Assembly (NCBI GenBank): GCA_951406725.2 | Contig: OX597818.1 | Span: 87,668,001 to 87,732,000 of the forward strand | Origin: Octopus vulgaris | Taxonomy: Eukaryota | DNA: 64,000 nucleotides | Direction: 5' to 3' | Shown: positions 1 to 64,000 of the stretch, one piece after another | Layout of the letters: every line of letters starts with the position of its first letter | Position numbering within the stretch: position 1 is the stretch's first letter | The notes under the pieces: generated by a model | What the model saw: the letters and a program-made list of their open reading frames with translations, nothing else | The model's database searches: none | Told to the model about the DNA's origin: nothing | Position numbers and translations under genes: made by a program

Positions 1-245
1 CATCGTTGCCATCATCACCATCATCACCAGCACTATCATCATCATCATCATCAACATCGCTATCATCATAATCCTCATCATCATCGCCGTCGTCGCCAGC
101 AATTACAACAACAACAAACAGTCACAGAACACTGAACCATCTAACAAAAAAGACCAATGTCAGTCAGTTTGGATAGGTTTTTCTATTATTTTCATATATT
201 TAATTTTTTTTTATATTGGTATCAACCATTTTTTTCTTCTTTGCG

Positions 246-313
<68 letters not shown>

Positions 314-534
314 CAATAATAATAATAAAACGAGAGAAGGGAAATCAATGTAACCTTTTATGTAAGGATTTATGTCTTTTTACAATTTTAGTTTTTAGAT
401 GTTAAAATGGCTGACAAAAGAGACTCTCTTTTCTCCCTCTTGCTCTTTCTGTTTCATTTTTTCTCTGTCTGGCTTTTCCAAGCCGTCTCTCTCCTAGCTT
501 TTTATCTATATCTCTCCTTCCCCCTATCTCCCTC

Positions 535-585
<51 letters not shown>

Positions 586-1036
586 CACTCATTCCTTGCC
601 TAAGCGTGATGCTACCAGTGAAATCAATGCTATTAGACAAAAGATAGCAAGCAGACTGCGTAATTTTCGGAAGTTGAATCAATTCATACCATCTTTGTCC
701 GTCTATGTCTCTCTGTCTCCGTCTCTGTCTCTCTGTCTCCACCTCTCTCTGTCTCTTTCTTTCTCTCATTTGTATATGTATATCTATTTAAGTTTAAAAT
801 TATTATTATTAATATTATTGTAATTTTTTATTGTTGCTGTTGTTGTTGTTGTTATGTGTGATAGAGTAGTGATGATTGCTAGGATGGTTGCAATTTCCAG
901 TGCTGATTCTGGTTATTTTCATATTTTCAATTGAAATAAATAAATAAATAAATATCTTTTAACAAAATAAATACATAAAATAAACATGATGGTAACAGTT
1001 GTGCATAAAAATAAAATACAAAAGCAAAACGGTTTC

Positions 1037-2050
1037 TCAACAATAGCGACGTTTTACTCTCAAATCCAGCAACAATTGGTGAAAACGGGACAAAACTAGG
1101 GATAACTGCTTCCAAGATCGATTTTGTTGTTGCTGTTTAGCACCAGAACAGCCTTGACTAAACAGACCTACGATCAAAAGTCCTCCAACTTTGACCCTTC
1201 TGTCTTTCTCTTTTTCTTTTGTTTTTTTTTTCTCAGGCATCGTGAACCACGCTGTTGTGTGACCATGCTTGTGCATAAAATGAATGCTTGCGATGTAAAG
1301 ACCATGTTCATCGCAAAGCTCCAGCAGCACGAGACCATTGTTATTCATTTTCCTTACGCCAAAGCGTCCTAAAGAGTTCCATGTTTGCCAGTCTGTTCCA
1401 ACCCTGGAAATGAAATCCCTCAGCAGAATGACTTTGTCAGAATTGGGTTTTTTTTCTAAGTATGGCCCTCAGCTGGGTATAAAAAAGTAATTTTATCTTC
1501 ATCTCAACTAGTCAAAGTAGGTGCATAGGCTTTTATTAGAGTAGCAAACCGCCAACCTTTCAGGTGCAATCGTAGAGCCATTAGAGGTTCATTTATAGGA
1601 ACAGGAAGGTCCTCCAACATCTTAAGGACATCAGATGGAACTGCAAAGCCAACACCAACGAACAACAAGTGCAGTGCATCTTTCAGGCCTACAATCACTC
1701 TTGTTATCCAACAGAGTGCGCATATTCCAACATAAAATGTTCAAGTTCCATCCAGATTTTGTAAAAAAGAGTCCCTTTGTTTTTCGAGCGCATGGTGTAT
1801 ATCCTTCAGACGCGCTAAACTGACCAGGTATAGGTATACAGGCAATTTTTGGTTCACCTTTCCTAGAACCTCTCCGGCCTCTTGGTGAGCAGTGCCCTCT
1901 CCAAATGGAGCTGCTCAGACACCCATGAAGCAACCGAATCCTATTGCCGTCTTGGGCGTCAAGGAGACGACTTTATATCTAGCATGAACCGCTTACGTGC
2001 AGGTCACTGACTACATGCTTCCAACCCGTCAAGTCTGCATGCGTCTCTAC
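1037..2050 (-). mobile_element. RTE-clade LINE 5' remnant (5' region + decayed apurinic-like endonuclease domain)
   Basis: Minus-strand frames give LNILCWNMRTLLDNKSDCRPERCTALV and NNNGLVLLELCDEHGLYIASIHF..HTTAW, typical RTE APE motifs; frameshifted. Confidence 0.85.
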
Positions 2051-2532
2051 CATCTCATCGCCGCAAGTTTTCCAGTCTCTTATTCGTGACCTCCTTTATG
2101 CAGATGACTATGACTTAGTCACTCATACAGTGGATGACATGCAAGTACTTATGAATCGTATTTCTGCTTCTTGCAAGGCATTTGGACTCAGCATTAGACT
2201 GGACAAGACTGTTGTAAGTCTGCACCAGGAAATCCATATATGAAACCAGCTACCTTGGTTGAAGGAACAATACTAAAAGTTTGTCTACCTGAGAAGCACA
2301 ATCAGCCATTCTTGCTCCCTGGATGATGAAATATCTTTCAGGCTGCGGAGAGCAAGTGATTCCTTCCAGTTTCTTCAGTCTCGTGTCTGATCCCAGCATG
2401 GTATCACAAGGCGAACAAAAAATGTTGTGTACCGTGCATGTGTACTGACATCGTTTCTTTACTCATGTGAGACATGGACCCTTTACAAACGCCATGTAAA
2501 GGTCCTTGAACGTTTTCATCAGAGATGTCTGG
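2051..2532 (+). mobile_element. RTE-clade LINE RT C-terminal remnant
   Basis: IRDLLYADD at ~2083-2110 and YRACVLTSFLYSCETWTLYKRHVKVLERFHQRCL; similar to 44990-45470. Confidence 0.85.
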
Positions 2533-2816
2533 AGCCACCGTTGATACTGGCTTACGCTTATTGTCCCATATACTGCATTAATATTCCTCGCACTTTCCAC
2601 AAAAACAAAATATGCCCAATATGCACCTTTGTCACTTCCGTTATAGCTTTCAAAAAAATGACTGTTAAAATCGAACTGCACTTTTCAAAACTTGCACCAA
2701 GAATAAGCAGAAGGTAAAATTACTACATGCTTTTATAGCAAATTGATGCACGTAGTTTATCCCGTTCCCCTCCGACTTTTAGTTCATGCAATTGTAAAAA
2801 ACGCATTATTTATTAG

Positions 2817-2879
<63 letters not shown>

Positions 2880-2881
<2 letters not shown>

Positions 2882-3132
2882 ACAATTGAGGGTAAAATTA
2901 ATTAATCAATTTCACCAAGTGTTCAGTATGTAAAAGGACCATTTAAGGCGAATTCAAAATATTACATTATATAATTAGGGCTTAGTAAAATAAATTATTC
3001 AAAATATTACATTATATAATTAGGCTTAGTAAAAAATATTACATTATATAATTAGGGCTTAGTAAAATAATTTATTTTACTAAGCCCTAATTATATAATG
3101 TAATATTTTGAATAATTTATTTTACTAAGCCC

Positions 3133-3135
<3 letters not shown>
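2880..3135. mobile_element. Partial copy of the 559-bp HHR/pLTR family with internal tandem and inverted duplication, between (TA)n tracts
   Basis: aacaattgagggtaaaatta...gggcttagtaaaataaatta matches 48288-48410; ~3070-3135 is the reverse complement of the preceding segment. Confidence 0.75.
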
Positions 3136-3174
<39 letters not shown>

Positions 3175-3249
3175 GTCTGTTTATGTATGTATACGCACAC
3201 GCACACGCACACGCACACGTACACACGCACACACGCACACACACGCACG

Positions 3250-3316
<67 letters not shown>

Positions 3317-3617
3317 GCTCTGATGTGTCGTATGATATTATCAAATAAGGATTTACTAATAATTCATATTTCAGTTTTTGTGGGATTTATTAATCTACAA
3401 GTATGGTTTTACGTGAAGTTACCTTTATGATTTTTGGGGGTTACAAAAAGATTTCGTTGGGTAAGCTTTTCTACTCTATCTGCTATTTTAAACCTTGTAG
3501 CTAATTTTTTGCTTCTATATTAATTAAATTAGAAGTGATGTAGTTTGTTTGTTTTATTGTATGTTTTAGTTATGTTGTCAGTTAATAATTTATGTGTGGT
3601 TTTTAACTTCATAAAAT

Positions 3618-3655
<38 letters not shown>

Positions 3656-4217
3656 TTATCGTGTATATATGGGTAAGTATCTTTGTGTTAGTATTTGTCC
3701 TCCACTCATTCTTGACAACCGGTGGTGCTTTGTTTATGTTTTCGGAGCTTGGAAGATTGGCAATGTAGAGCGACAGAATAATCACCAGAACTTTGCAAAA
3801 ATAAGTACAGTGGTGGGGCGATTTGTTTGCCTAAACCTTTGAAGTCGGTGTCTCAGCATGGCCGCTGTCCAATGACTGGAACAAGTGAAAGATATAATTA
3901 GGATAATAATCATTAATCAGAGTTGACTTGGTGCGAAACAACAACAACAACAACTTGTATATCAATACTGATGCTAATTGATCGTATACAAGTTAATTCA
4001 ATAGGCAAAAAGAGTTGAGAGGGAATTTTTGCAGAAAATTAAATTGTATATTTGATAAAGAGAACACAGTTACCATGAAAGAAAACTATAACGACAGAAG
4101 ACAAAATCTCTTTTTAATGAAAAAAAAAAATAAAGACACAACTTTAAACAATAACAAATTTCACGATTCGTTTTAAACTTCTTTTTTTTTTTACTGCCAT
4201 AATTATTAAATTGTGAA

Positions 4218-4280
<63 letters not shown>

Positions 4281-5639
4281 GTATATGAATAAATAAATAG
4301 ATAAAAAGAATGAAAATAAATAATTAAATCGTCAGCATAATGTCTGGTGTCTTTTACTTGAATTAATGCAGTATGAAATTCAGCTGTGTTAATTAAATAG
4401 ATTCTGATAAACAGACGCCTTCATTAGATGAACGACTTACTTGGGTGTGAAAATGTTCCGTTAAATAATATCGAATCAACTGATGTTATGGATTGTTTGA
4501 TGTTTATTGACTTATTCAACTGGATAGGAAGGAGGCAATAGGTTATCAAGCCATGACTATCTTCATATCAACAAACCACTTCGGCTCATGTGCTGTATCT
4601 ACCTCAACTCATCTACATTTCTAACTCTGACGACTCAAACGAAATAGCGGGCGAGACTCTACCTGGTTGCTAGAAATATCAGTCAAATCTTCCTTAGTTA
4701 AATCTGCCTTGCAGTTATTTTTATTTTTTCAGCTAAGGATGAAGGCGTGTGGCCTAGTGGTTAGGGTCTTGCACTCACGATAGTAAGATTGTTGTCTCGA
4801 TCCCTGGACCTGGCAGTGCGTCGTGTGTGTGTGTATGTGTGTGTGTGTGTGTGTGTGGGTAGTATGCATGTATGTATGTGTTTGTGTGCATCCGTGATGA
4901 TAAGAATATTTCTGTACATGTGTCACCAGTGTGATGTTTTGGTTGAGTTGAAATCGATGGAAAAAAAGCCAAATCCCAAGTTTCCCATTTGAAATGTAAA
5001 AAACATTTATTTTTGTCGTAAACAAACTTTATGTTATCGATACTACAAACGACAGAAAAGATATTTTCTCCAGAATATCACCCCATCAATCGTCATGAGA
5101 CAGGAATGCGAACCAATCCTGTCAAACCACATATGTATATGTTCCACTGGAATGATTTGTTGATTCCTGCATCTCGGTGGTTTAGTTGTGTCGTCGTTGC
5201 CGCTGTCATCGCCATCACTATCCTTTAGTTTTGATGCTTCGGCTACACTGCCCATGGGTTAAGATCGTGCACCATTACTGCTAGCTAGTGGCAAGAGAGA
5301 TTTCTATTTATAGCTATTTCTTTAAAAAAAAAAACATTGCCAAAAATTGGAATTGTTAACGAGATCCTGTTTTAAAGGATGTCTGGGTGGTCAGTTCCTC
5401 AATGTTGTCATCAATAATTGAACGAATCACGTTGGTGTTGTTTAGTTGTTTTAGCATCGGTCATAGTGACTCAGGTTTGGTATCTAGATGTTATGGAGGA
5501 GCCAAATATTCCTGCTACATATTTACGTGTGTATATTTGCATGTATGTATACATATTTGTGTGAGCTGATTCTATCAATTTCTACTATTATTACTCAACG
5601 TAGGATAGACTTTTACCTAAAATCAATTTATCGTTGCAA

Positions 5640-6050
5640 TGTGGTGACTGGTGTACCTCAATGACTTTAGGAGCTATTCTAGGGGAGCACACGTTCCTGG
5701 TAGGACCTCCCATGCTGGACAGATCAAAAGATAGAGGCCAAATTAATATGCATTACCGCTTCCCAGAAGTAAAAGCTAGTTTGTCAAAGGCTAACACCAC
5801 TGACTAGAAAACATCCAAGTTACATAATCATCGATGACTATTCAAAACCAAGGCATGGGAAAGGAAGGCCTTCTCTCAGGAAAAAATATGACACATTCTG
5901 GAAAAAATCTGACTGGAGATGGGATACTGAGGCAGAGCTGAAAAAGCAGGGACTTAACCGGTGAGAAGTAAAAAGGACAGTTCAGAGTGGAGAACAGACG
6001 AGAAAACTCATTCCATAGGGAGTGAAGAGCTTAAGAAGAAAGAAGAGTAG
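5640..6050 (+). mobile_element. Decayed LINE-like (possibly RTE-derived) non-autonomous remnant
   Basis: LINE-like 3' coding scrap followed by a (AAG)n-like tail. Confidence 0.3.
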
Positions 6051-6190
6051 ATTTAGCTCGATAGTTCGTGCTGAATAATCGGCCACATCGAATGTTATAT
6101 TTTGGAGACTTGCACATCGTAATAAAAGACGAAGATCACACAACTATTGGGTAGGCCAATATATTCGTTCGGTTTTAGTCGGCATATATA

Positions 6191-6239
<49 letters not shown>

Positions 6240-6241
<2 letters not shown>

Positions 6242-6465
6242 TCGTTTACTTGTTTCAGTGATTTGACTGCGGCCATGCTGGAGTACCGCCTTTAGTCGAA
6301 TCAAATCGACCCCAGGCCTTATTCTTTTTAAGCCTAGTACTAATTCTATCGGCCTCTTTTGCCGAACCGCTAAGTTACGGCGACGTAAACACACCACCAT
6401 CGGTTGTCAAGCGATGTTGGGGGGACAAACACAGACACACAAATATATACACACACACACACACA

Positions 6466-6529
<64 letters not shown>

Positions 6530-6672
6530 CGACAGGCTTCTTTCAGTTTCCGTCTACCAAATCCACTCACAAGGCTTTGTCTGCTCGAGGCTATAGTAGA
6601 AGACACTTGCTCAAGTGCTACACAGTGGGACTGAACCCGAAACCATGTGGTTTGTAAGCAAGCTACTTACCA
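6240..6672 (-). mobile_element. tRNA-derived SINE family 1 (internal microsatellite)
   Basis: Head with A/B-box-like tgtggtaag...ggttcagtccc, internal (TA)/(CA)n, tail gactgaaacaagtaaa; many copies in window. Confidence 0.85.
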
Positions 6673-6839
6673 CACACACACACACTCACACACACACACA
6701 CACATATATGTATATAGTACATTTCTCATCTAAATGCTGAGAAAGATGGAAGGGTACATCAGATGATGTAGTCTTTGTTATATAAAATGACACGATGGTC
6801 ACGATTGGAGGGCTTTTGATCTGTTATGATCTGCAGGTA

Positions 6840-7155
6840 AAGCAACAAGCAACAGCAGCAACAACAATAGCAGTATTAGAAACAGCTACAATAACAATAG
6901 CAAATAGCAAGAACAACAGAAATAGAAGCAGGAAGAAGAACAATCAGATTGGAAATAGCAGTAAAAGCAATAGCAACTACACTGTTTACAACAACAACAA
7001 AAGCAGCAGTAACAACAACAACAACACCAACAATATTAACGACAGCAACAATAACAACAACAACAACAACAACAACGGTAGTATCAGCAGCAACAATAAC
7101 GACAGTAGAAATAACGACATCAGCAACCACAACCAAAACCACCACAACAACAATA

Positions 7156-7216
<61 letters not shown>

Positions 7217-7333
7217 TTGCTACTACTACTACTACTGCTACTATTGCTACTACTACTACTACTGCTATTATTGCTACTACTACTACTACTACTACTACTA
7301 CTGCTACTATTGCTACTACTACTACTATTACTG

Positions 7334-7364
<31 letters not shown>

Positions 7365-7378
7365 GACTGCTACTACTA

Positions 7379-7410
<32 letters not shown>

Positions 7411-7464
7411 TTGCTATTACTACTACTACTACTGCTACTATTGCTACTACTACTACTATTACTG

Positions 7465-7531
<67 letters not shown>

Positions 7532-7605
7532 AGCAGCAGCAGCAGCAAAAACAACATCAACAACACCAGCAGATTCAGAAGCAGCGGCAGTAACCAACAA
7601 CAACA
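6840..7605. repeat. Compound (AAC)/(TAC)/(CAG) trinucleotide microsatellite
   Basis: Directly visible. Confidence 0.95.
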
Positions 7606-7761
7606 AAAGCCCAAATAAAACTAGCCTTTACTCTCTAAACACCAACACGACCTTTGGCCTTTCTGTTCTTTCACACAGTGGCTTCAACCAATTACATTAC
7701 CTTCTGGAATCTTGCAGGGCAATCTTGATCACAATTCGACTAAATCCCCTGCTGGTGTTCC

Positions 7762-7928
<167 letters not shown>

Positions 7929-8344
7929 CACATATACACTGATCAAATTAGGTTAGGGAAATGTAGAATGGCGGAGAGATGTCGACCGGACCGTATTCTG
8001 TGCGCGTTGTGTGTTGGGAGATGAGCGAATGATTGAAATTATATGATATAATCTGAGATCGTTGTCAGATAATGGCGAAGAATTATCGAGGAATTTCATA
8101 GAACGTAAAAAAACGTAAAGCGACAGCGTTCATGCTTTTTCAACTAAAAAGCTTTACAAGGATTTCTATGATGACGTATAAGTTCATCGTTGCAAACAGC
8201 AGTGGTAACGTTGGAACAAAGGTGAATGTTCCGTTAGGTTTCAGTGATGAGTTTAAAAAATATAGTTCACAAAACAGTTCTATCTTCACATTATTTACAT
8301 TATTTACATTCGACGGATATTTTTCCTCATCTTGTTTGTTGTTA

Positions 8345-8388
8345 ACACAACGTTTTGGCTGATATACCCTTCAGCCTTCTTCAGGTGT
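8345..8388 (-). ncRNA. Type I minimal hammerhead ribozyme (G12A-mutated copy)
   Basis: acac CTGAAGA a ggctg-loop-cagcc AAAA cg TT gtgt. Confidence 0.6.
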
Positions 8389-8441
8389 CTTGGGAAAATT
8401 TCGAAACTGGGTTCTCATTCCTAAAATATTTTCGATGTTAA

Positions 8442-8508
<67 letters not shown>

Positions 8509-8685
8509 GTTATTGTTGTTGTTGTTGTTGTTGTTCGGGTCACTGGAATTGAATATGCCCACGGGCATATGGCGTAGTGGTTAAGAGCGCGGGCTACTAA
8601 CCCCAAGATTACAAGTTCGATTCCAAGCAGTGACCTGAAAAACAACAACTACAATAAAAAAAAATAAAAAAAAATAATAATAATA

Positions 8686-8738
<53 letters not shown>

Positions 8739-9292
8739 TGCCCTGATGCAGTACGAGGCAGTGGCTCTCATGGCTTCTGATCTTTACTGATTGGAAGTGT
8801 TATCATGTACATTGTTTTGTCTTGGTATAAAAGATAGGCTACAGCAAATATTCTGCTCAATTCCACAGATTTGCTTGTCAGTTGTTTGACTTAACCAGTT
8901 GACCAAGTCCCTTAGTGGCTGACGATATGTGCATCTCTGATCAGGACTTGAAGTAGTGGGGGAGCATCATAGCCATGTGTTGAGAGGGATTCTTTGGGGT
9001 TTGAATAATTCACCTCTGGAAACATGGGTGTTTCGTTCAACATCCTTAAACAACCCTTATTCAGGGACCTTTTGAGCGGGATGGGTTACTCGACCAGAAG
9101 AAAATTCTAACTGGACCCCACATGCAAGGTCATATGCTGTTTATCTTGACATTAGATCACCATGTTGCACACAGATGGTTGTGATGCATGTGCCTGGTGT
9201 ACCCTTATCAGACAGGTAGTCATGATGGGTATACTGGGCTTCGTAAATTTTACCCCAGTATCAATTTGATGGCATCCACTGTTCTCTCACTC
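8739..9292 (+). mobile_element. ~550-bp retroposon (LINE 3' end/SINE-like) with (AAT)n tail
   Basis: High similarity to 41300-41762; both end ctctcactc(aat)n. Confidence 0.75.
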
Positions 9293-9353
<61 letters not shown>

Positions 9354-9409
9354 GCATCGAAAAATACCTTAGGAATGAGAACCCAGGTTCGAAATTTAAT
9401 TTTCCCAAG

Positions 9410-9453
9410 ACAGCTGAAAAAGGCTGGAGGGTATATCAGCCGAAACGTTGAGT
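9410..9453 (+). ncRNA. Type I minimal hammerhead ribozyme (degenerate copy)
   Basis: acag CTGAAAA a ggctg-loop-cagcc GAAA cg TT gagt; consensus with the 8345 copy is canonical. Confidence 0.55.
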
Positions 9454-9728
9454 TAACAAACAAGATGAGGACAATATCCGTCGAATGTAAATAATGTAAA
9501 TAGTGTACATAATTCCTCATCTCCTAAATATAGAACTGTAGTTCTGTCTTCACTTCTAAAACCAAAATTCTTATTCTACAAACCAGCGTGTCTTTTAAGC
9601 AGACGCATAGGGAGTTGAGAGCAGTAGTCATATCTTCTTGAATTTATATCGTACCTTTCAAATAATGAAGGAAATAAGGAGAATGTAGTCTCTTGTATAC
9701 TTAGGATTAACAGCAAGTATAACTAACA

Positions 9729-9932
9729 GCGGCGAGCTGGCAGAAACGCGAGTACACGGGGCGAAATGTTTCGTCTGTTTTTATGTTCTGAATTCAAATT
9801 CCGCCGAGGTCGACTTTGCCTTTCATCCTTTCGGGGACGATAAATTAAGTACCAGTTGCGTACTCGAATAGATCTAATCGACAGGCTCCCTCCCCCAAAA
9901 TTTCGGGCCTTGTGCCTAGAGTAGAAAAGAAT
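9729..9932 (+). mobile_element. tRNA-derived SINE family 2
   Basis: ggcgagctggcagaa..ttcaaattccgccgaggtcgactttgcctttcatcctttcgggg. Confidence 0.8.
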
Positions 9933-9944
9933 ATTTCATATTGT

Positions 9945-10118
9945 GGGAGATATTTCAAACTGTAGCGCCTCAAAAGCGGGACAACATCCCTGGAAGACGA
10001 TGGGCGATCTGGAAGATCCGTCACGCACGTCACATCCGGAAATGTAATATTGTTTATCGAGAATTAGTCCGCCAAGCCAGACCGTCAACCGAGAGTTCTA
10101 CTACGAGGTTTTGAAGGT
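9945..10118 (+). mobile_element. mariner transposase fragments
   Basis: SLEDDGRSGR and QTVNREFYYEVLK-like translations. Confidence 0.55.
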
Positions 10119-10260
10119 ATATGCATATATACGTGCATATATATGTATGTATACGTTCGTATATGTAAGTATTCGTATGTTATATATATGTGACCTCGTG
10201 TGTACCGTTGGCGATTTTTTTTCCTCTGTCTTCCCTTCTCTGGATCTTCCCTTCTCCTAT

Positions 10261-10295
10261 GTTTCCGACGAAGAGCTCCGCTCGAAACGTTAAAC
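10261..10295 (+). ncRNA. Type I minimal hammerhead ribozyme
   Basis: gttt CCGACGA a gag-ctccg-ctc GAAA cg TT aaac; palindromic stem III ACGT. Confidence 0.75.
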
Positions 10296-10424
10296 CCTCC
10301 TTCTTTCCTTCTTTCCTGAGCGTCCAATAATACTATATTTGTTCCACGTCCTCGCGTTGTTGTGTTTTTTGTGTTTTCTTGTTTGGATTAACTATATATA
10401 TATTTGTATTTATGTGCTGCGTAT

Positions 10425-10482
10425 ATTCCACTGATGAGGCAAAGCATTTCTTATGCAAAGTCAGAAATCCTGGATCTGGAAT
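10425..10482 (+). ncRNA. Type I hammerhead ribozyme
   Basis: attcca CTGATGA ggc aaa gcat-ttctt-atgc aaa gtc a GAAA tcc-t-gga TC tggaat; AUC site at 10474-10476. Confidence 0.85.
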
Positions 10483-10643
10483 TATCCGTTAATTTTTTGC
10501 TAGTTTATTTTGTCTTTTTGTCTTCTCTCCTCGTGCTGTATGAATTTTAATAATTATTACCTTTGAAGATTTTTATTTCCTTGCTTGCCATTGATAAGTT
10601 CGATATTTAAATAACGATCTTATCTTTATATAAATTTACATTC

Positions 10644-10676
<33 letters not shown>

Positions 10677-10677
<1 letters not shown>

Positions 10678-10845
10678 CAAAATACGCAACAAGGATATCC
10701 AGAGGTAATGCATTACCTCTGGATATCCTTGTCGCTTATTTTGATTGTAATCACCCCATTTTGAATTATATGGATAATACCATACTAAATTCTGGTGCCT
10801 TTAACTTAAGTACCATATTCAACTGAATCTGAATTTTGCTGATCC

Positions 10846-10846
<1 letters not shown>
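10677..10846 (+). mobile_element. PLE-type tail with 5' fold-back palindrome (10677-10744), between microsatellites
   Basis: caaggatatccagaggtaatg|cattacctctggatatccttg; downstream part resembles 20950-21088. Confidence 0.65.
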
Positions 10847-10920
<74 letters not shown>

Positions 10921-11003
10921 GGTATGTAGAAAAATACAACATGGACAAGAACGTATAACTCTTAGAAGACGACACAATAAACACGGACAGGACATTCGAA
11001 ACC

Positions 11004-11051
<48 letters not shown>

Positions 11052-11089
11052 CGTATGCATTCATACATGTACATTGCACAGACACACAG

Positions 11090-11126
<37 letters not shown>

Positions 11127-11202
11127 CACACGCACACACACTCACGCACACATGTATAAGTGACAACGTATGGCTCTTGATTCACTCTAACCCATACCGA
11201 TT

Positions 11203-11237
<35 letters not shown>

Positions 11238-11284
11238 TAGATAGATATATTGATAGATAGATAGATAGATATATATACATATAC

Positions 11285-11346
<62 letters not shown>

Positions 11347-11386
11347 TCGCTTCGAGCACTATTTTCGAACTTGTATCCCCAAACCA

Positions 11387-11448
<62 letters not shown>

Positions 11449-12225
11449 AAACCCGAAAAACCGGAAGTCATATTGAATTACTTTCTTTAACTCACGCAAT
11501 TGGCTTAATTGGTTTAATAATATGGATGAGACAAACCGGAAGTAAACAAAACGATGCACCGGACCGATTGAATCTATCACGAAGGGAAATCGTTTCGTCT
11601 TTTCGGTGAACCTGAAGAACATCCCAGAACAATGTGCGTGAAACCACAACCAGAACTACGTATTAAATATTTACTCAACCTACATATTGGGCTGCTTTTT
11701 GGATTTGCTCGCAGATCGAGAGAGACGTATGAGAAGCCGATACATTTAGAGACAGAGATAGATAAACGAACATACATCCATATACGAAAACACACTATCG
11801 GGTGAAAAGAGAAGTAGAAGGGGAAAGAGAGGGTGAAAGAAAGGGTGAGAGGGAAGGTGTAAAAGAGAGAGTGGGAGGGAGAGACAGAGGGTGAACGGGA
11901 GAGAAAGTGGACGGGAGAAGGAACGGACGGGAAAGAGAACGGACGATACAGAGTGAATGGTGAGGTAAGGCGTGAATTTAAGCTTATTCAAGTGATTCAG
12001 AGAAACAGATATTTACTAATTGATTGTTAGTTAGAGGAAGGGAAACTGCACGTGTATATTTTTGCCTCGGTGGGATACTATCCAGTATATATATATATAT
12101 ATATACATGACTCACTCCACGTCTCTATGTGCTTACTGATCCATCAATCCATCCGTCGGCCCATCTATATATCACAGAGCTGTCATACATCAGTCCACTT
12201 GGCCATCGATCGGTAGAGGAACGAA

Positions 12226-12288
<63 letters not shown>

Positions 12289-12740
12289 TTACACACACAC
12301 ACACACACGCATATTATTCAAACAAAGTCATGCATACAAAATGTATATATATATGCATTTATAAGGGAATTTGCGAGTGTGTGTGTAAGAATGTGCACGA
12401 ATGCACATTCATATATATGTAGATGTATAAATGCTTATAAACATGCAGATATATACATTTATATGCATATAAGTACACAGATGCACATATGTATGCACGT
12501 ACATGTATGTATGTATGTATGTATGTATGTATGTATGTATGTATGTATGTGTGTATGTATGTGTGTATGTATGTATGTATGTAGGTATGTATGTATGTAT
12601 GTATATATATGTGTGTGTATGTATTTATGTATGTAAGTATGTATCTATCTATCTATCTATATTTTTACTATTTTATCCTTTTATTTATTTCAGTCATTTC
12701 ACTGAAGTCATGCTGGAGTTCATGCATACGTACATATTTA

Positions 12741-12802
<62 letters not shown>

Positions 12803-14129
12803 TGTGTTTGTGTGTGCTTGTTTTTATATATACACGTATGCACACACACACACACACACAGTTAAATACTCAAGAAAGAAGAAGACGGGAACAGATGAGA
12901 CATTAGTAGGAGGGGTTGTCGTCATGAGAACGGCAATAGCGTTTGTGATGTTCACGAACGTTAATGGCGATGGTTGTTATTGTAATGGCGGTTGGCGGTT
13001 ATACTACCGGACATTGTGATGCTGGTAATGGTGGCAATGTTTAACGTCGACGGTATGGTACAGCCATGACATAGCTGTGAGCATTAGGCCTGTATTTAAT
13101 GGTGTTTGTATTATACTAACGTTAATAGTATATTCATAGTTGTTGTTATTGTTATTGTTGTTGTTGTTGTTGTTGTTGTTCAACCCTAGATCGACTCTGA
13201 CACGTTGACCATATAACCAATGGCATTCGAACTCTAACCTTCCCAATGAATTTTCGGAAGTATTACACCCGGGTCCACATTATTCAGTGCATCTGGTTCT
13301 TGTTTTAAAAGCAGAAGGTGTGATATGATAAAGATTTGACTGATATTTCTAGTATATTGAGCTAGTTGTTGGTTTTGACGGCTACAGTAACAGTGCTGGT
13401 AAAGATGGAGGTGTTGGTGGTGTTGATGGAGAGGAAGTTAGTGTTGGAGGTGGTGGCGATTTGCTTTAGTGTTGACGGTGACGGGAAGGAAAGCTATTGA
13501 ACAATGTCAGGTCAACCTTTGACCCAATCGCATTGCTATGGTAACGCAATTTTCGCTATACTATAAAGGGACGTAATGTGATGGAGAGGGAAATAGGCTG
13601 GGAGTGGGGTAACATAGGATAGAGAAGGTGAGATGAGGTTGGGGTGAACGTGGAGTTGGATGGGAAAGAATTACATTAGGTAGTGTGTGAGGGGGTTACC
13701 CAGAGGTCGCTTAATCTTGGTAAACTACGCATTGGAATTAATAGACAGGGACTTAGTGAAAGGGTCCCCCGTGTTCTCTCCATCTCCAACAGCTCCCTCT
13801 ATACATACGTATGCACTGGGTAAGTAGCCTGCAGTTGCCTTAAATACACATAAATACAGACTCACATATACAGGTATCCACACGGACACACACACACACA
13901 CAAACAAACACGAACATAGGGAAAAATCATGAGCTGAATGATATACATATAACGAAAAGACATACATATGCCCACATACATACACACATAAATATCTAAA
14001 TAAATATATAATTGGGTAAATATATATATGTGCATATATATACATATATATATAAATGTGTGTATACACACACATATATAAATGCGTGTATACCCGCATA
14101 TATATGTGTGTAAATATGTATATATGTGC

Positions 14130-14169
<40 letters not shown>

Positions 14170-14308
14170 CAATAATAATTCTCTAAAAGAGATATAGACA
14201 GTAACTGCTCGATAACATAAGGGACTAAAGCCATCTGAATATGGCTAGGGACAGGGCAGGGTGGTGGGGGTGTTACTGTTAGAATTCGTCGAGGAAGCGG
14301 AAGCCTAC

Positions 14309-14354
14309 CACACGCCGACGATAGGCAATACACCTTGAAACCATGGTCCGTGTG
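14309..14354 (+). ncRNA. Type I hammerhead ribozyme
   Basis: cacacg CCGACGA t agg-caataca-cct t GAAA ccatgg TC cgtgtg; predicted GUC cleavage after 14348. Confidence 0.85.
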
Positions 14355-14668
14355 TGGTTTCCGCTTCATCGGGGAATTACCTCCCTTTGCAGGTTAAGGG
14401 CACCGTGACGGTGTCGAGCCTTTCTGGTGACGTCGATGTTCGCCTGGGGCTAAATGCAACAGTAACACCCCCACCACCCTGCCCTGTCCCTAGCCATATT
14501 CAGATGGCTTTAGTCCCTTATGTTATCGAGCAGTTACTGTCTATATCTCTTTTAGAGAATTATTATTGCTTTCGAACAGATTTTCGAAATCAGCAAATGT
14601 ATTTTGCTTGAAAATCTATATATGAATGTCCTGCAGAGTGAGAATTCGTCGAGGAAGCGGAAGCCTAC

Positions 14669-14714
14669 TACACGCCGACGATAGGCAATACACCTTGAAA
14701 CCATGGTCCGTGTG
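14669..14714 (+). ncRNA. Type I hammerhead ribozyme (second tandem copy)
   Basis: Identical core 360 bp downstream; predicted cleavage after 14708. Confidence 0.85.
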
Positions 14715-14875
14715 TGGTTTCCGCTTCATCGGGGAATTACCTCCCTTTGCAGGTTAAGGGCACCGTGACGGTGTCGAGCCTTTCTGGTGACGTCGATGTT
14801 CGCCTGGGGCTAAATGCAACAGTAACACCCCCACCACCCTGCCCTGTCCCTAGCCATATTCAGATGGCTTTAGTC

Positions 14876-14927
<52 letters not shown>

Positions 14928-15251
14928 TGAAGGCGCGTGGCTTAGTGGTTAGGGGCATTCGGCACATGATCGTAAGGTAGTGAATTCAATTCCAGGAGGT
15001 GCGTTGTGTCCTTGAGCAAGACACTTTATTTCACGTTGCTCCAGTCCACTCAGATGGCAAAAATGAGTTGTACCTGTATTTCAAAGGGTCAGCCTTGTTA
15101 CGCTCTGTGTCACGCTGAATCTCCCCGAGAACTATGTTAAGGGTACACGTGTTTGTGGAGTGCTCAGCCACTTGCACGTTAATTTCACTAGCAAAGCTGT
15201 TCCGTTGATCGTATCAACTGGGACCCTCGTCGTCGCAACCGACGGAGTGCT
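14928..15251 (+). mobile_element. tRNA-derived SINE family 3
   Basis: aggcgcgtggcttagtggttaggg head; tail ccctcgtcgtcgcaaccgacggagtgc. Confidence 0.85.
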
Positions 15252-15259
15252 CCTTTCTT

Positions 15260-15794
<535 letters not shown>

Positions 15795-15820
15795 TGTACG
15801 TATGTACGTATGTATGTATG

Positions 15821-15854
<34 letters not shown>

Positions 15855-16113
15855 TGTATGTATGTATGCATGTAGTGTCCTGTTCCGTGATGACATGATC
15901 AACAGTAAAGTACCTCATCTGGTGAGAGACAAAATTTTACTTAATAAACACATAATATATTTTTATGAACTGTTAATAGTCTCATGCGATGAAAACAACT
16001 CAGACGGCATTTTATTATACCAGACGTGTTATAAAATGCTGTCTGAGTTGTTTTCATAGCATGAGACAACTAGAAGCTCATAAAAATATATACTGTGTCT
16101 GTGTGTCTGTCTG

Positions 16114-16190
<77 letters not shown>

Positions 16191-16582
16191 ATAAATACAG
16201 TGTACATTTAAACAAAGAAGAGGTATCCAGGTGGTAGATGGTAAATGTTTTATTTTTCATTCCTTCGAAGTTTTATCCCTAACAGTGATTTGGGCTTTTG
16301 CTGTCCCTTCTAGCGTGCCAGGAATCCCATGACGGATACCTCCTATGTGTTTGAATGTACACTGTATTTATATGAATAATATATAGTCTATTGACTAATT
16401 TTTCTATACGCTAGGCCACTAGTAGTAAAACAATTTCTAAAATCTTTATTACTCTGATATTGTTAATTCTCTCTGTCTCTCTCAGTCTCTCTCTGTCTCT
16501 CTCTGTCTCTGTGTCTCTCCCTCTCTCTCTGTGTCTCTCTCTGTCTCTCTCTCTCTCTACACACACACACATATATTCTTAT

Positions 16583-16837
16583 ATTTGACTGCAGCCATGT
16601 TGGAGCATCGCCTTTAGTCGAACAAATCGACTCCCAGGACTTATTCTTTGTAAGCCTAGTAGTTATTCTGTCGGTCGCTATTGTCGAACCGCTAAGTTTC
16701 GGGGACGTAAACACACCAAGTTCGGTTGTCAAGCGATGGTTGGGTACAAACATAGACACACAAACACACATATATATAAATGCATTTATATAATATAATA
16801 TATATATATATACGATGGTCATCTTTCAGTTTTCGTC
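16583..16837 (-). mobile_element. SINE family 1 (partial)
   Basis: Matches family 3' half. Confidence 0.75.
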
Positions 16838-16857
16838 TATATATGTATATACATATA

Positions 16858-17400
16858 TATACAAAATACAAAAAGGGACAAGAACGCAAAACATCCGGGC
16901 AACTAAGTGATACAAAAAGGGACAACAAACATCCAGATAGACGATACAAAGAAAACAAGGACGGGTCATTCGAAGTTTTCTATCTTCAGTCAAGAACCAG
17001 ATTACCCTCGCAATTTCGGCTTATTATTCTTGAGATTGCTCCAATCTGGCAAGCCCCAAGGAAAAACTAAGCTAAGAGCATTAGATTACTTGGAAGAAAG
17101 CAGCGAATGTATACAAAAACAAGGACGGAAAAAACGGGCAATTTTACACAAATATAAATACAATAAAAAATACAGTAAAAATAAAAACAGGACAAAACAA
17201 CAGGTGTCTTTCAACTAAGGACGATTTGAATTAAGTTGGCTCGTGTGGAAATGAAGCCTTACGGCAGAGAAACAATAATTTCACAAGCACAGGGAAAATA
17301 TCGATGTTGCACGGACCACGGTCAGACCAAGAAAGAAAGAGCATGCTAGCCGATCGGTCACGGGCGAAGAGAAGATAGAGAAGTAGAAGCAGAGGGACAG
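16858..17400 (-). mobile_element. (TA)n-associated non-coding element family D (PLE pLTR-like)
   Basis: Homologous to 17592-18120 and 60460-60950. Confidence 0.65.
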
Positions 17401-17411
17401 AAGAATTAAGG

Positions 17412-17530
<119 letters not shown>

Positions 17531-17548
17531 GTATATATATAATATATA

Positions 17549-17591
<43 letters not shown>

Positions 17592-17592
<1 letters not shown>

Positions 17593-18120
17593 TACAAAAT
17601 GGGACAAGAACGCAAAACACTCAAATAGACGACACAAAAAACGGACGGATCATTCAAAGCCTCTAATCTTCAGTCAAGAACTGGATCATCCTCGCAATTT
17701 CGGCTGATTAATCTTGAGATCGCTCCGATCCGGCCAGCTCCTAGGAAAAATTAAGCTACGAGCATTAGATTTCTTGGAAAAAGGATAGAATGTATACGAA
17801 ACAGGGACAGAAAAACGGACGATGCCACACGAATATAAATACAGAAAACAATAATAGTAATAACAGGACAAAAACAGCGGGTGTCTTACGACTTTAGACA
17901 GTTCAACTTAGCTTAGCTGGCGTATTTGGAAAATAATGCCTTACGGCAGACGAGGAAATCGATGTTGTCGTGGCGGTGCTCAGAAGCCGAAAGGCTAGTT
18001 GACCGGCGGTCACGTGAGAGGAGAAGAGAAAGAAAAAAGGGGGCAAAAAAATCAAAGAGAGAGAGAGAGAGAAAAAGTAGGACAAAGGCACCAAAGAAGG
18101 GGAGAAGAGAGAGAGGGAAT
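17592..18120 (-). mobile_element. Family D element, diverged second copy
   Basis: Homologous to 16858-17400; (TA)n on both sides. Confidence 0.65.
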
Positions 18121-18146
18121 ATATATATATATATATATATATATAT

Positions 18147-18326
18147 TCTTTTCTACTCTAGACATAAGGCCCGAAATTTTTGGGGAGCGGGAAGTCGATT
18201 AGATGGACCCCAGTACGCAACTGGTACTTAATTTATCGACCCCGAAAGGATGAAAGGCAAAGTCGACCTCAGTGGAATTTGAACTCAGAACATAGAGACA
18301 GACGAAATACCGCTAAGCATTTCGTG
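18147..18326 (-). mobile_element. SINE family 2 (partial)
   Basis: Reverse complement of family consensus. Confidence 0.75.
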
Positions 18327-18357
18327 GCGCTCAATTAAATAATGATAATAATAAATA

Positions 18358-18392
<35 letters not shown>

Positions 18393-19715
18393 CATATACG
18401 CACTCACACACACAACAAATTTTCAATTAAACTCACCTATTACACAGCAACAAATCTACGATCCATAATTGCTTCCTCTAATAGACGCAAACTATGCCGC
18501 TTTACGGTAGACCCCATGATCTATCCTCCTGAGCCCCAGCCCAAACCACTTGATAGTAATAAAACTTCCCTTAGGAGTCCTACTCGATTCAATAATTCCT
18601 ACCACGGTACTACTGACCCTGCTTCTAGCGACCACATATAACAGCAGTGAGACCCTCTAATAGCCCAACACCGGTAACGATAGTACATCCTGTTCTTCTT
18701 TAGAGATAGAGACCGAAAGGAAATTGACCGCCATAGGGATCAATCGATTGTAGGAAAACCTGTAATTTCCGTATCTCCCAAGTCTGTCCTCTTGATAGTT
18801 TATTTTTGCGCTCTAACGTAGTGTATAAATGCCGGGTAATAACACGCATACAACAGGTTAGAGTCTACATTGACGGCACTATTGATTTCATGCACCACAA
18901 CCGAACTCACTGAATTCATTCTCAAATGAACTCTCTACACTCCTGGCAACATATATATATATATATATATATATGAATGCATGCATGCATGCATGCATGT
19001 ATGTATGTATGTATGTATGTATGTATGTATGTATGTATGTATGTATGTATGTATGTATGTATTTATATGCATATATATATTCACACGCACACACACAACA
19101 TCAGTCTCGAAATATTCTCCATACCATATCCTGATCCATATTCACCAAGGTTCCCCCATACAATACAAACCTTGTTATTCAATAGGTTCTCTGACGTAAT
19201 ATTTCCATGTAGGCACAAATCTTACTCCTCGTTTGCTTATCCCGTAAAGTCTCGAGAATTTCTCCTAAGTACAATTCAACCCTAACTTACCAGTTAGCTA
19301 TGCAGGCAACATATCTCTTCTCTTTCTTAGCACTTCGGCAAAAAGTTCCCATAGAATAAGTATGAGGCTTCATAAAATGGGTACTGGCATCGATTCGTTC
19401 AACTAAAGCTGATCAAAACAGTGCTCCAGCATGTCCGCAGTCTCATGACTGGAACAAGAAAAAAGTAAAAGAATAAATATATATATTCTTTTATTATCAT
19501 TCTTTTACTTGTTTCAATCATTTTACTGCGGCCATGCAGGAGCACCGCCTTTAGTCGAACAAATCAACCTCAGTACTTATTCTTTGTAAGACTTGTATTT
19601 ATTCTTTCGGTCTCTTTTGCCGAACCGCTAAGATATGGGGACATACGTACACAAACACCAGTTGTCAAGCGATGGGGACAAACACAGACACACAAGTACA
19701 TACATACAAGCATAC

Positions 19716-19772
<57 letters not shown>

Positions 19773-19840
19773 CACATACACACACACATATAGATATATA
19801 TATATCAGCGCTGGATTAACCATTATGCAAAATAAACATG

Positions 19841-19998
19841 TAGGCATAGGAGTGGCTGTGTGGTAAGGAGCTTGCTTACTAACCACATGGTTCTAGGTTC
19901 AGTCTGCGTGACACCTTGGGCAAGTGTCTTCTACTATAGCCTCGGGCCGAGCAAGGTCTTGAGGGGATTTGGTAGATGGAAATGGAAAGAAGACCGTC

Positions 19999-20064
<66 letters not shown>

Positions 20065-20318
20065 ATGAGCGTGCGTGTGTGTGTTTGTGTGTCTGTGTTT
20101 GTCACTCCAACATCGCTTGACAACCGATGCTGGTGTGTTTACGTCCCCGTTATCTAGCGGTTCGGCAAAAAGTGACCGATAGAATAAGTACTAGGCTTAC
20201 AAAGAATAAGTCCTGGCGCCAATTTGCTCGACTAAAGGCGGTGCTCCAGCATGACCGCAGTCGAATGACTGAAACAAGAATGACTGAAACAAGTAAAAGA
20301 ATTACAGAATAAAAGAAT
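19841..20318 (+). mobile_element. SINE family 1, full length
   Basis: ggagtggctgtgtggtaag head to gactgaaacaagtaaaaga tail. Confidence 0.85.
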
Positions 20319-20399
20319 AGGGCATCAAAGGAAGGGAGAACACCACATAAATGGTAAATGGTTTACCACACAAAAGAAAAATAACTTTAAATTTACTGA

Positions 20400-20669
20400 A
20401 ATATACGGGATGTCTTATCTATTAAATATAGAAGGAGATGTATTATGAAGGATTAATTTTGAGGATCTGATCAAAGACTATGGAATCCTAAAAATAAGAA
20501 AACTTTTCAAATATAAATAAAGTGGAAATGCTCAAAAATAAACAGTATTTTCCATTTTACTGTTAGTTTTTCTTTTTTTCATTTTGACAAATAAAAATTT
20601 TATTTTTTAGTTTATTATTTTGAATTTGCATATTTATGGCGGCTCCAAAATCTTTTAAGTGCTTTGGGC

Positions 20670-20670
<1 letters not shown>
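20400..20670 (+). mobile_element. hAT-like transposase C-terminal remnant
   Basis: IEGDVL*RINFEDLIKDYGILKIRK resembles the end of a hAT dimerisation domain. Confidence 0.35.
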
Positions 20671-20729
<59 letters not shown>

Positions 20730-20854
20730 CCACTATATATGGAAAACATATATAGTCTGCTTGGAATCTTACTTCAGATTCATGGAACTCACTCCTATAA
20801 CTTCATAAGGATATTTACACTCTCTAAGAATATATGGAAAACCTATAATGTGAT

Positions 20855-20939
20855 TTAGCTGACGAATACTTGACATTACATTTGCTGTAATATTTGCAGC
20901 TTGAAATTAAATGTTTTTAGTATGAAACAATTGTACTAA
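20855..20939 (+). ncRNA. Type I hammerhead ribozyme with extended stem II
   Basis: ttag CTGACGA atact...agtat GAAA caattg TA ctaa; within a ~360-bp element between (TA)n tracts. Confidence 0.85.
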
Positions 20940-21082
20940 TCTACCGATCCATTCTTGTTGCTTTTTTTCTTGGTTATAACCACCCCACATAATTTTATGG
21001 TTAATACCATAAAGAATCCTGGTGCATCTAAGTTAAGTACCATATTCATTTGAATTCATTTGAATCTTAATTGTTTTTGCTG

Positions 21083-21142
<60 letters not shown>

Positions 21143-21893
21143 GGGAAAACAAATTTCCAAATCAATCAGGTGCAACCCTTCAGCATTATATGCATCTACA
21201 TATCGTACTTTGTGGTCTTATTTATCGTATATTTATATAATTATTCATAAATATACAAAGAATCTGATAAAATTCAATATTAATTCAATTTTGGGGGATT
21301 AATCGATATGCGATTATTCTATTTCAGATAATACAAAAATAACCTAATGAGTATATCTGACAGTAAACTCATGGTATCAGTTCGCATCTCACGAAGTAAC
21401 ACTTAAAGGATATAACCAAAATTTACCAGCAGGGTATATAATCTACTTCGTTAACTATATCCTACTTTAGTTGATACTTATATTTATTAAATATGAAGGA
21501 ACTACACGTGTTTCAGTTTTGGAAGATTACAATATATATACATATACACAACTGTATACCCATATATATACATATATAGATATATGCAATCGTCAAATTT
21601 ACAATTATTATAACACATCTTCAGGTTCTACTTCAAAATAATAAATATCTAATTTTACATCCCTCTAAAAATAAGCAATACAATAAAGTATTAAGGATTA
21701 AAAATTAAGAATAAAAATTGCTCTTTGTAATATTTAGTTTTAAAATTTATAAATTATACGTTATAAATATGAATTAGTATATATATATCAATCCTATAAA
21801 ATCAAATATATGTCAAATACAGAATGTGAGATATAAAATTAAACATCAGAATAAAAATGTTTGTGTTTAAATATAACAAAAAAATTCCAATAC

Positions 21894-21991
<98 letters not shown>

Positions 21992-22006
21992 ATGTGTGTG
22001 TATATG

Positions 22007-22049
<43 letters not shown>

Positions 22050-22196
22050 ATGTATATATATATACATATATATGTTTGTACACATGTACAAACACACACA
22101 AATTCATGTGCTGATTTGAATTTTTCTGCCCCAAAAAGATTTTCAACCTAATATATTCACGTGATATTATTTATAGCTTCATATATATGCATTTAC

Positions 22197-22273
<77 letters not shown>

Positions 22274-23158
22274 CATATATGAATATATGTGTATATACAT
22301 TTATATGTATATATACATTATATGTATGTGTATATATATATATGTGTGTGTATGTATATAAAGAGAGAGAGAGAAAGGGAGAGAGGGGGAAAGATAGATA
22401 ATGATGCAAATAAACGCGATTAGGCTTGAAATGTCCTGAAGTGTACTCTGTGATGCCATGACGCAATTATATTTATTAGTGTGTGTGTATGTGAGTGCGT
22501 GCGCGCACGTGTGTGTATTCATTTATAAATGTGTGGTAGGTGATGTAGTGCTTATGTAACTGAAGCAGATTACGAACCAGCTGTCAACTAAGGAATGATA
22601 CATCTATTCTCTCACTCTACTTCTCTTATCTAGTCGATATGTATATGTGCGTGTGTTTGTGTGTGTGTGTGTGTGTATGTGTGTGTATATATGTACACGA
22701 TTCAAGGAGTTTTCGTCAGGTCACTTAACTAATTGGCATGCACTCTGAGTGTCCAAATAGGTATGCCACTAAAATTCCGGTTGAGCTGTAGCTGTATATG
22801 TGATTTTGTGCCTGCCTTCCTAAAGTGGCTGGAAGTAGCTTCCCTTTGAGCAGGTAGGTGTAGATTATCGCAGAAAGGAAAAGGCAAACGGTGTGCCAAG
22901 ACTTAACAAGGGCATTTAATTTAACTATATCATAAAAAAGTTTACATAGTCTCTGAAAGCTGTTTCTAGAATATTCCAGCTATTGGAACATCGTGCTGAG
23001 CGAAGATTCCATAGGTCGGGTATTCCGTCATCAGAGAGAGAGAGAGAGAGATAGGTTAAAGATATGTACCAGTGGTAAAATATTTCTCATCAATGATATT
23101 ATTGTGATTCATTTTATCTAGAAAAGGAGGAGCAATCGAGTTAAAATACAAACAGTAA

Positions 23159-23193
<35 letters not shown>

Positions 23194-23469
23194 TATCATC
23201 ACCACCATCACCATCACCACCATCATCATCATAAACATCATCATAATCACCATTTTCATCGCATTCCGTCGTACATATAGGTAAACATCAAGGAAAACAG
23301 GCAAGGATTAAAATCCGAAAAAAGCCAGAAAATAAGTACTTGCAATATAAAGCCTTCGGTAAAGAAGAATTTTAATAAGTTGTCTTTCTCTCTCTCCCTC
23401 TTTCACACACACACACACACACACACTCTCTCTCTCTCTCTCTCTCTCTTTCACTGTATCTCTATCTCC

Positions 23470-23770
<301 letters not shown>

Positions 23771-24391
23771 TATATACCTAACCACAGCTGTTCACCACAC
23801 ACGTGTAAAAATACCACCTTGGGGTATTAGAAAACAAAAGGCAAATCGTGGAGTAAGACATGTGAAGTAGGTAAATGGGTAAGGATGCAGTATGGGAAAG
23901 GGGTAGAAGTGTTGATCTCTTTTGAACTTAGTCGAAGATGGTGGCATTCAGGTGACGGTGGCGTTGGTGATTGGTGGTGGTAGTGATGGTATGAGGGTAG
24001 TGGTAGTATTGATAGGGGAGAGATGTTGGTGGGGGTGGTGCCGCAAGCTGCTTTGTCAACTTTCAATTGTTACAACAGTGTGAAGTGACCTGGTCAGTAG
24101 GACAACTTCAGGCCGTCAACAGGGGGATTAATCTAACCCCTTCCTCCTATGCTTTTAACCTCAACACTGTGAGACACACACACATGAAATGTATACCCAA
24201 CACACACACACACGCACGCACGCACGCACACACACATACGCACACACCACACATACATGAACACACATACAAACACACATACACCACACAAAGCACACAA
24301 ACATAAAGGTGCGAGCGTATGTGTGTAGGTGACTGTAAATACAGACACATACACACATACATACATTCTTTTCCTTTTTTTTCTTTTTTCC

Positions 24392-24590
24392 TTTTTATTT
24401 GTTTCAGTCATTTCACTGCGGCCTGGCTGGAGCACCGCCTTTAGTCGAGCAAATCGACGCCAGGACTTATTCTTTGTAAGCCTAGTACTTATTCTATTGA
24501 TCCCTCTTGTCGAACCGCTAAGTGACAGGGATGTAAACACACCAGCATCGGTTGTCAAGCGATGTTGGGGGGACAAACACAGACACACAA

Positions 24591-24651
<61 letters not shown>

Positions 24652-24815
24652 CGACGGGCTTCTTTCAGTTTCCGTCTAGCAAATCCACTCACAAGGCTTT
24701 TGGTCGACCCGAGGCTATAGTAGAAGATACTTGCCCAATGTGCCACGCAGTGGGACTGAAGCCGGAACCATGTGGTTGGTAAGCAAGCTACTTACCACAG
24801 AGCCACTTCTGCGCC
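24392..24815 (-). mobile_element. SINE family 1
   Basis: Matches family consensus. Confidence 0.85.
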
Positions 24816-25234
24816 TATATAAATGAGGGCAATGGCTTAGTGGATAAGGACTTGCTCGCGAGATTGTGGTTTCAATTCCTTGACTGGGTAGTGCGTTGTG
24901 TTCTTGAACAAAATACTTCATTACGCGTTAGTCTGCAATCACCTCGACACCTGACGCGTGGTACACACTTCACCTGTTCAGACAACGTCGATTTGATGGA
25001 GATAGTGAGCTAATGAGCGGCACATATATTTAACCAGTATAAACAAATTATTTGTGCAGGTCGTTAGGAAAAGCTGAACGCTCACACGTCGTCAAAGGAC
25101 GGGAGATTCCATCATACACACACACACACACACACATACACAAACACATACGTATGTATTTATCTATGCATGTATGTATGTATGTATGTATGTATGTATG
25201 TATGTATGTATGTATGTATGTTTGTATGTATGTG

Positions 25235-25550
25235 TGAAGGCGTGTGGCTTAGTGGTAAGGGGCATTCGGCTCATGATCGTGAGTTCAATTCCCGGCAGCG
25301 CGCTGTGTCCTTGAGCAAGACACTTTATTTCCCGTTGCTCCAGTCCACTCGGCTGGCAAATATAAGTAGTACCTGTATTTCAAAGGGCCAGCCTTGTCAA
25401 ACACTGTGTCACGCTGAATCTCTCCGAGAACTACGTTAAGGGTACACATGTCTGTAGAGTGCTCAGCCACTTACACATTAATTTCACGAGCAAGCTGTTC
25501 CGTTGATCGTATCAGCTGGGACCCTCGTCGTCGCAACCGACAGAGTGCTC
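25235..25550 (+). mobile_element. SINE family 3
   Basis: Matches 14928-15251. Confidence 0.85.
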
Positions 25551-26499
25551 CTTTATGTATGTATATATGTATGTATGTATGTAAATAAAGATCCATTACA
25601 AAGAAACGAGCCCTTATTGGGATGTAAAACATCCAATTTTCGCTGGTTAACTGTTTAATAGGCAATATAGTAGGAAAATATTTTCTGCAAAGAATGTATA
25701 TGTATAAGCAATATACAATAATAAAAGGAAAATGGAAAGTTTAAAGTGACATAATTTAATCCATTGACATAGTATAATATCATTATAATATAAAATAAAT
25801 ATAATCCCTACAATTGTTTTAATTCAAACCCAAAACCCAAAAATAATATGGAAATATTTGAGTAAGAATCTCATCAGAGTAAATTGGACGAAAATCATAT
25901 GAGTATTTTGAAATCGTAAAACAGACTGACTGTATATATGCTTATGTTCGTAAGTGTGAGAATCAGTAATTAAATTTTTAAAAAATAAATAAAATAGAAT
26001 AAAAGCTAATATAACGGTTGTAAAATATGCGTGTGTATATATTTCGGTCAATCTTTGCCTTTGTCAGCAACAGCATCAGGTTTTTCTTTGCTTTAGGGCT
26101 GGGGATCGCGTTTTATATTGAACAGATAAGCGATTAGTAATTAAATTTAGTTAGACAGATTTCATTACTGGTTGATCATTCGTTTAACGTAAAAGACAAT
26201 ATAAAAAAAAAAAACTTGGAGCAATTGCTGATATGCACAAAACTTGATTAAACTGGAATGAATCGACTGAAGGAGCACGAAACAACGTTGATTGAAATAT
26301 ATGGATGTACACGAATATGTTAAATAAAACTTGTACACACAGCAAAACACACAAACATATACACTCAGGCATACATATATATGGTGAAGAGCGCGAAGTA
26401 AAACACAGAAAATAGCAAAAAGAGCGGATAAGTTCGTAATATTACTGTGTATACACACATATATAGGCACTCATATACATGTGTACAAGTGCATATGGA

Positions 26500-26501
26500 T
26501 G

Positions 26502-26598
<97 letters not shown>

Positions 26599-26599
26599 A

Positions 26600-26666
<67 letters not shown>

Positions 26667-26667
26667 T
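26500..26667. repeat. (TAC)n(TGC)n(TAC)n microsatellite
   Basis: Directly visible. Confidence 0.95.
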
Positions 26668-27677
26668 GCGTGTGTGTCTGTGTATGCATGTGTGTTTGTA
26701 TGTGCGGGCGTGTGTAATTAGTTTATTCTCCTTATACGTCACACCGCACCCTTTCATACACAATACGATCAAGTTATTAAGTGTATGTGTGTAGTTAGGC
26801 TCTCAGCCCAAACTCTATCTACATTCGATGCGAGGAGATGGTTGTGAGGTGTACATCTGGGACTCTGAATTAATGTTTGCTCCCAATACCCCCACCCCAC
26901 CCCCGCGCTCGCTTACAGTAGCACCCACCCCTACCCCACCTACCAGAACCAGTACACATATTTTCCCTTCTCGTACCATTGTCCATGTAACTCATTCAAT
27001 TACCCACTCACCCAGTCTTCTACACACAAACGCACAGTTAATCTGCAACCATTGTGATGGACTTTTATCAAAACAGTGGATTGTTGACCAAGTGGTTTTA
27101 GACTGGATAAAACACACGTGACCGTCACGGCTCTTGCTAGCGTTATTGTCCATTATGTCGTAGTTGCTGTTGTTGTTGTTGGTGGTGGTGGTGTGTGTAT
27201 CTATTTACATGTATGTGTATGTTTTCATATATCTAAATGCATACACAAACACACACACATATACTGATACATATGTACATACATATATATACATGTTTAA
27301 ATGAATATATATAAATGTATATATAAACACACATATCTACATACATAAGTCCATACGTACACACACACACACACGCACGCATATATACACACACACGTTC
27401 ACATGTGCTTATATATAGTTACACATATATACATATAGCATATATACATACATATATACATACATACACACGCATATTTATAAGTAAGCTTCGGCTTACA
27501 TGCCGTTATGTCGTTGTCAGAATGCGGGTAAGTTTGACGTTTGAAGCCTTAGTTTAATGACGTCAAGAAAGCGGAAACTTCGAAGTCACTGTCAACCTTT
27601 ATCATGTCCATAAAATATAAGCATGTTACTGAGGTGAAATGTGTTCAGTGATCTTTCAATTCAATGATCAATACTTT

Positions 27678-27716
<39 letters not shown>

Positions 27717-27722
27717 CATATG

Positions 27723-27875
<153 letters not shown>

Positions 27876-27917
27876 TATATACAACAGCTGCAACGCACAG
27901 TGTAAAAGAGCCTCATC

Positions 27918-28022
27918 AGGTAACGTAAGCACACCACCATCGGTTGTCAAGCGATGTTGGAGGGACAAACACAGACACAAAAACATATACATACATACAT
28001 ACATACATACATACATACATAC

Positions 28023-28072
<50 letters not shown>

Positions 28073-28229
28073 GGGCTTCTTTCAGTTTCCGTCTACCAAA
28101 TCCACCCACAAGGCTTTCGTCGGAATTAGGTTAGAGTAAAAGATACTTGCTCAAGGTATCACGCAGTGGGACTGAACCCGGTATCATGTGGTTGGGAATC
28201 AAACATTTTAACACATAGCTGCGCCTGCG
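27918..28229 (-). mobile_element. SINE family 1 (partial)
   Basis: Matches family consensus. Confidence 0.75.
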
Positions 28230-28461
28230 CATTTTATAACTTCAGCGGACAAACTGTTTGCTGATTAGTTATTATATCTGGGGACAGATAAATAAACGCG
28301 CACATACACCCACGCACGACCACCCACGCACACACACACACATACTCACACATATATGCACACACATTCATATATATGCTCATGCATGTATGAATGTATG
28401 TAGGTATCTGTGCGTTTCTATGTGTGTGTGTGTGTGTGTGTATTTAATGGTGTTTGTATTC

Positions 28462-29259
28462 CTTTTCTACTCTAGGTACAAGGCCCGAAATTTTGGGGGA
28501 GCGGGGGCAGTCAATTAGCTCGAACCCGGGAGGCAACTGGTACTTAATCTATCGACCCCGAAAAGATGAAAGGCAAAGTCGACCTCGGCGGAATTTGAAA
28601 TCAGAATGTAAAGACAGATGAAATACCTATTTCTTTACTACCCACAAGGGGCTAAACACAGAGAGGACAAACAAGGACAGACAAACGGATTAAGTCGATT
28701 ATATCGACCACAGTGCGTAACTGGTACTTATCTAATCGACCCCGAAAGGATGAAAGGCAAAGTCGACCTCGGCGGAATTCGAACTCAGAACGTAACGGCA
28801 GACGAAATACCGCTAAGCATTTCAACCGGCGTGCTAACAACGTTTATTTCTTTATTGCCCACAAGGGGCTAAACATAGACTGGAAAAACAAGGACAGACA
28901 AACGGGTTAAGTCGCTTACATCGACCACAATGCGTAACTGGTACTTAATTTATCGACCCCGAAAGGATGAAAGGCAAAGTCGACTGCGGCGGAATTTGAA
29001 CTCAGAACGTAGCAGCAGACGAAATATATATTTCATTACTACCCACTAAGGGCTAAACAGAGAGGACAAACAAGGACGGACAAACGGATTAAGTCGCTTA
29101 CATCGACCCCAGTGCATAACTGGTACTTATTTAATCGACCCCGAAATGATGAAAGGCAAAGTCGATCTCGGCGGAATTTGAATTCAGAACGTAACGGCAG
29201 ACGAAATACCCCTAAGCATTTCGCCCGGCGTGCTAACGCTTCTGCCAGTTCGCCGCCTT
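28462..29259 (-). mobile_element. SINE family 2 multimer (~4 tandem bodies)
   Basis: gaccccgaaa..gatgaaaggcaaagtcga recurs near 28555, 28738, 28955 and 29138. Confidence 0.85.
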
Positions 29260-29319
29260 AGTGGTGTTTGTATTTGTGAACAAAATGTACAGGTGATTGC
29301 GTTCATAATCTAGTGAGTC

Positions 29320-29367
<48 letters not shown>

Positions 29368-29639
29368 GAGGGAGAGAAAGAGAAAGAGAGAAGTTGGGGT
29401 GAATGAGTGAATATATACAGCCACACTCACACACGCATAAATACATTCTTTCTGTCTTACATATGGTACCCAGTATAACTCGAGTCATTTGTACTGGGGT
29501 ACCATGTTCAAGGAGGTAACTATGTGGTTCTCAACCAGGGTCTATATGGCCCTTGGAAGTCCATATGAGTCCATTGTTAATATTTATGTGCCATAAATTG
29601 GTTATTCTTCAAGAACACACAAAATATTTAATTACGAAA

Positions 29640-30030
29640 AGGTGGCGAGCTGTCAGAAACGTTAGCATGCCGGGCGAAATGCGTAGCCGTATTTCGTCTG
29701 CCGTTACGTTCTGAGTTCAAATTTCGCCGAGGTCGGTTTTGCCTTTCATCCTTTCGGGGTCAATAAATTAAGTACCAGTTACGCACTGGAGTCGATATAA
29801 TCGACTTAATCCGTTCGTCTGTCCTTGTTTGTCCTCTCTGTGTTTAGCCCCTTGTGGATAGTAAAGAAATAGGTATTTCGTCTGTCTTTATGTTCTGAGC
29901 TCAAATTCTGCCGAGCTCGACTTTGCCTTTCATCCTTTCGGGGTCGATAAATTAAGTACCAGTTGCGTACTGAGGTCAATCTAATTGATTGGTCCCTTCC
30001 CTCAAAATCTCGGGCCTCATTGAGTAGAAA
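29640..30030 (+). mobile_element. SINE family 2 dimer
   Basis: Body repeated from ggtatttcgtctg at ~29872. Confidence 0.8.
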
Positions 30031-30337
30031 ATATATCCAATTATAAAAATATGATAGAATCTTTTAAACATCGAATGGCTATGAGGATCCATCCAAGTAA
30101 AATACGAATCAAACGGGGTGCATAGGTTAAAAACACTAGTATAGAGCATGGAATTTATATATTTTAAACTGGCGCTCCAGCATGACCACAGCTGCATGGC
30201 TGCAACGAATAAAAGAATAAAAGAATGAATTGCATAGCCGTTAGAATAGGATTGTTAGAATAAAATGTGTCATGAAAATATGTATGGTGGTCCCTTCGCT
30301 GGAAGTTGGTAGGTGTTCGCTTCCCTACTTGCAATAT

Positions 30338-30544
30338 ACAGTAAAACTCTCGACTACCGTGCGTGTTATGTTCCAAAATCCCCGTGATAGGTGAACATCT
30401 GCGCAGTAGAAACAGTAATGTATATTTATTATTATTATTTCTTTAATTTGTATATATTTATTTTATTATAAATGCAAAACAACACCACGGAGGAATTGAC
30501 GTAAGCTTAAATAATAAACCGCGATATGGCGAGGGATCACTGTA
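30338..30544. mobile_element. pogo/Tigger-like MITE
   Basis: TA-CAGT...ACTG-TA termini with imperfect TIRs. Confidence 0.45.
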
Positions 30545-31500
30545 TATGGGGCGCAGACTGATTCGATTAACCAGCTGGAGGAGGTGTCCTCCTCGGGTTA
30601 AAATGGCAGTAACGTCGGTTCCTACGGAACTGCCAGGTTAAGTTGGCAATAAACATATATACAAGTATGACTGTATGGTAAGAAGTTTGCTTCTCAACCA
30701 CATGATTCCGGGTTCCGTCCCACTGCCTGGCACCTTGAGCTAGTGTCTTCTACTATAGTTTCGTGATGACCAAGGGCTTATGGGTGGATTTGGTAGATGA
30801 AACTAAAATGAATTTGGTAGATGAAACCTGTCAATTAACGAGAATGGGTAGCATTTGGTTAACAACATTTTAAGATATTTCTATTCCAAAGATATTAGAC
30901 TTAGCAACTTTGCTCATAAAGACTAGTAGCGGAACGTCGTTGTATACCAGCAGCCTGGAGGTGCTAAGCATGACATTTGACCCTATCAAAATATGTTCAA
31001 AGACAGCTGCCGACGCTGTTCTACAAAATCATTTACTGTCCTATATCATTTAAAAGCTTACGACATTAAAGAATGACATGGTTAATAACTTCCAGAATTA
31101 CATATTCGTTGACTTAATTAATCTTGATGAAAGTGTTCTGATTAGTTATTACAGAACTAATAGGATTATAGCTTTAATTAATGGAGATGCGGCTAATTAT
31201 TATTCGGGAAGAAATAACTTAAGCAGCACAACAAATTAGCGAAGTTCTCTGCAAAATTTTGAGAAGTTGGAGGGAAAGGAGAAGAAATGATAGAAACAGA
31301 ATAGAAAAGATCGAATAGATAAAGTGTGACCACATGACAGGAAAATGGTATTGGCATAAACAAATAATGTGCGTCTTGGGCAAATGAAAGTAGTATAAGT
31401 AATAATTAGTGTCACCTTAAAGATATACAATTATAAATTTATGTTAGTCAAAAATTGAAATCTGTGGATATCAGTTATTTAGCCGTAGAGAGGTCACGAG

Positions 31501-31809
31501 TTGAAAGGCCAGAAAATAAAAGAGGCGGTGTATACGACAAAACCTTCCACACTGGAAGACTTAGATACATGGATCCAAGAGGTTCTTAAAGATATCCCAG
31601 ACGACGTCCTTCAGGAGGTTGTTCATTCTATCCTTGGCAGTTTGAAGAAAGTGGTTGACGCCACCGGTGCATACGTTGAAATATGAAGATTTACTTTCAT
31701 TTTCCCATCTAATAAAGAACATGCATTATTTGTTTCAATAAATTTGTAGAAGGAACATGGATTTCATGACCAATTTTTAATGCCTACTTACTTTTCACCC
31801 ATCCTGTTA
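31501..31809 (+). mobile_element. Tc1/mariner-superfamily transposase C-terminus plus right TIR
   Basis: KEAVYTTKPSTLEDL..IPDDVLQEVV..GAYVEI*; ends acttttcacccatcctgt. Confidence 0.7.
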
Positions 31810-31961
31810 TAATTTTTTATTCTTTAAATTGTGTCAGTCACTTGACTGCGACCATACTGGAGCACCACACACACACACACACACACATATAATTTAAAAT
31901 TAAAATCCACAAATATATAAATATACGCACACTCACTAGCACGTCCGCACGCACACACACA

Positions 31962-32031
<70 letters not shown>

Positions 32032-32169
32032 TTTTTGGTTATGCACCTTACATGCATAAAATGAAATAAAATATTGTACTGCGTTATTATGAAATATTTC
32101 TACTTATACAATCGGAATTCCTGCTTATAACACATTTTTCCTCTCTCCCACTCACTGCGTATATATATG

Positions 32170-32216
<47 letters not shown>

Positions 32217-32972
32217 TATATATATATATATATGCATGTATATGTGTGTAAGTGAGTGTGTATGTATGTGTGTATGTTTGTATGTACATATTGAGAGGTA
32301 GATAGAGAGAGAGAAAGGGAAAAAAGAGCATGTAGATGCTTGGCCTGCAAGCTATATAGTGCCAGATAGTAATCATTCTGGCAAGTGGAATGGCTGTCAT
32401 TTCATCGTCCAGATATTAGTTTTGCTCCTCAATTTGTCATTCCCGAATTGTAGCTAATGGCGTCAAGTCGACACCTTGTTCCTTCAGCGGCACTCCATTT
32501 TATAAATTTACCGTTATGACGATATGTGGGCGAAATTTTCAGAAAAGAAAATTGCTGAGAGTCTCCAATGTATATACATTTAAATTTTTTTTTTCTTTGT
32601 GTAGAATAATATTTAATGTTTAAAATATTTAAATATGTTTCGAAGATGTTTAACCTTGCATCTTTAAAGAAGTATTTGCGTAGGAAACATATTTGCTGTT
32701 AGCAAGTGAGAGATCGCGATGTTATACTCGCTAAATTTACGCCAAATATACATACATACATACATGCATACATACATACATACATACATACATACATACA
32801 TACATACATTACGCACACACACACACATATATATGTATGTCTGTATACATACATATCTATATATACATATGTATATATATACACATACATATATATTTCT
32901 ATACATATATATTTATACTTATATATTGAGATCGATAGATAGATAGACAGATAAATAGATAAATAGACAGAC

Positions 32973-33008
<36 letters not shown>

Positions 33009-33370
33009 TTATACGTACGAACTTATATATATACATGTATATATATACAAACATACATGGGTATGTACGTTCATGTATACATATAGGTATTTCTCTCTTT
33101 CTTTCTCTCTCTATCTCTCTCTCTATATATAAATATATATATATATACATATATGTCTCTGTGTGTGTATATATATATAATTAAATGTATGTATGTATAT
33201 ATATGTAATATATGTATGTATCCATGTATGTATGTATGTAATATTGTCATATATGTAGTATATATAGAGAGATATGTATGTATTTATATATATGTAAATA
33301 TATATATGTATATATATATGTAAATACATGTATATATATATGTACATACCCATATGTATATACCCATATA

Positions 33371-33425
<55 letters not shown>

Positions 33426-33925
33426 GTATATATGTAAGTATGTACATATATCTATGTATATATGCATATATATATATATATGTGTGTATGTGTGTATGTA
33501 TGTATATAAATATATGTATTTATATATATACATGTATTTACATAAATATATTTACATATATATATTTACAAGTATATATGTGTATGAGTGTGTGTGTATT
33601 ACACTCTCTCGCACGTACACATATAATTTATTTTCTATGTTTTCTAGCCCAGAAGCGGTGACCATGTTGTGCAACGCCATTTAAAATATAATGGTTTTAA
33701 ATTTTGGCTCAAAGCCAGCAATTTCAGGGCAAGTAACTATGTCAATTACGTCGACCCCAGTGCTTAACTATTACTTATTGTATCGACCCCGAAATTACGA
33801 AAGGCAAACTCGACCTTAACTGAGTATGTACTCAGAAAAAGTCAAAAGAAATACCACGAAGCATTTCATCCGACGCGCTGACGATTCTGCCAGCACGTCA
33901 CCTATATGTGTACGTATGCGTGTGC

Positions 33926-33975
<50 letters not shown>

Positions 33976-34142
33976 AGAGAGATACCTACATACACACACT
34001 TTATACAAACACACACACATGTACATGTATATAATCAAAGAGAGAGAGAGAGTTACATACACATATACACATCCACTCACATATACTTTTGTGCATGTCC
34101 GCTTGAGTGTATAGAAATAATATTCATACAATATACAACTGT

Positions 34143-34540
34143 TCTTTACTTTTTTACTTGTTTCAGACATTTGACTGCGGCCATGCTGGAGCACCGCCTT
34201 TAGTCGAGCAAATCGACCCCAGGACTTATTCTTTGTAAGCCTAGTACTTATTCTATCGGTCTCTTTTGCCGACAGCTAGGTTACGAGAACGTAAACCACC
34301 AGTATCGGTTGTTAAGCGATGTTGGGGGGACTAACAGAGACACACAAACATATGCACACAAACACACACACACACATACATACATATATACGACGGGCTT
34401 CTTTCAGTTTCCGTCTACTAAATCCACTCACAAGGCTTTGGTCAGCCCGAGCCTATAGTAGAAGACGCTCAAGGTGACACGCAGTGGGACTGAACCCGGA
34501 ACCATGTGGTTGGTAAGAACTTACCACACAGTCACTCCTG
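34143..34540 (-). mobile_element. SINE family 1
   Basis: Matches family consensus. Confidence 0.85.
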
Positions 34541-35125
34541 AAAACATAAATATAGAATTTTGTGAATATATACACAAAATACTAATTATTGAACCCCAAT
34601 CGTTTCGTGCACATGACCATCAGTGAATATATTTAAAAAAAAATTAATCTTTTACTCTTTTACTTGTTTCAGTCATTTTGACTGCGGCCATGCTGGAGCA
34701 CCGCCTTTTGTCGACCAAATCAACCCCAGGACTTATTCTTTGTAAGCCTAGTACTTATTCTATCGGTCTCTTTTGCCAGAGCACTAAGTTACGACACACA
34801 CACACACACACAAACATACACAAACACATACATATACATACTTACATACCGTCTCCGATGAAGGGATATTATTAATTAATATCCTAGAAACATCTGTAAG
34901 ACCGTCTATCTATAAATGCTCTAATATCTGTACAGCCTTGGTTTTTTATCTTATTACGCAATAAATTCTTATACACACATGCTGACATAGAACCAACGTC
35001 GAGCCCTTTATTCGCAATATTACCGAATCTGGAACTTAACTATAGTCTGTCTATAGCACTTATTCAGCATTACCTGGCACCTTTGGGTCTCAATGACACC
35101 ATTATCTCTTATAACCTCAAATATG

Positions 35126-35182
<57 letters not shown>

Positions 35183-36206
35183 ATATATATATATATATAT
35201 ATATACGGCGGGTTCTTTCATTTTCCGTCTACCAAATCCACTCACAAGGCTTTGGTCGGCCCGAGGCTATAATAGAAGACACTTGCTCAAGGTGCCACGC
35301 AGTAAGACTGAACCCGGAACCATGTGGTTGGTAAGCAAGCTATCTCCTTCTCTAGTTGAGCACTCTTTCCTATATATGAATCTTTTTGCATATACATATG
35401 TGAAAAACATAATACTTAACTATAGTAAAAAAACATTTTGGAAATTCTTTTAGAAATGTAATTTACTTATCAAATTGAAATAACCCTAATAATAACTCCC
35501 TCTTGATAACTTCTTTCTTTTTAAATATTTTTGAATAGCTTTTTTTCAATCAGTTGAATTCTCGCCATTGCTGGAAATTGTTGATAAATGAGAAACCATT
35601 TAGGTGCCAAAGATTTGCATTCTGTATATTTGTTTGTATGTGCTCGAGTGTATATATATGTTTGGGCATGTGTTTATGTGTATGTGTGTGAATATGTGTG
35701 TTTGTTGATGTGTGTGTGTGTGTCTGTGTGTGCATATGTTAGATAGCACAGCTGCCAATATTGGTAAAAAGTTGTACTTTGTTCTTGTGACTATATAGTC
35801 TGTGGATATGTGTGTGTGTATGTGTGTGTATTCGTGCCTATATTTGTGTCTGTGTGAGCATGTGCTTGTACGCGTGCGCACAACTATATTACTTTACTTT
35901 ATTTCAATATATGCAGTAAATATGTGTATATGCAGTAAAAAGTGTGTGTGAGTGTGTGCATGTTTGTGCATGTGTGTGTGTCGTTACGAACACGTGCATA
36001 TGTGTGCATGGGAAAATATATTGCATGTGTGTGCATGTTCGTGTGTGTGTGCCTGCGTATGCATGTGTGTATAGTAGTATAAGCATGTGCGTATGTGTAT
36101 ACACATAAATATATTACTGTTTATCATTTCATATATAGAGGTATTATACCATATTATGTGAATTATATGACGTCTTCATGCTAAAATAATTTTATAAAAA
36201 ACATTT

Positions 36207-36241
36207 CAGTACCGGTTTCAGTCATTGAGACTTTTCAACTG
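36207..36241 (-). ncRNA. Type I minimal hammerhead, U3:A8 variant
   Basis: cag TTGAAAA gtc-tcaat-gac t GAAA ccgg TA ctg. Confidence 0.65.
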
Positions 36242-36674
36242 TAAGTATGGAAAACAATTAAATTTTGAAAAAATTTAAAGAATTTTTTTTTCAAAGAATA
36301 TTTGCATAGTATTCAAATACAAGGGGCATTTTCATTGTTTCTGCCTGTCTCTGTCTCTCTTGTTTACTCTTGTGGGTTCGAGATCATTGTGAATTCTTGG
36401 CAGAGAAGAAGAAGAAGAAGAAGAAGAAGAAGAAGAAGAAGAAGAAGAAGAAGAAGAAGAAGAAGAAAAAGAATGCGGGAGTGCCATGATAGTAGTAGGA
36501 TGTTAAATGGTCAAATGCCCTGAAAGTGACTTGTCGTGGATTGTAGTAGTGGTAGTATATATATATATATATATATATATACAGGGAGAGTTTACGAAAA
36601 AAACAAAAAACGAGGACAGGTGGTGTACAAAACAAACAGATGTATTAGTATAACGCTCAGGAATAGAAAAATAT

Positions 36675-36707
36675 TTTACGTTTCGAGCCTACGCTCTTCT
36701 ACAGAAA
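36675..36707 (-). ncRNA. Minimal hammerhead-like motif with atypical core
   Basis: ttt CTGTAGA a gag-cgtagg-ctc GAAA cg TA aaa; element between (TA)n; related to 10261 and 38962. Confidence 0.5.
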
Positions 36708-36780
36708 GGGACACAGAAAAAACAAGGGAAGAAACAAGGAGAGAAAAAATGTGTGTATTGGCTAACGATCTATGATGGCG

Positions 36781-36828
<48 letters not shown>

Positions 36829-37087
36829 TTGTGTTTGTGTATAACGTCAACTAGTGCTGCAGCTATATATTATGTAACATAAAGATGTCTATTTAAAGAT
36901 TATCCAGTGCAATTCGAGAAAATGCTTCGCTTTTTGAATTCAGATAATATGGTGTTCCGTCTAATGGTAGTTTAAAACTGTAAAATCTATTTCATATAAT
37001 TACTTGAAAATTTCTAGACAGACTACTACTACTAATAATAATAATAGTGATAGTAACAGAAACAACAACAACAACAACAACAACAAC

Positions 37088-37142
<55 letters not shown>

Positions 37143-37544
37143 TTAATGATGATGATAATAATGATAAAACAATCAAATATGATATTTTCCTGAAATACCA
37201 ACATATACGAAAGCAGGTTGGTAGAAAAGTCTGTCGTTTCAAATGCACCACATTAAATATCTATTCTTTGATTGAATGCTTTGTCTGCGCAATAAAGACA
37301 TTCATAATGTAAGCGAATGCTAAAATGTTGCGTCAGTGAAGTATACTGACGTAACATTTCGCATTGATGTTGGCAAGTCATGTGGGCATGCAAGTATATT
37401 CTAAGGAAGAAATAGCTTTTCCATTATTTGTCTTCTGTTTATCTGTCTGTCGGTCTGTATGACTGTCTGTATATATGTATGTCTATCAATATCCAGTTAT
37501 CTATTTAGCTATATGTATCATCTGTCTGCATGTCTATCCATCCA

Positions 37545-37592
<48 letters not shown>

Positions 37593-37639
37593 GATCTATC
37601 AATCTACCTACCTACCTACCTACCTACCTACCTACCTAC

Positions 37640-37715
<76 letters not shown>

Positions 37716-38681
37716 TTATCTATCAATCTATCTATCTATCTATCTATCTGTCTATCTATCTATAGACACAGACCCCGCCTGTTACCGAAAATATTACTTT
37801 AACTTAAAATTGCGTAACACGAAACCGACTTGCTCGTTGACATCCATGTTGCATTATACTTATATAACATGGAAGTCAATAGGGGAACTAATTTTGCGTT
37901 ACAGATTTCCACATCAGAGCAAGGTTTTCAAAAACGCAACTCTTTCGTAATATAGGAGATGCATGTCTCTTTCTATACACCAAAACAGGCAAAAAACAAA
38001 AACCGAAAAAAGAAAAAGAAAAAACAACTATAGTCGTTTATGCGAATGTGACTTGGTAGCGTGTAACATGCTTTTTTTTAATAGTTTCAAGCGCTTATGT
38101 AGTCATGAGCAGCTACAAACACTCCCTTGGTATTCTCATCCATGACCTAAAAATCTGCACCAATACTGAGCCTGTATACCTTTTCAGCCAATGAGACTGG
38201 AGTAAGATGAAATCATGTCCCTTGCTTAAGGAGACAATGTACCACTATTTCCAGGAATTGAATCCAGTAACTTATGATTATGAACTGTAGCCACAAGGGC
38301 TCATACACGCGTGCGCGCACACAACTGTGTATATCGGTACAGCTCGATGCTGGTTCACCGGTCAGCATCATTAGTCCGGCATAATGGAAAAGGGACTGTA
38401 TTTGCATATTCAAAACATTTCGTGTAAACAAATTTAAAAGATATATATATATATTTATCCACACACCCACAACACACACCATTATCCACACACCCACATA
38501 CATACACACATGTTAGCACCGTGCATACACACACATCCATACTCACACGCACACACACAAACACACACACACACAAATACACTTGCCCACATTCACACAC
38601 ACGCTTACGCACCTTAGTTTGTTGGGGAACCGTTATTGTTGTTGTTGTTATTATTATTATCATCATCATTATTATTATTAC

Positions 38682-38718
<37 letters not shown>

Positions 38719-38763
38719 GTTATTATTATTGTTGTTGTTGTTGTTATTATTATTATTATTATG

Positions 38764-38826
<63 letters not shown>

Positions 38827-38961
38827 ATTATTATTATCAGTATCTCCCTTTTATTCAACATTTTTTCCCAGTCATCTCGCCATGTTGGACCGTTGAACTC
38901 TGCATATTTTTTCTCTCTCTCTCTGTTTTCTTTCATTCTTTCTCCATTTTCCTCCTTAATC

Positions 38962-38996
38962 CTTTCTATCGAAGAGCGTAGACTCGAAACGTAAAG
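38962..38996 (+). ncRNA. Minimal hammerhead-like motif, degenerate core
   Basis: ttt CTATCGA a gag-cgtaga-ctc GAAA cg TA aag. Confidence 0.45.
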
Positions 38997-39123
38997 CACC
39001 TTCCCATTTTTTCTCGAGCGTTAAACTAATAAACCTGCTTGCTGGGGTCCATTTGTTCGACAAAATGCGGTGCTCCCACATGGACGCAGTGAAATGTCTG
39101 AATCAAATAAAAGAATAAAAGAG

Positions 39124-39184
<61 letters not shown>

Positions 39185-39547
39185 ATATATATATACATAT
39201 ATACACACATATATATATGCATCCATGTATGTATATATATATATGCATATATATATGTGTGTGTGTGTGTATCTTTTACTTGCTTCACTCATTGGACTGC
39301 AGCTATGCTGGGGCCCCACCTTGAAGTGTTTAGTCGCACAAATCGACTTCAGTCACCAACTTGTTCTGTCCATTTATTTTGCCGAACCGCTTAGTTAAGG
39401 GAACACAAACAATAGAATAGGAACCAGATTTTACAAAATAAGTCTTTGTTCGACTAAAACCTTGAAGGCGGTGCCTTTTACCTATTTCAACCTGTGGTTG
39501 AAATAGGTAAAAGACAATAGAATGTGCAAGAAATATTATTATCTACT

Positions 39548-39996
39548 TTTTTCTATCTTTTACTTCTTTCAGTCATTTGACTATGGCCATGCTGGAGTAC
39601 CGCCTTGAAAGGGTCTTAGTCGATCACATCAGCCTCAGGAAATTTTATATAGCCTAGTTCATTTGACGAATCGCAAAGACATACACACACGTATCAATTG
39701 TGGAACACGACTGTCACTACATAAACCTGATGATTGCGTAACCCATGAAAGTACTAGTTTATTCCAATATTGTAAAATTGTAAATAACATAACGTGAAAA
39801 GCTGGAATTTCACTGATTAATATGTATATATACACGACGGGCTTCTTTCAGTTTCCGTCTACCAAATCCACTCAGAAGGTTTTGATCAACTCGAGGCTAT
39901 AGTAGAAGACATATGCCCAAGGTGCCACGTTGTGGGATTGAACCCGGAACCATTTCGTTGAGAAGCAAGTTTCCTACCACACACCAATGCCTGCGC
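39548..39996 (-). mobile_element. SINE family 1 (diverged/interrupted)
   Basis: Head and tail match family. Confidence 0.7.
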
Positions 39997-40805
39997 TTAT
40001 ACTTTCTGAATTTAGTTCAACCTTATATCTTTATTGACAACTACGATAATATGCATAGCTAAAAATGTTGGCTTCCGTTTATTTCAATTCACACATGTCT
40101 TCAATGTTCAGCTTGCATGTCTTTCAATTTCAACTGTTCTATTATATTCGACAAAACTTCTTATTTTTTCACCTTCATCTTTACATTTCATTCTTAACTA
40201 AACTTTATGATTGCTACTGACAAAATTTGAATTTTTTCCCTAAATGTATCTATCGATTTATTGACCCGTTAACCAGTCTCAACTTGGTTTTATGTTCAAC
40301 AAAAATTTGACGGAAATTTTCAACGTAACCTATTTAGCTTCTAAAATATCTGCCAATCTTGCGTTTAACAAAACAGAACCGATATTCCTAGACGGATAAG
40401 CTATCAGACCAACGAAGTTTGACAAACAACAGCTGTTATGAGTTCTATACTGGAAAGTGTTTTCACTAAACAGTCACCTAATTTTCTATCTATCTATCTA
40501 TCTATCTATATGTTCATTTATCTACATCTCACTCTCCTCCCCCTCTCTCTCTCATATATATATATAAGATGCTTGCATATGAAAAAAATTATCTTTGCAC
40601 AATATAAATGAGTTATAAATATTTAAACAACGACAGTTTTGAAATAACTGACTATAGGAATAAACGAGTGATTAGCCAATCAATATTTGGAATTGAATAT
40701 AGCTCGCGTCTAAATTAACGTACAATTCCACACCATTGAACGCAAAGAAAAATCTGCATTAAACTTAAATCCCAAATCAGTGAAATCTCGAAGAATATTT
40801 TAGTG

Positions 40806-40892
40806 AGAACCCTGAAGAAACTGCACCGGTATTATAGTAAGGTTGTAATTGAAACGGTTACTAACCGATACAGTCGAAACATATGTAAGTCT
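40806..40892 (+). ncRNA. Hammerhead-like motif with long stem II and decayed stem I
   Basis: CTGAAGA a actg..cggt..tagtaa..ttacta accg..cagt c GAAA catatg TA. Confidence 0.55.
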
Positions 40893-41014
40893 ATTTGAGT
40901 CTGTATTTATACATAAAAATGAATTAAAAGTAATGACTGTACTACTCCGTCATAATCATTATAATAATAATAATAATGATAATGATGATGATGATGATGA
41001 TGATTATGATGATG

Positions 41015-41075
<61 letters not shown>

Positions 41076-41152
41076 CAAAAACAGCAACAACAACAACAAC
41101 AACAACAATAACAATAATAATAACAATAATAATAACAATAATAATAATAGTA

Positions 41153-41183
<31 letters not shown>

Positions 41184-41194
41184 TGATAATAATA

Positions 41195-41232
<38 letters not shown>

Positions 41233-41243
41233 AATAATAGTAA

Positions 41244-41762
41244 TAAGGTCAAACAACTGACAAGCAAATCTGTGGTATTGAGTAGATTTTTTTTTTATAG
41301 AAGATGGACTACAGCAAATATTCTGCTCAATACCACAGATTTGTTTGTCAGTTGCTTGACCTTAACCAGTTGAGCATGTCCCTTAGTGGCTGACGATATG
41401 TGTATCACTGATCACGAGCAGAAGTAGTGGGGGAGCATCATAGCCATGTGTTGATAGGAATTCTTAGAAGTTTGGTAATTCACCTTTGGAAACATGGGTG
41501 GTTCGTTCAACATCCTTAAACAACCCTTATTCAAGGACCTTTTGAGCAGGATGTGCTACTCGACCAGCAGAAAATTCTAACTGGGTCCCACCTGCAAGGT
41601 CATGTGCTTTTTAACTTGATATGAGATCACCATGTCACGCACATATGGTTGTGATGCATGTGCCTAGTGTACGGGTAGTAGACGGGTAGTCATGATGAGT
41701 ATACTGGGCTTCGTATATTTTATCCCAGTGTCACTTTGAGGGCATGCACTGCTCTCTCACTC
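41244..41762 (+). mobile_element. (AAT)n-tailed retroposon (same family as 8739-9292) with short 5' inverted duplication
   Basis: 41244-41286 is the reverse complement of ~41322-41364. Confidence 0.75.
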
Positions 41763-41825
<63 letters not shown>

Positions 41826-41959
41826 TGTTATTTTTATTGATTTCAAATTTCGCCGAGGTCAACTTTACCTTTCATCCTTTCGAGGTCGATAAATTAAGTA
41901 CAAGTTAAGTACTGGGGTCGATGTAATCGACTATTCCCCTCCTCCAAATTTCAGGCCGT

Positions 41960-42965
41960 GGTTACTGATGCGCAGACATGCGCTGAGGTTGCTGCATCTC
42001 CAGCGTTTCCAATACGGTGAGGTGTGGACCCCGTTTGTAAGACACGCTTTTACTGAGCTGCAATCCTGGGATAGGCGCAAACCGAGGAGGGGCGCTTGGC
42101 ATCTCGAGTACCGTCAAGCGCTCACAGCCCTCTTCTAGGCAGACAATGCGGTCGGTGGTAGTTCTTCTCTAGCGTTCTATTGAAGGCTAGTGGAGGGAAA
42201 GTGCGACGACATTCTCGGAGAAACTCTGAGCGTCGATGAAGATCAACTAAACGGTCTGTTTTGGAGAACTTTCGGGCCTGGACCTATGAATAACTTCCAG
42301 AAATCCCTTGTTCGGGATAAACTTTATAAGCACAGAAGTACTGACAGCCAGACCTGCCCGGGATGCGCCCAGAACGATGAAACCGTTCTGCACGCTCTAG
42401 TCCATTGTCCGAGTATTACTGACCCGTGGGTTTGTATCGAACGCCTAGTGTCGCGCGTTGGACGGATCCGACTATCAGCTGATTACATTGTGAAGATTGC
42501 CCCGCCACCCTTTTTGGGCCGGGATGGGAGGGCAATTTTTATTTGTCTAGTGGCTGTAGCGAAAGAGGTAGTATGGTGGACCCGTTTGAAAGGACTAAAG
42601 ACAATTTCCTCTTCGGTCAAGCTCTCATCTTTCAATTGAAAAGGACATTGAGGGTGGAGAGGGGAGTGTTGCCTTGTAGTATGTTTGTTGAAAGGTGGGT
42701 GAATGTTGGAAGAATGGCCAATGTGAAAGGACCAATTCTGAGCGTCCACCTGTAAACAAAAGAAGGGCTTTGCCCTGTGGCTTTTGCGGGTTTTTCCACG
42801 AGGTCCTTAAAGCACCTCCCCTGTTGGTAGTTTTAAATTGTTTAATTTTTGTTATTATATTGCCTACACTTTGTAAAACCCATTGTATCGTCCTGTTTTT
42901 GTATTTTGGGTTGTATGTCTTTTAATGTAATTTTATGCGAGCCCTTGTGGCCAAGAAAAGAATTT
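41960..42965 (+). mobile_element. L1/Tx1-clade LINE 3' fragment (ORF2 C-terminal CCHC/zf-RVT region) with (ATT)n tail
   Basis: CPGCAQNDETVLHALVHCP motif in ORF 42190-42639. Confidence 0.75.
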
Positions 42966-42973
42966 ATTATTAC

Positions 42974-43103
<130 letters not shown>

Positions 43104-43350
43104 GATTTCAAAGTACTCTTTAGTATTTCAAGATAATTCTATGTAATTTTGGTAAATATATCTGTTACAATGGGATGTCAGTGTTATTTTCATTTCTGCG
43201 TAATTTAGACGACTGTTTATTCACCGCACCCTGTATATATACATATATGTGAATATAAATATACACAGTTACACATATGTACGTATGTACGTACGTATGT
43301 GTATGGATGGATGGATGGATGTATAAAAGTTGTATAGAGCCACACACACG

Positions 43351-43426
<76 letters not shown>

Positions 43427-43603
43427 CATATATATTACATATTGTACATATATGTTTTTAGCGACCCCAGTACTTATTTGTTTAGCTCTGGTGCTTATCC
43501 TCTCGTTTCTCTTTTGCCGAAGCGCAAGCTAACGGGGACGTAAATAAACCGACATCGCTTGTCGAATAGCGGAGGGAGACAAACACACACAGACACTCAT
43601 GTC

Positions 43604-43635
<32 letters not shown>

Positions 43636-43714
43636 TGTATGTATGTATGTATGTATGTATGTATGTATGTATGTATGTATGTATGTATGTATGTGTGTAT
43701 GTATGTATGTATAT

Positions 43715-46217
43715 CGGTTTATGATATAGGCAAGAAAGTTCTGGGATTGATACAAAGAAAGCATCAAGATTGTTTCAAAGAAAATGATGAACATATAGAT
43801 GATTTATTGGCTGATAAAAGACGTACTTTGTCACGCTATTTGTCAGCAAAGCCACAGGAAAGGGAAGTGTTGCATAGGGAACTCAAGGACGTAAAATCAC
43901 GTGTGAGGCAAAGGCTCTCTCAGATGAGGGATACGTGGTGGCGTAAGAAGGCTGATGAGATACAGGAGGCATGAGATTCCAATAACACAAAGCTGTTGTA
44001 TGGTCTCTTGCGAGAAGTTTATGGACCGACGTCTTCTCTGATGACACCACTTCGAAGCAAGGATGGTAAAGAACTTCTTCGTGATTCACAAGGAATTCTG
44101 CGAAGGTGGCAAGAACACTTTGATGAACTTTTGAATCAGCAGTCTGTAGTTAGTGAGGATGTTCTTAATCTCATCCCTGGATTTCCTGTGAAGGCAGCAC
44201 TCGCGGAACCACCAAAGTTGGAAGAAGTTGCAATGGCTGTCTCAAGGTTGAATAATGGGAAGTCTCCGGGTATGGATGGCATACATGCGGAGTTGTTGCA
44301 GTATGGTGGTGAGAAACTTCTGCAGAAACTTCACTCTTTGTTTGGTAAGATAAGGACTAGTGAATCTGTACCTGAGGACTGGAGAGATGCAGTAAAGGTG
44401 GTCTTGTATAAGGGAAAGGGCAACAGGAATGATTGTGGTAATTATAGAGGAGTATCATTGCTGTCTGGTGTAGGAAAGGTTTTATGCAGGATACTTCTGG
44501 ATCGTCTGCTGAAATACATTGCAGATTGTGTTTTTCCAGAAAGTCAATCTGGCTTTCGTGTGGGACGTGGCACTGCTGATATGATCTTTTCAGCTAGACA
44601 GCTTCAGGAAAAGTGTGTGGAACAGGGTCTGGATTTGTATCAGGTTTTTGTCGATCTGAAAAAAGCCTTTGATACCGTCAATAGAAAAGCATTGTGGAAA
44701 GTCCTCCAGAAACTTGGGTGTCCTGAAAAGTTCCTTGCTTTGGTTAGGTATTTTCATGAAGACATGAATGGTAGGGTGAATGATAGAGGGAAAATGTCGG
44801 AGCCCATTTCAATACAAAATGGAGTGAAACAGGGGGATATTCTGGCACCAACCCTATTTTCCATATATTTCGCGATGGTATTCTGTATTGCATTCAGAAA
44901 CTGCAGATACGGTGTTTACATCCATTATCGAACCTCTGGCAGCATATTTAATATCAGGCGCCTTGCTGCAAAAACAAAGGTATTTACCTCTATCATAAGA
45001 GACCTTTTGTATGCAGATGATTGTGAGCTAGTACCACACACAGAGATTGATATGCAACACATTTTGAATGCATTCTCTGATGCTTGCACTGCCTTAGGAT
45101 TGACAGCCTCAGTCTCAAGAAAACTGTTGTCATGCATCAACCTGCCCCTGGTAAGCAGTATAGTGTACCAAATATCAATGTGTATGGTAAACGACATGAT
45201 GTAGTTGATCAGTTTGTCTACCTGGGAAGCACTATTAATAGATATGGCAATTTGGATGATGAAATTACATATAGAATTAGGAAAGCAAGTGTTGCTTTCG
45301 GAAGGCTAGAAAAGCGCCTCTGGAGTCGGCGAGACATATGCAGAAAGACAAAGATAAAGGTGTATAAGGCATGTGTGCTCCCTTCTCTTCTCTATGCCTG
45401 CGAGACGTGGGTCACATATCGATACCACCTTAAACAACTGGAACGTTTCCATCAGATTTGCCTCAGACGGATCTATGGCATTAAGTGGAAGTACCGCATC
45501 AGTGATCTTGAAATATTGGAAGGCTCTCGGTGTGAAAGTATAGGAGCTTTTGTGTTAAAGAAAAAGGCTCAGATGGGGTGGTCATCTGGTCAGAATGAAG
45601 GATTCAAGGATGCCAAAACAACTCTTTTATGGAGAGTTAGCTAAAGGAGAACGACCTCCACATAAACCAAAAAAGAGGTATAAGGACTTGCTGAAGGCTT
45701 CCTTAAGAGACATGGGAATGCATAGCTATTGATCGTAGCAGGTGGAGAAGGGTTGTGCATGAGGGGACAGCCACTTTTGAGAAATCTCGAGTTGCACATG
45801 AGAAAGTATGGAGGGATGTCAGGAAGGGTATCGCTGTTACACTTCCAGAAGGGGGGGCTTCCTTTGATGCTGACATGTAATGTCTGTGCAAGACCCTGCC
45901 TCAGTAAAGCTGGACTCAAGAGTCATCTTCGTAGTCATAAAATGAGACAGATGAGTGACAATCTGGCCACTGGTGGTGGTGTAACTCACCATACTAATCA
46001 TATCTGTCGGGCATGTGGAAGAGAGTGTAATTCGGCAGGAGGACTTAAACGACATGCAAAGGTACATAAAGCCCAGTTACAACTACAGCCGGCTTTTATC
46101 AGTAAAGGTTTTAGTTGCCAATTCTGTACAAGACATTGTAGATCTTTAGCTGGCTAAAAAGTCACATTCGATCACAGCACCAGTAACAGTTAAGCTTCGT
46201 GCAATGGCTATACTCGA
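43715..46217 (+). mobile_element. 5'-truncated RTE-clade LINE (RT + three C2H2 fingers), disrupted, within (TATG)n
   Basis: GKSPGMDGI, CGNYRGVSLL, ESQSGFR, FVDLKKAFDTV, GVKQGDILAP, LLYADD, LLYACETW; stop at 43972 and frameshifts near 45105 and 45565. Confidence 0.95.
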
Positions 46218-47009
46218 TAACGAGGGGGCAGCCATAATGTATGTTTGTATGTATGTATGTATGTATGTATGTATGTATGTATGTATGTATGTATGTACAT
46301 ATTATGTATGTATGTGTGCGTGCGTGTGGGTGTATATTTATATATACACACACACACGTATACATGTTTGTATGTATGTGTGCATGTTTATACGTATAGT
46401 TATATATTTATATAAGCATATGTGTGTGTATGTACACACACACAAACACACATGCAGATGAGACATACTTCCTGAACCCGTCTCACCCTCACCCTTGTTA
46501 GAACAACTAATCATTACAGCTCACTAGTTCTAAGTTTGTTGTATTAACTAGTATTTTACAAATCACAGACTTCTACTTTTTATCAGTTATTTACAAAAGT
46601 CCTATCTATAAAAGATCACTTTAGTAAACCCATAAACACCGCCATATCTTCACACTTATTGCCTACGTTGCGTAAATAATTCTGAATTCTGAAAAGCAAT
46701 TTTATAATTTTGGAACCTGTATAATTTTGATAACATATATCATTCTGTAAATTGCAGTTCGTGATTTATCAATCAGCCAACCACCATACGTACATGGCCG
46801 TCTTGATAATCAACCGCTAGTCGTAAATGTTGCATATTTACAATGAAAGAGTCGCCACTCTGACTCCTGTCAAAATACGCGTGTGGACTGACAACGAGGG
46901 AGTGGTGCTAGAGCTGGGAAATCTTGCATGCATTCATTTCAATCATTCTTCCCAGTAACGGAATTGCTTCTTTCCAGGTAAACTGACATCTGACTGTTGA
47001 CAGATAGAT

Positions 47010-47061
<52 letters not shown>

Positions 47062-47097
47062 GTATATACATATCTTTATGTATATATATATATATAT

Positions 47098-47506
47098 ATT
47101 ATTTGCTTCAGTCATTTGACTGCGGCCATGCTGGAGTACCATCTTTAGTCGAACGAATCGACCCCAGGACTTATTATATGTGAGTCTAGTACTTATTCTA
47201 TCGCGCTCTTTTCCGAACCGGTAAGTTACGGGGACATAAACACACCAACGTCGGTTGTCCGGTTGTGAAGCGATGGTGAGGTGACAAACACAGACAAACA
47301 AACATATACACACACAGACAAACACACATACACACACACACACGGCGGGATTCTTTCAGTTTGCGTCTACCAAATTCACTCACAAAGCTTTGGTCGGCCC
47401 GAGGCTATAGTCAAGGGAACACTTCTCCAAGGTGCCACGCAGTGGGACTGAACCCGGAAACATGTGGTTGGGAAGTAAACTTCTTACTACGTACCCACGC
47501 CTGCGC
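47098..47506 (-). mobile_element. SINE family 1
   Basis: Matches family consensus. Confidence 0.85.
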
Positions 47507-48010
47507 ATAATTGACAACGAAGACGAGAGTGGAGATTTATTCACATTCAAAACATTTTATGAAAAAAAAAAATCCTTATATGCCTATAATGATACACATC
47601 ACAGAAGAACAGAATAGACTAAGCGGAGCAGAAGCACACAAGAGGACGGAAGGTGTCGCTGAAGAGATCACAAATGTGAGACGAAAGATTTCCGAACAAT
47701 GGACATCAGTTAAAATATGAACAGTAATAAACGAGTGAAGAACGAATATATGGTGCGTGTGTTTATTTGGCAAAAAATAAATCATCCTGAAATATAACAA
47801 TATATATATATATATATTACATTATATATAAGGGCTTAGTAAAATAAATTACTTTGCCACATACTGAACTCATTAGAAATAGCAGCTAAAGAAATTTCTT
47901 TAGCCATTTCCAATACTTAAAGAAGATCTCTCTCAGATAGTGTTTGCTCAAACCAACTCACGAAGGTATGGGGGTAAAAACATTAAAAAATCACAAATGC
48001 AAAGGTTATT

Positions 48011-48062
48011 TGAGAACGTACGTTTCTAGATTAGTCAAATCGACATTTCTTTCGTCAGCTCA
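48011..48062 (-). ncRNA. Type I hammerhead ribozyme
   Basis: tgag CTGACGA a aga aat gtc-gattt-gac taa tct a GAAA cgtacg TT ctca. Confidence 0.85.
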
Positions 48063-48569
48063 GAACTCCTTGATTCGGATTTGGGAACATTGAAAGTGGG
48101 AGCATACCCTTTTGGCTTCTTATCACCTCCGGAGATCCGCTCGAACTAACAGTGCTAACAAATTCAAAATATGCAAGCGAAGAATTTCTGCTCTCCCCTT
48201 TCCACCAGCGTGGGTTAAAATTGGCAAACACTATGTTTTATCGGTGAAAACCGAAGCATTAAACAGAGGGAAATGAATTATAATTTCAACAATTGAGGGT
48301 AAAATTAATTAATTATTAATCAATTTCACCAAGTATTCAGTATGTAAAGGGACCATTTAAGGCGAATTCAAAATATTACATTATATATAAGGGCTTAGTA
48401 AAATAAATTACTTTGCCACATACTGAACTCAATAGAAATAGCAGCTAAAGAAATTTCTTTAGCCATTTCTAATACTTAAAGAAGATCTCTCTCAGATAGT
48501 GTTTGCTCAGACCAACTCACGAAGGTATGGGGGTAAAAACATTAAAAAATCACAAATGCAAAGGTTATT

Positions 48570-48621
48570 TGAGAACGTACGTTTCTAGATTAGTCAAATC
48601 GACATTTCTTTCGTCAGCTCA
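48570..48621 (-). ncRNA. Type I hammerhead ribozyme (tandem copy)
   Basis: Identical to 48011-48062, 559 bp apart. Confidence 0.85.
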
Positions 48622-49084
48622 GAACTCCTTGATTCGGATTTGGGAACATTGAAAGTGGGAGCATACCCTTTTGGCTTCTTATCACCTCCGGAGATCCGCT
48701 CGAACTAACAGTGCTAACAAATTCAAAATATGCAAAGTAATTTATTTTACTAAGCCCTTATATATAATGTAATATTTTGAATTCGCCTTAAATGGTCCCT
48801 TTACATACTGAATACTTGGTGAAATTGATTAATAATTAATTAATTTTACCCTCAATTGTTGAAATTATAATTCATTTCCCTCTGTTTAATGCTTCGGTTT
48901 TCACCGATAAAACATAGTGTTTGCCAATTTTAACCTACGCTGGTGGAAAGGGAGAGCAGAAATTCTTCGCTTGCATATTTTGAATTTGTTAGCACTGTTA
49001 GTTCGAGCGGATCTCCGGAGGTGATAAGAAGCCAAAAGGGTATGCTCCCACTTTCAATGTTCCCAAACCCGAATCAAGGAGTTC

Positions 49085-49136
49085 TGAGCTGACGAAAGAA
49101 ATGTCGATTTGACTAATCTAGAAACGTACGTTCTCA
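49085..49136 (+). ncRNA. Type I hammerhead ribozyme (inverted copy)
   Basis: Same motif on + strand. Confidence 0.85.
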
Positions 49137-49422
49137 AATAACCTTTGCATTTGTGATTTTTTAATGTTTTTACCCCCATACCTTCGTGAGTTGGTTTGAG
49201 CAAACACTATCTGAGAGAGATCTTCTTTAAGTATTAGAAATGGCTAAAGAAATTTCTTTAGCTGCTATTTCTAATGAGTTCAGTATGTGGCAAAGTAATT
49301 TATTTTACTAAGCCCTTATATATAATGTAATATTTTGAATTCGCCTTAAATGGTCCCTTTACATACTGAATACTTGGTGAAATTGATTAATAATTAATTA
49401 ATTTTACCCTCAATTGTTGAAA

Positions 49423-49483
<61 letters not shown>

Positions 49484-49532
49484 AATATTAAATTTCTAAA
49501 TATCTCATAGAGATATATACGGTGGTGGAGCG

Positions 49533-49667
49533 ATAGAGTGGTTGTATACTGTCAACTTAACGTGACAGTCCTGTAAGGGAATTACACCACCTCCTAGGGC
49601 TAAACAGCGGTGATGTAATTCCCTTACAGGACTGTCACGTTAAGTTGACAGTATACAACCACTCTAT
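49533..49667. repeat. ~54-bp inverted repeat (fold-back) next to (TA)n
   Basis: atagagtggttgtatactgtcaac..gggaattaca / tgtaattccc..caaccactctat. Confidence 0.85.
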
Positions 49668-49734
49668 ATATATATAATTCTTTTGAAAATGTACCAAATT
49701 TGGTATCTTGGTTTTATTAAGTACCTGTAGAATG

Positions 49735-50020
49735 GTTTTTAGCTCCCAAGGACATTCATACTGAGATACTTGTTTCTTTCGTGGATGGCAATCCAGCTTT
49801 ATCAACAGTGCAAAAGTGGGCTGCTGAATGTAGGAGAGAAAGAGAGAGAGAGTCTTGAGGCTGACCCAAGGTCTGGGCATTCTGCAACTGCCACCACAGT
49901 AGAAAACATTAATCATGTCCACCGCATGTTGATGGATGATACGTGATTGACTATAAATCAATTAGCCAATGCTATTAGCATATCCCCTGAGAGAGTTGAG
50001 AATATTCTGCCCAATGACTC
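49735..50020 (+). mobile_element. mariner transposase N-terminal (HTH) remnant
   Basis: LEADPRSGHSATATTVENINHVHRMLMDDT*LTINQLANAISISPERVENIL. Confidence 0.7.
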
Positions 50021-50476
50021 GGCTTTTAAATGTGTATATATGTATATCTGAACAAACTCATGCTTATATAGATATAAATGTGCATATATGTACGGGCATG
50101 TGTACGTACAAACGCGTGTATGTTGACTCTCTCTTTTTAATCTGGAATATATTTTGACCAGTCACAAGCTTGGTAGCAAGGTTGTGAAAGAAAGCTTCTT
50201 GTTTTGTTCATGATCTTTTAAAACTTAAGTACTTGAAGATTTTTATAATCCCAAATATCGTGATCACTTGTGTATGAATTAAGGTTTTTTTTTATTATTC
50301 CAAATATCGTGATCACTTGTGTATGAATTAAGGGTTTGCGTTCTTTCCCTAAGAACTTAAATTCAGTTATACTCTGCTCCAGAAGGGCTAGTATGTATCC
50401 TCTTGCTCCAATAATTGGATGAAATACAACTGTTGTGCGCAGATGCTAGCGACAGAAACTGGATAGTTGATAGTTA

Positions 50477-50708
50477 AGGCGGCGAGCTGGTAGAATCGTT
50501 AGCACGCCGGGCGAAATGCTTAGCGGTATTTCGTCTGTCTTTACATTTTAAGTTCAAATTTCGCCGAGGTCGACTTTGCCTTTCATCCTTTCGGGGTCGA
50601 TTAAATAAGTACCAGTTACGCACTGGCGTCGATGTTATCGACTTAATCCGTTTGTCTGTCCTTGTTTATCCCCTCTATGATCAGTCCCTTGTGGGCAATA
50701 AAGAAATA
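50477..50708 (+). mobile_element. SINE family 2 with 23-bp TSD
   Basis: TSD agaaactggatagttg(a/g)tagtta at 50454-50476 and 50709-50731. Confidence 0.9.
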
Positions 50709-51010
50709 AGAAACTGGATAGTTGGTAGTTATGTGTTCTGATCTCAGACTCAGTTATAGTAATCTTAAGTATCAATAAAGGAATGCTGGTTGTTAAGTGT
50801 TTGTACAGCAAACTGGACCATACGGTCACATGGTCACACCATTGATCCTGTCTCCTCTCATCACCCAACGAACTTTTACGGATTCTCTACCTGGACTTTC
50901 TACTACCGTACACTTCAGCTCACCTCTCCTACCCATGGATTACACTGGGCTCTTCTGTATATATATATATATATATACTTTATTTTAAGCAGCAGAAAAT
51001 TCAACAAAAT

Positions 51011-51048
51011 CTGTTACTCTGAGTTTCTCGTTGCCGTTCATCAGACAG
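51011..51048 (-). ncRNA. Type I minimal hammerhead ribozyme
   Basis: Reverse complement of 51620-51657. Confidence 0.8.
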
Positions 51049-51619
51049 TTTTGCTAGAATGGAACTGATATATCAATTCAATCTATACTCTTACAAACGC
51101 TACACCTTTAAAAAGTAATGGACTTGTTTGATTGGCCCTTTAGAAAAAACGGTCAATCTTCGAGCGATAAACAAAAAGGTCAAAAATATATGTATATATA
51201 TATAAAAAACTTATAAAAATTATAAAATCCGAGGAAAAAACCTATTGACGTTAATGAAGATAGATTTATATTCATACGTCTGTATATGTATGTATGGCGT
51301 TTACGCGCATCCTTTTGTGTATGTTGATATATATATGTAGATTTTAATATAAATATGTATTGCAGTATTTATAACAGGTTTAATTTCTATGCATTAATTT
51401 GCACTGTCTTCATTAACGTCAATAGGTTTTTTCCTCGGATTTTATAATTTTTATAAGTTTTTTATATATATATACATATATTTTTGACCTTTTTGTTTAT
51501 CGCTCGAAGATTGACCGTTTTTTCTAAAGGGCCAATCAAACAAGTCCATTTCTTTTTAAAGGTGTAGCGTTTGTAAGAGTATAGATTGAATTGATATATC
51601 AGTTCCATTCTAGCAAAAA

Positions 51620-51657
51620 CTGTCTGATGAACGGCAACGAGAAACTCAGAGTAACAG
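51620..51657 (+). ncRNA. Type I minimal hammerhead ribozyme
   Basis: ctgt CTGATGA a cg-gcaa-cg a GAAA ctc-a-gag TA acag. Confidence 0.8.
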
Positions 51658-51815
51658 ATTTTGTTGAATTTTCTGCTGCTTAAAATAAAGCATATTACTC
51701 TACCACTGGTATTTGAGTACTCTTTTTTCCACCTTGTTTCACATTTATGTGTTTACTCCGGTATATATATATATATATATAATTAAATGATAATGGATTA
51801 TATATATATATATAG

Positions 51816-52030
51816 TTTTTTTACTTGTTTCAGTCATTTGGCTGCGGCCATGCTGGAGCAGCACCTTCAAGAGTTTTAGTCGATCACATCGACCTCGGGA
51901 TATTTTCTTAGCCATGTACTAATTCTATCGGTCTGTTTTACCGAACTGCTAAGTTACTGGTACGTAAACACACCAACACTGACTGTCAAGCGGTGAAGTT
52001 GGGGGACAAACACAAACACAAAGACTTACA

Positions 52031-52092
<62 letters not shown>

Positions 52093-52240
52093 CATATATA
52101 TGACGGGCTTCTTTCAGTTTCCGTCTACCAAATCCACTCAGACGTCTTTGGTCGGCGTGAGGCTATAGTAGAAGACACTTGCCTAACGGGACTGAACCTA
52201 GGACCATGTGGTTGGGAAGCAAGCTTCTTACAACACCAAG
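51816..52240 (-). mobile_element. SINE family 1
   Basis: Matches family consensus. Confidence 0.8.
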
Positions 52241-52317
52241 CCTGTACCTGTGTATATATAAAATATATATACATGTATGTATGTAAGTATGTGTATATAT
52301 ATATAGATATATATACT

Positions 52318-52657
52318 TACTCTTTACTCTTTTACTGCTTTTCTTGTTTCAGTCATTTGAGCACCGCCTTTAGTCGAGCAAATCGAACCCATGACTTATT
52401 CTTTGTAAGCCTAGTACTTATTCTATCGTTCTCTTTTGCCGAACTGCTAAGTTACGGGGACGCAAACACACCAGCATCGATTGTCAAGCGATGTTGGAGG
52501 GGGGGCGCTTCTTTCAGTTTCTGTCTACAAAATCCACTGACAAGGCTCTGGTCGGCCCGAGGCTATAGTAGAATACATTCGCCCAAGGTGCCACGCAGTG
52601 GGACTGAACCCGGAATCATGTGGTTAGTAAGCAAGCTACTTTCCACACAGCCACTCA
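52318..52657 (-). mobile_element. SINE family 1 lacking internal microsatellite
   Basis: Two halves joined directly at ~52500. Confidence 0.8.
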
Positions 52658-52658
52658 T

Positions 52659-52704
<46 letters not shown>

Positions 52705-53288
52705 TGTAAGTATGTCTGCATATAACTGCAAGGATTTGGACCTTGATAAATGTGTTACTTTGAACATAGTCCTGTGAACTAGATCACACTATGACACTGG
52801 TACACACTTGTGAATACAAGAATTGGACTGTTGATAGCTACATTTCTTAGATTTTTTACAGCGTAAAACCAAAAACTACGCCAGATTTTAGTACACAATT
52901 TTAGCGACAAGAACTGAACTGTTGAAAGGTTAGTGTCTTAGATATGGGCCCCCACGCAGTGATATATGAAATTTTATGAACTGCAAACGGTCTGGCAGCT
53001 TGTCAGTAATCTTGTCGAAGCTTTATCTAAATTCTGACTTTCCTATTATCCTGTGGAGTTTTAGTGATGAAACCCAAATTTAATGAGGAAATATGTAGCC
53101 GGTGACCAGCACAGGAAGACTTTGACCTGATACGATTTACAGTCTTTTCTACATCGGAATTAGCAATGACCTCTATAAAGGTTAAACCGTGTATCGGTCG
53201 GTTTCTTTTCACATTCTGTCTTGAATAATTTATGATTCATCCGTAGATGGCTAAACAACCGACATCTATTTTAACTATGGCGTACATG

Positions 53289-53556
53289 CTATGTATGTAT
53301 GTATGTATGTATGTATGTATGTATGTATGTATGTATGTATGTATGTATGTATGTATGCATGTATGTATGTATGTATTTATGTATGTATGTATGTATGTAT
53401 GTATGTATGTATGCATGTATGTATGCATGTATGTATGCATGCATGCATGCATGTATGTATGTATGTATGTATGTATGTATGTATGTATGTATGCATGTAT
53501 GTATGTATGCATGCATGTATGTATGTATGTATGTATGTAAGTATGTATGCATGTAT
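53289..53556. repeat. (TATG)n microsatellite
   Basis: Directly visible. Confidence 0.95.
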
Positions 53557-53607
53557 ATTAATGGGTGTGTAGACGTAATACAGAAACATTATATATAATA
53601 TATATAT

Positions 53608-53682
<75 letters not shown>

Positions 53683-54668
53683 GTGTGTGTGTGTATGTGT
53701 GTGCATGTACATTATATACATATATGTGTATATATATATACATATATATATACACACACATATGTATATATTTATACATGTATATATATGTATATATATA
53801 TGTACACACACATACACACACACATATATATATATATAGATACACATGCACGTGTGATTCGCACATAGACACGCATACATAGGCACACTTATAGACACAT
53901 ACACAGACGCATTCACAAACAAAGCAGAATACACAAACACACAAACTCATACAATTACACACACAAGCACACACAAAATTACGCGTTGCCGTCTCTTACA
54001 TGCACTCAAACAAATGCGCATATTCATGCAAATGCACTTATACGCAAACGCACGCAGAAATGCACTTACACACACACACTCTCTCTTTCACACACACACA
54101 CACTCTCTCTCACACACACACACTCAAATGCGTACGCGCACACACTCACACATGCATGCATGCACGCACACATGCAATTCAGAAAAGGCATTCGTATCTA
54201 GAAACCGACTCAGTAGCAGAAGCATTGATGGCGGCGAGTGTTGATGGTTGTCGATAGAAATACGATTAAATGAATTTTTGTTAATATTAAAAATGCATGC
54301 ATGTGAATTCTGCTATATTGCACTTGTTTAATAATGTACCTTATGCATAATTTCTTACCATCTGCAGAAGACGATTTCGAAAAGTTCTTTGTTTAAAAGA
54401 GAACGTCTTTGTAATTTTAAATTGAAGACATCAATTGAGATAGACATAACAGAACAATAGAACGGAAATGAAGATAGTTTAAAGTGAAGAGGAAATATAA
54501 TACTATGGAGATTTGAGACAATATTCAGCATTTCAACATCTGCTTCGGTCTGAAATTAACTTCAATGTATAATGATATAATGTTTGTGCTGTATCGAAAA
54601 ATAGGATTTGTATAGCTGCATATCTACATATGTGTTGTATTGTATTATATTTTATGATACATGTATGA

Positions 54669-54699
<31 letters not shown>

Positions 54700-54990
54700 T
54701 GTATGTATGTATGTATGTATGTATGTATGTATGTATGTATGTATATCTATATATATATATATACACATATGTACATACATATATATATATAGTCATGTAT
54801 GTCTGCATATATGATGGATGTATGTATTTACGTATACATGTATCTATGTATGAATGGATATAGTTATACACACACAAATGTATATATGTCTATGCACTAT
54901 ATATAATATATATGTATGTGTACATGCATGTATTCATATGTATATGCACATACGTATATATATGTATGCATATCTATATATGTAAATACG

Positions 54991-55022
<32 letters not shown>

Positions 55023-55819
55023 TATATATATATGCATATATACATGCATATATATACAAATATATACAAATATATACATACATATATATACAAATATATT
55101 TATATGTAACCATTGTGTATGTGTGTACATAATATGTATATATGTGTTTATGAATGTAGCCAAATGTATATTCATGCACATATATATATGTATGCATGTC
55201 TATATGTATGTAAATACACACACATATAGTTATGCATATATACAATACAATACATATATATGCATATATATACAATACATATATATGCATTTATACATGC
55301 ATATATACATGCATATATACAAATATATTTATATGTATGTATTATATATGTATGTACGTGTACATAATATGTATGCATGTGTATATGAATGTATTCAAAT
55401 GTATATTCACGCACATATATATGTATGCATGTCAATATATATGTAAATACACACACACATATATATGCATATATACAATGCATATATATGCAAATATACA
55501 TGCATATATACAAATATATTTATATGTATTGTGTATACGTGTACTTAATATGTACGTATTTGTATATGAATGTATCCAAATGTATATTAATATATATGTA
55601 AATACACACAATCATATCTATATGCAAGTATACAATGCATATATATATGTATATATACATGCATATATACAAATATATTCATATGTAAGCATTGTGAATA
55701 CGTGCACATAATATGTATGTATGTGTATATGAATATATCGAAATGTATATTCACGCACACATATATATATATATATATGTATGTGTATATATAAATACAC
55801 ACACACACACATATATGTG

Positions 55820-55866
<47 letters not shown>

Positions 55867-56187
55867 TTGTGTGCATATATTCATACAGACAGACAAACGT
55901 ATGCTTTCCTTTGGTTTTCAAATGAATAGCGACATCACAACAACCAATAAGTATGAATTGAAAACCCATAACTGTTTTTCCACTAAATATTTTACTTCAA
56001 TTCTTTGAAAAATAACCCGTTTAAAATGTTAAACAATAATAAATTCAACAAATAAGCTAATTCTCTTTAAAACTAACTATATCATAAAATTACTACAATT
56101 AAAATAAACATAAATATTTTCAATTCAAATTACAATGAATGTAAACAAACAAACGAAGTTTGCTTTAGAAGCGTTGAGATGTCTTAG

Positions 56188-56766
56188 AAAGTTAAAGAAG
56201 TGATTTTAAATTCTCAAACGCAGGATAATGCTAATAATATAGCCTGAACAGGATAAGCTACCCCTATTTTGCAGAAAAAAGTGTTGGCGACCGGCAGGGG
56301 TAGCTTAAACATGTTCAGACTATATTATTAGCATTATCCTGCATTTGGTGGAGGCGCAATGGCCCAGTGGTTAGGGCAGCGGACTCGCGGTCGTTGGATC
56401 GCGGTTTCGATTCCCAGACCGGGCGTTGTGAGTGTTTATTGAGCGAAAACACCTAAAGCTCCACGAGGCTCCGGCAGGGGATGGTGGTGATCCCTGCTGT
56501 ACTCTTTCTCTCACTCTTACTTCCTGTTTCTGTTGTACCTGTATTTCAAAGGGCCGGCATTGTCACTCTCTGTGTCACGCTGAATATCCCCGAGAACTAC
56601 GTTAAGGGTACACGTGTCTGTGGAGTGCTCAGCCACTTACACGTTAATTTCACGAGCAGGCTGTTCCGTTGATTCGGTTCAACCGGAACCCTCGTCGTCG
56701 TAACCGACGGAGTGCAAAGAAAGAAGAATCCTGCATCTGAGAATTTAAAATCACTTCTTTAACTTT
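56188..56766. mobile_element. MITE-like fold-back element (~78-bp arms) split by a SINE
   Basis: 56188-56265 pairs with 56296-56347 + 56740-56766. Confidence 0.75.
56348..56727 (+). mobile_element. SINE family 3 variant with 12-bp TSD
   Basis: tRNA head ggcgcaatggcccagtggttagggc..ggtttcgattccc; TSD atcctgcat(t/c)tg at 56336 and 56728. Confidence 0.9.
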
Positions 56767-56968
56767 ATAAATATTTTCATCAAATCAAGCGGGACTAAAA
56801 ACTCCAAGGAACTCGATATAAATAAGTATAACAATCTCTTGTCTGACTGTGTCTCACGCTTACAAGGTTAAATACTAGTCTGTTGCACTGGAATTAGAGC
56901 AGGAATTCGGGGAAGGGTTGCTCACTGGAATGTATTATCTTCAGTACTTGACTGGAGCTTTATTTTAA

Positions 56969-57110
56969 TCTCTTTTACTCTTTTACTTGTTTCAGTCATT
57001 TGACTGCGGCCATGTTAGAGCACCGCCTTTAGTCGAGCAAATCGATCCCAAGACTTATTCTTGTAAGTTTAGTACTTATTCTATCGGTCTCTTTTGCCGT
57101 ACTGCTAAGT

Positions 57111-57209
<99 letters not shown>

Positions 57210-57372
57210 TATATACATATATACGACGGGCTTCTTTTCAGTTTCCGTCTAGCAAATTCACTCACAAGGCTTTGGTCGGCCCGAGGCTATAATAGAAGAC
57301 ACTTGCCCAAGGTGACACACAGTGGGACTGAACCCGGAACCATGTGGTTGGTAAGCAAGCTACTTACCACAC
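56969..57372 (-). mobile_element. SINE family 1
   Basis: Matches family consensus. Confidence 0.85.
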
Positions 57373-57489
57373 ATTCACTTCACAAGGTTGAACTGTAGAG
57401 AGCATTAAAAAATACCACAAGGCCTTTCGGCGAACTAACAGTTGCGCTAATCCAGAGTCTTTCATGATGTGCATAATAATCCTTAATAT

Positions 57490-57716
57490 TCCAGGCAGAA
57501 GGCCAGGAATTTTGAGGGGAGGGGCTAAGTTAATTATATTGATTTCTGCTCCTCACCGCACCACCATCAGTGCTCAAGCTGGTACGTATTTTATGGATCC
57601 CGAAAGGATAAAAGTTAAAGGTGTCCTCGGCGGAATTTGAACTCTGAACGTAAGAACGATGAAATGCCGCTAAGCATTTTGTCTGATGTGTTAATGACTT
57701 TACCAGCTCACCGCCT
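57490..57716 (-). mobile_element. SINE family 2 (diverged)
   Basis: cggcggaatttgaactc..gaaatgccgctaagcattt..cagctcaccgcc. Confidence 0.65.
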
Positions 57717-57799
57717 TTGTGCTGTGCATACCAATGTTAACGTTGCTGTAATAGGCCTTAGTGTTAAATTCTATATAGACAGTGAACGAATCTTCTTAC

Positions 57800-59520
57800 A
57801 ACTTAAAAGCCATATTTCACACTAAAAACCATAAAGCTAATTTTCACAAGCATTCCATAATTAGATTCATTCAGCAACACCATTAAACCTAACCTGAGCA
57901 TAGTGAGTAAAAAACGAAAACATATTAGATGATACAATTTTACCCCAAATTACAGAACATTCTGATTTACCCTTTTAAAACAGCACCAACGTCACAATCT
58001 ATTGAATCCAAATTATACACAATCAAAACCAATTCTACTTCCTTTAATTTGATATCTGTAATTATTACTTATCTACAACCAAGCAACTTTTTTTAAATGT
58101 TATCCATTACGCCAAATCTATCGTTCAGATTACATCAGATAAATCAGCTCAGTACTCCTTCTCCACAAATTACCAAGGCTTTAAAAGGTTCTGCCGAGCG
58201 GACTGATATAACCCGTCTATACATTTTCCGAAAGATCCTGTTAGTTTCAGGAGTTTTCTTCAACTCACAAACTTTAATCTAAACGTTACTTTGAAACTTA
58301 CCCACCATAAGGCCCAAGGAAATAATATTTTGTATTTATAGGATTGTCTAACCACCGGAACATTATTTCAAATTACTTAGTAAAAATTATTTCATTGATA
58401 ATATCTGCCCACTCTTCTAAGGCGAAGGTTTTCAAAGATTCTGCACCTCATTATAATGAGGCACGTAGGAATAGTGGGCATAAGAACATTGCCTTTTTTA
58501 AAAGATAACCTCAGAGGTCCAGATATACAACAAAGTGTTCTCACGTATAACCCACTGTCCATATCAGCAAAATATTTCCTTTTTAGTTAATAAACACTTA
58601 TCACTACAAATAACATAGACTTTTAAACGGAAACACAACGGAACTTTCTTATTCGATCACGCACAACTTTTTGTAAATGATATAAAACTCTATCTTAGCT
58701 AAAATTAACAAAATAAACCATTATCCCTCGAACTTAAATTTTAACTGCTCTGCTTCGAATAACTGACCATCAGAGACAATGTTTAAACTAACAACTTGAA
58801 TACAAGGCTGGGACGATTACTCCTATTCTCTCCTTTTCCTATGACGATTTCGTAGTGAACGATGACAAATCTATATTTACTCCATGCAAAATTAATTTCA
58901 AACATCAACAAAAAAAAAATCGGCCACATCTTTTTCTTATTATAAATGGAAACTGAAATATTCAAACACAACATTCAATATTTCCTGGGAAATACTTTCT
59001 GGAACAAAACCATATAACAAGGAAACATAATGAGACATATTCTGTTGTGTCTGGGGAGTCATTTCCTTTTTGTGCCTTATAATATAACACACTCACCTGT
59101 AAAATTTCCACTTTTTTTTCTTATTTTTATTTTCCTAAAATTTTCGTTGCGTCTTGAAACCTTTTCAATAGTCAAAATTATTTTGCAAGACGCAACGAAA
59201 ATTTTAGGAAAATAAAAATAAGAAAAAAAAAGTGGAAATTTTACCGCTGAGTGTGTTATATTATAAGGCACAAAAAAGAAAATGACTCTCCCCAGACTCA
59301 ACAGAATATGCTTCAACACACGAACTCACATAAAGAATCTTGTAACCAAATCCCAAAACGAAATATAATGTGACATATAATAAGAAAGCGTGTAATAAGG
59401 AGACATATCACTTGTGTTTTCAAAAGAATTTCGAAACACTTTTTTCTTATGCAAACTATTAAATAGAAATTCGAAACTTACCTTTACCTGTCAAAATTAG
59501 ACCTAGGAATATTTTCCAAA
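57800..59520 (+). pseudogene. Heavily decayed Penelope-like element ORF (RT C-terminus and linker toward GIY-YIG)
   Basis: Fragments SNH, SSKAKVFKDSAPHYNEARRNSGH, YNP, LNGNTTELSYS and LLNRNS resemble PLE RT thumb/linker/end motifs; many frameshifts. Confidence 0.6.
59031..59315. mobile_element. Inverted pLTR-like fragment (~125-bp arms) with U3:A8 HHR at 59135-59171 (-)
   Basis: Arms are reverse-complementary; cta TTGAAAA g gtt(t/g)c-aagac-gcaac GAAA at TT tag. Confidence 0.7.
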
Positions 59521-60344
59521 TCTAGGAATCCTTTCCAAACCTTTTAAGTTCACAAACCGATGAACGACTCTGTTCGTATACATAACTCTGTATAATTATT
59601 TAAATACTTTATAGCAATTTTATAATAATTTCTACTTAATTTTAATTGCGAATATTTATGTTGTGAAAAACTTACCTTAGAGTTATTCTTTCCGATTTAG
59701 ATATCTCAATTTTCTACATGATGTGGCGTCTGAGCTTCGTTGGGGTGTATTTATGTTGTCGTTTTAAATCCAAGTTGGTGTTTGTATTCATGTGATTAAA
59801 TTTTCGTAAATAAATCTATAACATCCCATCCTCGCATAGACACAAAGGTGAACGGTTTTATATTTTATATTTAACATTAATACTGATATATTCATTTAAT
59901 TTAAAGTGACCACATCTGACTGTGTACTGAGTTTGTATCTGTCTGTGTGTGTGCGATTGTGTGTATGTGTGCGCGCGCGGGTATGTGTGTGTATTTGCGT
60001 CTCTGTACGGGGAATTTAATATCTGTATGGATATGTATATGTGAATTACTTCTGCGCATATACATGTAAGTGTATGGGGGTACGTGTGCGTGCGCGACGC
60101 CTGAGTGTGTGTGTGTGTGTGTGTGTGTCTGTTTGTTTGTCTGTGTATATATATGTGTGTGTGTGTGTACGTGCGTGTATACTAGACCTGGTCAATCACT
60201 TTAGATTTACAGTAATAGAGGGAACCTGAATACGAAATTAATTAGATATTTTAAGAAATTTTACTTCCTGTTGATACACATATGAATATGTGTCTGTGTG
60301 TGAATGCGTGTGTGCGTATATGTATGTATGTATACATGTCTGCA

Positions 60345-60434
<90 letters not shown>

Positions 60435-60459
60435 CACACACACACATATATATATATAT

Positions 60460-60775
60460 GATACAAAATGGTACAAGAACGCAAAACATCCGAGCAATTA
60501 GATGATACAAAGCGGAACAACAAAACATCCAGATAGGCGATACAAAACAAACAAGGACAGGTCATTCGAAGCTTTCTACCCTCAATCAAGGACCGGATCA
60601 TCCTCGCAAGTTCGATTGATTAATCTTGTGATTGCTCCAATCTGGCCAGCCCCAGGGAAAAACTAAGCTAAGAGCATTAGATTCCTTGGAAGGAAGCATC
60701 GAATGTATACGAAAACAAGGGCGGAAAACAGACGATGTTACACAAATATAAATACAAAATACAATAATAATAATC

Positions 60776-60825
<50 letters not shown>

Positions 60826-61015
60826 CATAATAATAATAATAATAACAGGACATAACAACAGGTGTCTTTCGACTGGGGACGAATTGAATTCAGCTGGCGT
60901 GTGTGGAAATGAAGCTTTACGGCAGAGATACAAAACTTTCACAAATACAGGGATGGTTTGTTGTCCCTTTTTGTATCACTTATTTGTCCGGATGTTTTGC
61001 GTTCTTGTCCCATTT

Positions 61016-61020
<5 letters not shown>
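60460..61020 (-). mobile_element. Family D element with terminal inverted duplication, in (TA)n
   Basis: 60955-61020 is approximately the reverse complement of 60460-60525. Confidence 0.7.
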
Positions 61021-61070
<50 letters not shown>

Positions 61071-61087
61071 CGGCGTATGTACACTTT

Positions 61088-61195
<108 letters not shown>

Positions 61196-61382
61196 TCAGA
61201 GGTGCTGACATAAAGGACTGTCCAATAACTAAAACTTCGAAAAAATTTCTTTTATAACTTCACCGATTTAACTCGGCCTAGATTCATAACTAACTATTAT
61301 TTTTTTGAAAAGGATAAAGGAAAGAAAAAGAGAAAAAGAAAAAACAGCATTCTCTTCTTCAATTTAGTGCTATTTAGATCGG

Positions 61383-61437
<55 letters not shown>

Positions 61438-61765
61438 CACATTAATCATGTGAACTTCCGCTTCGGCGATCATGGCTGACACTAGTAACAATAACAAAGC
61501 CAAAACCGACCGGACCACCAAATCTGTGAGTTATCGAAGTCAGCAGGACTATTCCTATCACTTCATTTGGTCACTACTTAATTGAATAAAGATTTATTTC
61601 ACTATTATTAAAACAAAGAAAAGAAAACATATGAGGAAATCATTATATATTGGGCCATCTCAAACGATTAAAGGATTATATAGTGACGAAGAAATTCAAC
61701 CAAACTTAAACCGATTCACAGTTTACACAATTTCGACAACTGACATCTTTCTTTGTCTGAAAAAG

Positions 61766-61813
<48 letters not shown>

Positions 61814-61850
61814 GTATCTATATCTGTATCTATATCTATATCTATATCTA

Positions 61851-62053
<203 letters not shown>

Positions 62054-62547
62054 ATGTATGTATGTATGTATGTATGTATGTATGTATGTATGTATGTATG
62101 TATGAATGCATGTATGTATGTATGTATGCATGTATGTATATGTGTGTGTGTGTGTGTGTAGTTTCAGACGACGAATATTATTCCATCTCCTGATTTTCAA
62201 AACACATTCATCCAAAATTAGCGAAAGTTTTCACGCGAATAAAATAGAAAAATAAAAAACGACTAATGGAAGCCATTATCGCTATCATTGCTATTACATA
62301 AACAACAACAACACCATTTGTTTACGCACACATACATGCATTCACACACACACACACACACGCGCACACATATGCAAACACATACTTGCGCATATAATCA
62401 CATTTTTTCACGTAAAAATAAGCCAGCGGAGGAATTGTAACATATAGTCTGCGAATGATGGATTGAGCTAAACTGCGTATGGGTGATTTTCTTGTGTTTT
62501 AGTGAAAACTCTTTCGTCGCCTCGTTGTACAACTTTTCCATCACACA

Positions 62548-62597
<50 letters not shown>

Positions 62598-62823
62598 TGT
62601 ATACATACATGCATATATATACATATATAAAGATATATAACATATATATGCACACGCACGCACACACACACTCCCACACATACACTCACACACACAGATA
62701 AATTCATACACACACTCCCACACATACACTCACACACACAGACACACTCATATACACACTCTCACACATACACACACTCACACACACACACACTCACACA
62801 CATACATGTATACATGTAATTTG

Positions 62824-63133
62824 GTGCTCCATCAGTTACGACGACGGGTATCTCAGTCAATCCGATCAAGAGAACAGCTTCCTGGTGTAATTAACGAACA
62901 CGTGCCTGTGTACACCTCATTTAATGTACCTTTAATGTGTACCTTTAATGTAGTTCTCAGAGAGATTCGTTGTTATACACAATGTGACAAGGTTGGCACC
63001 TTTGAATTACAGATACTGCTCATTTTTGCCAGCTAAGTAGACTGGGGCATAATGAAATAAAGTTTCTACTCACAGGGAATCGAACTCATGACCCTACGAT
63101 CGTGCGCCGAAAACGCTAACCACTAAGCCACGC
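62824..63133 (-). mobile_element. SINE family 3 (diverged)
   Basis: gcgtggcttagtggttagcg head on minus strand. Confidence 0.7.
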
Positions 63134-63147
63134 GACGTCATACACAC

Positions 63148-63282
63148 ACACGCTCACGCACACGCTCACGCACACGCTCACGCACACGCTCACGCACACG
63201 CTCACGCACACGCTCACGCACACGCTCACGCACACGCTCACGCACACGCTCACGCACACACTCACGCACACGCTCACGCACA
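63148..63282. repeat. 12-bp minisatellite (ACACGCTCACGC)n
   Basis: About 11 units visible. Confidence 0.95.
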
Positions 63283-64000
63283 CACATTTGGCTATGTACA
63301 TACATACACACATACTTACATACTATACTGTACTATTGAGAAATCTGTAGTTACAAGTTCAAGGCCCTGGGATATGTAACACACTGCATAAATACCAATC
63401 TTGAGAAATGAAACTTCTCAAATCAGAAAGGAGACAGCTAATACGATACCTACAAATCCAATCCATCACTGGAACAGTAAAAATCTGTAAAACTTTCCAG
63501 AAGTTTATCATTTAAATATATATGAGCATGTCTAGATATGCAACTATCTGCAAGAGAATACATACATAAAACATACAAATCTGCACATATGCATACCTAC
63601 ATACATATCAGTCAAAAAGTAGTCTGACCAAATATTCCATGTGAAATGCAACACGATTTGGGAATGAATGGTTCCACTATGTACTACGTCGACTTGTACG
63701 CAAGAACACGCGGTACATTACAGGAATTTCACATTGTCCTTTGATTTAATATTGTTTCAGATAGCGTAAATTTTGCACAACGTAAACCTTCAATGAGGTG
63801 CGAAAATATGTTTCTATATAAAAGACTAGTTAGCAATCCAGGATAAAATTAATTATATAGGTAAATACTTAACAGACCTTAATGATTAATATTAATTACA
63901 AGAAGCAGCAAAAAAAAAAAAGGAAAAAAACTCAGATTTATAATCCTTAACAAAATAATTGTTATGGTGTTCGTTCAAAAAAATAAAAAAACGTGTCTTG

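Follow-up and report, generated by a model that had tools for sequence, protein, structure and literature searches.

The window is a 64,000-nucleotide stretch of Octopus vulgaris DNA, from a genome of 2.8 Gb. The locus described here is a decayed head-to-head insertion of the end repeats (pLTRs) of an autonomous Penelope/Poseidon-type element. Two pLTR arms of opposite orientation form a unit at 8290-9539, bounded by a 14-bp target-site duplication (TSD) with one mismatch (Table 1). A first-pass annotation of the window had placed a chimeric SINE with an inverted copy at 8270-9545. The unit is real, its true limits are those given above, and the insertion at 8739-9292 had been missed. The tRNA-like head (~8563-8640), the (AAC/AAT)n spacer and the hammerhead tail (9410-9453) of that annotation are all present, with the head corrected to 8563-8638 and the hammerhead refined to 9409-9454. 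The inverted upstream copy is also present, with the end of the head and a hammerhead (8344-8389) as had been described, and it additionally carries head nucleotides 1-8 (8553-8560). Because the inverted arm includes these nucleotides, the junction forms an 18-bp palindrome centred at 8561-8562.

Table 1. Features of the locus, in window positions
Feature	Position	Strand	Remarks
Left target-site duplication	8276-8289	.	14 bp, 1 mismatch with right copy
Inverted pLTR arm: head nt 1-8, head 3' end, (AAY)n spacer, hammerhead, short tail	8290-8560	-	tail copy 8290-8437 is 87% identical to direct tail (9355-9539)
Minimal type I hammerhead, inverted copy	8344-8389	-	core change G12A
Head-to-head junction, 18-bp palindrome, centre 8561-8562	8553-8570	.	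inner part native to the PLE, directly upstream of the head
tRNA-Arg-like pLTR head; A box 8570-8580, B-box core 8615-8624; cloverleaf stems decayed	8563-8638	+	49/73 identity to genomic tRNA-Arg(TCG) in L265
(AAC/AAT)n spacer, first part	8639-8738	+
Separate 554-bp non-coding element with (AAT)n tail, later insertion in the spacer, outside the pLTR proper	8739-9292	+	47 matches across the window and the other loci analysed
(AAT)n run: tail of the inserted element and remaining spacer	9293-9354	+
pLTR 3' part with long tail, 5' end of the PLE ORF	9355-9539	+	candidate ATG 9375-9377; frame broken here
Minimal type I hammerhead, direct copy	9409-9454	+	core G8A and stem-I changes
Right target-site duplication	9540-9553	.

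Among the sampled genomic tRNA genes (n = 20, some isotypes absent), tRNA-Arg(TCG) is the best match to the head, with z = 8.3 against shuffles. The A and B boxes are of consensus type, whereas the cloverleaf stems are decayed. Both window hammerheads are mutated, and as noted in the first pass, they differ in their core mutations (G8A in the direct copy, G12A in the inverted copy) and their consensus is canonical. The family majority reads CUGAUGA...GAAA, with a conserved core and stems I and II. Copies are only ~6% diverged, the cleavage triplet is GUU, and N7 is the sole core position with a common variant of non-CpG type (T 69%, A 28%). The available text of PMC4209133 describes three features that recur here: an additional base following A9, a G10.1-C11.1 pair and a palindromic helix III. 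The family-majority sequence fits a minimal type I hammerhead, for which self-cleavage, as a dimer or with the help of protein, is a predicted function. Neither ARAGORN nor Rfam (gathering threshold and E <= 10) called a tRNA or a hammerhead in the head and hammerhead sequences, and free folding of the two gave neither the cloverleaf nor the catalytic fold unaided.

The spacer of the direct arm is interrupted. The segment at 8739-9292 was considered as the body of a short element and rejected, as it is a separate insertion that recurs within the pLTR spacer at unrelated loci and also outside pLTRs (window 41296-41762). The 5' end of this 554-bp element is fixed and its tail is (AAT)n; it enters (AAT)n runs and is at times found in tandem (L145, L212, L215, L330, L332, L339). 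It may be a non-autonomous partner of a Dong/R4-type LINE. LINE 3' ends with an (AAT)n tail also occupy the pLTR spacer upstream of the tail and displace the head (L011, L097, L121, L135); these may belong to LINEs with a restriction-like endonuclease (Dong/R4), which they resemble. Another abundant SINE-like repeat is present at 9728-9870 and at 11 further sites in the window, including tandem arrays at 28628-29208.

The family is large. An exact hammerhead 27-mer occurs 2892 times in the genome, and with an exact-match share of 12/145 the number of arms is estimated at ~35,000 (21,000-66,000). A very rough estimate for heads is ~20,000 (852 matches, share 4/96), and a rough one for ORF ends is ~2,300 (772 exact matches, exact share 17/51). 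Head and tail occur together. Head-anchored loci carry a tail downstream in 24 of 30 cases and an inverted tail upstream in 20 of 30, and a head is present at 63 of the 89 tail-anchored loci. None of 20 unrelated tRNA-gene loci has the tail. The co-occurrence check proposed in the first pass has therefore ruled out a chance juxtaposition of the two parts. A tandem head-to-tail arrangement is rare among the 89 loci, and the window locus is an inverted pair.

Taken together, the head, the (AAY)n spacer and the hammerhead tail almost certainly constitute the pLTR of an autonomous Penelope/Poseidon-type element. At one tail locus (L013), a remnant of a Penelope-type RT/GIY-YIG reading frame ends just upstream of the head. 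At 28 loci found through the ORF end (self and one duplicate removed), the head follows the RT/GIY-YIG stop in 25, and the tail is likewise present in 25. The order of the unit is head, (AAY)n, hammerhead and one ORF of ~840 codons (RT and GIY-YIG). The ORF start overlaps the hammerhead, and the stop lies ~30 nt before the next head. A consensus built by script gave a 2658-nt unit (2.66 kb) with a single 838-codon frame that starts upstream of the hammerhead. Comparing the tail with autonomous PLE pLTRs, another proposal of the first pass, identified it as part of such a pLTR that codes for the N-terminus of the ORF. The tail continues straight into the N-terminus in the full-length copy L211. 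In L225, which begins at head +4 and continues into the ORF, the translated tail aligns to the N-terminus of a 55% identical homolog (P0003, score 136). L233 is a true tandem.

The encoded protein was characterized by domain and homology searches. RVT_1 matched at E = 6e-8, and among 7990 proteins scored, 2735 homologs had E <= 1e-30; P0001-P0022 are 55-68% identical. A GIY-YIG-like motif is visible at the C-terminus, without Pfam detection; three of the 120 homologs listed carry PF01541, which we take to be the GIY-YIG domain. The N-terminal peptide motif, searched as a simple pattern, occurs in one of the 120 homologs listed. A search of PDB sequences returned weak RT matches only, and no relatives were found in viral contigs. 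In organisms B, D and E, contigs span the transition from the ORF end to the head, a result that concerns presence only. A Zn-finger linker between RT and EN, which the available text of PMC8557442 describes as present in Neptune and Nematis, is absent by inspection. By every structural feature tested the element is an EN+ Penelope-like element (PLE), an assignment that is made on structure.

Other Penelope-related sequences were observed during this analysis. A second, young PLE family (L302-L307, L309, L310) has open frames of 784-863 codons, a pyrimidine-rich 3' region and a Neptune-like cysteine cluster before the endonuclease; it served as a control only. A headless tandem derivative of ~290 nt consists of the tail and the next 121 nt of the ORF (L316, L328, L329, L339, L340; contig C29). 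Its ORF part is 96-98% identical to the consensus, and judged by sequence the derivative is a retrozyme-like offshoot of the same PLE. Penelope-like ORFs in contigs of prokaryotic genome bins (L341-L368) are probably eukaryotic contamination.

The 5' ends of the copies suggest where the RNA of the element begins. Breakpoints were assigned by hand at 89 unbiased loci from one contig. The 24 loci ending within the spacer or tail, in some cases because of later insertions, were excluded from the hazard count. The other 65 reach the head; seven stop inside it and 58 reach its start. At this point 39 of the 58 stop within -8 to +5, where the background truncation rate predicts 1.5, and the remaining 19 continue into the ORF end, as expected for priming in the last pLTR. 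Only one copy (L225/L311) is contiguous from the head start into the ORF. The pile-up of copy starts implies an RNA 5' end at the head, and the rough genome-wide estimates, with far more heads than ORF ends, agree with it. Some templates must have started elsewhere, since the L233 sequence passes through the head of a 5' pLTR.

A tRNA-derived promoter motif at the start of the pLTR, together with the start of most short copies at the same place, makes it likely that the element is read by Pol III. The tRNA-Arg-like head with its A and B boxes would then probably act as an internal Pol III promoter, with the RNA starting at the head. The sense strand of the 2658-nt unit contains no T4 run. Synonymous-codon shuffles contain 2.9 (P = 0.03) and base shuffles 4.7 (P = 0.008), in a modest test that was post hoc and used the script-built consensus. 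The T4 runs of single copies are private, at <= 10% per site, and reflect decay. All 16 control PLE ORFs, two of them from one contig and one from the second, young PLE family of the same genome, have T4 runs (2-34 each), and seven controls of similar T content, a duplicate aside, have 2-8. In a related organism, raw RNA reads map to the two strands of the family to the same extent, depth follows the order tail > head > ORF end >> ORF start, and read starts do not accumulate at the head. Such a pattern resembles read-through of genomic copies and weighs neither for nor against Pol III. A protein-coding element read by Pol III would be unusual, and its uncapped RNA would require cap-independent translation. 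PLE promoters, as described in the available text of PMC2377424 and PMC3846280, are of the Pol II type.

The same pLTR could instead be transcribed by Pol II or by read-through, a reading that we consider rather unlikely. On this view, a tRNA or SINE would once have inserted into the 3' UTR, with the tRNA head as its remnant, and the sharp 5' end would reflect either Pol II initiation at the edge of the pLTR or cleavage at the head by an RNase P-like activity. Such a start would agree with the location of PLE promoters in pLTRs (PMC6765202 and PMC2377424, as far as their available text goes) and with several junctions that lie exactly at head +1, and L233 is an instance of tandem read-through. 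Some 30 nt upstream of the head, a TATA-like heptamer lies across the ORF stop; it was seen at L061-L090, and TBP bound at this distance could direct a start near -6. However, this motif lies outside the copied part in short copies, and the T4-free unit is left unexplained. Moreover, consensus A and B boxes combined with decayed cloverleaf stems suit a promoter better than an RNase P substrate.

SINEs have been described as parasites of LINEs, and the first-pass annotation had proposed a SINE mobilised by Penelope machinery. The Penelope machinery is upheld by the TSDs and one-sided tails reported below, and the independent SINE is not, given the head inside the PLE and the variable sites. A comparison of 72 head-start arms with 34 ORF-linked arms found no difference at any of 12 variable sites (p >= 0.145). 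Both variant haplotypes are present in the short and ORF-linked classes at similar frequencies, and divergence is 5.5% and 6.8%. Short copies often retain native bases upstream of the head. Since short copies have no private variants and both head and tail lie within the PLE, the 'SINE' is the pLTR of the PLE; it is not a SINE by membership because it has no lineage separate from the PLE. The short copies derive from the PLE's own source copies, and they may behave in a SINE-like manner, as Pol III RNA copied by the PLE enzyme. It is very unlikely, and largely refuted, that they are an independent SINE lineage composed of a tRNA head and a borrowed hammerhead tail, with its own source copies, and mobilised in trans by Penelope enzymes. 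Such a lineage would fit the large excess of short head-start copies over ORF copies and their possession of the A and B boxes and the size of a SINE, but not a head that belongs to the autonomous element, haplotypes and divergence shared by both classes, or the retention of bases native to the PLE.

The footprint of insertion was examined in 54 inverted pairs, a position-ordered sample from one contig. A TSD of ~8-16 bp is present in 30 of them, compared with 2 of 300 mismatched controls, and 50 of the 54 have a long tail on one arm only. The lack of TSDs that had been predicted in the first pass is thus refuted, both in this sample and by the 14-bp duplication at the locus. The inverted arm, the one-sided tail and the TSD show that Penelope machinery moves the head and tail as a unit. 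The same footprint is described for Pen2a_Av in PMC3846280 and for PLEs generally in PMC8557442, in the text available of each. The arm that reaches less far 5' bears the longer tail in 26 of 40 informative pairs. Since fold-back on one cDNA is unable to copy sequence that is absent from the first cDNA, these pairs rule out simple fold-back as the general origin of the inverted arm. We infer that the arm results from two separately primed cDNAs (twin priming), in line with PAc, which extends both strands and uses two internal start sites according to the available text of PMC11167929. As an alternative to two cDNAs, PMC3846280 proposes, in its available text, self-priming on an antisense template, which may also account for the arm. 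It is highly improbable that the RNA has no fixed 5' end and that the head is merely a hot spot, with cDNAs made on a long RNA folding back or annealing at the short palindrome native to the sequence just upstream: 10 of the 39 head-start junctions are palindromic, as is the window junction, and palindromes at inverted junctions are known in PLEs (available text of PMC3846280), but the other 29 junctions are not at the palindrome (by a simple rule with a few borderline cases) against 1.2 expected, and several are solo copies joined directly to unique flank.

With an RNA that begins at the head, the following sequence of events can be proposed. Pol III would start a few bases upstream of the head and would meet no T4 terminator. 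The PLE protein would cut AT-rich DNA with a stagger of 10-14 nt, and reverse transcription would begin internally, at either of two tail sites. A start in the first pLTR of the RNA would run off at the RNA 5' end after ~280 nt and produce a SINE-sized copy, and a start in the last pLTR would produce 5'-truncated ORF copies. Two cDNAs, one primed at each break end, would join head to head and leave the inverted arm, the one-sided tail and the TSD. At the window locus, an (AAT)n-targeting element would later have entered the spacer.

In its fullest form, this proposal describes an autonomous protein-coding retrotransposon whose whole length (2.66 kb) is transcribed by Pol III, with a tRNA promoter acquired by capture. 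Its ORF would have been cleared of Pol III terminators, and priming in the first pLTR would supply SINE-sized copies of its own. We offer it as a tentative possibility that the element could be of this kind, an extant intermediate stage in the origin of a SINE that depends on Penelope. If true, it would show how an autonomous element can itself give rise to a SINE-like family, and would suggest a possible origin for hammerhead-bearing Pol III repeats such as Sm-alpha. Without Pol III involvement, the element would be a PLE of the ordinary kind that carries a tRNA relic. With tens of thousands of copies, the family offers in its 5' ends a large natural data set on the RNA start of PLEs and on the formation of the inverted arm. 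The inverted pairs would be expected to form long hairpins inside host transcripts.

The octopus element shares properties with several known systems. One likeness of general type is to tRNA-derived SINEs, including the octopus families OR1/OR2/OK. Such SINEs are alike in a tRNA-Arg-like head with intact boxes, a size of ~280 nt and tens of thousands of copies. The family described here differs from them in that it has no separate lineage and no LINE-derived tail, and has internal RT start sites and inverted pairs instead. Sm-alpha and Sj-alpha of Schistosoma also combine a Pol III-type promoter with a hammerhead in a short retroposon, and in the available text of a review (PMC6765202) they are non-coding tandem repeats whose partner enzyme is unnamed. 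In the octopus, by contrast, the promoter motif and the hammerhead are parts of an autonomous element, and the insertions are mostly inverted pairs. Animal non-LTR retrozymes are similar in being short hammerhead sequences related to PLE pLTRs, with proposed use of the PLE enzyme, and they differ in being tandem repeats, whereas the octopus locus is an inverted pair (PMC7229834; bioRxiv 10.64898/2026.07.22.740005). In the available text of these two sources, neither 'Pol III' nor 'polymerase III' occurs, and tRNA appears only in connection with tRNA ligase or processing.

A small-RNA-derived Pol III promoter within a terminal repeat is found in the TRIMp3 elements Cassandra, Helenus and Ajax, which are non-autonomous LTR elements, whereas the octopus element is an autonomous PLE (PMC10886601, as far as its available text describes them). 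That text argues that the weak processivity of Pol III leaves the autonomous partners of TRIMp3 elements no option but Pol II. If the Pol III reading is true, the octopus PLE, with a tRNA-type promoter in its own pLTR and an ORF free of terminators, would contradict this argument. In the literature searched, no PLE was found whose pLTR is tRNA-derived; the family may be catalogued in Repbase, Dfam, SINEBase or the supplements of PMC13282606. The octopus repeat papers PMC13282606 and PMC8967140 name Penelope and SINEs only as classes in their available text.

The closest likeness in structure is to Poseidon_Ac of the green anole (PMC11167929) and Pen2a_Av of Adineta vaga (PMC3846280), as described in the available text of both. 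These share with the octopus element a single ORF of ~840 aa with RT and C-terminal GIY-YIG, a pLTR that includes the ORF start with the hammerhead overlapping it, and an inverted 5' pLTR with a one-sided tail of 30-40 bp, a TSD and a palindromic junction. PAc resembles the octopus element in that its tail consists of ORF sequence and its hammerhead lies across the ORF start (PMC11167929). Pen2a has a TATA/Inr motif, and the word tRNA is absent from the available text of PMC3846280. In contrast to Poseidon_Ac and Pen2a_Av, the octopus pLTR begins with a tRNA-derived head with A and B boxes, and its unit is free of T4 runs.

Follow-up and report, generated by a model that had tools for sequence, protein, structure and literature searches.

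A two-armed insertion at positions 47814 to 49422 of the Octopus vulgaris DNA analysed here (the window, a stretch of 64,000 nucleotides from contig OX597818.1) is a young insertion of an abundant, protein-free 559-nt repeat with an RNA motif that is predicted to be self-cutting. The insertion probably represents an ordinary addition to a known class, the non-autonomous hammerhead elements of Penelope-like element (PLE) type. We propose that a PLE-type reverse transcriptase-endonuclease acting in trans wrote this non-coding hammerhead repeat from one RNA of greater than unit length, probably a circle, with both DNA strands primed, an account to which, taken as a whole, we would give an even chance. 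Its parts differ in strength: a PLE-dependent, non-autonomous element is very likely, priming from both strands is probable, and a circular rather than a linear template is slightly favored.

The element consists of a 922-nt minus-strand arm (47814 to 48735) and a plus-strand arm of about 691 nt (48732 to 49422), which are placed head-to-head and built from the same 559-nt repeat unit. Unit position 1 was set at the base just past the predicted ribozyme cut (48573, minus strand). With this numbering, the left arm covers 1.65 units and reads, in the sense of the hammerhead ribozyme (HHR), unit 398-559, 1-559, and 1-201, and the right arm covers 1.24 units and reads unit 158-559 and 1-290. The left arm contains a direct repeat at 559-nt spacing (47814-48176 versus 48373-48735, 363 nt, 99.2% identity), and the two arms form an inverted repeat (47814-48416 versus 48732-49333, 603 nt, 99.3% identity). 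At the right outer end only, the plus-strand arm carries a one-sided 3' extension, or tail, of 89 nt (49334 to 49422, unit 202-290). Both outer ends had been predicted to run into (TA)n, and they do: an (AT)9 target tract lies on the left (47800 to 47817), its final four letters fitting the unit as well, and an (AT)29 tract adjoins the right outer end (49423 to 49479). The diverged partial relative noted earlier at 2880 was also recovered (2880 to 3136, about 90% identity); this older copy is likewise two-armed and located in (TA)n, and is without an HHR.

The arms meet at the letters GCAA (48732 to 48735), which fit unit 398-401 on the left and unit 158-161 on the right and so belong to both arms, as expected from the originally proposed joining of the inversion through microhomology. 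At least four shared letters are expected at about 0.6% of random head-to-head joints of this unit. A 12-nt word present twice per unit (at about 198-209 and 402-413) gives rise to a 12-bp inverted repeat that flanks the junction (48720-48731 and 48772-48783) and could have helped the two cDNA ends to meet.

That the inversion is an artefact of assembly or of a fold-back read is a very remote prospect. The arms are offset instead of mirror-symmetric, the flanks on the two sides are unrelated to each other, the passes through the unit carry private differences, and three other two-armed, one-tailed insertions are found in the window (at 2880, 49520, and 50973). The junction 48732-48735 is not among the joints listed in the four DNA-type runs that were compared, in which contigs are short, and among the listed contigs none bridges the left flank into the element, the repeat at 47789-47830 having been skipped in that comparison; these absences would favor an artefact, but the short-contig runs appear to come from other individuals or species.

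Each unit carries one HHR on one strand. The type I motif on the plus strand (49085 to 49136) has its predicted cut after 49132, at the triplet GUU, and motifs of identical sequence are located on the minus strand at 48570 to 48621 (predicted cut after 48574) and at 48011 to 48062 (predicted cut after 48015), with helix III of the latter predicted to pair with the copy at 48570-48621. The original prediction of two minus-strand HHRs 559 bp apart and a plus-strand HHR past the inversion therefore holds in the three cores at -48617, -48058, and +49089. As there is a single HHR per unit, the presence of ribozymes on both strands merely reflects the inversion, and the monomer differs in this from ambisense viroid-like RNAs, which have an HHR on each polarity. 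A descriptor scan for type I HHRs returned eight matches in the window, three of them inside the element, compared to a mean of 0.01 in shuffled windows (100 shuffles), and none of 2000 shuffles of the 559-nt unit matched. An Rfam search for HHR families returned none at the gathering score or at E<=10. Further type I descriptor matches were found at +10431, +20859, and +39727, and the regions downstream of 10431 and 20859 have 107 nt in common at 78%.

The predicted ribozyme is composed of a helix I of 4 bp with a long distal stem, a CUGACGA core, helix II, and a palindromic helix III. Its cleavage triplet, GUU, is weaker than GUC, and the base of helix II is an A·A mismatch. A G10.1-C11.1 pair is conserved at that position (PMC4209133), and a U·U at the base of helix II is tolerated in the axolotl HHR_Amex2, with 22% cleavage as a monomer and more as a dimer (PMC7229834). 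The core is intact, and helices I and II are predicted to form locally (p 0.8-0.9 by folding in a 106-nt context). Helix III is a perfect 8-nt palindrome for which a hairpin is unfavorable (+2.4 kcal/mol) and a duplex stable (-9.8 kcal/mol). When the tandem HHRs of the left arm were folded in their natural sequence, helix III was predicted to pair between the copies (p 0.70-0.96) and the outer helix I to form at p 0.4-0.8; for the inner helix I the prediction was only p 0.01, and the scissile U was mostly in a paired state. With only one of the two active sites predicted to fold, the HHR dimer is plausible, if not a clean one. As a circle, the 559-nt unit has a predicted folding energy of -136.8 kcal/mol (z -3.9 versus 60 shuffles), in a fold that is predicted to block helix I (p 0.03).

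The helix II mismatch varies within the family. At position 48027, a paired A-U form accounts for 49% of the summed depth in DNA-type run X1 (28 contigs) and for 88%, 100%, and 98% of the depth in runs X12, X16, and X19 (6, 4, and 1 contigs), three runs that are taken as RNA by guess only and whose contigs reveal no ends, strand, or circles. Among the runs listed as containing the family, seven are RNA by such a guess, and none is recorded as RNA. This is a weak hint that expressed family members may favor the A-U-paired form, the comparison being between different individuals and partly between diverged subfamilies. With A·A in half of the genomic family and A-U dominant in the RNA-guess runs, either the A·A ribozyme is a working variant or amplification requires little cleavage. 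The HHRs of an unrelated two-armed element at 50973-51762 share this A·A mismatch; as it is seen in two families that are not related, it may be tolerated.

The unit is low in GC (35%), and its longest frame, of 60 amino acids and ending at the HHR core, had no Pfam match. Three phmmer matches of this frame were rejected as tandem-repeat proteins that scored through summed weak single stretches. Two pattern scans of metagenome contigs and one of viral contigs gave no matches. Among the 114 of 141 window frames scanned, RT-type matches occur only at 1983-2240, 42184-42636, and 43975-45201 and look LINE-like. The broken LINE copies at 43975-46157 and 1983-2717 (RVT_1, E 4.8e-26 and 1.4e-4) are presumably RTE-like and not PLE; C2H2 zinc-finger matches at 45726-46154 fall within the LINE region 43975-46157.

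These results bear on whether the arms are the pseudo-LTRs (pLTRs) of an autonomous PLE, in which case the element would be an ordinary 5'-truncated insertion that ended short of the ORF. Fixed ends, a tail, an inversion, and an HHR are all pLTR features, and retrozyme units of Xenopus are homologous to pLTRs (bioRxiv 10.64898/2026.07.22.740005). However, both arms run head-to-tail from unit 290 to 291, through the position where the ORF would be expected, and no ORF lies between. The arrangement typical of an autonomous PLE, an ORF with a telomerase-like RT and a GIY-YIG endonuclease between pLTRs, was found neither in the element nor in the 114 of 141 window frames scanned, among which there was no Pfam match to a PLE RT or GIY-YIG; the remaining 27 frames were judged to lie over microsatellites or short repeats of a common kind, or to be antisense to the LINE. 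In addition, none of the DNA contigs run into unlike sequence, a weak point given contigs of 60-180 nt. We consider the pLTR explanation improbable. The original prediction had named fixed ends together with an attached PLE ORF as the mark of such an ordinary pLTR; the ends are indeed fixed, as described below, and no ORF was seen attached.

The five segments of the element differ from one another at six places in 1,618 nt, by five substitutions and one deletion, each confined to a single pass (unit 64, 104, 142, 362, 376, and 495). These private differences may have arisen by later mutation or through errors, either of the RT or in sequencing. By comparison, at least seven letters that are atypical of the family are common to all passes that cover them (unit 90, 110, 124, 305, 351, 418, and 484). 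The family majority was defined as the majority depth in run X1 and is a loose reference, as the runs may be from other species or populations than the window; all four DNA-type runs have 100% G at unit 484, so they may be other species. Departures from the family that are shared by all passes, combined with differences that are only private, indicate a single template. With both arms exceeding one unit, the earlier claim of a greater-than-unit-length template is supported.

The family is abundant, with 1,591 to 8,462 matching contigs (a count of contigs, not of copies) in each of the four DNA-type runs, which bear three organism labels, and it is present also in the three RNA-guess runs. Family contigs are mostly 90-99% alike to the main copy. 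A 3'-weighted summed depth was considered as a 5'-truncation gradient and dropped, as depth is equally high at unit 343-398 and tracks likeness to the copy compared.

Copies of the family had been expected to have circularly permuted start points. Instead, their outer ends recur at two fixed places, unit 287-295 and unit 187-201. The long outer end is at unit 290 in the main copy and at 287-288 in the relative at 2880. Among the 24 loose ends listed of 310, three run into (TA)n, at unit 288 (X12 and X19) or 295 (X16), and these come from three studies; in another contig comparison, no (TA)n end is among the 24 listed of 308. The long end therefore recurs five times within 9 nt. The short outer end is at unit 198-201 in the main copy and at 187-192 in the relative, twice within 15 nt in two copies in all. 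The 89 nt between the two end positions are found on one side only, and (TA)n is present at both ends of both window copies.

The relative at 2880-3136 has both arms stopping at unit 160, at a palindrome, and contains short internal duplications of unit 160-208. Its two arms derive from one and the same stretch, down to a shared 208|164 duplication joint, which means that two arms need not be consecutive on the template. Three of the four family arms in the window stop at unit 158-160 (48732; 3064-3078), which suggests, in this small sample, a recurrent stop or re-priming zone.

The window is microsatellite-rich (about 35% GC), with a (TA)n hot spot at this locus. Within 2.4 kb of the main element, there are two more insertions with two arms and one tail, both unrelated to it in sequence. 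The first, a small head-to-head element beside the right end (49520-49667), has arms of 59 nt separated by a 17-nt spacer, and its left arm carries an additional tail of 13 nt; it ends in TA on both sides and gave no HHR descriptor match. The second (50973-51762) has arms at 50973-51263 and 51404-51695 that are 99% identical, minimal HHRs at -51044 and +51624 with a GUA site, and a one-sided tail of 66 nt, and is bounded by (TA)n on either side. The left flank of the main element (47644-47799) is the end of another high-depth repeat that enters the same (TA)n. This repeat has a decayed HHR-like core at +47659, and with the letters of its family, helix II would have 6 bp and A9 would be followed by an additional base, as it is in the minimal HHRs of PLEs. 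Elsewhere in the window, a short interspersed repeat at 28628-29208 is present in tandem copies with periods of 217 and 182.

The course of events that we propose would begin with the transcription of a tandem source copy, from which paired HHRs would cut out 559-nt monomers for ligation into circles. Ligation of monomers into circles has been shown for other animal retrozymes, and a retrozyme cycle has been published (PMC7229834). The enzyme would then nick both strands of a (TA)n tract, and the two 3' ends would serve as primers for reverse transcription, each at a fixed RNA site of its own, at unit ~288-290 and ~190-201, respectively. Each cDNA would be extended beyond one full unit (691 and 922 nt), and the complementary 3' ends of the two cDNAs (GCAA and TTGC) would finally anneal and complete each other's second strand. 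The orientation of the element fits, as the cDNAs of the arms would start at the outer (TA)n 3' ends and be extended inward to end in GCAA and TTGC. With the purified PLE protein of Anolis, both strands of AT-rich DNA are cut and extended, and initiation takes place at fixed internal RNA sites, which define the tail (PMC11167929). PLEs have been proposed as the enzyme, and circRNA as the template, for the return of retrozymes to genomes (PMC7229834; PMC4209133).

The inversion might also have been produced by a single priming that was followed by a template switch or by fold-back (self-priming) at GCAA, as has been proposed for PLE inversions (PMC3846280). The 4-nt microhomology would agree with this, the 603-nt inverted register is the register of a fold-back, and the junction of the relative is a palindrome. 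A fold-back would, however, have had 603 nt available where 692 were needed, or 452 where 922 were needed, so that neither arm can be completed from the cDNA of the other. Moreover, a G at unit 104 that is private to the left arm is absent from the right arm, and both outer ends are at recurring end points of the family. We therefore judge self-priming very unlikely. Because fold-back of one cDNA makes neither arm, two primings on RNA are likely. The original prediction had invoked a template switch or twin priming at (TA)n; priming from both sides at (TA)n is supported.

Because each arm continues across the predicted cut site, either a ligated circle or an uncut multimer must have served as template. 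The same two-strand PLE priming could have used a linear, uncleaved transcript that spanned 2.8 units or more of a homogeneous array in the genome, with the HHR as a passenger. The right arm stops 44 nt past the start site of the left arm, and the arms tile a 2.8-mer, fitting end to end on one 1,575-nt RNA with an overlap of only 44 nt (unit 158-201), which also fits twin priming on such a linear template. The HHR of the main copy is imperfect, with the A·A form at about half of the DNA depth in X1. HHR mutations are without effect on PLE insertion in vitro, where uncleaved RNA is the main substrate (PMC11167929), and eight of nine Xenopus dimers showed no cleavage (bioRxiv 10.64898/2026.07.22.740005). 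On the other hand, a linear multimer presupposes a source array without differences between its units, in a family with contigs mostly 90-99% alike to the main copy, and the relative at 2880 has both arms, 208|164 joint included, drawn from one stretch. On balance, we hold a linear template to be the less likely of the two by a small margin. In favor of a circle are the identical passes in a diverse family, the stable circular fold, the retrozyme cycle known from the literature, and the copying of the same interval by both arms of the relative.

Like the metazoan non-LTR retrozymes (PMC7229834; bioRxiv 10.64898/2026.07.22.740005), the element is made of non-coding tandem units of low GC with one predicted type I HHR each and a palindromic helix III that favors dimers. 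The left arm contains two HHR motifs in consecutive units, the family is dispersed and multicopy, and the 559-nt unit falls inside the 51-972 bp range given in the preprint (bioRxiv 10.64898/2026.07.22.740005). It differs from the metazoan retrozymes in unit length, as the RNAs tested were 170-400 nt; in its two-armed inverted layout, the word "inverted" occurring nowhere in PMC7229834; and in the combination of A·A with GUU, in an element known here from sequence, with a predicted HHR. PLE insertions are described as partial tandems with an adjacent inverted truncated copy, a one-sided tail, and a (TA)n bias (PMC8557442; PMC3846280). The main copy likewise has a partial tandem, a head-to-head inverted truncated copy, and a (TA)n target, as do EN+ PLE insertions with HHRs in their pLTRs, from which it differs in its tail (about 89 nt compared to a published 30-40 bp), in having no ORF, and in its HHR, where the G10.1-C11.1 typical of min-HHRs is missing and helix I has a long distal part (PMC4209133). 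Dual HHRs 100-700 bp apart on opposite strands have been described in Schistosoma, and PLE inversions are known to leave ribozymes on both strands as a by-product (PMC4209133).

Non-autonomous elements among the Chlamys PLEs, for example MRC1, are also protein-free, with pLTRs and multicopy head-to-tail insertions, but they are green algal and belong to a clade without canonical HHRs (PMC8557442). Poseidon PAc of Anolis is alike in that both strands are cut and extended at AT-rich DNA from fixed internal starts, and differs in being autonomous, in its linear template, in having sites much closer together, and in that HHR cleavage is dispensable (PMC11167929). The two-strand priming proposed here also resembles LINE-1 twin priming, in which two target primers produce an inversion with microhomology at the joint and priming is by poly(A). 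The present element differs from that process in that its priming does not involve poly(A), each arm is longer than one unit, and the arms of the relative copy the same interval.

A read-through transcript of the element would fold back into a hairpin of 603 bp around a 315-nt loop, and a dsRNA that serves as an ADAR or siRNA substrate is possible at this locus in the generic way of any such inverted repeat. Small RNAs from PLEs are known in rotifers (PMC3846280). At the seven sites where the main copy departs from the family, the family-to-copy changes are mixed, with T>C at four, A>G at one, and G>A at two, and give no clear sign of A-to-I editing, the runs being other individuals.

A literature search found no paper on a cephalopod retrozyme or on an octopus Penelope/hammerhead family and, as judged by titles and term counts, none on retrozyme inversions with twin priming. 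The 559-nt cephalopod-type family is an addition to the known elements, and the supplements of the preprint (bioRxiv 10.64898/2026.07.22.740005) may include units of similar length. As the structural ingredients have each been published, the main copy adds little beyond the split between A·A and A-U forms and the long tail. Two arms of more than one unit with fixed starts nevertheless make a concrete test substrate available to the PLE assay in vitro (PMC11167929). We tentatively suggest a more specific form of the circular reading, in which a dimer of the PLE enzyme reverse-transcribes a single 559-nt RNA circle, starting at two fixed sites that are separated by about 90 nt and used one for each nicked strand, and the cDNA ends anneal over 4 nt to close the insertion. 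If this is true, every such insertion would preserve, as a fossil, the rolling-circle step that has long been proposed for retrozyme mobilization.
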